A stretch of 38,112 nucleotides of DNA from a virus (taxonomy: Duplodnaviria; Caudoviricetes), in the IMG/VR virus record IMGVR_UViG_3300011339_000492, positions 1 through 38,112 of that record. The stretch is one strand, 5' to 3'. A model generated the notes under the pieces. The model ran no database searches, was not told where the DNA came from, and was given only the letters and a program-made list of their open reading frames with translations. Positions 1-38,112 of the stretch are shown piece by piece (the first letter of the stretch is position 1; each line of letters opens with the position of its first letter). A program made the translations under genes and the position numbers.

Positions 1-167
1 GACGGCTGCCTGCGCCGCCTGAGCCCGCCGCATGAGCGTCAGGTCTGGATAGGGCCTTGGGTCATCGAGGGTGAGCCTTGCCCGTCCAGACTCAGTAACT
101 CCACACAGTCGGAGCCTGCCGCAGATCGAGGTGGATGAACCGGCCAGCGCCCTTCTGCTGCACCCCG
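1..167. repeat. Terminal direct repeat, left copy (circular contig overlap)
   Basis: 1-167 is identical to 37946-38112 except position 41 (A) vs 37986 (C). Confidence 0.97.
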
Positions 168-454
168 ATGCCGGTGAATCCCAAGTGCATCGCCAGGCGC
201 AGCAGTTCGTGGGCATCAGCGCCCTGCACGCCGACATCGCAGGCCAGGCCGGTGGAGTGCATACCGGGCTCTGCTTTCGCTTTCTCGATGGGATGATCCG
301 GGCAGCGGTAGCCCGAGGTAATCGTCATCGGCTTGCGGTAGACATCCCGCAACGCCTGAAGCCGGCCCATGAACTCGGGCCGCATCTCCTGCTTGCCGCA
401 GTGACGGCAGCGAAACTCGGCTTCGGTGAAGTTCTGGTAATCGCTCCAGTTCAC
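92..454 (-). CDS. Endolysin, peptidase M15 family (Zn D-Ala-D-Ala peptidase-like)
   Basis: Motifs NFTEAEFRCRHCG, ITSGYRCPDH, H-x6-D (HSTGLACD) and FIHLDLR. The likely GTG start at 454 overlaps the holin stop (GTGA); the upstream part of the 181-aa ORF is probably not translated. Confidence 0.9.
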   Translation of the reverse strand: MNWSDYQNFTEAEFRCRHCGKQEMRPEFMGRLQALRDVYRKPMTITSGYRCPDHPIEKAKAEPGMHSTGLACDVGVQGADAHELLRLAMHLGFTGIGVQQKGAGRFIHLDLRQAPTVWSY

Positions 455-852
455 TTGGTCACCCCCTTGAACTTCTCCATCGTCCTGAGCCCGCCGATGC
501 CCAGCATCCCGGTGATAACCACCCACAGCAGGTCGAGGTTCAGCGCAGGCGGTGCCGGCCAGCCCTTGATGGCGGCGCCCCAGGACAGCATCGGCTGGAG
601 AATCGTCGCGTACACGAACCCCGCTGCCCCGCACCATCCGAACGCTGGCCGCCAGCCGGCCACGAAAACCGATGCGTGAGACGCCTCGCGTGCATTGATC
701 TCAAGCTGCGCGATGGTTTGCTTCAGCTCGCCCTCGGCGGCCATGCGAACCAACTCCATCTCGGCCTCGCGCTTCTTCTCCGGGTCAGGGATGAAGCGGT
801 CCAGCAGCGTCTTGCCGACTTCGAGGATCGGCCCGAGGATGAGTGGGTTCAC
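451..852 (-). CDS. Holin, 3TM / GTA-holin-like
   Basis: EASHASVFVAGWRPAFGW and MLGIGGLRTMEK motifs plus hydrophobic segments; adjacent to the endolysin; GTG start at 852 coupled to the upstream stop. Confidence 0.8.
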   Translation of the reverse strand: MNPLILGPILEVGKTLLDRFIPDPEKKREAEMELVRMAAEGELKQTIAQLEINAREASHASVFVAGWRPAFGWCGAAGFVYATILQPMLSWGAAIKGWPAPPALNLDLLWVVITGMLGIGGLRTMEKFKGVTK

Positions 853-1205
853 TTGCGAGCCTCCTGCTTGATGTGCTCCCACGCCGCGATGGCCAGGAAC
901 ATGACGATGGCCCAGATGCCGGCACTGGCAACCTTGGAGAACGCATCACCCTTCGCCTTGTCCCACCAGTTTGCGTGAGCAATCTGCTTCTCATGCGCGA
1001 TGCGGTGGCCGTGCGGATCGCCACCAGGGAACGCATCATTGAACGCCTGCCGCAGCATCGAAAACTGCCGGTCCATGTGCGTCAGCACGTGCTGCTCATG
1101 GTCGCGCATCGCTTGAGTCACCGCCGTCTGGATCAGCAGCTTCACGCGATCCTCAGTCAGCGCATCGGTTCTACGCTCGGGGCCTTCGTAGTCGGTGGAG
1201 ATCAT
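849..1205 (-). CDS. Lysis-cassette membrane protein (C-terminal TM; antiholin/holin-like)
   Basis: N-terminal YEGPERR, single C-terminal TM (AGIWAIVMFLAIAAW); first gene of the lysis cassette. Confidence 0.55.
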   Translation of the reverse strand: MISTDYEGPERRTDALTEDRVKLLIQTAVTQAMRDHEQHVLTHMDRQFSMLRQAFNDAFPGGDPHGHRIAHEKQIAHANWWDKAKGDAFSKVASAGIWAIVMFLAIAAWEHIKQEARK

Positions 1206-1260
1206 CGTCGTTCAGCCTGTTTGAGTCAGCGGATAGAGTGGGGCGCGTGGCGGGGGATCA

Positions 1261-3156
1261 TCAGTCGATGTTGTAAAAACCAGAGATGTTGATGTTCGCG
1301 GCGGCATCAATGTCTACTGGGGTGGGTACAAGGCCGCTACCAGACCCTCTCAATTCGATGACTGTCGCCCCGGGATTCAAGAGCGCAATGATTGAAGTTG
1401 CGCCGGCAGGGAAAGTCAAGTTTTCAGCGTTGACTGTGACCGCTGGTGCGTACCCTGCGACGTTAGCGCAAGGCACTGGCAATCCGTCAATTTTGAGCAA
1501 ACCTGTTCCGGTATGCGCGGACCAGTTGACGCGAGCGCTAAAGTAGCAAACCTTGTCGATAATCTTGTAAGTTCCAATTTGAGTCGTGTACGTTCCTGTT
1601 CCTGGCGTTGTAGTACCTATCGCCACTGGTGTAAAAGACCCGATTGGGCTCGGATATGCGCTACCCATAGGGCCAGTGTTGTTGATGTATGAAACACCGG
1701 CAACCGTCGTGCTGAAACCGCCACCGCTTCTCCACAAGTTGTCGGAAACGCGGTGATTGCTGCCTGCCGTTATTCGGCAATCGTAAACTGTGAAATTCTG
1801 AACACGATTACCAGTAATCAAGTTTCGCTCTTCTTCAGCACCATCTACCAAAATTCCATATGGCGCAGTGCTACCTGGGTAGGCCAAAATCTCGTTATTG
1901 GCGATGACAGTCCCTCTGTTTTGCGAGTCTGTCGGCGCGTATGAGTTCACCAGATAAATTGCGGTGTCGCCAGAAGCACCAGTAAGAGCGATGTAGTTTT
2001 CCGAAAATATGTTGTTGATGCACCCAGCACTGGCCGTAGATTGCGCCAGAATGCCGAACTCCGCGATCATGTCGAAGATATTATGGTGGGCCACCACATT
2101 GATTGATGCGTTAACCCACAGTCCTCGACGCACGCCGAAAATCAGCGAGTCGCTGATCATCAGGCCCTCGCAGTTGATCGTTCCGCTACCCACCTTGATC
2201 CCATAGCTACCCGCTGTCGGCGTAACGCCGCCGCTGTCTCGCTCACCAAAGCGGCACTGCGATATAGCGTTGTTCAAGCATTGGTCCGAGAACGTGACGC
2301 TGGCGTATGTGTAGACCGTTGTCACGTTTCTCCAAGTGCTGGAGCAAACACCACCAGCAAAAAAACCCTCCGCAAATCCATCAATGAAAAGGTTTTCGTA
2401 TGCGTGCCAGTAGCACTGAGAAGCCGTCGTGCCTGCTGCTCGGATAGCAGTGTAGGAGTTGGGCGTGGTCGTGTAGCGAACGGCCTGCGCGATGTTCATG
2501 TCGCGGATCGTTACTTGAGAAACTCCGGCTGACACTTCAAATCCGTCACAGCCTGCGCAGAGTATTTCCGTAGATCCGACACCGTCGCCTTGCAGAACGG
2601 CATTGCCAGTGATATTGATCTTGCTGGTTAGTTTGTAAACACCCTGCGGGATTTGAACCTGTTTATTGTTAGCGACCCCGTAAGTGACAGCGGATTGAAT
2701 CGCAACCGTTGAATCCGTCGCCCCTGTCGGATCAGCGCCAAAATCCAGCACACTCACCACATCCCGCATCTTCGCCTGCGCCGTGCGCGTCACGGCGCCA
2801 GTGCCAGCCTGTAGAAACGAGACATTGGTAGAGTCAATCGACACCACCACATTCGACAGTCGCTCCGTCGCACTCGGCGCCGAGTAAACCGTTGTCGCCT
2901 TGCGGTTCTGCACCAGAATCGAGTAATCCGAGTTCACGTACAACCGAGCCGGCGTGCCGTTGTTGACCGGGTAGCCACCAGCAGTGCGGATCGGCTGCGC
3001 TGCGGCCTGGGTCAGCGCGGCGTCCCAGTACACCGCGATGGGGTTGGTCTGTGGCGCCAGGTTGGCCGCGCCGATCCAGATGTACCCCGCCTCCAGCGGC
3101 GAGCCGTCGCGGTCGGTCAGGATGGGGAACGGGGGCTGGATGCTGAGGGCGGTCAT
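1261..3156 (-). CDS. Tailspike / receptor-binding protein (P22-like head-binding domain plus beta-helix depolymerase-like body)
   Basis: N-terminus DGSPLEAGYIWIGAANLAPQTNPIAVYWD resembles the P22 head-binding domain. VSVLDFGADPTGATDSTVAIQ opens a pectate-lyase-like beta-helix. C-terminal beta domain. Confidence 0.9.
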   Translation of the reverse strand: MTALSIQPPFPILTDRDGSPLEAGYIWIGAANLAPQTNPIAVYWDAALTQAAAQPIRTAGGYPVNNGTPARLYVNSDYSILVQNRKATTVYSAPSATERLSNVVVSIDSTNVSFLQAGTGAVTRTAQAKMRDVVSVLDFGADPTGATDSTVAIQSAVTYGVANNKQVQIPQGVYKLTSKINITGNAVLQGDGVGSTEILCAGCDGFEVSAGVSQVTIRDMNIAQAVRYTTTPNSYTAIRAAGTTASQCYWHAYENLFIDGFAEGFFAGGVCSSTWRNVTTVYTYASVTFSDQCLNNAISQCRFGERDSGGVTPTAGSYGIKVGSGTINCEGLMISDSLIFGVRRGLWVNASINVVAHHNIFDMIAEFGILAQSTASAGCINNIFSENYIALTGASGDTAIYLVNSYAPTDSQNRGTVIANNEILAYPGSTAPYGILVDGAEEERNLITGNRVQNFTVYDCRITAGSNHRVSDNLWRSGGGFSTTVAGVSYINNTGPMGSAYPSPIGSFTPVAIGTTTPGTGTYTTQIGTYKIIDKVCYFSARVNWSAHTGTGLLKIDGLPVPCANVAGYAPAVTVNAENLTFPAGATSIIALLNPGATVIELRGSGSGLVPTPVDIDAAANINISGFYNID

Positions 3157-5168
3157 TGGGGTTGCTCCTGGGAAACTGCGGGCGCGATTTGCTCGGCCTG
3201 GGATTGAATGGTGGCAGTGAGTCGCTTCAGCAGGGCGGCTTCTTCAGTGCTTCCCGGCGCTGCGCGGCCAAGCTGGATCATCAGGTTGCGCACAGGCGCA
3301 GACTCATACACGCGGGCCATCAACCCGACGCCGCCTGCCGATGCTAGCGATGCGCCGAAGCTACCCAGCAAGTCCACCAGTAAACTACCTGCCACGAATG
3401 GAACCGCTTGCTGTCCAGATGCAGTCGAGACACCGGCTTGGCCAGCGCGCCGCGTCAACGTCAGCGCGCGGGACAGTCCTTCAACTTGCGCGAGATGGTT
3501 CGCTCCGTCGCTTTTGAAGAACACGCCAATCTGCGGCTTCAGGCGCTGAAGTTCCGCATTGAACCGCTCCGGGCTGAACTGCGACGAGCCATCTTCTAGC
3601 TGAAAGCGCGCCTTGTCTGCTGCTCGCGCAAGAATTGAGGTTCTGGCGTTTGCTCTTCCTGCTTCAGTGAGTCCGCTGTAGAGCTGCCGAATCTCGCTCG
3701 GTTTCTTGCTGAACAGCATGTTTTCAACGACTTCTGGCGTTGCATTCCCGTTGCGCAGCACAGACTTCAGGGTGCCCATGTCAAGTTCGCCGGCCATCTC
3801 GGCCAAGCGCTTGTCTGCGATCTGCCACTTCGTGACATCGCGCCTGTTGCCGCTCTGGGCGATGAACTCCTGCATGTCCTGCTTTAGCGGTCCATAGATG
3901 TCCGATAACGCTTTCTGGCCAGTGGATCTGACGGCGGACAATTCTGGAGTTTGGAACGATTCGCCCACTTGCTTACGCAGTGTTTCAATGTTCCTCAGCC
4001 CTTGGCCCTGCAATGACGCTTTCCAGTCTTCCAGAACATTTATGACGGGTTCGTATTGCTTTGAGCGCAGGCCCTGAAGTTCTTGGATCTTGGCATCAAT
4101 GGCCGCCGTTGCGCGCGGCACTGGCACAGCACCCTTTGCATCCAATCGGTCGATAACTTCGCCCTTGAGGTTGGAGTATTTCTGCAAGTCTCCAGAACGC
4201 TTGGCAGTCAGGTCGCGCATGATGTCGTCGCTGACATTAGCGGCGTCTTCCGCCCCGAACTGGCGCAACAGATCACGCACCGCCGAGATCCTGGCCTGCT
4301 GCTGCTCTGCGCGAGCGGCGCCTGTGCCGGCCAGAAAGATGCGTTCTCCGGTCTGCTGAGCCGTGCGCCCCATGAATGTTTGAGGTGGCATGACATCAGA
4401 CGTCATCACCGGAATGCCGCGCTGCGTGGCCTCTTCAGTTCTGGCGGCCAACCCAGCGACGGGCGCGCGGCGCGGCGCCACCGCCGTTGCGCCGGCCACG
4501 CCACCGGCCAGGGCCGCCCCGATTTGACCAAGCGGACCGATCCCGGCCTCTTGCGCAATCTGTCCGCCCGCACCCGCGCCTGCGCCTCCTGCCACTTGCG
4601 TGATCGGCTGAGCGGCCATCATGCGGCCAACTTCTCTGGCCACGGGGGCGGCTTGACCAGCGGCAGACTGAACGGCTCGACCTAGCGCGGCAGTGCCGCC
4701 AGCGCCAGCAGCGCCAGCAGCGGTGGCCTGCACGATGCGCTCTGCTTCGGTCTTTGGCTTTGCCACACCAAGACGAGTCAGCAAGTCTTCCATCGCCTGC
4801 GTGGGCGCGGCGTATTGCGTGCCAAGAACTCGGTTCACCAGGCCAACGATGGGATCTCCAGCGAACTGAGCCAGCGTGGCAGCACCAGCGCCAGCAATAG
4901 CACCAGGAATCGCCCCTATGCCGGCCAACGGAGCGCCAGCCGCTGCACCCAGCGCCGCGCCCGCAGCGGGCAGTGCAAGCCCGCGAGTGGCAGCACCACC
5001 CAGACCAGTGAGCGTGGTAGACGGCGCAGCAGGCGCCTCAAGTGCCCCAGCGCCGCCACCGGCCCTGATCTGCGCCACGCGCGACTTCAGTTCAGGCGCA
5101 TCAGGCGGAACATCGTCGGGGATGTTGTTGATCGTGATGCCGTCTTTGGTCGTGATGGAGTAGGGCAT
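3153..5168 (-). CDS. DNA ejection protein (P22 gp16-like position)
   Basis: 671 aa with Gly/Ala-rich hydrophobic N-terminal helices; last of three ejection-type genes before the tailspike. Confidence 0.7.
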   Translation of the reverse strand: MPYSITTKDGITINNIPDDVPPDAPELKSRVAQIRAGGGAGALEAPAAPSTTLTGLGGAATRGLALPAAGAALGAAAGAPLAGIGAIPGAIAGAGAATLAQFAGDPIVGLVNRVLGTQYAAPTQAMEDLLTRLGVAKPKTEAERIVQATAAGAAGAGGTAALGRAVQSAAGQAAPVAREVGRMMAAQPITQVAGGAGAGAGGQIAQEAGIGPLGQIGAALAGGVAGATAVAPRRAPVAGLAARTEEATQRGIPVMTSDVMPPQTFMGRTAQQTGERIFLAGTGAARAEQQQARISAVRDLLRQFGAEDAANVSDDIMRDLTAKRSGDLQKYSNLKGEVIDRLDAKGAVPVPRATAAIDAKIQELQGLRSKQYEPVINVLEDWKASLQGQGLRNIETLRKQVGESFQTPELSAVRSTGQKALSDIYGPLKQDMQEFIAQSGNRRDVTKWQIADKRLAEMAGELDMGTLKSVLRNGNATPEVVENMLFSKKPSEIRQLYSGLTEAGRANARTSILARAADKARFQLEDGSSQFSPERFNAELQRLKPQIGVFFKSDGANHLAQVEGLSRALTLTRRAGQAGVSTASGQQAVPFVAGSLLVDLLGSFGASLASAGGVGLMARVYESAPVRNLMIQLGRAAPGSTEEAALLKRLTATIQSQAEQIAPAVSQEQPQ

Positions 5169-5169
5169 T

Positions 5170-6513
5170 TCAATACTCCACCGTCACGTTACGTTGACCT
5201 GGCGCAGGTCTTGACCGCTGTCCTGGCGGGGTCGGTTCTGGCGGCGCAGTGGGCGCGGACTCGACGGGCTCAAGGAAGATGTTGGAAGTGTTTAGCCCAT
5301 AGCCCTTGGCAATTCGCTCAAGCCCTGTTCGCACGGTGGACTCTTGCTGGCCGGCTTGCTTGAATAGCGATTCCGCCTGGCCCTTGAATGCCTTACGTTG
5401 CCCTTCTGACAGACGGGTGCCACTTAGGACGCGGTTGTAAATGTTCTGCACCCGTTCAGGCACGCCGGCAGCATTCTGTGCGGTTGCGAATTCGCCTTCG
5501 CGCACCACCGAGCCGGGGTCCAGCATCTTCATGTAGCCGAAGATCAGCGACAGGTCACCTACAGCATTGTCTTGAGAAGACAGGACGCGGCCATAGGCAG
5601 ACTTGACCTCTTGGTATCCCTTCGTTAGATCGGTGTATTCCTTGCGGAACTTCGTTTCTTGTTCGGGCCTCTTGTCCACAGGAATGACGCCAGCAGCAAG
5701 CTGATCGGCCTCGGCATTCTTGCGCCTGGCCTCCGCGCCAGATGCGGCAGCAGCAGCACGCGATGCGGCCTGCGCGGCTTGAGCCTGTTTGATCTGCTCT
5801 TGCGTCAAATTCAGATTGGCTAGGAATCGATCAGGAGCAAGTCTTGCTTCGGCTTCCTTGATGGTTGCTTCTGCGGTTTCTTTGCGAAGCGTGAATGGAG
5901 CCATCGTTGCGGCTCTGCGCTCTGCTCGTACAGACTGAACCCCGTCATACCACCCCTTGCCAAACTCCATCGCGCCGCCCAGTTCAATCATCTGAGCGGC
6001 CTTCTCCGGGCTGATATCCAGCATCTTTCGGCCAAGTTCCAACGTCTGGCGCCGTCCCGGATCGGCTTCAGCGCCGATACGTTCGTCAAGAATGCGCTTT
6101 GCAATCTCCGGGTCAGACTCCACGGCCAGCAGAATCTGCTGCGTGAATGCCTTGCGGTTTTCCAGTTGGCGCTTGTCTCCTTGCTCGCCCATAGCCCTGA
6201 TCGCGTCGATCTGATCTTTGTTCGGCGCAAGGGCAATCAGGGGCTCAAAGTCGGCCCAGGTTCGATTTGGGTTGGACAGGACGCGAGCCATGCCGGTCTG
6301 GTAGTCCTGAGCGCGCTGCATCGCCGCCTGCTGCGCCAGGACTTTCTGACGTTCAGCATCTGCCGCAGCGAGAGCCTGCTGCTGCTGCGCCGCCGCCAGC
6401 GCCCTACGATCATCAATCTGCGCCAGCTCAGCCCCGGTGCGAATGCCCTGAGTAAACCCGGCAAGCGGCCCGCCCTGCCCGAACGCGCTGGTGTAGTCGA
6501 AAGGTGCGACCAT
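5170..6513 (-). CDS. DNA ejection protein (P22 gp20-like position)
   Basis: Ala/Gln-rich coiled coil with the MKMLDPGSVVREGEF motif seen in podovirus ejection proteins; synteny. Confidence 0.7.
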   Translation of the reverse strand: MVAPFDYTSAFGQGGPLAGFTQGIRTGAELAQIDDRRALAAAQQQQALAAADAERQKVLAQQAAMQRAQDYQTGMARVLSNPNRTWADFEPLIALAPNKDQIDAIRAMGEQGDKRQLENRKAFTQQILLAVESDPEIAKRILDERIGAEADPGRRQTLELGRKMLDISPEKAAQMIELGGAMEFGKGWYDGVQSVRAERRAATMAPFTLRKETAEATIKEAEARLAPDRFLANLNLTQEQIKQAQAAQAASRAAAAASGAEARRKNAEADQLAAGVIPVDKRPEQETKFRKEYTDLTKGYQEVKSAYGRVLSSQDNAVGDLSLIFGYMKMLDPGSVVREGEFATAQNAAGVPERVQNIYNRVLSGTRLSEGQRKAFKGQAESLFKQAGQQESTVRTGLERIAKGYGLNTSNIFLEPVESAPTAPPEPTPPGQRSRPAPGQRNVTVEY

Positions 6514-6522
6514 GATGATTCC

Positions 6523-7329
6523 TTAGCCTGGGAAGCCGACACCAGCGGGGGACATGCCGGTCGGAATGCCACCCGTGGCCGGCGCTGCTGCCCCACCAAA
6601 CGGACTGCCAAACGACGGCAAGCCGAACTGCCCCGTGCGCGCATAGTTCATGCCGGCCAGTTGCATCGGAACCTGAGCCAGTTGAGCGAACGGTGCCGCG
6701 CCGCCGAGGATGCCACCGGCCTGTGCCGCGCCGCCTTGCTGAAGCAGGTTGCTCACATTGGCGCCCATCGTGCCGGCTGCGGAAGCCTGATTTGCTGCCG
6801 ATGCCTGACCACCCCGATACAGTTGCTCAGTCGCACCCAGGCCAGCGCCAGCGAAGCCACCGAGCCGCTTGTATTGATCCTCGACGGCCTGCTGAAGCAT
6901 CTGCGGCCTGAACTGCGCCAGCGCCGCCTGGATGTTGCCGCCACGCAGGCCACCAGTTGCCGATGCGCGCTGAAGCATGGCCTCTTCGCCCTGCTGGATC
7001 TGGGCTTGCAGGAAGGGGCTTTGCTCGATCTGCGAGATCGCACCACGCTGCGCCTCAGCGCCGCGCAACCCGGCCAGGGCCTGCTGCTGCTCGAACGCCT
7101 GCGCGCCGGCCTGCTGAAACGGCTGAAAGCCTGCAATGGCCCCCTGTCCCGCCTGCACATACGGCGCTAGCAGCTTGCGAATCTCGTCAAACTGCCGCCG
7201 CTGTTCGTCAATGCCGGCCTGCGCAGCGCCCGCCTGAGCGCCTGCGGCAGATTCCGCCGCATCGGCTTGCATGGAGCCGCCGATAAGCTGCGAGCCCGCT
7301 AGGATGATTCCGCTGACTGGATCAGGCAT
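6523..7329 (-). CDS. DNA ejection protein (P22 gp7-like)
   Basis: Start MPDPVSG at 7329 after a GGAGG SD; motifs LAPYVQAG and SATGGLRGGNIQAAL. Confidence 0.8.
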   Translation of the reverse strand: MPDPVSGIILAGSQLIGGSMQADAAESAAGAQAGAAQAGIDEQRRQFDEIRKLLAPYVQAGQGAIAGFQPFQQAGAQAFEQQQALAGLRGAEAQRGAISQIEQSPFLQAQIQQGEEAMLQRASATGGLRGGNIQAALAQFRPQMLQQAVEDQYKRLGGFAGAGLGATEQLYRGGQASAANQASAAGTMGANVSNLLQQGGAAQAGGILGGAAPFAQLAQVPMQLAGMNYARTGQFGLPSFGSPFGGAAAPATGGIPTGMSPAGVGFPG

Positions 7330-7777
7330 CTCCGCCTCCCTTGGGGCCGAACTCGGCCAGATATGAATCGAGGCTTTCGCCGTACATGCCGAGCACCTTG
7401 TGAGCCACCGATACCGCTGCACTGGCGCCGTGGATCAGTTGCACGGCCACGAGGATCAACTCGTAGTAGCCTGCGCGCCAGGTGAACGAACGGGCGTCGG
7501 CCTGGCCGTCGCGCTCCACGCGGTCGCTGGCCTGCCACTTGAGAACCATCGTGCCCAGCAGGGGCAGCAGGGTGCCGGCGTGCCGTGCAAAAAACGGGTT
7601 CTGCGGCATGGCGACGAGCACATTCCAGATCGTCGCATCGAGATCTGCGCGCAGCACCTCATCATCGTCTGCGACATCATCGAAGGTCTGGATGGCCTGC
7701 CAAACCATCAGCAGCCACTCTGCCGCCTCAGTGGGCAGCATTAGCGACTCAAAGTGCTTGCGCAGGGCGTAGGTCAT
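7322..7777 (-). CDS. Hypothetical all-alpha protein with DDxxD motif
   Basis: Start MTYALRK at 7777 (GAGGA SD); contains TFDDVADDD and MPQNPFF. Confidence 0.7.
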   Translation of the reverse strand: MTYALRKHFESLMLPTEAAEWLLMVWQAIQTFDDVADDDEVLRADLDATIWNVLVAMPQNPFFARHAGTLLPLLGTMVLKWQASDRVERDGQADARSFTWRAGYYELILVAVQLIHGASAAVSVAHKVLGMYGESLDSYLAEFGPKGGGDA

Positions 7778-7834
7778 GGCGGCATCCTCGGAGGCCGCCG
7801 GTAGCCATGAACTCGGCGCTGTCATTCTAGGGCC

Positions 7835-8170
7835 TCAAGTGATCTCGCGTCCAGACACCCGCATCGTCAGCGCCGTGGCCGCGCTGGCGATGGTGGAGAT
7901 GAACGCGCTGGGGTCCAGCGTTTGCCCGACCAGTTCGGGGCACTGGTACGTCTCGCCGGGGACCACGGTGCGCTCATCAATGACGAGGTTTGAGTTACTT
8001 GCGGTTCCAGCGGCCTGGACGAGGTTTACCGAGAACGTGCGGTTCACGGTGTCCGTGTTGGTCACCGTGGCCTTGTCGATGATGGCCCGCGCCGAGGTGG
8101 CGGTGTACTGAGTGGTCTGCGTGGCCTCCAGTTGCTTAGGAGGAACGAGGGTCTTGACGGTGACGGTCAT
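7835..8170 (-). CDS. Small beta-rich virion protein (hypothetical)
   Basis: 111-aa Thr/Val-rich ORF, ATGA-coupled to the tail needle gene. Confidence 0.7.
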   Translation of the reverse strand: MTVTVKTLVPPKQLEATQTTQYTATSARAIIDKATVTNTDTVNRTFSVNLVQAAGTASNSNLVIDERTVVPGETYQCPELVGQTLDPSAFISTIASAATALTMRVSGREIT

Positions 8171-9039
8171 GCTGGGTAGCTCCTGATGTTGTTGGACACC
8201 GTGAGGATGATGCTGGGGATGGCCGGAACTGGCGCGGCTGCTGGCCGGTACTGAAGCTGGACGCTGGTGTCAGACACGGCCCACATGAGCTGCACGTAGT
8301 CGCCGGCCTTGAGGTCAAGAAACAGGTTCGCAGACGAGAATATCTCGGCGTCGTTGCCCTGAATCTGCACCTCGCTGGCGCTGTCTTGGACATCGGTTCC
8401 ATTCAGCCGAAACCATATCCAGAACCGTGCCGTGCCGCCCGATGTCTTGTCCAGTTGCACCGAGAACTGGAAGTCATACACGCCCTCGGTGTCGATCTCG
8501 ATCTCAGACGTTGACGGACTGCGCAGGCGCACGCCTTCGCTTAGGTTTGTCGTGTTGAGCGTGATCGCGTATGCGGTATTCGACAGTGCCGCATTCTGCA
8601 CTGTCGTGTCGTAGAACTGCCCGAATCTGGTTCGCTTTGGTGGCACCTTCGCGGGTGCCATAGACACCATCTCGACAGCGGTACGCAGGTCTTCGACAGC
8701 CTGGAGCGCCAAAGTGGCGCGAGCCTCCGCCGCCGCTGCCGATGCGCCCACCTCGTCGGCCAGGTTCTGGAACGCGCTCAGGGCCATCGCCGCTTTGGAG
8801 TCAGCGATGGCCGCAGACAGCGCGGCTTCGTCAGCGATGCGCTGCAGTTCGCTCAGTGCCTGCGATGCCTTGGCGTCAGCAATGGCAGACTGAATCTCGA
8901 CGCTCTGCACCCGATCAGGTGCAATGCTCTCGGTGACAAAAAACAGGTTCTCGAAAGCCTTGATGGATTCGTGATCGTCAAGGAACTTGGCGAGTTGATC
9001 CCGCGTCAGGCCCAGCGGTGGCGTGCGAGTCGTTGCCAT
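8167..9039 (-). CDS. Tail needle-like protein (gp26-like coiled coil plus C1q/TNF-like knob)
   Basis: Follows the gp10-like gene; Ala-rich heptad region, then EGVYDFQFSVQL...LDLKAGDYVQL typical of C1q/TNF-like domains. Confidence 0.7.
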   Translation of the reverse strand: MATTRTPPLGLTRDQLAKFLDDHESIKAFENLFFVTESIAPDRVQSVEIQSAIADAKASQALSELQRIADEAALSAAIADSKAAMALSAFQNLADEVGASAAAAEARATLALQAVEDLRTAVEMVSMAPAKVPPKRTRFGQFYDTTVQNAALSNTAYAITLNTTNLSEGVRLRSPSTSEIEIDTEGVYDFQFSVQLDKTSGGTARFWIWFRLNGTDVQDSASEVQIQGNDAEIFSSANLFLDLKAGDYVQLMWAVSDTSVQLQYRPAAAPVPAIPSIILTVSNNIRSYPA

Positions 9040-9040
9040 G

Positions 9041-10447
9041 TCAGACGCTCAAGCCCTCGAGGCGGGCCTCAAGGCGCATCACGGAGATGTGCGCGCTGGA
9101 GTCGCCCCGGAACCGCTGAATGCGCCGGTCGCGCATGAATCCCTGCTGCCACCACACCAGGCGCCGCAGCGTGGCTCCGTTGCCGCCCACCGAGATGAAG
9201 CGGTCCTGGCTCCAGGAGCGCCCGTCCAGGCTGTAGGATGTGCTGATCTGCGGGTTCAGACCAACCGTCACGCGCCCGGTGAGCGACACCAGTTCGAGTT
9301 CGTGGAAGATTGCGCCGCGTGACTCGTTGTAGACGATGGGGCAGGAGAACTCCCAGCGCACCAGCGCGCCCCAGTGCTCTCCGTTGTCGTTCGTCAGATA
9401 GCCCACGCGGGCCTGCTGCGGGTCACCAGCAAGCCACTTGCCATAGGCCCACACGAAGTTCTGCGCCCGGTACTGCGAGAAGTCGGCAGTCGATGTCGTC
9501 AGGGTGAACCACACGCGCTGTTGCAGCGCCTCGCTAGCCGCGTGGTCATAGACCAGAGTGCGGTCCGGCAGATGCACGTACAGCAGTTTGTGCGAGCGGT
9601 CCAGACGCTGTTCGAGCTTCACGCCGGCCAGTTGCGCCTCGGTGTAGGTCTGCAACAGTTCGTCGATGTCCTGCGTGGCAACTGGCGTGGCGGTGGCATT
9701 GGACGCGATGTAGATGCTGGGGGCTTCGTTGCGCCCGCTGCCGAGGAATGCGATCTGCTCATCGAACACGCAACAGGCGTGGGTTCCAAGTGCGCCCTTC
9801 TGCACCTGGGCGCCGTCGATGCGCTGGAAGGGAAACCCGTCGCCGCCGATGTTGTCGAACACCTCGATGGTGTGGCGGTTCAGCGCATAGACCTCGTTGC
9901 GCAGCCTGATGAGGGCCACAACCGGATCAGGATCGGCCTCGCTGGAGCCGTACTTGAGCGGGTTGACCTGCGTCGGGTCGCTCAGTTCCGTGACCACCAG
10001 GAACTCGCCGTCCGTGGTCATGAAGTAACCGTCGATCCAGCACATATCGAGCACGGTGCCGATGTCAGGGTCAGTCACTTGCGTGAGCGTGCCGTTCCAG
10101 TAGAAGAGGTTGCCACCCGACGCGATGGCCAAGCGGTCAAAGCTGTAGTCCATCGTGACGTAGCCCGTGCCGCCGACATCGCCCAGCACCGTGATAGCGC
10201 CGTTGCTTGCCACCGTGACCAGCTTTGTGCCCATGACCCGGTAGCAGGTGCCATTCCACTCGATGCCGCCCCGGTCGATGCCCGGTGCCACGGCGTTGCC
10301 CAGCGCCGTGATGCCATCGTGCGGGCGCAGGTAGGAGTCGCTGACGCCAGAGCCTTTCGGCACGGGCTGCATGTTCACCGGGTACGCGGTGCGGATGTCC
10401 GGGCCGGTGTCGGTGTAGATGCCGCTGACGATGGGAATGGATGCCAT
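9041..10447 (-). CDS. Packaged-DNA stabilization / tail hub protein (P22 gp10-like)
   Basis: 468 aa; motifs DMCWIDGYF, SSEADPDPVV and SYSLDGRSWS; synteny. Confidence 0.88.
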   Translation of the reverse strand: MASIPIVSGIYTDTGPDIRTAYPVNMQPVPKGSGVSDSYLRPHDGITALGNAVAPGIDRGGIEWNGTCYRVMGTKLVTVASNGAITVLGDVGGTGYVTMDYSFDRLAIASGGNLFYWNGTLTQVTDPDIGTVLDMCWIDGYFMTTDGEFLVVTELSDPTQVNPLKYGSSEADPDPVVALIRLRNEVYALNRHTIEVFDNIGGDGFPFQRIDGAQVQKGALGTHACCVFDEQIAFLGSGRNEAPSIYIASNATATPVATQDIDELLQTYTEAQLAGVKLEQRLDRSHKLLYVHLPDRTLVYDHAASEALQQRVWFTLTTSTADFSQYRAQNFVWAYGKWLAGDPQQARVGYLTNDNGEHWGALVRWEFSCPIVYNESRGAIFHELELVSLTGRVTVGLNPQISTSYSLDGRSWSQDRFISVGGNGATLRRLVWWQQGFMRDRRIQRFRGDSSAHISVMRLEARLEGLSV

Positions 10448-10454
10448 GCGGGCC

Positions 10455-10706
10455 TCAGCAGTTCCACGCCTTCAGAGCCAGGGCCTTGCGAGTCGGCTTA
10501 CCCTTCTCGTCCTTCATCGGCCCAGGCATTCCGCCCATGCGAGCGCAGAACGACTTGCGCCGCGCCGCGTCCTTCTCGTTCTTGGGGTTCGGTGCCGGAG
10601 GCTTGAGGTTCATGCCCTGTGCCTTGGCAGACGCCCGCCCCTTGGCGTTCAAGCCGCCCTTGGGGTTCTGGCCCTCCTTGCGGGTCCATGCGGGCGACTT
10701 CGCCAT
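10455..10706 (-). CDS. Small basic conserved phage protein (recalled as DUF6321-like)
   Basis: AWTRKEGQNPKGGLNAKGRAS...RRKSFCARM...ALKAWNC, a widespread phage motif recalled from memory. Confidence 0.75.
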   Translation of the reverse strand: MAKSPAWTRKEGQNPKGGLNAKGRASAKAQGMNLKPPAPNPKNEKDAARRKSFCARMGGMPGPMKDEKGKPTRKALALKAWNC

Positions 10707-10707
10707 G

Positions 10708-11007
10708 TCAGATACCGTCCTCGCCCGTCATCACGTTCAGCGTGGTGCCCGATGCACTGATGTGCGACAGGATGGTGTCGTCCACGCCCTTGCGGATGAT
10801 GACCTCGCTGCCGGCGCGCACGGGCAGATCAGCAGTGGTGGCCGCACCTGCGGAGTTGCGCACTCGCACGTAGCAGACGTTCGCGCCAGTGTTCACCAGG
10901 CGCACGGCGGTGTCGTCCTTGGCGATGTTGATGCTGGCCGATGAGGCGGCAGGCGTCACCACCTGGTTACTGCCGTAGCGGGGGCGGAATTGATTGATGA
11001 TTGCCAT
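10708..11007 (-). CDS. Hypothetical virion-associated protein
   Basis: 99-aa beta-rich ORF tightly packed in the structural operon. Confidence 0.7.
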   Translation of the reverse strand: MAIINQFRPRYGSNQVVTPAASSASINIAKDDTAVRLVNTGANVCYVRVRNSAGAATTADLPVRAGSEVIIRKGVDDTILSHISASGTTLNVMTGEDGI

Positions 11008-11019
11008 GTCAGTCTCCGA

Positions 11020-11475
11020 TCAGGCGATGCGATACCAAGAGTTCGTGGGCTGGTAGAACCTCATGCGGAAAAAGTCCTCCGCCGCCAGCGTGGTGGGGTC
11101 ACCATAGGCAGCTACCGCGCCGTTGATCGCCAGCGTAAACGTGGTGATCTGCTGGGTGGTCATGATCAGAATCTCGGTGCCGTCAGGAGTGGCGGTGTTC
11201 AGGGGCAGCGTCACAGTGCCGGCGGCCAGCGTACCGGCGGGTTGCAGGATGATCCACTGCTGCTCGGCCACCGGAGTGGGCGCGGCGATGTTGAAGCCCG
11301 TGGAAGGCGTATAGAGGTTGGTTGCCACCGTGGGCGCGGCAAACTGCTCTTGGAAGTACGCCAGCAGGGCCTGCATCGGCAGGCGGCGCGCATCGCCGTT
11401 GCTGGTGTTGTAGACGGGCAGTTGGTCGCCCGAGGAAACCTGATCCAGCAGGGGGAGTTGATTGATGGTCGGCAT
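11020..11475 (-). CDS. Hypothetical virion protein
   Basis: N-terminus MPTINQLP..SSGDQLPV typical of fiber/decoration proteins; GGAGG SD. Confidence 0.7.
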   Translation of the reverse strand: MPTINQLPLLDQVSSGDQLPVYNTSNGDARRLPMQALLAYFQEQFAAPTVATNLYTPSTGFNIAAPTPVAEQQWIILQPAGTLAAGTVTLPLNTATPDGTEILIMTTQQITTFTLAINGAVAAYGDPTTLAAEDFFRMRFYQPTNSWYRIA

Positions 11476-11487
11476 GGGGCCTCCAGT

Positions 11488-11964
11488 TCAGAGTTCGAGC
11501 GGGCCTTCCTGGCCGGTCAGCACGGGGTCAGTCGGGCGGTACAGATACGGGTCATCGTAGCGCCACGGCTTGTTGCCTGCGCCTGCTGGCATGGTGCCCG
11601 GAAGCTGCTGTTCCTGCGGCATCGCGGCGCGGGCCAGCAGAGTGTCGTATGCCGCCTTGGCAGTTGCCATCGTGCCGGGAGTGACCTGCTTGCCGTAACC
11701 CGGAGCAATTCGCATGGCAAGGTTGCAGATGATCGCCTCGTTGGCCGAGTCGGGCACAGCGGTCTCGGAGTCCAGATCGGTGTTCTCAGGCGACAGCGGC
11801 AGCGGGTAGCCCAGGCGGATGCCCTTGGCATTCCAAGTCGCCATCATCGCGTCCATGCGTCGGCAGGCCGATTGCAGCATCTGCGGCGTGAGGTCGAACA
11901 CATAGGCGGCCATGCCCGCCTCCTCAAAGGCGGCCTCGACGAACTGACGCTTGGTGTAGGCCAT
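11488..11964 (-). CDS. Head-tail adaptor (P22 gp4-like)
   Basis: Motifs MDAMMATW, NLAMRIAPGYG and MPAGAGNK; located downstream of the coat gene. Confidence 0.85.
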   Translation of the reverse strand: MAYTKRQFVEAAFEEAGMAAYVFDLTPQMLQSACRRMDAMMATWNAKGIRLGYPLPLSPENTDLDSETAVPDSANEAIICNLAMRIAPGYGKQVTPGTMATAKAAYDTLLARAAMPQEQQLPGTMPAGAGNKPWRYDDPYLYRPTDPVLTGQEGPLEL

Positions 11965-11974
11965 CGCGGTGCCC

Positions 11975-12418
11975 TCAAGTCGGATTCATGGCGGCGTCGA
12001 TCTTCGCCAGCAGGGTTGCGTCGGACCAGCGCTTGTCGGCCTTGATGCCCAGCAGTTCGGCCTGCTGAAGCATCTCGGTGCGAGTGGGCGGCGCGTCGTC
12101 AGATGGCACGGGGTCAGCGGCAGCGGTGTCAGCGGCAGCGGGGTCAGGCGGCAGGCCGGCTTCGCGTGCGGCCTTGGCGGCGCGAGCCTGAGCCTTCTCG
12201 GCCTTGAATGCGCGGCGGCGCTGAGCGTCCTTCTTCTGCGCCCGCCAGTCAGCACGCTTGAGTCGCACGATGGCGGCCTCTCCAGCGGCTTTGAACGCCT
12301 CGTCCAGGCTCAGGTGCCACCCGGCATCGATGTGCGCCTGTAGCTCGTCCTGGCTCGCCGCAGAGGCCAGCTTGTAGGACTTGCCGCGCTGCTCGTAGTT
12401 GCCGGGGCTGCGGTAGAG
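11975..12418 (-). CDS. Head-region protein with C-terminal HeH/Rho-N-like domain; 5' end lacks a canonical start
   Basis: The frame is open to 12484. A protein-like LYRSPGNYEQRGKSYK...IDAGWHLSLDEA segment lies upstream of the first GTG (12268). C-terminus TRTEMLQQAELLGIKADKRWSDATLLAKI. Confidence 0.6.
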   Translation of the reverse strand, partial: LYRSPGNYEQRGKSYKLASAASQDELQAHIDAGWHLSLDEAFKAAGEAAIVRLKRADWRAQKKDAQRRRAFKAEKAQARAAKAAREAGLPPDPAAADTAAADPVPSDDAPPTRTEMLQQAELLGIKADKRWSDATLLAKIDAAMNPT

Positions 12419-12493
12419 GGGGACGGGGGATTGCCTGGCGGGATGGGTTATTGGGAAGTTAGGCAGTTTACGATCTGCGGCTAACTACTGGCG

Positions 12494-12667
12494 TTACTTC
12501 TTCGGCCTCGCTGCTGGCGCCTTGCTCGGCTTGCCTGCCTTCATGGCAGCAGTGCGCGCAGTGGACAGCGCAATTGCCACGGCTTGCTTCTGGGGCTTGC
12601 CGGACTTCACCTCTTTCGAGATGTTCCTGCTGATCGACTTCTGCGAGTAGCCTTTGGTCAGGGGCAT
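12494..12667 (-). CDS. Small basic protein (57 aa)
   Basis: Translated by hand: MPLTKGYSQKSISRNISKEVKSGKPQKQAVAIALSTARTAAMKAGKPSKAPAARPKK; AAGGA SD. Below the ORF-track cutoff. Confidence 0.8.
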   Translation of the reverse strand: MPLTKGYSQKSISRNISKEVKSGKPQKQAVAIALSTARTAAMKAGKPSKAPAARPKK

Positions 12668-12687
12668 GTCAGTGTCCTTCAGATACG

Positions 12688-12723
12688 AAAAAGCGGGCGG
12701 CAGCTTCTCACCACCGCCCGCTT
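12688..12723 (-). terminator. Intrinsic terminator after the coat gene
   Basis: Minus strand reads AAGCGGGCGG-TGGTGAGAAGCTG-CCGCCCGCTT-TTT. Confidence 0.8.
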
Positions 12724-12739
12724 ACCTCAGAGGCTCAGA

Positions 12740-14011
12740 TCACTGCCCGAACAGCAGGATACCGGCCATCTGCGGGTTCGTCATCACGACACCGAACAGC
12801 GTGTCCAAGCGGTACTTGGTCGTCATGGTGTCGATGTCGTAGAACTTCTGCATGACCAGTTCGATGCCCTGATCGGTGCTGGCGCGCATCACGGCCACGC
12901 CCGCATCACCCGGCACCGAGTAGCGACCCGGCAGCAGTTCGATGGCGTCCTTGTGCCAGAAACAGTTGACGCCGGCAGCGTTGTCGTTCACCCAGTTGAT
13001 CGACGCGGTGGCCGAAGCGGACGCCACGTTGATGTTCTTGTACTGGAGTTCGGCATCGGTCGGGGAACCCGTGGCGCCGATCAGCGGGGGACTGATGGTC
13101 ATCGTGGTGCCGGTGTCAACCGAGATCACGCGGAAGGTCTTGAGTTGCCCCGTAGACTGCTTCGTGATGTGGTTGACGGCCTCGATGCCCACGATGGTGA
13201 ACGCATCGCCAGCATTCACGCCGACCGTGGTGGACACGGTGACAGTCTGGTAACGGTTGTCCACGTTCAGCACGCCGGCCACAGCGTTGGTCGTGGCGCG
13301 GGGCACGAACTGAACCTGGGCGCCGTTGGTGGCGATGGTCACAGCCGTGGCCTGGGCCGTCAGACGGTTGCCGTAGTCGAGCTTGTACGTCTCGAAGCCG
13401 GCCACCATGCCAACGTAGCTGCGCTCGTACGCCTTGTCGGACTTGGCGTTGCCGAACGAGCGCGTGGCAGCGGCCAGATTGCCCGCCAGTCCGTTGTAGT
13501 CGCGGCTGTTCAGGGCCATGTACCGATTCTCCATCGGGATGCCCTGCTCGTTCATCATCGAGTCGGCCAGCGCGATGTCGTCGTAGTCGCCGGCAGCGCC
13601 AGCCACGCCGATTGCCAGGGTGCCTTGGTTCGCGGCGACGTTCATCACGGCCACGTTGATGTCAGAGGCCAGCTTCTGCCGCGCAGCTTGACCCAGACGG
13701 CCCTCTTGCAGCGCATCGCGCAGTTCCTTGGCGTTCAGCTTCCAGGCGGAAGTCTTGCTGAAGCCCAAGGTGGACGGCACGGACAACTGCGTCATGTCGT
13801 CGTAGTTCGATGCGATGGTGGAACCCACCGTCGAGGTGAACGACTGCGCGATGTAGGGCATCGGACGCCAGATGGTGTCGCGGCTGCGCTCCATCGTGAC
13901 GGGGTCCGTGTTGTAGATGGAGACGTTGCGGCTCAGAACCAGCGCGTCCTGAAAGCCAGCGAGGATGTCTTCGAACGCTACGCGCTCTTCTTTGGAAAAA
14001 CCGTTCGGCAT
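12740..14011 (-). CDS. Major capsid protein (P22 coat gp5 family)
   Basis: 423 aa; MPNGFSKEERVAFE, DTIWRPMPY, LASDINVAV and YRLDTLFGV motifs. Confidence 0.93.
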   Translation of the reverse strand: MPNGFSKEERVAFEDILAGFQDALVLSRNVSIYNTDPVTMERSRDTIWRPMPYIAQSFTSTVGSTIASNYDDMTQLSVPSTLGFSKTSAWKLNAKELRDALQEGRLGQAARQKLASDINVAVMNVAANQGTLAIGVAGAAGDYDDIALADSMMNEQGIPMENRYMALNSRDYNGLAGNLAAATRSFGNAKSDKAYERSYVGMVAGFETYKLDYGNRLTAQATAVTIATNGAQVQFVPRATTNAVAGVLNVDNRYQTVTVSTTVGVNAGDAFTIVGIEAVNHITKQSTGQLKTFRVISVDTGTTMTISPPLIGATGSPTDAELQYKNINVASASATASINWVNDNAAGVNCFWHKDAIELLPGRYSVPGDAGVAVMRASTDQGIELVMQKFYDIDTMTTKYRLDTLFGVVMTNPQMAGILLFGQ

Positions 14012-14139
14012 GATGAACTCCAGAATGGATGAGTGACTTGGTACGGCTTGCGCCGCGCTTTGCTACTCACCCCTTCAGAGCCGGGCGGCCGCTCATGTCT
14101 TGTGCGCTGCCCGTGAGGTGGGCGAAACCAGATGGGCCG

Positions 14140-14170
14140 AATGTACCACGAACACCCGGCCCCGTGTCAA
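14140..14170 (-). promoter_or_regulatory. Sigma70-like promoter for the coat gene
   Basis: TTGACA (14170-14165), 19-nt spacer, extended -10 TGG-TACATT (14145-14140). Confidence 0.55.
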
Positions 14171-14180
14171 CAGGTGCGGA

Positions 14181-15077
14181 TCAGTGCCGCGCCGATTGCT
14201 TCTCGCGCTGCTGCTGGCGGTAGCGGATCACCTTGGTCATGTCGCCCGTGCGCTCGGCCTCGGCGCGCAGGCGCTCCAGCGTGGAATCCGTGGTGCCGCT
14301 GATCGGCGCAGCGCCGTTGGGGACGGTGCGCTCAGGCGCGGGCGGCTTGGTGCGGGGAGTGATCTTCAACTGTGCCTCCAGTTTGGCAATCGAGAATGCG
14401 AACTTGACGGGATCGGCGATCGCCGCCAGTTCCTTTGCGCGCTTGGGGTTCTTGCCCAGCGCGTACACCACCAGCGCGGGGTTCTCCGCGCCTTGCAGAA
14501 TCACGCCCTGCTGCACGGTGGACAACGCCTCCTGTACGGTGGCCTCGGCGTCCTCATAGTCGCGCACCTTGAGCGCGGTCTTGGCCTTGCCGTAGTTGTC
14601 CAGCTTTGCCTGCCACGCCTGCTGCTGTTCCTCGACCTGTCGCTGCTGCTGGCGCTTGGCGGCCTCCACGGCATCGCGCTGCTTGTACCAAGACTCCAGC
14701 GCCGCCTCGTAGCGGTCGGTATCGTAGTCGTGATCTTCGAGCTTCGGCTTGGCGCCGAGCGTGGGGATCGCGGCCTGTGCCGGCGCGGTCTGCTCACGGG
14801 CTTCGTACTCACGCACCTTGCGCTGCAATTCGCGGTGCGACCGGCGTAGTTCGCGCACCCAGTCAGGGGCGCGCTCGGCCTCGGGCTCAGGCTCCGTCAG
14901 AACCTCATCGCCCAGCGTTACCTGCACCTCATCGGCTTCGGTTTCCTGAGCGACCTCGGCCTCAGGCGCTGCGGTGTCTTCGGCGTCTTGCGTCTCAGGC
15001 TCGGCGGCCTGGATGTCCTCAAGCGGCGGCGTCTCGCTGCTGCCATCGGGCTGGATCACTTCGATTTCAGGGGGCAT
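14181..15077 (-). CDS. Scaffolding protein
   Basis: Acidic N-terminus, coiled coils, KPKLEDHDYD; immediately before the coat gene; likely start MPPEIEV at 15077. Confidence 0.85.
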   Translation of the reverse strand: MPPEIEVIQPDGSSETPPLEDIQAAEPETQDAEDTAAPEAEVAQETEADEVQVTLGDEVLTEPEPEAERAPDWVRELRRSHRELQRKVREYEAREQTAPAQAAIPTLGAKPKLEDHDYDTDRYEAALESWYKQRDAVEAAKRQQQRQVEEQQQAWQAKLDNYGKAKTALKVRDYEDAEATVQEALSTVQQGVILQGAENPALVVYALGKNPKRAKELAAIADPVKFAFSIAKLEAQLKITPRTKPPAPERTVPNGAAPISGTTDSTLERLRAEAERTGDMTKVIRYRQQQREKQSARH

Positions 15078-15126
15078 GGTCTTCCTCATCTCACGCATTG
15101 GCGGCTGCGTGGGTGCCGGTGCCGGG

Positions 15127-15531
15127 TCAACCCCGGATATTCATGCGTCTCGCAAACTCTGCCATCAGCTCCTGCGAAATTGCCTGGATTGCATATGCTT
15201 CCTGCTCACGGCCTGGAGAAATTTCACCAATCACGTCGCAATACTCCTGCCAGACATGCACCGCTTCATGAATCAACAACCCCGCCACCTCAATGGGTGT
15301 GCGCTTTTCATACTCACGAATGCAAATGACGGTCATTGACTCGCCATTAACGCTTGCCATGTGATGCGCTGTTGCATCGGCGCCGTCGTTCACAAACAGC
15401 GGGCGTGCGCGCACCTTTGATTTGACAAGTACATCGTCAAACTCTTCCTGTGTCAGGCATAGCGTCAGGTACGGCCCTGGGCGGGCAATGCGGCGGTCAA
15501 GCCAGCGATAGGGTTGCTTCATGTTTGTCAT
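15127..15531 (-). CDS. Putative zinc metalloprotease-like protein (HExxH)
   Basis: LLIHEAVHVWQ followed by EQEAYAIQ; visibly more AT-rich than its neighbours. Confidence 0.65.
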   Translation of the reverse strand: MTNMKQPYRWLDRRIARPGPYLTLCLTQEEFDDVLVKSKVRARPLFVNDGADATAHHMASVNGESMTVICIREYEKRTPIEVAGLLIHEAVHVWQEYCDVIGEISPGREQEAYAIQAISQELMAEFARRMNIRG

Positions 15532-16007
15532 CAGTGCAGCGTCAGCCCGAACACCGCAAACACGGCCCGCGAGTCGAACTCGTCAGCGGCGGCCAGGGCG
15601 GCTAGAGTGTCTTCCTCGTCGCGCAGAATCTCGCGCAGTTCTGCCGCAGCGGCCTGGATGTCGGCATCGCGCTGCGCGGTCGTGATCCTGCTGCGCTGCG
15701 CGGCTTCCAGCTTGCCGAGTTCACGTTGCAGGCTCTCGACCTGGGCAATCTCGCCCGTGTAGTCGGCCAGCTTGCGGGCAATGCGCTGGGCCTGCGGCTG
15801 TTCGGAGTCCGCGAGCGTCTGCGCGATGCGGCGCAGTTCGGCCTGGTGTTCCGGGTCGAACCGGCGCAGCGACTCCTCGAAGATCGCACGCTCACGCGCC
15901 CAGCCTCGGCGGCGCTCCTTGGTGCCCTGCGCTGTGCCAGGGCCGCCACCCTGCGGCGCAGGCGGGGGCGGAGGTGCCCCCTGCGATTGCAGCAGGGTAA
16001 GGAACAT
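15531..16007 (-). CDS. Hypothetical coiled-coil protein
   Basis: 158 aa; Pro/Gly N-terminus then a charged helix; packed in the operon. Confidence 0.7.
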   Translation of the reverse strand: MFLTLLQSQGAPPPPPAPQGGGPGTAQGTKERRRGWARERAIFEESLRRFDPEHQAELRRIAQTLADSEQPQAQRIARKLADYTGEIAQVESLQRELGKLEAAQRSRITTAQRDADIQAAAAELREILRDEEDTLAALAAADEFDSRAVFAVFGLTLH

Positions 16008-16008
16008 T

Positions 16009-16173
16009 TCAGGTCAGCGTGCGGAGTTGATCGAGCGTGGTTTGCGTCTGCGCCACATCGGCGTCAATGCGCGTGACTTGCGCTAGGTCACCGACAGCAG
16101 CCGCTGACGCACGGGCCGCGTTCAGCGCGGCAAGCCGCGCCTCCATCAAGCGGATCAGGTCTTCGATGCTCAT
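16009..16173 (-). CDS. Small coiled-coil protein (54 aa)
   Basis: Translated by hand: MSIEDLIRLMEARLAALNAARASAAAVGDLAQVTRIDADVAQTQTTLDQLRTLT; ATGA-coupled to the upstream gene. Confidence 0.75.
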   Translation of the reverse strand: MSIEDLIRLMEARLAALNAARASAAAVGDLAQVTRIDADVAQTQTTLDQLRTLT

Positions 16174-17795
16174 ACCAAGACCACCATTTCCTGTGCGATG
16201 GTTGAGAGGTGCGATTGCAAGAACACCGTGTCATAGGTGTCCGTGCCGTCAATGGCGCAATACGCTGCCATGCGATTTCCGAGCGCCGCCGTGCCGGACT
16301 GCAAAAAGTCGGTCGGCGTAAACAGAGCCATCACGCGATTCTGTACGTCGAATCGGTAAACCTGCGAGATGGCGGATGCCACGTACAGGTTCAGGTAGAA
16401 CATGCGCCCCTCGTTGTCAAATGGCGCATAGCAGCCGCTGGAGCCGGTGGCCGGCAGGGCGCCCGGTGAGCCGTCATAGGTGATGGCGCCCGTCCAGGTG
16501 CCGGTGATGCTGGCCGCGATGTCCAGTACGTCCAGCGTGGCCGCGCCGCCCCGGAAGAAGTAGCACATGGAGTGCCGCGCATTGCGCCCCGAATCAGGCT
16601 GGATACCAAACGAGGGCATCCACATGCCGCCCGCAGCGTTGGCCGCAGGGGCTGCGCCGAAGTACGTGGTGCTCCAGGCATTGGCCGCGATGCTGTTGGT
16701 GCCGTTGTTGACCGTGGCGTCACCGTAGTTGTAGGTGTACACCGTGGTCGTTGCCGTGGAGCGCAGCAGAACCAAGTTCGGCAGTTCAATGACGTACTTG
16801 GCGCTGCTGCTGGGCGTGACAGTCCAGTTGCTGCCCAGGGTGTAGACCGGCGAGGGGCCTGCTGTATGGCTGGCGATGATGCGCCTCTGGCCGACCGCCG
16901 TGACGTTCACAGTATCCTCAACGATGCGGATCTGGAAGTTCCGGTACTCGTTGGCCGCAACCACCGCATCGCCCAGCGAAGCCTGCCCGGTGATCGTGCC
17001 TGCCGCCGCAGCGGTGGCCGCTAGGGCATAGCGCGACACAATGCCGGTGTCGTAGTTGTATGCCCCCTTGATCATCCCGTCGCCGGGAGAGTTGTTGTAG
17101 GGCACGTACTGCTCGTCGAGCACCATCAGGCTGGAGTCCGTGCCGATGGTGGCCGGCAGGTTGGTCTGCGTCATCGAGGCCAACGTGTTGGATGCCACCT
17201 CGAACGAGCGCCATGACGTTGCCGCCAGGGCACCGGCTGACAGCATCATTACGCGACCAGCCACGATCTCATACCGCGATCCGGTCACCGGCGTGAAGCC
17301 GAACGACGACAGCACATCGATGGTGGGCGTGGTGCCTGCGGAGTTGCCCGTGATGTACCGCTCGGCGGTCTTGCCCGACCCGCCCGCGCCGTTGTCGATG
17401 ATGCGCAGCTTGAAGCCGTACTCACCGGAGCCGCCACGGTTGGCGAGCATGTTCAGGCCGACCGCAGTGGGCAGCGCCGTGGACAGCACAACGCGGGTGG
17501 TAGTCGATCCTGCTGCAATGGTTCCAACCAGTCCGAGCGATGGGGCAAACGCCGATGCGGAACCTGCGCCGAATGTGCCGCCAAGACCGGGGTTCACCAC
17601 AAAGGACGAGCCCTTGGTCACGATGTTGTAGCGGTTCAGGATAGCCGCGCTGACCAGTTGATATACAAACGGGTTGCGTGAAATGTCGTTGCGCATGTCA
17701 CTGCAAACGCTGACCGCCGCAGCATGAGCGTTCGGCATAGGCGGGGTTTGCCGCCAAACCAGCGTGTCAATGACCTTTTTGAAGGTGTTTGCCAT
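16170..17795 (-). CDS. Putative virion accessory protein (propeller-like with two internally repeated beta domains)
   Basis: 541 aa, Gly/Thr/Ser rich; two related segments ending TPVTGSRYEI and TPSSSAKYVI. Confidence 0.7.
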   Translation of the reverse strand: MANTFKKVIDTLVWRQTPPMPNAHAAAVSVCSDMRNDISRNPFVYQLVSAAILNRYNIVTKGSSFVVNPGLGGTFGAGSASAFAPSLGLVGTIAAGSTTTRVVLSTALPTAVGLNMLANRGGSGEYGFKLRIIDNGAGGSGKTAERYITGNSAGTTPTIDVLSSFGFTPVTGSRYEIVAGRVMMLSAGALAATSWRSFEVASNTLASMTQTNLPATIGTDSSLMVLDEQYVPYNNSPGDGMIKGAYNYDTGIVSRYALAATAAAAGTITGQASLGDAVVAANEYRNFQIRIVEDTVNVTAVGQRRIIASHTAGPSPVYTLGSNWTVTPSSSAKYVIELPNLVLLRSTATTTVYTYNYGDATVNNGTNSIAANAWSTTYFGAAPAANAAGGMWMPSFGIQPDSGRNARHSMCYFFRGGAATLDVLDIAASITGTWTGAITYDGSPGALPATGSSGCYAPFDNEGRMFYLNLYVASAISQVYRFDVQNRVMALFTPTDFLQSGTAALGNRMAAYCAIDGTDTYDTVFLQSHLSTIAQEMVVLV

Positions 17796-17804
17796 GTCAG
17801 TTCC

Positions 17805-18452
17805 TCAAGTGATGCGAGCGCGCACGCATTGCGCCCAAGCGGATCGGTTGTTGTCCAGAATCTGCATCCGGGCGTTGTAGCCGTCCAGGTTGTTCAGCGA
17901 GGTGACGGCCGCGCAGGTGGTCAACGTGGTGACCGTGGTAACCGTGGTAACCGTGGTGACGGTGCCGGACTCCACCACCACCGTGCCGCGCTGACGCTGC
18001 AAACTCTTGTCATACCCCATCGGGGCATTGAGGTAGTTCAGCATCCGCGTCAGCAGCACAATCATGGACTGCGCGGATTCGTCGGCCACGGTGTCGATCA
18101 CTTGCAGCGGGCTGGACAGTGACGATGCCGTCAGTTCGACCTCGACCGGCGCTGCCCTCAGTTCAGCATCCGTCAACGGACCAGACACGGGCACCGCGCT
18201 GGCCCGGAGTTCAGCGTCCGTCAGCGGGCCGTCAACGGGCACGGGCGTGGCGCGCAACTCGGCATCAGTCAGGCCGCCCGTCACCGCCAGCGGCGTGGAC
18301 GCCGTGATCGGCATGGGGTTGGCCGATGACAGATCAACGGCCACACCGTCCGCGCCGATGCCGATCTTGACGCGCTGATGCAGCACGCCGCCGATGTCGT
18401 CGGCTGCAACCGTTGCGCCGACGCCTGGGGTATAGCCTACGTTGTCAGCCAT
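17805..18452 (-). CDS. Repeat-containing fiber-like protein
   Basis: Three LTDAELRA repeats with 16-aa period and a VTT tandem repeat. Confidence 0.75.
   Translation of the reverse strand: MADNVGYTPGVGATVAADDIGGVLHQRVKIGIGADGVAVDLSSANPMPITASTPLAVTGGLTDAELRATPVPVDGPLTDAELRASAVPVSGPLTDAELRAAPVEVELTASSLSSPLQVIDTVADESAQSMIVLLTRMLNYLNAPMGYDKSLQRQRGTVVVESGTVTTVTTVTTVTTLTTCAAVTSLNNLDGYNARMQILDNNRSAWAQCVRARIT
17917..17963. repeat. 9-bp tandem repeat encoding (VTT)n
   Basis: Consecutive GTGGT(A/G)ACC-like units. Confidence 0.8.
18140..18275. repeat. Degenerate 48-bp tandem repeat (3 copies, LTDAELRA units)
   Basis: The protein repeat is visible; DNA copies differ mainly at synonymous sites. Boundaries approximate. 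Confidence 0.75.
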
Positions 18453-18459
18453 CGGTCAG

Positions 18460-20856
18460 TCACTCCACTTCAATCCGGGCCACGCGGCCCTTCTCGCGCA
18501 CGATGCGCTTGGGCCTGCTGATGGCAGCAATCGCCCGGTCGGCATTCTCTCGCATGACGCCTGCCATCTCGGCCATCGTTTCGCCGATGCGCGACACGGC
18601 CTGGTCAATCACTGTCACGCGCTCGCGCAGGTTCTCGACCACCTGAGCCATTTCCTCGGCTGTCTGGTTCTTGACCTCGCTGGCGGCCAGTTCCTCGCGC
18701 ACGCGGGCGAGCTTGGCATCCTGCTCTTCGAGTTGCCGGCGCTTGATGCCGTTCTCGATTTCCATTGCTTCGAGTTCAAGGCGGGTACGCTCGGGGATCT
18801 GTTCGGGCGCCGGCAAACCCGCCTGCTGCACGCCCATGTCCACGGAACCAGACACCGCGCTGGGCGCTGCGGCCTGCATCGCGCCAGCGACCTCGCCGCC
18901 GACCTTGGCCAGCGTTTCCACAGTCTTGGCCTGCGTGAGTTCGGCGTCCGCCACGGTCTTGACGACATCGGCGCGCGCCTTGGCGGCCTTGGCCTGGGCT
19001 TCCTCTGCTGCTGCTGCCAGAAACACGGCATTCGGGTCCGGTTGCTGGCCAGCCTGGGCCATCTGCGTGGCTTCCTCTTCGGTTGGCTTGGTCACGCCCA
19101 TCTGCACTAGCTGGCGGCGGAAGTGGTCGCGGATATCGCCCATGCCCTCGCCTTCGATGTTCATCAAGGCGGCGGCTTGCAGAACCTTCTGCGTCTCCGG
19201 GTCTTGCGTCAGGGCCATCATCTGCGTGAGGGTTCGCACGATAGCGCTGCGCTTGCTGCTGCTGGACGGGCCGACATCGACTGCAACGTCGAATTGCGCT
19301 TCTGTCAGGTCGTTTTCAAGTTCGAGTTCGCCTTCATCGTTGACCATCGGGCGCATGAGTTCCACGCTGTTCATCTCGCCCTGCACGCCGATAGCCTTCA
19401 TCTTGCGCTTGGGCTCGACGTAGGTCTCACGGGCCATGCCTAGCCAGATTTCACCGCTGCGCCGAACGCCCTTGGCATGATTGCTCATGTAAAGGAACGT
19501 CTGCATGTCCAGGCGCTGCTGCACCATCTCAACGGCCTTGCCGCTGACGTTGGCAACGATCTTGTCACCCTGCTCCTGGTTGCCCAGGACATCGCGCATG
19601 TCGGCTTCGGTGATCTGCAACAGGGCGGCGAGCGCGGGCGGGATCTCGGGGCTCTTGGTGTACCCGAGCGGGCCTGCGGCCTGTGCGCTGCCGTCAGGCC
19701 CCGTGATCGGGTTCAGCAGCAGGTAGGGGTAGTTCTTGAGGTTGTCCTGCTCCCACATGACCTGATGGCCAGCGACCTGCTCAGGCAGCAGGATCGGCTT
19801 CTCAACGCTGGACAGCGCGCTGATTTCGGCCAGCTTGCTGCGCTGCATGTTGCCCAGGCGCTGCGCGTCTTTCGCCAGCCTGACATGCCCGCAGCACCGC
19901 TCGATGTTGTCCACAAACCAGCGCTTGCCGTACACCACAACCACAGGGATGTTCGGGCCTGCGATGTACCCGCAGTCTTCCAGCACCTTCGCGCCGCTCA
20001 GGATGTACTTGCGCACCCGGCGCCGCTTGATCTTCTTCTGCCGCACCTCGACGCTGCCGATGGCGGCCAGTTCCGCAAGGGTTTCCTCGGTCAGTTCCTC
20101 GTCGCGGTAACGCTCTTCCTCGCCGCTGATGTCGCGGAAGATTCGCACTGTCTCGGACCTGTCCTCGACCCGGTAATACTCGGCCACGAACACGACATCG
20201 GGCGTGGCCCAGTCGAACTCGTACTGGTGGACTTCCTTGGGCCACGTGGACGGATCGTCGCCCCAGGTTTCCTTGTAGGCGTCATAGGTCATCGAGGTCA
20301 GGACAAAGCACCGCTTGGCGTCGGCCTTGTCCTGGCGCTTGGCCTGCATGTCGAACCACACCGAGGAGTCGGCGTCGTAGATCGGTTCGATCCGGATGCG
20401 CTGGCGCTCGTCCTCGTCGTCTTCCTCGTTCTCGTAAACCGTGCGCAGGCGCCAGGCCCCGATGCCGCCGCCGACAGCTTCCTCAAAGGCGTTGTCGTAT
20501 GCCTCTTCGGCGCTGGAGTCTTGCTCGTCCGCGCGGTACAGGCCGTCGCATGCGTCGGCCAGTGCGTCGTACTCTTCGCCCTCCTTGCTGACGAAGTCAA
20601 CCGTGATCCGGTTGTTCCGGTACTCGCTGACGATGCGCTGCACGGCCAGGGCGATCTTGTTGACCTCAAGCCGTGGGCGGTTCTCGAACTGCTCACCCAG
20701 CGGGCCTTCCCACTGTGCGCCGGCGATGCTGTAGAACCGGCGATCCTGCAAGCACTGAAGCCGCTCGTCACGCTGCGCGGTCTGGATGGCGTCGAACTCA
20801 GCCAGCGCCTCGGCATGGATGCGGGCGAGCCGCTCCTCAGTCGTCGGTCGGGCCAT
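18460..20856 (-). CDS. Portal protein (P22 gp1 family)
   Basis: IAGAQW, EAVGGGIGAWR, AKDAQRLGN, SGKAV and DVGPSSSSKR motifs; long C-terminal coiled-coil barrel. Confidence 0.93.
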   Translation of the reverse strand: MARPTTEERLARIHAEALAEFDAIQTAQRDERLQCLQDRRFYSIAGAQWEGPLGEQFENRPRLEVNKIALAVQRIVSEYRNNRITVDFVSKEGEEYDALADACDGLYRADEQDSSAEEAYDNAFEEAVGGGIGAWRLRTVYENEEDDEDERQRIRIEPIYDADSSVWFDMQAKRQDKADAKRCFVLTSMTYDAYKETWGDDPSTWPKEVHQYEFDWATPDVVFVAEYYRVEDRSETVRIFRDISGEEERYRDEELTEETLAELAAIGSVEVRQKKIKRRRVRKYILSGAKVLEDCGYIAGPNIPVVVVYGKRWFVDNIERCCGHVRLAKDAQRLGNMQRSKLAEISALSSVEKPILLPEQVAGHQVMWEQDNLKNYPYLLLNPITGPDGSAQAAGPLGYTKSPEIPPALAALLQITEADMRDVLGNQEQGDKIVANVSGKAVEMVQQRLDMQTFLYMSNHAKGVRRSGEIWLGMARETYVEPKRKMKAIGVQGEMNSVELMRPMVNDEGELELENDLTEAQFDVAVDVGPSSSSKRSAIVRTLTQMMALTQDPETQKVLQAAALMNIEGEGMGDIRDHFRRQLVQMGVTKPTEEEATQMAQAGQQPDPNAVFLAAAAEEAQAKAAKARADVVKTVADAELTQAKTVETLAKVGGEVAGAMQAAAPSAVSGSVDMGVQQAGLPAPEQIPERTRLELEAMEIENGIKRRQLEEQDAKLARVREELAASEVKNQTAEEMAQVVENLRERVTVIDQAVSRIGETMAEMAGVMRENADRAIAAISRPKRIVREKGRVARIEVE

Positions 20857-20888
20857 CTGGGGGTTCTCCGTCTTGCGCAGTTCGGGCG

Positions 20889-20918
20889 ATTATGCTACGG
20901 AGTGCATCATACGGGCAA
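20889..20918 (-). promoter_or_regulatory. Sigma70-like promoter upstream of the portal gene
   Basis: TTGCCC-18 nt-CATAAT in the terminase/portal gap. Confidence 0.5.
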
Positions 20919-20920
20919 GA

Positions 20921-22276
20921 TCAGCGCCGCGCGCTGACTGCGGCCCAGCGTGTGGCGGTCGGCTGAGGCACGAATGCGGCCTGTTTTGCGGCGGTCGGCG
21001 CCGTCAGGGCCGGGAAGATTGACGCCAGCGCCCAGATCAGCGCGTCGGCTCGGTTCGGGCTTGATGCTCCCGTGTAGCCGATGGTTGAAAACGCGGTCAG
21101 TTCCTCTTCCAGTTCCGGGAACAGCCCCACGTGGCGAACCTTGCCCTGCTCGTACAGGCCGCTGAACGGCTCGGCGCGCACGGCTTTGCCACGGCTGGCG
21201 GTCACGGCCTTGAACGGAGTTCGTGGGCGCGCGACGTTGATTGTCTGCTGCACCATCGCGCCTCCGTAGTTGGTTTCGGCCACGATCATGTCGGCCTGGT
21301 GGCGGTCGTAGGCGCTGGCGGCCACGCGGCCCCAGGTTCCGGGTCCAGCTTTGACGGTGCAGTCCTCAAGCACGTAGGCATTCCCGTCTGTGCCAAGCCC
21401 CACCACCATGATGCCGATAGCGTCGTTGTCGGCGTTCGCGTCGTCTCCTGCGCCTGACGGGTCAACGGCCACCACCACGCGCACCATGTCGGGTATCGCG
21501 CCGTCCATTACGCGCCATCGGTCAATGACCTCCTCGGGAAAAAGCGCGTTCGGCGTGGCGTCAGCGAATCGGCCTTCAAGGAATCGCGCCCGCATCCTGG
21601 CCGGCAGCGCCTCCAGTTGCTTGATGTACTCGGGCGAGAGGTTCTGCGCGTTGTCGGTCGGGTTGATGCTGAACGTCGCGTAGTCCTCTGGATTCGGCAA
21701 TGATCGCTTGGTGTCCAGTTCTTGCTTCTGGACGAAGCGCCGGTAAGTCCAGTGCGCTTTGCTCGGCGGGTTGCAGTCGTAATAGGCGCGCAGCTTCAGC
21801 GGCTGCGGTGGCCGTCCCTGGATCACGGACTCGGCTTTTTGCGCCAGGCGGGTCAGCACCATGTCAACGCTCGAGACCGGGATTTGTGAGCACTCGTTGA
21901 AGTAGACCGTGGAGAACTCCAGGCCCAGCAGCTTCTCGGTGCGCTCCTTATCGTCCACGCCTCCAAAGACGATCTGGCTTCCGTTCGGCAGTGTGGCGAT
22001 CAGGTCGGTTTTCTGGAGGTCGTAGGTCACGCCAGGAAACGCCACGCGCATAACCTTCGGGAACGTGTCGCCCACGATGCTGGCGCGCACATGGTTCAGC
22101 CGGAAGCGGAAGATGGCGTGACGGCTGTTCGGCGCCTTGAGCGCCCGCATGACCAAGTTGCGGGTCAGCAGGAACGTCTTGCCGCTGCGACTGCCACCGA
22201 ACAGCATGATGTGCGTGGCGTCGCCAGCGATGACCTCCTGGGCCGCCTGCTGGCGCGGAGTGAATGCGAAGGTCAC
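20921..22276 (-). CDS. terL: Terminase large subunit
   Basis: Walker A GGSRSGKT, Walker B-like VYFNE, DCNPP; nuclease motifs VAVDPS, ETNYGG and NRADAL. Confidence 0.95.
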   Translation of the reverse strand: MTFAFTPRQQAAQEVIAGDATHIMLFGGSRSGKTFLLTRNLVMRALKAPNSRHAIFRFRLNHVRASIVGDTFPKVMRVAFPGVTYDLQKTDLIATLPNGSQIVFGGVDDKERTEKLLGLEFSTVYFNECSQIPVSSVDMVLTRLAQKAESVIQGRPPQPLKLRAYYDCNPPSKAHWTYRRFVQKQELDTKRSLPNPEDYATFSINPTDNAQNLSPEYIKQLEALPARMRARFLEGRFADATPNALFPEEVIDRWRVMDGAIPDMVRVVVAVDPSGAGDDANADNDAIGIMVVGLGTDGNAYVLEDCTVKAGPGTWGRVAASAYDRHQADMIVAETNYGGAMVQQTINVARPRTPFKAVTASRGKAVRAEPFSGLYEQGKVRHVGLFPELEEELTAFSTIGYTGASSPNRADALIWALASIFPALTAPTAAKQAAFVPQPTATRWAAVSARR

Positions 22277-22701
22277 AGCTTTTCGTCAGTCGTGGCGGCC
22301 AGGATTTGAATTGGGCCGCCGTTCTGGCCGGATAACTCTAGGCCCACCTTGTCGCCATATTTCTTCGGCGCGAGTTTCGACAACAACCATTTGCGAGTAT
22401 CTACTTGCAGTTTGTGTTTCTGCACCGCCGCCCAATCTCGCTTGCCGTCTTGAATCTCGACGTCCTTATCAGAGATTTCCAGTAACTCGTTGGCCATGCG
22501 CTCGATCAGGTTCTCTCGCGCACGCGTGTACCTGTCGGCCAGCTCAGCGTCAGCGTCCAGCCATCCCATGAACGTGCTGTGCGGAACGCCTGCGGACTCG
22601 CAGGCTTTGAATGCGCTCATCCCCTGCCCCATGCCTGCAAGCACCTGATCTGCAATCCTGGCGCGTTCTGGGCTGTCCGGCTTGGTTGGTTTGCGGCTCA
22701 T
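22273..22701 (-). CDS. terS: Terminase small subunit (Sf6-like)
   Basis: N-terminal HTH, YTRARE, VDTRKWLLSKLAPKKYGDK; ATGA-coupled to terL. Confidence 0.9.
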   Translation of the reverse strand: MSRKPTKPDSPERARIADQVLAGMGQGMSAFKACESAGVPHSTFMGWLDADAELADRYTRARENLIERMANELLEISDKDVEIQDGKRDWAAVQKHKLQVDTRKWLLSKLAPKKYGDKVGLELSGQNGGPIQILAATTDEKL

Positions 22702-22733
22702 GTTTGCTCTCCTTCTGGGTCAGTTTACTGGTC

Positions 22734-22948
22734 AGGGACACCAGGGACGCAGGGACGCTGGTTTCCATATAGGCTACGTGCGCTTTCACGCGCTCGCTTG
22801 CTGACGCTTGCCTTACACGCGCTTACGGCTTTCTTACACACTCTCTCTACTTCCTTTTTTTGCTAACTAAGTGTCCCTAGTGTCCCTTGTGTCCTTTCTT
22901 GTTATAAATCAACAACTTAGAAAGGGACTCCGCAGGGACACTAGGGAC
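22734..22948. promoter_or_regulatory. Candidate replication origin: AGGGAC iterons, inverted repeat, AT-rich core with IHF consensus
   Basis: AGGGAC at 22734, 22743, 22751, 22923, 22934 and 22943; GTCCCT at 22873 and 22882; perfect 15-bp inverted repeat 22873-22887/22934-22948; AATCAACAACTTA at 22907-22919. Confidence 0.7.
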
Positions 22949-25226
22949 GGTTTCTCGTTCCCCATGTCTCCGGGGCCAGCAAATGGCGCGCGCCGTTCGA
23001 TTTCCTGCTCATTCCACCGTTGCGAGTGCGGATGATGTGGGCCGCCCGAGTGGCCTCTCCTTGCGTACAAGTGTCCCTGCCGAGTTCGGTCATGATCTCG
23101 GTCGCGGAGCGCCAGCGCCAGGCCGTTGGAGGCTCGTTCCAGCGCAGTCCGGACAGGATCAACTCCTCGATTGGGTCGATCACCTCGAACGCCTTGTTGT
23201 GTCCCTCGAGGCTCGCATGCTCGTCACCTTGCAGCACCCACGGCTCGCCGTTTCGGTACAGGTGCAGGACTTCGGACCACAGTTGCTGCATGTCAATGCC
23301 GTGGTCATAGTCGATGCTGGCGCATTCAATCGTCCAGAATCTGCGGTTACCTGTTTGGTCGTGCAGAAACTCCCGAGGGTTTACGCTGGCGAAGAATACG
23401 GTGCGCCTTGCAAACTCGGATTCCTTTCTGGCATATGCGCGCCTCAGAATATCCTTGTCGCGTGTCAGAAAAGCCTTGAGCTGGGCAATATCCGATTTCC
23501 GGAACGTTGCATCCAGTTCCCCGAGTTCGACCAGCCAGTGACTTACCACCTGTTTCACGCTGTCGCGGTCGTCAGGCCGCAGCATCATGCCGTCCTGCAC
23601 CACGCCGAGTTCCTTCGGAGCCAAGCGCTTGAACCACGCCGTCTTGCCCATGTACTGCGCGCCCTGGAACACCAGCACGCCGTGAGCGCTCACGCCGTTC
23701 GGCTGGAACGCTGCGGCCACGGCTGACAACAGCCAGCGGCGCATGAGCGTTTCCTTTACGGCTCGCACGGTTGCGTCCTGGCTTTCGCCCACTGCGCCGA
23801 TGGTGTCAAACAGGTCTTGAAGCCTGCTCTGGCCGTCCCAGGACTTGGACTCAATCCAGTTTGCCACTGGATTGTGCAGGTTCTGGTCGGCCATGAAGGT
23901 GAGGTATTCGCCCACCTGTTGCGTCGGGAACTCGATGCGCTTGCACCAGCTTGTGAGCCACGCAAGCGATGCGTTGGCCCTGTTGTCCATGCTGAAAGAG
24001 TGTCCTGGGATCAGCATTTCCTCTTCCTTGCTAATCACGTTGTAGCGCACCGTGACTTCCAGGCGGCGGCAGATCTCGGCCAGATTCTCGATGGTGGCCA
24101 GCGGCTTCTTGGCTTTGCCCGTTGTGTCTGGCAGCGGGTCGAAGATGCTGACGATCTCGCCGGTGTCGGAGTCTATGATCGTGCCGGCTGACGGCTGAGA
24201 CGGCCTGGCCTCAGCGGGTTGCGTCTCGCGCACCGTAGGCAGCGCCGCAGGCTTGGCGCGTGGATCATGCTTGCGTGGCTTCATGCCAAGCTCGGCGGCA
24301 GCGGCCTTCACCGCCTTCGTCATATCCCCGCCGTGATCGTAGTAGCGGAACAGGTCGAACGCGCCTACCAGTTGACCGCTCTCGTCGCTGCACAGAGGAT
24401 CGGATGCGTGGTGAATCCATGCCTTGCCGTCGAAGATCACCACGCCGGCCAGGCCGGTGCTCGAATGCGGAGAGAGCCAGCGCCGGCCCTGCTTGCGGTA
24501 GCCGTACTGCGCCAGCGAAGATTCGATGTCATGCGCCTGGTCATAGGCATCGATGACGCTCGGTTCTGCGGTAGCATCTGCTGGCCGGGGGCGTTTCGGA
24601 GGCTTCGCTGTCGGCTTCTGCGGCGCCCACGGGCACAGGCCCTGGAGTTGCGGCTTGAGAGCGTCCCAGTTTTTCCACAGCGCCAGAAGCCACGCGGGAG
24701 GCTCTGGAATCGCACCGTTTGGCTTGGTCAGCCAGATGTATGGCTTGCCGGTGTCGGGGTGAATGCTGGGCGGAAGAACATCCTGGCGTTGCTGCGTGTC
24801 TGCTGCGCGAATCTCAAAGACAGTCTTGCGCCGCTTGGGATCATCACGATGCGGCCATGTCAGCGAGTGGTAAGCCAGCGTGAGGCCGTCGGGCACGCGG
24901 AACATGACCCGAAAGCCTGGAGCGCGCCCCTGGATCGTCGGATGCCGTGCCAGCATGTCGTCCAGGCTCCACCCAAACTCATCGCAGATGACGCGCATGG
25001 CGTCCATGTCGTCGATGTCCAGGCTGCACAGCCTGGATGGACCCAGCGCAGCGCCGAGGTTGTCGTCAGGATTCCGGGTGAAGTAATCCCGCGCCGCCTC
25101 CGGTGTCGTCAGGCACTGATTGCCCCAGTCGTCGGATGATGGCCGTTTGGCCCTCGGCGGCAGCGGCACAATGGCCATGCCGTATTTGCGAACGTAGGTC
25201 GCAGCGAATTCTGCGGTGGTGGCCAT
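22941..25226 (-). CDS. Primase-polymerase / VirE-type helicase fusion
   Basis: N-terminal prim-pol (SLDIDD, VLPPSIHPDTGKPYIW); C-terminal P-loop GAQYMGKT, ELGEL, RRAYAR and DQTGNRRFW. Confidence 0.92.
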   Translation of the reverse strand: MATTAEFAATYVRKYGMAIVPLPPRAKRPSSDDWGNQCLTTPEAARDYFTRNPDDNLGAALGPSRLCSLDIDDMDAMRVICDEFGWSLDDMLARHPTIQGRAPGFRVMFRVPDGLTLAYHSLTWPHRDDPKRRKTVFEIRAADTQQRQDVLPPSIHPDTGKPYIWLTKPNGAIPEPPAWLLALWKNWDALKPQLQGLCPWAPQKPTAKPPKRPRPADATAEPSVIDAYDQAHDIESSLAQYGYRKQGRRWLSPHSSTGLAGVVIFDGKAWIHHASDPLCSDESGQLVGAFDLFRYYDHGGDMTKAVKAAAAELGMKPRKHDPRAKPAALPTVRETQPAEARPSQPSAGTIIDSDTGEIVSIFDPLPDTTGKAKKPLATIENLAEICRRLEVTVRYNVISKEEEMLIPGHSFSMDNRANASLAWLTSWCKRIEFPTQQVGEYLTFMADQNLHNPVANWIESKSWDGQSRLQDLFDTIGAVGESQDATVRAVKETLMRRWLLSAVAAAFQPNGVSAHGVLVFQGAQYMGKTAWFKRLAPKELGVVQDGMMLRPDDRDSVKQVVSHWLVELGELDATFRKSDIAQLKAFLTRDKDILRRAYARKESEFARRTVFFASVNPREFLHDQTGNRRFWTIECASIDYDHGIDMQQLWSEVLHLYRNGEPWVLQGDEHASLEGHNKAFEVIDPIEELILSGLRWNEPPTAWRWRSATEIMTELGRDTCTQGEATRAAHIIRTRNGGMSRKSNGARHLLAPETWGTRNRP

Positions 25227-25228
25227 TG

Positions 25229-25717
25229 TCAGACCTCTACGCGCTGCATGAGGTATTCACGATGTTCTTTGTGCGTTTGTGCGTGATGGGCAGCACACAT
25301 CCACACAACCAGCATCGGACTGTCGTACGCAACATGATGAGCCTGCGCCCTATCGTTGCCGCACACCTCACACGCAAGGCGCATGATCTTGCCGTCCCGT
25401 ACGGCATTGTTTACCGCGTGATGCGCACTTCTTCGTTCTGGATTCTTTAGCGCCCAGGCAGCTTTAGCCATCCTGCCGCTCTCAATTCCGCGCTCTGTTT
25501 TTTGATAGGCGTCCCTGGCCATTCTTCGAAGCGGAAGGCTTGACCTACTACGGTTGTAGGCCTTAATGCGCTCGGCATTTTCTTCTGCGTGTTTTCTCAC
25601 CCTGCTTCTGACACAAGTCTTGCACTTGTTCAGATGGCCATCTGCCATCTTAGGCTGAGCATAGAACTCTGAAAGGGGCAATTCTGCCCCGCATTCGCGG
25701 CATGTTTTCACTTGCAT
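25229..25717 (-). CDS. HNH-like endonuclease with N-terminal Zn finger
   Basis: CRECG...CKTC at the N-terminus; CEVCG..AHHVAYD..VVWMCAAHHAQTH at the C-terminus; more AT-rich than flanks. Confidence 0.75.
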   Translation of the reverse strand: MQVKTCRECGAELPLSEFYAQPKMADGHLNKCKTCVRSRVRKHAEENAERIKAYNRSRSSLPLRRMARDAYQKTERGIESGRMAKAAWALKNPERRSAHHAVNNAVRDGKIMRLACEVCGNDRAQAHHVAYDSPMLVVWMCAAHHAQTHKEHREYLMQRVEV

Positions 25718-25730
25718 TTCCCTTATGCAA

Positions 25731-25793
25731 ATCCCAAAAAAAAATAGGGGCGCAAGGTGGGATGCCTTGTGTTCGGTAGCTAGCCTAGCCCCA
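25731..25793 (-). ncRNA. Candidate cis-regulatory structured RNA / attenuator
   Basis: GGGGC/GCCCC closing stem, CAAGG/CCTTG hairpin, U9 tract; loop ATCCCA is complementary to downstream TGGGAT. Confidence 0.5.
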
Positions 25794-25806
25794 TGTCAAG
25801 TATGCA

Positions 25807-26172
25807 TCAAAAAGGCGGCAGATCGTCGTCCATGTCGTCAAAGTTCGTCGCCGGCTTCGGTGCAGCAGCCCGCTCCCGCTTCGCCCGCTCCGCGATAGCC
25901 TGGGCATCGCGCTGGTCTTGCGTCATGCGGGCCGGTGCCGGTGCAGGTGCAGCTGCAGGCGCCGGGACGTAGCTGGCGTCCTTCGGCTGCACGCTCAGGC
26001 TCATGTATTTCTGACCTGCCAGCTTGGTTCCGTCGCGCCCGGTCTTGATCCAGGCCGACAGCCAGTAGTCCACTCCGCCGACGTTGATGCTGCCACGGTA
26101 GTCTGGGCGTGACTCATTGCCCTGCTTGTCGTTCTTCGTCAGGATGCCGCTGTTGGAATTGTCGTAACTCAT
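25807..26172 (-). CDS. SSB-like protein
   Basis: Start MSYDNSNSG; RPDYRGSINVGGVDYWLSAW OB-like core; acidic tail DDMDDDLPPF. Confidence 0.75.
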   Translation of the reverse strand: MSYDNSNSGILTKNDKQGNESRPDYRGSINVGGVDYWLSAWIKTGRDGTKLAGQKYMSLSVQPKDASYVPAPAAAPAPAPARMTQDQRDAQAIAERAKRERAAAPKPATNFDDMDDDLPPF

Positions 26173-26378
26173 TCGATCTCCGATGGTTGTGGGCGCGGCT
26201 TGCGCCCGTGTGCGGGCCTGCGGCCCAGGTGAAACGCATGGCAAAACGGGCAGTGATACACCTGCCTGCTGCGCCCGCGTCGGCTTCCTCGCTCGGCCAC
26301 GCGCTGCGCCTGGGCGAAGCTGGCGAAGGCCACCTTACCGTCACACGCGCTGGCACGATAGTCGTCGGTTGTGGTCAC
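26169..26378 (-). CDS. Small Zn-finger protein
   Basis: CDGKVAF...YHCPFCHAFHL; GTG start at 26378 overlaps the methylase stop (alternative ATG at 26396). Confidence 0.7.
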   Translation of the reverse strand: MTTTDDYRASACDGKVAFASFAQAQRVAERGSRRGRSRQVYHCPFCHAFHLGRRPAHGRKPRPQPSEIE

Positions 26379-27376
26379 GATGTCAGCAGTCGCCATGCTG
26401 TGGCTGCGCAAAGTGGCACCTGTCCGTTGCCAATGGCTTTAAGTCGGTCCACTCGAGCGGCCACCCCATGAGCCACTCGACCCACGTCGGGTTCAGTGCG
26501 CCACCAACCGCATTCGGCAGCTGCTCGCCCTTGCTGCCACCCCCGCGCTCCTCGTAGGTTTTCGCGTTGGGGTGCCTGTAGTCTCGGGCTGCAGGCGTCG
26601 GCCACGCCCGCGCCGCGCCGCCAAGGGTCGTCCCCCGCTTGGGGTGGGCGGCCGCTTTGCCCTCGCCCTTGATCTGCGGGTTGTCCTGGGTCGTGGGCGT
26701 CGGCCACATCGCTGGCACCTTGCCCTGCGCCTTGCGAACATCCCGGCCCGCAATCGCGCTGGCTTCCTCCAGCGTCATTTCTCCTGCAAGCCACTTGTTC
26801 CGCATGATCCGCTGCGTCCCCTCGCACGGCATCGTTGATGCTGTTGGCGTGGGCCACAAGCCAGAACCTGTCCCGCTGGTGCGGAGCTCCGACGTCGGCA
26901 GCTCCCAGCACTGTCCACCGGCAGTCATACCCGAGCGCGGCCAGGTCACTGAGGACTCGCCCAAGTCCTCGAGTAAGGAGGGCTGGGCTGTTCTCCACGT
27001 AGACGAAGCGTGGTCGAACCTCGCCAACGATCCGCGCCATGTGTCCCCACATTCCGCTGCGGGCTCCGTCGATTCCTGCGCCTTTGCCGGCCACGCTGAT
27101 GTCCTGGCACGGGAAGCCTCCAGACACCACGTCAACACAGCCGCGCCAAGGTCGTCCGTCAAAGGTCTGAACGTCATCCCAGATCGGGAAGGGCGGGAGA
27201 AGGCCGTCATTCTGTCGGGCAGCAAGTACGCTAGCTGCGTAGGGCTCCCACTCAACGGCGCAGACGGTTCTCCATCCAAGAAGGTGGCCGCCGAGGATGC
27301 CACCACCGGCACCGGCAAAGAGCGCGAGTTCGCGCATGCCCGCATGAGGGCGTGAGATATCAACCAACTCATTCAC
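26375..27376 (-). CDS. DNA cytosine-C5 methyltransferase, catalytic (alpha) chain
   Basis: Motif I LFAGAGG, IV GGFPCQD, VI ENSP, VIII HQRDRFW and X LKAIGNGQVP; no motif IX in this frame; GTG start at 27376. Confidence 0.92.
   Translation of the reverse strand: MNELVDISRPHAGMRELALFAGAGGGILGGHLLGWRTVCAVEWEPYAASVLAARQNDGLLPPFPIWDDVQTFDGRPWRGCVDVVSGGFPCQDISVAGKGAGIDGARSGMWGHMARIVGEVRPRFVYVENSPALLTRGLGRVLSDLAALGYDCRWTVLGAADVGAPHQRDRFWLVAHANSINDAVRGDAADHAEQVACRRNDAGGSQRDCGPGCSQGAGQGASDVADAHDPGQPADQGRGQSGRPPQAGDDPWRRGAGVADACSPRLQAPQRENLRGARGWQQGRAAAECGWWRTEPDVGRVAHGVAARVDRLKAIGNGQVPLCAATAWRLLTS
26383..27372 (-). CDS. Overlapping +1-frame partner (beta) chain of the C5 methyltransferase: WPTP cassettes plus motif IX
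   Basis: 329-aa ORF nested in the methylase; three WPTP modules; ends LNPTWVEWLMGWPLEWT (motif IX-like); ATG directly follows the upstream stop. Confidence 0.75.
   Translation of the reverse strand: MSWLISHALMRACANSRSLPVPVVASSAATFLDGEPSAPLSGSPTQLAYLLPDRMTAFSRPSRSGMTFRPLTDDLGAAVLTWCLEASRARTSAWPAKAQESTEPAAECGDTWRGSLARFDHASSTWRTAQPSLLEDLGESSVTWPRSGMTAGGQCWELPTSELRTSGTGSGLWPTPTASTMPCEGTQRIMRNKWLAGEMTLEEASAIAGRDVRKAQGKVPAMWPTPTTQDNPQIKGEGKAAAHPKRGTTLGGAARAWPTPAARDYRHPNAKTYEERGGGSKGEQLPNAVGGALNPTWVEWLMGWPLEWTDLKPLATDRCHFAQPQHGDC
26594..26857. repeat. Three 12-bp junction repeats GGCGT(C/G)GGCCAC
   Basis: At 26594-26605, 26696-26707 and 26846-26857; spacings 102 and 150 nt. Confidence 0.85.
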
Positions 27377-27870
27377 GGTGCCCCCAAAATTTCTGCAACA
27401 TCCTCCACCGACTGCACCACAGCGGCTAGGCCGCCATATAGTTGGCATACGTCGATGAGTTCCTGCTGCTCCGGTGTCGCCTTGCGCAGTCCTGGCCGTT
27501 TGCACTCCAGAAGAAACATCCTGCCATCATCCAGCATGCCGAGGTAGTCGCTCACGCCGCGCGTTTTCACGCGAGCGCCGCGCATGTAGAGCCGATAGAA
27601 CACCACATGCCGGTCACCGTCAGACACGGCCCCAGAGTTGATCCGCATGAACCACGCGACCCGAGGATGCGTGCGCAGAAACGCATGCACCTCGCGCATA
27701 ACGTCGGCCTCGGTTCGTCGTGGCTCTGCTGGTGTCGCACGTGGTGCGCGTTTGACAGGCTCAGGCGGAGCATCGAAGACCACCCGAGGGCGGTCGCTCA
27801 GTGCCGCGTAGAGGTCCATGCTGGCCTGGTTCTTGGCGATGGTTTCGCGTAGGGTTGGGCGGCGTTTCAT
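27373..27870 (-). CDS. VRR-NUC domain nuclease
   Basis: TEADV, RINSG, GVSDYLG and LECKRPG...TPEQ PD-(D/E)xK pattern. Confidence 0.88.
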   Translation of the reverse strand: MKRRPTLRETIAKNQASMDLYAALSDRPRVVFDAPPEPVKRAPRATPAEPRRTEADVMREVHAFLRTHPRVAWFMRINSGAVSDGDRHVVFYRLYMRGARVKTRGVSDYLGMLDDGRMFLLECKRPGLRKATPEQQELIDVCQLYGGLAAVVQSVEDVAEILGAP

Positions 27871-30398
27871 GCCTCGACCTGTACCGGCTGATCGGCGTCC
27901 ATTGCCTCAAGGTCAAACAGGGTGGGCATAGAGACCTGCCGCTCTGCAGCGCGCAGATAGTGGACCTGATCCATGAAATACCCTGGATTCAGTTCCGATC
28001 CACCGCCACGCCGGCCCTTGAGGATAGCCCTGTACGGCACCGTACCAAGCCCGCAGAACGGATCATAGACAAGCTCGCCCGCGTTGCTGTAACGGTCAAT
28101 CAGGCGATCTACGATGTCGAATTGCAGCGGGCATACGTGCTTTTCAACCGCGCGCCTAGACTGGTCAGAATTCAGCGTCAGCATGCGCGTAACGTCATGC
28201 CAAACATCGGGATGATGCGACCCTGGCGCAAGGCTCATGAACGTCGATGGCAGAGCCCCCTTCAAGTCAAGCTCTTCCCCGATCTTGACGTGGAATTCGT
28301 AGTCATACACCTCGGTGAGACTGTATTTCGTGAATGCCTGGGCCAGCTTTGCGGGACCAAGCGCGGCCAGCTCCTCGGCGGTCACCTGGCGGTTTCCGCT
28401 TGACCTCCAGAACGCATGAGCGTCAACCTGCCAGCGAGCGCGCGTGTAGTCGGCTTTCGACTTCGTGACTGGCACGTCAGCATATCCGCGTGTCCGGTCG
28501 GTTTGAGGCTTACGGAATAGGACGATGTATTCGGGCGACCCGCATCCCATCTTAGTGCCGTCTTTGCACTGCTCCGACCATCCGAGGCGGTAGGTCTGAT
28601 TGTTCTCGCGCACCACGTCAGTAACCACCGTGATGAGGCCCATGTAATCAAAACCATGCTTGCGCCCGTGCATGATGGCCTCGCAGTGGAACGGGCTCAC
28701 GGTCGGAGCACCGGCGCCGGTCACGTTGCCAAACAGAATCCGGTCCTTGACATGGCAAGCGTAGATGCGACCAGGCTTCAGGATGCGCAACAGTTCAGGC
28801 GTCAGGTAGTCCATCTGCGCCCAGAAATGATCGTTGTCCTCGGTGTGGCCAAAGTCGTTGTAAGACGGGCTGTATTCGTAGTGATTGGCAAACGGGATTG
28901 ACGTGACGATCAGGTCAACGTGGTTATCGGGCTTCAGCTTGGCTTCCTCCACACAATCATTGTTTGCCACGCTGAACAGGTCACTCGTGACCTCGATGCG
29001 CTGCACGCCAATAGATCGAGCCAGCGTTTCCTGCATGGCCAGTTGATTCAGCCCGTATTGCTTGATGATCTCGCTCATTTTCTGTGTCAGTTCTTCGTGT
29101 TGTTGCCACTTGGTTTGCAGGGTGCGCAGCACCTCGCGCTCGGCTTCGCTATAGATGATGTCGATGATGACCGGATGCGACTGCTGGAAGCGTTGAACCC
29201 GGTGGATGGCCTGGATGAAGTCATTGAACTTGAAGCCGATCCCCGCGAAGATTTCGCGGTGGCAATGGCGCTGGAAATTGCACCCGCTGCCAGCGATGAC
29301 AGGCTTCGTTGACAAGATGCGGAACTTGCCGTTGCCGAAGCTGACGATGCGGTCTTCGCGCTCCTCAAGGTCTTGAGAGCCCCACACGCTCACGGCTTCG
29401 GGTATGGCCTGCTGTATCGCGTGGCGCTCCGTCTCCAGGTCATGCCAGATGACGAAGTGGTCATCAGGCGAAGCGTTGACGATCTCGGCGGCTTTGGCCA
29501 CGCGGCCCGGCATGCTGTCGCGCTTCTCGCCGGCTGCGGCAGAGAGCCCCATCGCAGGGTCCGTGAACATGAGCACCTGACCATCGCGGTCTGAGCCTGC
29601 TTTGCTGTAGTCGCTTGGCACTTCGTGATAGCGCACCTCCAGCGCCGGCAGGTCGTATCCCTCGTCGCTATATCCAAGGTCGCTTGGGCGCTGCACGAAC
29701 ACGGCCCAGCTTGACACCCAAAGCCAGAACTCTTGTTCTTTGTGCGGGTACAGGGTCAGGTTCCCAGCCTTCTCAGAGTCGCGCTGGAAAAACCGAGTCA
29801 GCGCCTGGCCAGTGTCCATGACGCCGAGGAACCCGGCATAGTGGATCAGTTCTTTGAAGCGGTTGGGCGATGGCGTGGCCGTGTTAACCAGCTTAAAGCG
29901 CACGCCCTCGAACAGCGGCAGGAACTCCTGATAGGTCTTTGACCCGAAGGAGCGCAGCACGCTCGCTTCGTCCAAGCTCACGGCCGTAAACATGGCCGGG
30001 TTCAGCTTGCCATCGCGCACAGTTTCATAGTTCGTGCAGTAGAAACCGCCGAATGGCGAGACCTCATCGGGCGAGCGTATGAACTTCAGTTCAATCCCCA
30101 GCATCGCCGCATCGCGGATCAGTTCCTGACGCACCCCGAGAGGGCACACGATCAGGCCAGCGCCGCCGAATTGAATGATGATCTGCCGCAGCCATTCGCA
30201 CTGCATGACGGACTTGCCAAGCCCGAAGCTGGCGAAGATGGCCCGATTGCCGCCGCGCACTGCCCAGCGCACGATGTCGCGCTGGTGCGGGAACAGAATA
30301 GGGTTCACGTCCTGCGCCTGCAGGTCGAACCCCGCGAAGTTGGCCATGCGGATTTTCTGTCTCAGAAAGTCCGCGTATCTGTCATCTTGGTTTTGCAT
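27867..30398 (-). CDS. SNF2-type helicase fused to an N4/N6 DNA methyltransferase
   Basis: FGLGKS, LDEAS, TATP and QAIHRVQRFQQ; then IVTSIPF (motif IV) and DPFCGLGT (motif I). A GGAGGT SD favours a start near 30398 (ORF track start 30425). Confidence 0.9.
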   Translation of the reverse strand: MQNQDDRYADFLRQKIRMANFAGFDLQAQDVNPILFPHQRDIVRWAVRGGNRAIFASFGLGKSVMQCEWLRQIIIQFGGAGLIVCPLGVRQELIRDAAMLGIELKFIRSPDEVSPFGGFYCTNYETVRDGKLNPAMFTAVSLDEASVLRSFGSKTYQEFLPLFEGVRFKLVNTATPSPNRFKELIHYAGFLGVMDTGQALTRFFQRDSEKAGNLTLYPHKEQEFWLWVSSWAVFVQRPSDLGYSDEGYDLPALEVRYHEVPSDYSKAGSDRDGQVLMFTDPAMGLSAAAGEKRDSMPGRVAKAAEIVNASPDDHFVIWHDLETERHAIQQAIPEAVSVWGSQDLEEREDRIVSFGNGKFRILSTKPVIAGSGCNFQRHCHREIFAGIGFKFNDFIQAIHRVQRFQQSHPVIIDIIYSEAEREVLRTLQTKWQQHEELTQKMSEIIKQYGLNQLAMQETLARSIGVQRIEVTSDLFSVANNDCVEEAKLKPDNHVDLIVTSIPFANHYEYSPSYNDFGHTEDNDHFWAQMDYLTPELLRILKPGRIYACHVKDRILFGNVTGAGAPTVSPFHCEAIMHGRKHGFDYMGLITVVTDVVRENNQTYRLGWSEQCKDGTKMGCGSPEYIVLFRKPQTDRTRGYADVPVTKSKADYTRARWQVDAHAFWRSSGNRQVTAEELAALGPAKLAQAFTKYSLTEVYDYEFHVKIGEELDLKGALPSTFMSLAPGSHHPDVWHDVTRMLTLNSDQSRRAVEKHVCPLQFDIVDRLIDRYSNAGELVYDPFCGLGTVPYRAILKGRRGGGSELNPGYFMDQVHYLRAAERQVSMPTLFDLEAMDADQPVQVEA

Positions 30399-30463
30399 CA
30401 TCACCTCCGCGCCTAAGCGCATCATCTGCCGCGCTCAAGGCCGCGCGGCTTGGCCTCATCTTG

Positions 30464-30673
30464 TCACCACCTGGCATCTGGCAGGTCGGCTTGTGTTTCC
30501 TTCAGATACCGCGACGGCAGTCGCTTGACGGTGCCGCGTAGCACGAAGATCGGCGGCAGCGGCCACGGCCAGTTTTCACGGATCGGAATGACCTTCAGCA
30601 AACGCGCAGTGCTGCCTTCAATTTCTATTGCATCGCGCCCGTCAGGAAGGCGCCATCTGGTGCCGGCGCTCAC
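30464..30673 (-). CDS. Hypothetical protein
   Basis: GTG start overlapping the Cro-like stop (GTGA); 69 aa. Confidence 0.6.
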   Translation of the reverse strand: MSAGTRWRLPDGRDAIEIEGSTARLLKVIPIRENWPWPLPPIFVLRGTVKRLPSRYLKETQADLPDARW

Positions 30674-30876
30674 TGTTTCGCCCCATCTGCGAACCACTCC
30701 GGCCTGACCTGCATCAGTTGCCACAGCCTAGCCGGCGGTGGAGTCTCGCCCCACTTGTGAACCGCCACGCGGCTGATGCCAAGCGTGCGGGCCAGCGCCG
30801 TGATAGAGCCGGCCTTCGTGATGGCATCCGCTGTGCTGATTGCAGGCAGCGGGCCGGGTTGTCGTTTCTGTTTCAT
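30670..30876 (-). CDS. cro: Cro-like HTH repressor
   Basis: AGSITALARTLGISRVAVHKWGETPPPARLWQL is a typical Cro-family HTH; first gene of the leftward arm. Confidence 0.82.
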   Translation of the reverse strand: MKQKRQPGPLPAISTADAITKAGSITALARTLGISRVAVHKWGETPPPARLWQLMQVRPEWFADGAKQ

Positions 30877-30882
30877 GCCGGC

Positions 30883-30962
30883 ATCGTATCGCATCTTTCA
30901 ATGATCTGTAAACCCTAGTTTTCAGTCGGGTATGCGCACGAGCGTTAACCTCGGTTTATAGT
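30883..30962. promoter_or_regulatory. Divergent promoter region with two operator-like palindromes
   Basis: Leftward TTTACA (30912-30907)-18-TACGAT (30888-30883); rightward -10 TATAGT (30957-30962); palindromes TAAACCCTAGTTTT (30909-30922) and TTAACCTCGGTTTA (30945-30958). Confidence 0.6.
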
Positions 30963-30994
30963 TCACACATCGCAACACGCAACCGGAGAGCAAC

Positions 30995-31240
30995 ATGCAA
31001 GTCCAGATCACCAAGCAAGTCATCAAGCCAGAGTCCGCGCTGTTTGAACTGGTGTGCGGCAAGCAATCGGCGCATATCTGGGTCACGCCGCATTACGCGA
31101 TGGTCTGCAACCTGAACGCTTCGCACCGCGCATGGGGTGGCCTCGGCAAGCGGTTTAACAGCCTTCAGGCCGCGATGGAAGGTTACAAGTCTGCCGCCAT
31201 GAAGGCCATGATTCAGACAGCCGCCGAAGCCCTCGCCTAA
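30995..31240 (+). CDS. Early hypothetical protein
   Basis: 81 aa, GGAG SD, first gene of the rightward arm. Confidence 0.75.
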   Translation: MQVQITKQVIKPESALFELVCGKQSAHIWVTPHYAMVCNLNASHRAWGGLGKRFNSLQAAMEGYKSAAMKAMIQTAAEALA

Positions 31241-31246
31241 CACCCC

Positions 31247-31260
31247 GGCCCTTCGGGGCC
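31247..31260 (+). other. cUUCGg tetraloop hairpin
   Basis: GGCCC-TTCG-GGGCC with no U-tract. Confidence 0.6.
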
Positions 31261-31276
31261 ATCACCGGAGCCCACC

Positions 31277-31360
31277 ATGACCCGCGTCACCCTAGCAGAC
31301 TACACCCTCGCCATCGCCTTCGGCCTCGCCCTCGGGGCGCTGGTCGGGTTCAGCATCTGA
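31277..31360 (+). CDS. 27-aa membrane peptide
   Basis: Translated by hand: MTRVTLADYTLAIAFGLALGALVGFSI; GGAG SD. Confidence 0.6.
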   Translation: MTRVTLADYTLAIAFGLALGALVGFSI

Positions 31361-31374
31361 CACCAGGAGCAAAC

Positions 31375-31800
31375 ATGCCCACCGAATCATTAGTCCGCGC
31401 CTCATTCATCGCAGCGCAGTCCGCATGGGACAACATGCTTCCGCCCGAGTACCCCGACGATCCAGAACCCGGCCCGCTGGAGATCATGGAAGCCACCGAG
31501 GAGGCCATGCGCGATGTCAATGACGTCGGCCTGTGGCTGGCCGATAACGGGCGCCTGGCCAGCGATGAACTGGTGGACGTCGCCGGCCTCGGCGATGACC
31601 TCGACGGCGCGACCGTGGATCAGCTTTTCGCCCTGCTGTTCCTCGGCACCGATGCGCAGGCGCTCCAGGCTCGCTATCTGCTGCGCGAGCGGTTCACCGC
31701 AGACCGCAAGGCCGCCATCCACGCCCGTGCTCTGCAGCTGCTGGCACAGCGCGAGCCGGACGAGCCTGATTACTCTGACGATTCTCACCACTGGTATTGA
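31375..31800 (+). CDS. Acidic early hypothetical protein
   Basis: 141 aa, AGGAG SD, Asp/Glu-rich. Confidence 0.75.
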   Translation: MPTESLVRASFIAAQSAWDNMLPPEYPDDPEPGPLEIMEATEEAMRDVNDVGLWLADNGRLASDELVDVAGLGDDLDGATVDQLFALLFLGTDAQALQARYLLRERFTADRKAAIHARALQLLAQREPDEPDYSDDSHHWY

Positions 31801-31851
31801 AAGGAAACCAGCATGACCACCTCAACCACCACAACCACCACCGGAGCCACC

Positions 31852-32037
31852 ATGAAGAAACTCGTTCTCGTCCTCGCCCTGGCCGCCGCCTCCAGCCCCG
31901 CCCTTGCGCTCATGAACCTCAAGTCCTGCACGATGGTCAGCACCATGAGCGGAACCCGCTGGCTTGGCACCTACTGCAACTTCGGAGGCGAGTGCGTGAA
32001 GGTCATGTTCTCCAGCTATTGCCCGTATTCGCTCTGA
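31852..32037 (+). CDS. Small secreted Cys-containing protein
   Basis: Signal peptide MKKLVLVLALAAASSPALA, then a 42-aa mature part with 4 Cys. Confidence 0.75.
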   Translation: MKKLVLVLALAAASSPALALMNLKSCTMVSTMSGTRWLGTYCNFGGECVKVMFSSYCPYSL

Positions 32038-32046
32038 GGCCACACC

Positions 32047-32247
32047 ATGAAAACACAGATCACCGCTGGCCGCGTCAACGTGCCGCACACTGAATACAGC
32101 GTCCTGATCCGCACCAGCGGCACCGGCAACGTCGACATGAGCATCTGGCTCACCGATGCCGAGGCGCTGGAACTGGCGTCGCAGTTGCGCACGGCTGTTA
32201 CGCAGTCGCTGGCCCAGCAGCTTGCGCCTGCCACGGAGGACGCATGA
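32047..32247 (+). CDS. Hypothetical protein
   Basis: 66-aa ORF with GAGG SD. Confidence 0.7.
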   Translation: MKTQITAGRVNVPHTEYSVLIRTSGTGNVDMSIWLTDAEALELASQLRTAVTQSLAQQLAPATEDA

Positions 32248-32531
32248 GCACGAAGCACACGCCGGGGCCGTGGACAACCAACGAAGCAGACCACGACGCG
32301 CCGTATCAGGACATCAAGATCAAGGCCAGCAAGCACCACACGGTTTGCACTGTCTGGATTGACGATGCACCAGTGCATGACTTCAATGCCTTGCAAGAGG
32401 CAAACGCCCGCCTGATCGCCGCCGCGCCTGATCTTTTGTTTCAACTACAGGCAGCCGCGAACTACATTGATACGTTGGGTGGCGTCAGCACGAGCTACCG
32501 CGCCGCCATCGCCAAAGCGGAGGCCGCATGA
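32244..32531 (+). CDS. Conserved phage hypothetical protein (KHTPGPW...ANARLIAAAPDLL family)
   Basis: Recognisable terminal motifs; ATGA-coupled. Confidence 0.8.
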   Translation: MSTKHTPGPWTTNEADHDAPYQDIKIKASKHHTVCTVWIDDAPVHDFNALQEANARLIAAAPDLLFQLQAAANYIDTLGGVSTSYRAAIAKAEAA

Positions 32532-33178
32532 TCACCCTCACCGACACCCAACGCGATGACGCATGGCACGCCGCCCGCGCCGGCAAGGTCACCGCGTCCA
32601 GATTCAAAGACGTCATCAGCCGCACCGCCAAGGGCCTGCCGACTGCCGAGCTCACGAAATACCTCTGGCAGATCGTCACTGAGCGCCTGACGCGCCAGCC
32701 GGTGCAAATGCCAGATGCCGCGCCACTGCGCTGGGGCCGCGAGAACGAGGATGCCGCCCGCGCCGCGTACCTGTTCACCAGCAGCGCACGCCTGACAGAG
32801 ACGGGCTTCGTGGCTCATCCAGTGATCCAGTGCGGAGCAAGCCCTGACGGCCTGCTGTCAGACGAGTCTGACCCTGACGGCATGTTCGGGCTCATCGAGA
32901 TCAAGTGCCCGTGGAGCACGCAGGTCCACCTCGAAACCTGGCTGAACGGCATGCCCGAGGATCACCAGGCGCAGATTCAGGGCCAGATGTGGCTGACGGG
33001 CCGGCAGTGGTGCGATTTTGTGTCGTTCGATCCGCGCATGCCCGCTGACCTACAACTCTACGTCCAGCGCATCAAGGGTAACCCCGAATTCCAAGCCCGC
33101 TTGGAGCGCGAGATCATCGCTTTTAGCGCAGAGGCCGACGAGATCGTCAGCCGGCTGCGCGCGAAGGTTTCATTCTGA
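32528..33178 (+). CDS. Lambda-exonuclease / YqaJ-family recombination nuclease
   Basis: WHAARAGKVTAS, WGRENE, GASPDGL, IEIKCP and QIQGQMW motifs. Confidence 0.92.
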   Translation: MITLTDTQRDDAWHAARAGKVTASRFKDVISRTAKGLPTAELTKYLWQIVTERLTRQPVQMPDAAPLRWGRENEDAARAAYLFTSSARLTETGFVAHPVIQCGASPDGLLSDESDPDGMFGLIEIKCPWSTQVHLETWLNGMPEDHQAQIQGQMWLTGRQWCDFVSFDPRMPADLQLYVQRIKGNPEFQARLEREIIAFSAEADEIVSRLRAKVSF

Positions 33179-33202
33179 CCAATCACCACAGGAGATTCAC
33201 AT

Positions 33203-33925
33203 ATGACAGCACTAGTCCCAGTCGATCAAGTCGAGCGCATGGCGCTTGCAGTGGCCAAGTCCGGCTTGTTCGGAGTCAAGACACCGGACCAAGCAATGGC
33301 GCTCATGCTCATTGCCCAGGCTGAGGGCATGCACCCGGCCATCGCAGCGCGCGATTACCACGTAATCAACGGTCGGCCCACGCTCAAGTCTGACGCCATG
33401 CTTGCCCGCTTCCAGGCCGCTGGTGGCACCGTGCGCTGGGGTGAGTACACAGACAAGCGCGTGACCGGCACCTTCAGCCACCCGCAGGGCGGCAGCGTCG
33501 AGGTGGCCTGGACCGTGGAGATGGCCACCACAGCAGGGCTCACCAAGAACCCGACATGGCGCAGCTACCCGCGCCAGATGCTGCGCGCACGTTGCATCAG
33601 CGAGGGCATCCGTACCGTGTTCCCTGGTGTCGTCGTCGGCACCTACACACCCGAGGAGGCCGAAGACGAGCCGGCGCGTTTCACGCCATCGCAGACAGTG
33701 ACAGAACCAGCAGACGAAGTGCTCACCTTCGCCCAGGTCATGGCCAAGATCGACGCCGCCCGCACCGTTGAAGAACTCAACGCCCTCAAGCCCGCCATCC
33801 GTGGACTGGACCGCGAGGGCCGCGCCGAGGCCACCGATGCCGCCAAGGTACGCGCCGGCCAGATTCGCGCGCAGGACGTTACCGACATCGAACCCGTGGA
33901 GGCCAGCGATGCGGACCCCATCTGA
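33203..33925 (+). CDS. RecT/Red-beta-like ssDNA annealing protein
   Basis: Follows the exonuclease; INGRPTL and WRSYPRQMLRAR...YTPEE motifs. Confidence 0.75.
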   Translation: MTALVPVDQVERMALAVAKSGLFGVKTPDQAMALMLIAQAEGMHPAIAARDYHVINGRPTLKSDAMLARFQAAGGTVRWGEYTDKRVTGTFSHPQGGSVEVAWTVEMATTAGLTKNPTWRSYPRQMLRARCISEGIRTVFPGVVVGTYTPEEAEDEPARFTPSQTVTEPADEVLTFAQVMAKIDAARTVEELNALKPAIRGLDREGRAEATDAAKVRAGQIRAQDVTDIEPVEASDADPI

Positions 33926-34082
33926 GCCGCTGAAAACCGAGTACGAAGTGGTAGCCCACGAAAACCGCGACGGACTGCGATTCTTGGTTGTCCGCACGGA
34001 TTACACCGTGGTGGGCGATTGCATGACCCGCGCTGCCGCTGAACAGGTTGCGCGCGATCTGGCGCAAAGGGAGGGTGTATGA
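33909..34082 (+). CDS. Hypothetical protein
   Basis: Start MRTPSEP at 33909 after a GGAGG SD. Confidence 0.55.
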   Translation: MRTPSEPLKTEYEVVAHENRDGLRFLVVRTDYTVVGDCMTRAAAEQVARDLAQREGV

Positions 34083-34378
34083 GAGCCCGCGAACTCGAAA
34101 CCCTGGAGATCGTGCGCGAGCGTCAGCCGGTAGCAATGGCCGATGTGGCGTACAGGCTCAATGTCGGAATCCCGACTGCGCGCACGTACCTGCACAGCCT
34201 GCGAGTAGCCGGCCTGATAGTCCCCAGCAGCAGCGGTCGGTGGGCACGCTGGCGCATCGCGCCACCACCGCCACCACCGCCGCCAGATGGGGAAGCCCTG
34301 CAACGGGCCATCGAGCAAGCCGCCAGCGTCTGGCATTACGCGCGCCGTGTGGGTGCGATTGCAGGAGTGAGAGCATGA
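34079..34378 (+). CDS. Winged-HTH protein
   Basis: MADVAYRLNVGIPTARTYLHSLRVAGLI pattern followed by a poly-Pro linker. Confidence 0.7.
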   Translation: MRARELETLEIVRERQPVAMADVAYRLNVGIPTARTYLHSLRVAGLIVPSSSGRWARWRIAPPPPPPPPDGEALQRAIEQAASVWHYARRVGAIAGVRA

Positions 34379-34602
34379 AAAACCACGACACCGGAGGACC
34401 GGCGTTTCCATTTGTTTTTGACGATATGGCCACGCACACCCGACAGGTTTACACAGGCATGACGCTGCGCGATTACTTCGCCGCCAAGGCGATGCAGGGG
34501 ATGCTCGCTTGCGACATCGAATTCGGGCCAGAGCAAGTTCCGATCATCGCGGCGTCCGCATACGTGATGGCAGACGCCATGCTGAAAGCGAGGCAAGCAT
34601 GA
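34375..34602 (+). CDS. Conserved phage protein (TGGPAFP...GMTLRDYFAAKAMQ family)
   Basis: Recognisable motif; ATGA-coupled. Confidence 0.82.
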   Translation: MKNHDTGGPAFPFVFDDMATHTRQVYTGMTLRDYFAAKAMQGMLACDIEFGPEQVPIIAASAYVMADAMLKARQA

Positions 34603-34787
34603 TCCGCGAATACCTCCGCCGCTGCTTCGGCAGTCTCTCCCGCGCCGAACTGATGCAGCGCGAACTGGATCAGGCCCACCGAAGCCTGCTGGAGGCCCAG
34701 AGCGCCCGCGAATATGCCGATGCCATGTGCGCGTACCACCAGGCTCGCATCGAGCGCCTGACGGGTGCGCTGAGGGGCGAGGCATGA
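34599..34787 (+). CDS. Hypothetical coiled-coil protein
   Basis: Start MIREYLRR; ATGA-coupled on both sides. Confidence 0.7.
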   Translation: MIREYLRRCFGSLSRAELMQRELDQAHRSLLEAQSAREYADAMCAYHQARIERLTGALRGEA

Positions 34788-34990
34788 GCATCCTACGCGG
34801 ACTGATTTCAGGACTCGCTATCGTTTTTGCCATCCTGGTGCTTGCGGCGCTCATCGTGGTTGGGTTGAACAACGTCATGCCCCCGCGAGAACAGCGTCAG
34901 AGCCCAACGGAATTGAACTTCCGCGCTTCATGCGAAGCAGTGAAAGGCAGCGTCGTGTGGAACGGCAGACATTGGGAGTGCTTGAAATGA
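34784..34990 (+). CDS. Membrane-anchored protein with two Cys
   Basis: N-terminal TM, then SCEAVKG...WECLK. Confidence 0.7.
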   Translation: MSILRGLISGLAIVFAILVLAALIVVGLNNVMPPREQRQSPTELNFRASCEAVKGSVVWNGRHWECLK

Positions 34991-35229
34991 CACAACAGAG
35001 TGAAGCCCTGCGGCTGGCTGAAATGCTGGAGCAAGACCAGCGCTCCAAAGCGCACCACGAACGCGCCGCCGCCGAACTGCGCCGCCTGTCGGCTGTTGAG
35101 GCCCAGCGCGATGCGCTGCTGGAGGCGCTGAAGCTGATCGTGCAATGGGACGAAGCGGGCCTGATCTTGCTTGACCACCACATTGAACGAGCACGCATCG
35201 CCATCAAGGCGGTGGAGGAGAACACATGA
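34987..35229 (+). CDS. Hypothetical protein (EALRLA...AAAELRRL family)
   Basis: ATGA-coupled; common phage motif. Confidence 0.72.
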   Translation: MTQQSEALRLAEMLEQDQRSKAHHERAAAELRRLSAVEAQRDALLEALKLIVQWDEAGLILLDHHIERARIAIKAVEENT

Positions 35230-35642
35230 CCAACGACCGCGAACTCCTTGAACTCGCTGCGAAGGCGGCGGGGCATACACTGATTTGGGGCGAAAAGTAC
35301 AAGCTGGGTGAAGACCTGGTCGACTGCACCGACCTCGCGTACATCCGGAGCGGCCAGCCTGACGAGGGTGATCTCTATTGGAACCCCCTCACCGACGACG
35401 GCGATGCGCTGCGGCTGGCGGTGAAGTTGAGGATGGTTGTTGATACCGATTACAACGGAGGCGCGAACGCAGGGAACGCTGCTGTTGATTTTGGCGAACC
35501 AGAATATGGCTATCAAGAAGGTCAAGGAAAGACCGACCACTTCGCCGCCACCCGCCGCGCCATCGTCAGGGCTGCGGCTGAGATTGGAAAGGGCACCAAG
35601 CCGTTCCCAACCGCCAAAGAAATCCGAGAGGAGTGGACATGA
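35226..35642 (+). CDS. Conserved phage protein (DRELLELAAKAAG...WNPLTDDGDALRLAVKL family)
   Basis: Recognisable motifs; ATGA-coupled. Confidence 0.8.
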   Translation: MTNDRELLELAAKAAGHTLIWGEKYKLGEDLVDCTDLAYIRSGQPDEGDLYWNPLTDDGDALRLAVKLRMVVDTDYNGGANAGNAAVDFGEPEYGYQEGQGKTDHFAATRRAIVRAAAEIGKGTKPFPTAKEIREEWT

Positions 35643-35749
35643 GCTACCAACCGAAGAACTGGCACTGGTGCAAACATTGCCAGAGAGATACAGCCAAGAA
35701 AGGGCATACACCGTTTTGCCCAGCAACGATTGGAAGGAGCATGAAATGA
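35639..35749 (+). CDS. 36-aa CxxC peptide
   Basis: Translated by hand: MSYQPKNWHWCKHCQRDTAKKGHTPFCPATIGRSMK; ATGA-coupled on both sides. Confidence 0.55.
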   Translation: MSYQPKNWHWCKHCQRDTAKKGHTPFCPATIGRSMK

Positions 35750-35871
35750 AAGAAGCCTACGAAGGCCAGGGCCTTGAGTTGCTCTTCCGCATTCTTTGGG
35801 TGTTCGCCGCCATCGGCGCGGTGGCGGTGACTGGCTTGAGTTTGTATGTGTTGTGGAAGGTGTTTGTATGA
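35746..35871 (+). CDS. Small membrane protein
   Basis: MKEAYEGQGLELLFRILWVFAAIGAVAVTGLSLYVLWKVFV; AAGGAG SD. Confidence 0.65.
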   Translation: MKEAYEGQGLELLFRILWVFAAIGAVAVTGLSLYVLWKVFV

Positions 35872-36053
35872 CCCGCGCCATAAAACTGCTGGCAGCACTG
35901 CTCATCCCATCGGCGCTGGTCTGGTTGTCCCTTGGGTTTGTTCTCTGGAACTGGCACCCTGAGACATGGGGCGCAGAGATGCGTGCCACCTTGGTCTGGT
36001 TCTCGCTCATGGCCACGATTCCCTCTGTTGCATTTTTTGGAGACATCGCATGA
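35868..36053 (+). CDS. Small two-TM membrane protein
   Basis: MTRAIKLLAALL...WNWHPETW...; ATGA-coupled. Confidence 0.7.
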   Translation: MTRAIKLLAALLIPSALVWLSLGFVLWNWHPETWGAEMRATLVWFSLMATIPSVAFFGDIA

Positions 36054-36637
36054 GCAACCTACGAACCGCCGCCCAGCAGGCGCTGGAGGCGTTGGAGAGA
36101 AGCCGCCATTGGTCGCCTCTATACCGTGGAAGCATGGGCGTCATAAACGCCATTGACGCCCTCCGCGCCGCGCTGGCAGAGCCAACTGTCAAGGAATCCT
36201 TACAAGTTGAATCAGCCTTTGCAGAAAATGCAACAACTCAACAGCAACTTGAAGAGGCTCCGCCGTCCGATTACCGGCGCGGCTATTGGGACGGCTTTGA
36301 GATTGGGAAACGCGAAGGGCGCATTGAAGCAGAAAACGCGCTGGCAGAGCCGGTGCAGGAGCCGGTGGCGTGGCGCTTCGAGGCCCGCCACATCGATAGC
36401 GCATGGGCAGCAGCGGTGACGCTAAAGCATCCCGGACCAGAGGGCGTTTACATGCGGAATGTGATGCCCCTCTACGCGCACCCACCCCAGCGCAAGCCGC
36501 TGACGGAGGAGGAGATTGTTGCGTTGATACACCCTATCGTAATGGCCGATATGCCCGACGAGATGACGGACTACGAAATCGCCCGCGCCATCGAGCGAGC
36601 CATCAAGCGAGCGCACGGGATCGGAGTCCAACCATGA
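36050..36637 (+). CDS. Mosaic Ea/Eaa-like hypothetical protein
   Basis: LRTAAQQALEAL, QEPVAW, PLYAHPPQRKPLTEEEI and ARAIERAHGI-type modules. Confidence 0.75.
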   Translation: MSNLRTAAQQALEALERSRHWSPLYRGSMGVINAIDALRAALAEPTVKESLQVESAFAENATTQQQLEEAPPSDYRRGYWDGFEIGKREGRIEAENALAEPVQEPVAWRFEARHIDSAWAAAVTLKHPGPEGVYMRNVMPLYAHPPQRKPLTEEEIVALIHPIVMADMPDEMTDYEIARAIERAIKRAHGIGVQP

Positions 36638-36981
36638 CCCGCGCATCCCACGCCGCCATCCGCGAAACCCTGGCCGCCTGCGGTCCGTTGACCAGCCGGG
36701 AACTGATGTCGTTTTTTCCAGATAGCACACAGCAGGACATCGCCGGCCTGCTGGGCAGTATGCGCAAGCGGGTTGCGGTCAAGCAAGTCTACGTTCATTC
36801 ATGGACCCGTGAGGCCGACCACGCCCGCGACTACATCCGTGCTGTCTACGCGCTGGGCAACCTGCCCGATGCGCGCAAGCCGAAACCCATGACGAACGCC
36901 GAGAGGTGCAGGAGGCATAAGGCGCGCAGGGCGATTCCGAAAGTGCCGAACTCGGTGTTTGCGTTGGGGGCGTTTCTATGA
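36634..36981 (+). CDS. Putative wHTH DNA-binding protein
   Basis: GPLTSREL...RAVYALG..PDARKPKPMTNAERCRR; basic. Confidence 0.7.
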   Translation: MTRASHAAIRETLAACGPLTSRELMSFFPDSTQQDIAGLLGSMRKRVAVKQVYVHSWTREADHARDYIRAVYALGNLPDARKPKPMTNAERCRRHKARRAIPKVPNSVFALGAFL

Positions 36982-37208
36982 GCCGCGATGAGATCACCCG
37001 CATGGCGCGTGAGGCCAGCGAAGAAACGAACTGGAAACCGGCGCTTGGCAACGAGCACGTTGTCGATTTTCTTGAGCGCTTCTTCCACGCTGCCTACGCC
37101 GCTGGTGCCGCTGCCGATCGGGAGGCCATTCTGCAAATGAGCCGGGAACAATGGTTCAAGACTCAAGCAGATTTTGAAGAGGCCATCCGCGCCAGGAGCC
37201 AGCAATGA
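36978..37208 (+). CDS. Hypothetical protein (MSRDEITRMAREA family)
   Basis: ATGA-coupled; ends AIRARSQQ. Confidence 0.72.
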   Translation: MSRDEITRMAREASEETNWKPALGNEHVVDFLERFFHAAYAAGAAADREAILQMSREQWFKTQADFEEAIRARSQQ

Positions 37209-37441
37209 GCATCGTCACCAACGTAGCCGTCTTCTTCGCCCTCAACCCCGACGAAGAACTCACGGCCCACGATGTCGGCATCAAGTGGGACATGAAGCCA
37301 AACAACGTCGGCCATTCGCTGCGCTACGCCGAGGCCAAGGGCTGGGTCACGCGCACCAAGCGGCCTGACGCGACATCACGCACGAAATACCGCTGGATTT
37401 ACACCGCAGGCCCGCGCCTGCTCAAGGAAATCGGTCAATGA
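37205..37441 (+). CDS. Putative wHTH protein
   Basis: NPDEELTAHDVGIKWDMKPNNVGHSLRYAEAKGWV. Confidence 0.7.
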   Translation: MSIVTNVAVFFALNPDEELTAHDVGIKWDMKPNNVGHSLRYAEAKGWVTRTKRPDATSRTKYRWIYTAGPRLLKEIGQ

Positions 37442-37638
37442 GCATATACAGCACCACGAAGGACACCACCATGCAGCAGCCGGCTCACGGCCCAGGCATG
37501 GCCTACCGCAAGGCGTGCAGCGCCTGCAACCAGCACAAAGAGATTCTCGGCGGATCGCTGTACACCCGGCTGAAGCTGTGGCGCTGCGCCGCCTGCACCG
37601 AAACCGCCAGAAACACCGCCCAGGAGATCGGAAAATGA
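37438..37638 (+). CDS. Zn-ribbon protein
   Basis: CSAC...WRCAAC. Confidence 0.7.
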   Translation: MSIYSTTKDTTMQQPAHGPGMAYRKACSACNQHKEILGGSLYTRLKLWRCAACTETARNTAQEIGK

Positions 37639-37889
37639 CCTGCACCTTCCCACACTGCGAACCCGGCCAAGCCGGTACTCACTGCCGCCCCGAGTGCCGC
37701 ACGAATCGCATCTGCTGCGATGGCAAGTGCAACCAGGGCCGGAATTGCCCGCTGACAGAGCCCGATCCGCTGCGGAGCATGGAAGACACCGAATCCCAGA
37801 TATTCGAGGCCGTGGCGCTGTTCGTGGCCGGCGTGCTGGGTGTCATCGTAGCCATCGGTCTGGTCACCGCATGGGTGCGCCTGCTATGA
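37635..37889 (+). CDS. Cys-rich membrane-anchored protein
   Basis: CCDGKCNQGRNCP motif plus C-terminal TM; start MTCTFPHC at 37635. Confidence 0.7.
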   Translation: MTCTFPHCEPGQAGTHCRPECRTNRICCDGKCNQGRNCPLTEPDPLRSMEDTESQIFEAVALFVAGVLGVIVAIGLVTAWVRLL

Positions 37890-38083
37890 CGCCGATCCTG
37901 TCAGCAGACACCGCCCGTTGCGCCGGATCGTATCGAACCGAGTGCGACGGCTGCCTGCGCCGCCTGAGCCCGCCGCATGAGCGTCCGGTCTGGATAGGGC
38001 CTTGGGTCATCGAGGGTGAGCCTTGCCCGTCCAGACTCAGTAACTCCACACAGTCGGAGCCTGCCGCAGATCGAGGTGGATGA
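37886..38083 (+). CDS. Cys-rich hypothetical protein, last rightward gene
   Basis: DTARCAG...CDGCLRR...CPSR; converges on and overlaps the endolysin 3' end in the circular genome. Confidence 0.65.
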   Translation: MTPILSADTARCAGSYRTECDGCLRRLSPPHERPVWIGPWVIEGEPCPSRLSNSTQSEPAADRGG

Positions 38084-38112
38084 ACCGGCCAGCGCCCTTC
38101 TGCTGCACCCCG
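37946..38112. repeat. Terminal direct repeat, right copy
   Basis: Matches 1-167 with one mismatch. Confidence 0.97.

Follow-up and report, generated by a model that had tools for sequence, protein, structure and literature searches.

Two overlapping frames of a phage gene likely encode a two-chain C5 DNA methyltransferase with exchangeable WPTP modules

C5 cytosine methyltransferases carry their TRD between motifs VIII and IX, as stated in PMC5944983, and two described layouts come close to the phage gene analyzed here. In M.EcoHK31I (YGGCCR), the beta chain is wholly nested in the other frame of the alpha gene, with motifs I-VIII and X in alpha and motif IX in beta, and the TRD is reported in alpha (PMC2836561), within a restriction-modification system of one specificity. 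In temperate Bacillus phages, several TRDs are arrayed in one C5 chain, with resistance to many restriction systems, according to two reports (PMC8936443, PMC12707154). Relaxed-specificity prophage m5C enzymes (JCM7686_0772/2655, ARM81mr_p29) resemble the present gene in being phage orphan C5 enzymes that lie near replication genes and give broad protection, but they are about 700 aa long and the descriptions consulted mention no two-frame layout. M.AquI, a naturally split and monospecific C5 methyltransferase, has genes that are not nested, and its beta chain holds motifs IX and X.

Compared by description with M.EcoHK31I, the phage family shares a nested beta chain with motif IX and an alpha chain with motifs I-VIII and X in 231 of 244 loci. 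It differs in an alpha linker without frame-specific conservation, in 1-7 exchangeable beta modules and in its location in a phage replication region. With the Bacillus-phage enzymes (SPR, phi3T/SPbeta, rho11s and H2), the family shares the nature of a phage orphan enzyme and tandem exchangeable units between motifs VIII and IX; its WPTP is also weakly like their TL cores, in register. Those enzymes, however, are single chains in one frame with few known TRDs, whereas the phage family has two overlapping frames, shorter units that start at the TL-like core, at least 163 unit types and no significant HMM or profile match. A division similar to that of M.AquI is seen in the 6 of 244 loci with motif X in the beta frame, while most of the family keeps motif X in alpha. 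The family appears to work like a Bacillus-phage multispecific methylase and to be built like M.EcoHK31I, missing one defining feature of each (the single chain of the former and the TRD in alpha of the latter). Two layouts, each known from few enzymes, are here combined in a very large family: the beta profile, searched against 1.84 billion representatives, matches 38,538 clusters at E<=0.001 and 21,117 of them at E<=1e-10. A search of the open-access literature found no description of a two-frame module-array family.

Two overlapping frames in one gene

The window, by which we mean the whole stretch of DNA analyzed, is a complete-looking virus record of 38,112 bases with 62% GC and P22-like portal and coat genes, and its best independent sequence matches come from riverine and freshwater metagenomes. 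The methylase gene lies on the minus strand inside the replication block, with the following features:

26375..27376, minus strand: alpha chain, C5 cytosine methyltransferase, with motifs I-VIII, an unconserved linker over the modules, and motif X; start at GTG 27376 or ATG 27337
26383..27372, minus strand: beta chain, +1 frame, 329 aa, starting 4 nt after the alpha GTG, with a lead-in, three modules and motif IX
27343..27372, minus strand: beta N-terminal peptide, upstream of alpha motif I in the window's lineage and conserved in the beta frame
26861..26878, minus strand: alpha motif VIII (QRDRFW), the same bases forming the fixed beta lead-in to module 1
26446..26496, minus strand: motif IX-like segment in beta, LNPTWVEWLMGWPLEWT, nearly invariant in alignments and under beta-frame selection
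26378..26455, minus strand: motif X in alpha, beginning RVDRLKAIGNGQVP, under alpha-frame selection

The alpha open reading frame (27376-26375) is stop-free throughout, matches PF00145 (E 7e-33), phrog_363 (E 3e-70) and M.HhaI (E 5e-17 over residues 11-181), and contains C5 motifs I-VIII, including the catalytic PCQ, ENS and R-x-R. Beta matches phrog_1008 (E 1e-25); it has no Pfam match in the window, and 53 homologs gave chance hits only. We take LNPTWVEWLMGWPLEWT to be motif IX from its position and from the motif IX consensus.

For comparison, 320 related loci and 7 annotated phage regions were combined with the window into 328 sequences, of which 54 were duplicates, 30 were not parsed and 244 were parsed. 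The layout of the window holds for 231 of these; of the others, motif X lies in the beta frame in 6, alpha is interrupted by a stop in 5 and a frameshift is present in 2. The six with motif X in the beta frame (L026, L046, L191, L258, L260 and L303) carry it behind an insert, in an M.AquI-like division. The shift of motif X to the beta frame is also seen in proteins P0099, P0115, P0118 and others. A second set held 150 representatives, 132 of them parsed.

Selection by codon position switches along the gene. Over motifs I-VIII, differences fall at alpha third positions, with identities of 74-89% in alpha and 49-56% in beta. Inside the modules, it is the beta third positions that carry most of the differences in each of the 30 types compared (mean 0.14/0.10/0.39 by beta codon position), with module amino acid identity of 86% in beta vs 55% in alpha; beyond them, motif IX favours beta and motif X favours alpha. 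Alpha is nevertheless stop-free over the modules in 234 of 242 loci, where 4.7 would be expected and the third frame is open in 10, and over the catalytic region 233 of 237 loci have no stop in beta, where 0.26 would be expected, with 68 of 68 among loci found with alpha. On this comparative sequence evidence both frames are real, the unfavoured one being kept open on each stretch, and the gene likely encodes a two-chain C5 DNA methyltransferase. The preliminary description of the window had proposed that alpha passes through the array as a tolerant linker, which agrees well with a stretch that is unconserved over the modules yet almost always open. Because alpha has to reach motif X, the length of each unit must be a multiple of 3 nt and must contain no alpha stop.

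Translation of beta from a separate start of its own is indirectly suggested by the open frame and by N-terminal conservation off motif I. In 22 distinct extended starts, variation is least at beta codon position 2 (0.46/0.22/0.54), vs 0.04/0.31/0.14 in 52 standard starts. The window itself has a 39-base N-terminal extension (27337-27376) between the beta start and alpha motif I, and extensions of 27-81 bases occur in about 22 loci with the beta peptide kept, a natural partial un-overlapping of two genes.

Beta had also been described as an unannotated frame. This holds for Pfam and for the 7 of 7 GenBank regions that annotate one frame only, but not for PHROG 1008, which matches beta and is labelled 'DNA methyltransferase', as is the alpha match, PHROG 363; the two labels make no reference to overlap, modules or exchange. 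Some Streptomyces and Paenibacillus phage records have two coding sequences beneath the match; as a rule, one frame alone is annotated. In Acidovorax phage Alfacinha1, the beta frame is annotated as a methylase and alpha is without annotation. In phiBT1, alpha stops just past motif VIII and is labelled 'may be inactive', and the beta frame goes on with modules. Labels of inactivity such as that on phiBT1 gp9.1 may have arisen since cloning the annotated frame alone, with its own start, would not always be revealing.

An intact natural single chain was found in 0 of 244 loci and in none of the 150 representatives. Five of the 150 (P0155, P0194, P0215, P0223 and P0225) join part of alpha to beta shortly after PCQ; these are predicted proteins only, motifs VI and VIII are absent from them, and four of the five cross at glycine-rich stretches. 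Judged from their sequences, the joined proteins are probably products of indel errors or slippage.

A shared library of exchangeable modules

Between motifs VIII and IX, the beta frame of the window carries three modules, each beginning at a copy of a 12-mer:

26707..26856, minus strand: module 1, WPTPTAS, type T08, 50 aa, with a predicted two-helix core
26605..26706, minus strand: module 2, WPTPTTQD, type T20, 34 aa
26497..26604, minus strand: module 3, WPTPAARD, type T21, 36 aa, followed by LNPTWVEWLMGWPLEWT
26846..26857, minus strand: 12-mer copy 1, coding for WPTP and a microhomology; VAHA in alpha
26696..26707, minus strand: 12-mer copy 2; VADA in alpha
26594..26605, minus strand: 12-mer copy 3; VADA in alpha

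The three modules, the 12-mers, their spacing of 150 and 102 nt and the openness of both frames were all confirmed as originally reported, and the 12-mer pattern has exactly 3 matches in the 38-kb record. All of 242 loci carry at least one module, and a gene has 1-5 of them. Clustering of the 569 modules in these loci gives 163 types, 44 of which have at least three members, in 197 different arrangements. The 132 parsed members of the second set have 1-7 modules per gene and 131 arrangements, and 77 of the 80 loci found with alpha have one or more modules, with 2 not parsed and 1 frameshifted. These module counts are lower bounds, as the search pattern overlooks some degenerate starts (4 of 13 'single-module' loci show a second by eye), and the boundaries between types depend on the chosen clustering threshold. 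Modules are about 25-50 aa long (median 33 aa) and have the consensus W-P-T-P-T-A-S-D-x-K-G-G, followed by a variable basic loop and then L-x-x-A-V; net charge is positive in 87% of the 163 types.

Module content changes rapidly relative to the catalytic domain. Of 138 pairs whose catalytic parts are at least 90% identical, just 12 have an arrangement in common. When module presence is traced on the catalytic-domain tree, its changes are about as many as after shuffling for most of 14 types; T00, T01, T02, T06 and T07 are clustered to some degree. A fixed module set is ruled out by these pairs and by the 197 arrangements, and the modules are exchangeable units from a shared library, gained, lost and swapped among related phages, varying in number and identity among homologs as had been anticipated for this locus. 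Shuffling is not free, however, as T05, T06, T11, T13 and T15 are always last and other types never are. T01, T03, T16, T22 and T31 are found both as the sole module and internally. A gene with two modules of one type is found in 1 of 242 loci (8.6 expected) and in 0 of 132 (6.7 expected), a scarcity that could come from instability of identical tandem copies.

The window's own modules follow the same picture. Each of its three types is found with other partners elsewhere; type T08 is the first module in 11 of 12 carriers and never the last, type T21 is the last in 5 of 6, and neither module 1 nor module 2 is found alone or last among the 242 loci. The closest protein, P0003 (77%), has the same modules 1 and 2 and a third of another type. 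By eye, a module like module 2 is also present in an E. coli P2-like phage and a Klebsiella phage whose catalytic domains are distant.

Exchange takes place at the codons for WPTP. Where two genes have the upstream module in common (64 junction pairs), their identity persists at a high level across the WPTP codons and drops beyond them; where the downstream module is the common one (89 pairs), identity rises at the W codon. Five locus pairs were aligned by hand for indels and swaps: L026 and L046 are set apart by a single module, which has an 11-base direct repeat, lying in the WPTP codons, on either side; L008/L172 have a module swapped between direct repeats in these codons; the first module distinguishes L033 from L226 and two blocks distinguish L017 from L235; and L259/L289 have an indel within a module, at another microhomology. 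A 300-base contig from a run of another study (X12) matches 26468-26695 and 26846-26917 with 9 differences (97% identical) and omits exactly the 150 bases of module 1, with its joint inside the 12-mer. The contig is from a close relative and not a variant in the window's own population. No module-number variants of that population were present among the contigs of the possible source runs X1 and X2, in which assembly into contigs drops rare variants. In X7, a contig of low depth gives a match to modules 2 and 3.

The expectation that breakpoints would lie at the 12-mer is therefore borne out for the junction pairs and the X12 contig, all of which place them in the stretch coding for WPTP, but not for the at least one indel at a different microhomology inside a module. 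The 12-mer likewise serves as a microhomology, judging from the X12 joint, but it is the coding sequence of a conserved peptide and not a conserved DNA site. W-P-T-P dictates 9 of its 12 bases, and 39% of 49 WPTP modules of similar GC3 match it, giving a probability of about 0.06 for three in a row by chance. The protein-level WPTP repeat is thus far beyond chance, and the DNA-level repeat is not independent of it. A dedicated DNA repeat is ruled out by a match in only 51 of 295 WPTP modules, and homogenization of the 12-mer within a gene by an agreement of 0.368 within vs 0.373 between GC3-matched genes (108 pairs, p 0.67). As the 12-mer is unconserved as DNA, it is the conserved WPTP peptide that supplies the microhomology.

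What the modules may recognize

Alpha is unconserved between motifs VIII and IX, so a recognition element conserved in this slot would have to belong to beta. When five Bacillus-phage enzymes were scanned with a profile built from the beta lead-in together with the first WPTP, a TL-type core came top in 5 of 5, in register. The resemblance is weak, with shuffle p values of 0.005, 0.05, 0.435, 0.14 and <0.005, and a single TRD accounts for three of the five top hits. The modules begin at the supposed TL core, and the Bacillus TRDs have about 20 residues of their own ahead of it. A generic module HMM against SPbeta MtbP gave E 0.86, hhalign of modules against known TRDs gave a probability of 0.3%, PDB sequence searches with beta returned 0 and 2 non-significant hits, and the ESM Atlas yielded no usable match. 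Beta predicted alone has a poor fold (pTM 0.26; pTM 0.21 for a one-module beta fragment of L226), and Foldseek with this pTM 0.26 model found no match at E<=0.001. Among 1,738 tests of module-motif association in the DNA flanking 186 loci, none was significant after correction (best q 0.13). In the 19 carriers of T02, GGCC is in non-significant excess in the flanking DNA (r 0.29, q 0.13), which is a lead for the target of this type.

Position, selection, duplicate avoidance and the weak resemblance to the TL core together suggest a TRD role for each module, and we favour, with somewhat more than even confidence, a correspondence of one module to one motif, by which the enzyme would be multispecific. 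The main rival to multispecificity is relaxed specificity, in which the modules would be loops that bind DNA and either raise affinity or broaden or adjust a loose target (a dinucleotide core), rather than each giving a clean motif of its own. Prophage m5C methylases of this kind are known from protection assays, as reported in PMC3925955 and PMC5537653 (also PMC6536676), and the modules are short and variable in length (25-48 aa), their 163 types are many for distinct motifs of 4-6 bases, and the flanking DNA gave no clear module-motif signal. The known relaxed enzymes, however, are of about 700 aa and are not described as two-frame genes in PMC5537653; moreover, each module type is conserved separately across distant catalytic clades, and duplicates are avoided, whereas plain avidity would tolerate repeats. 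We regard relaxed specificity as unlikely on balance.

The strong position bias, with five types always last and others never, would fit a gene in which only the last module, beside motif IX, is a TRD and those upstream are a silent reservoir moved in by recombination. Yet nine never-last types are under beta-frame purifying selection, which would not persist in a silent store, nor can a type act as a reserve for the last position if it never arrives there, leaving this reading with very little probability indeed. Much the same standing is given to the proposal that the modules are short beta peptides for host or phage protein contacts, with specificity fixed in the beta lead-in or in alpha, which we hold to be very improbable. 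Protein contacts would suit three observations: the modules show no significant match to known TRDs, module 1 is predicted to form a two-helix unit on its own, and the M.EcoHK31I TRD is reported in alpha (PMC2836561). On the other hand, at least one module always lies between motifs VIII and IX, and the basic charge and TL-like start point to DNA. As for recognition in alpha, 217 of 231 standard loci have a W..EP segment in alpha ahead of motif X, but most loci whose motif X has left the overlap with motif IX lack this segment, which thus looks like a by-product of beta.

Our preferred reading, which we consider probable as a whole, is a two-chain C5 enzyme whose exchangeable beta modules each read their own DNA sequence, so that several motifs are methylated and host restriction is blunted. 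Beta would be translated from its own ATG and assemble with alpha as in M.EcoHK31I. WPTP(T)A(S)D would be the equivalent of the TL core, with the loop behind it reading bases, and the modules would alternate at a single catalytic site, as in the Bacillus-phage multispecific enzymes. Exchange would proceed by short-homology recombination, for which the phage's YqaJ/RecT pair is a candidate, and the purpose of multi-motif methylation would be anti-restriction. If one module corresponds to one specificity, the 5mC protection of a phage would be predictable from sequence once the common types are decoded, module turnover would gauge the restriction arms race directly, and methylases with chosen targets could be built from short parts of the library. 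The broader view, of a phage family of tens of thousands of sequence clusters engaged in combinatorial anti-restriction with hundreds of minimal 25-50-residue motif-specific modules reshuffled at the WPTP codons, is in our estimate evenly balanced. If this combinatorial reading is true, the family would be a natural programmable library of 5mC specificity, far beyond the handful of Bacillus-phage TRDs, and its modules a readable record of the restriction enzymes met by phages.

Phage context of the methylase gene

The surroundings of the gene include a second methylase and a recombination pair:

Replication block, in order: helicase-N6/N4 methylase fusion, VRR-Nuc-like protein, C5 methylase gene, SSB, HNH nuclease, primase
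27867-30425: 852-aa fusion of a helicase-like domain and an N6/N4 DNA methylase; this second methylase lies two genes upstream of the C5 gene
32528-33925: YqaJ exonuclease and RecT-family genes, a Red-like recombination pair on the opposite strand, about 5 kb from the C5 gene

An assembly artefact was rejected, as the possible source runs hold one contig identical over 26470-26943 and a run of another study has a contig identical over 26622-26924, both of which cross module junctions. A promoter scan found 1 site, the same number as in shuffled sequence, and no RNA run was among the listed runs containing the window sequence.

Several palindromes are strongly avoided in the window with both strands summed: CCGCGG occurs 0 times vs 44 expected, TCGCGA 0 vs 29 and CGGCCG 8 vs 80. 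AGGCCT and AGCT are also avoided over 1-38112, while GCGC is in excess (1246 vs 1093 expected) and GCCGGC is without depletion. Together with the Bacillus-phage precedent, these missing palindromes suggest by analogy an anti-restriction role for the enzyme. Among 5,426 complete E. coli genomes, 66 carry chromosomal relatives of the ESSI2 phage version of the gene.
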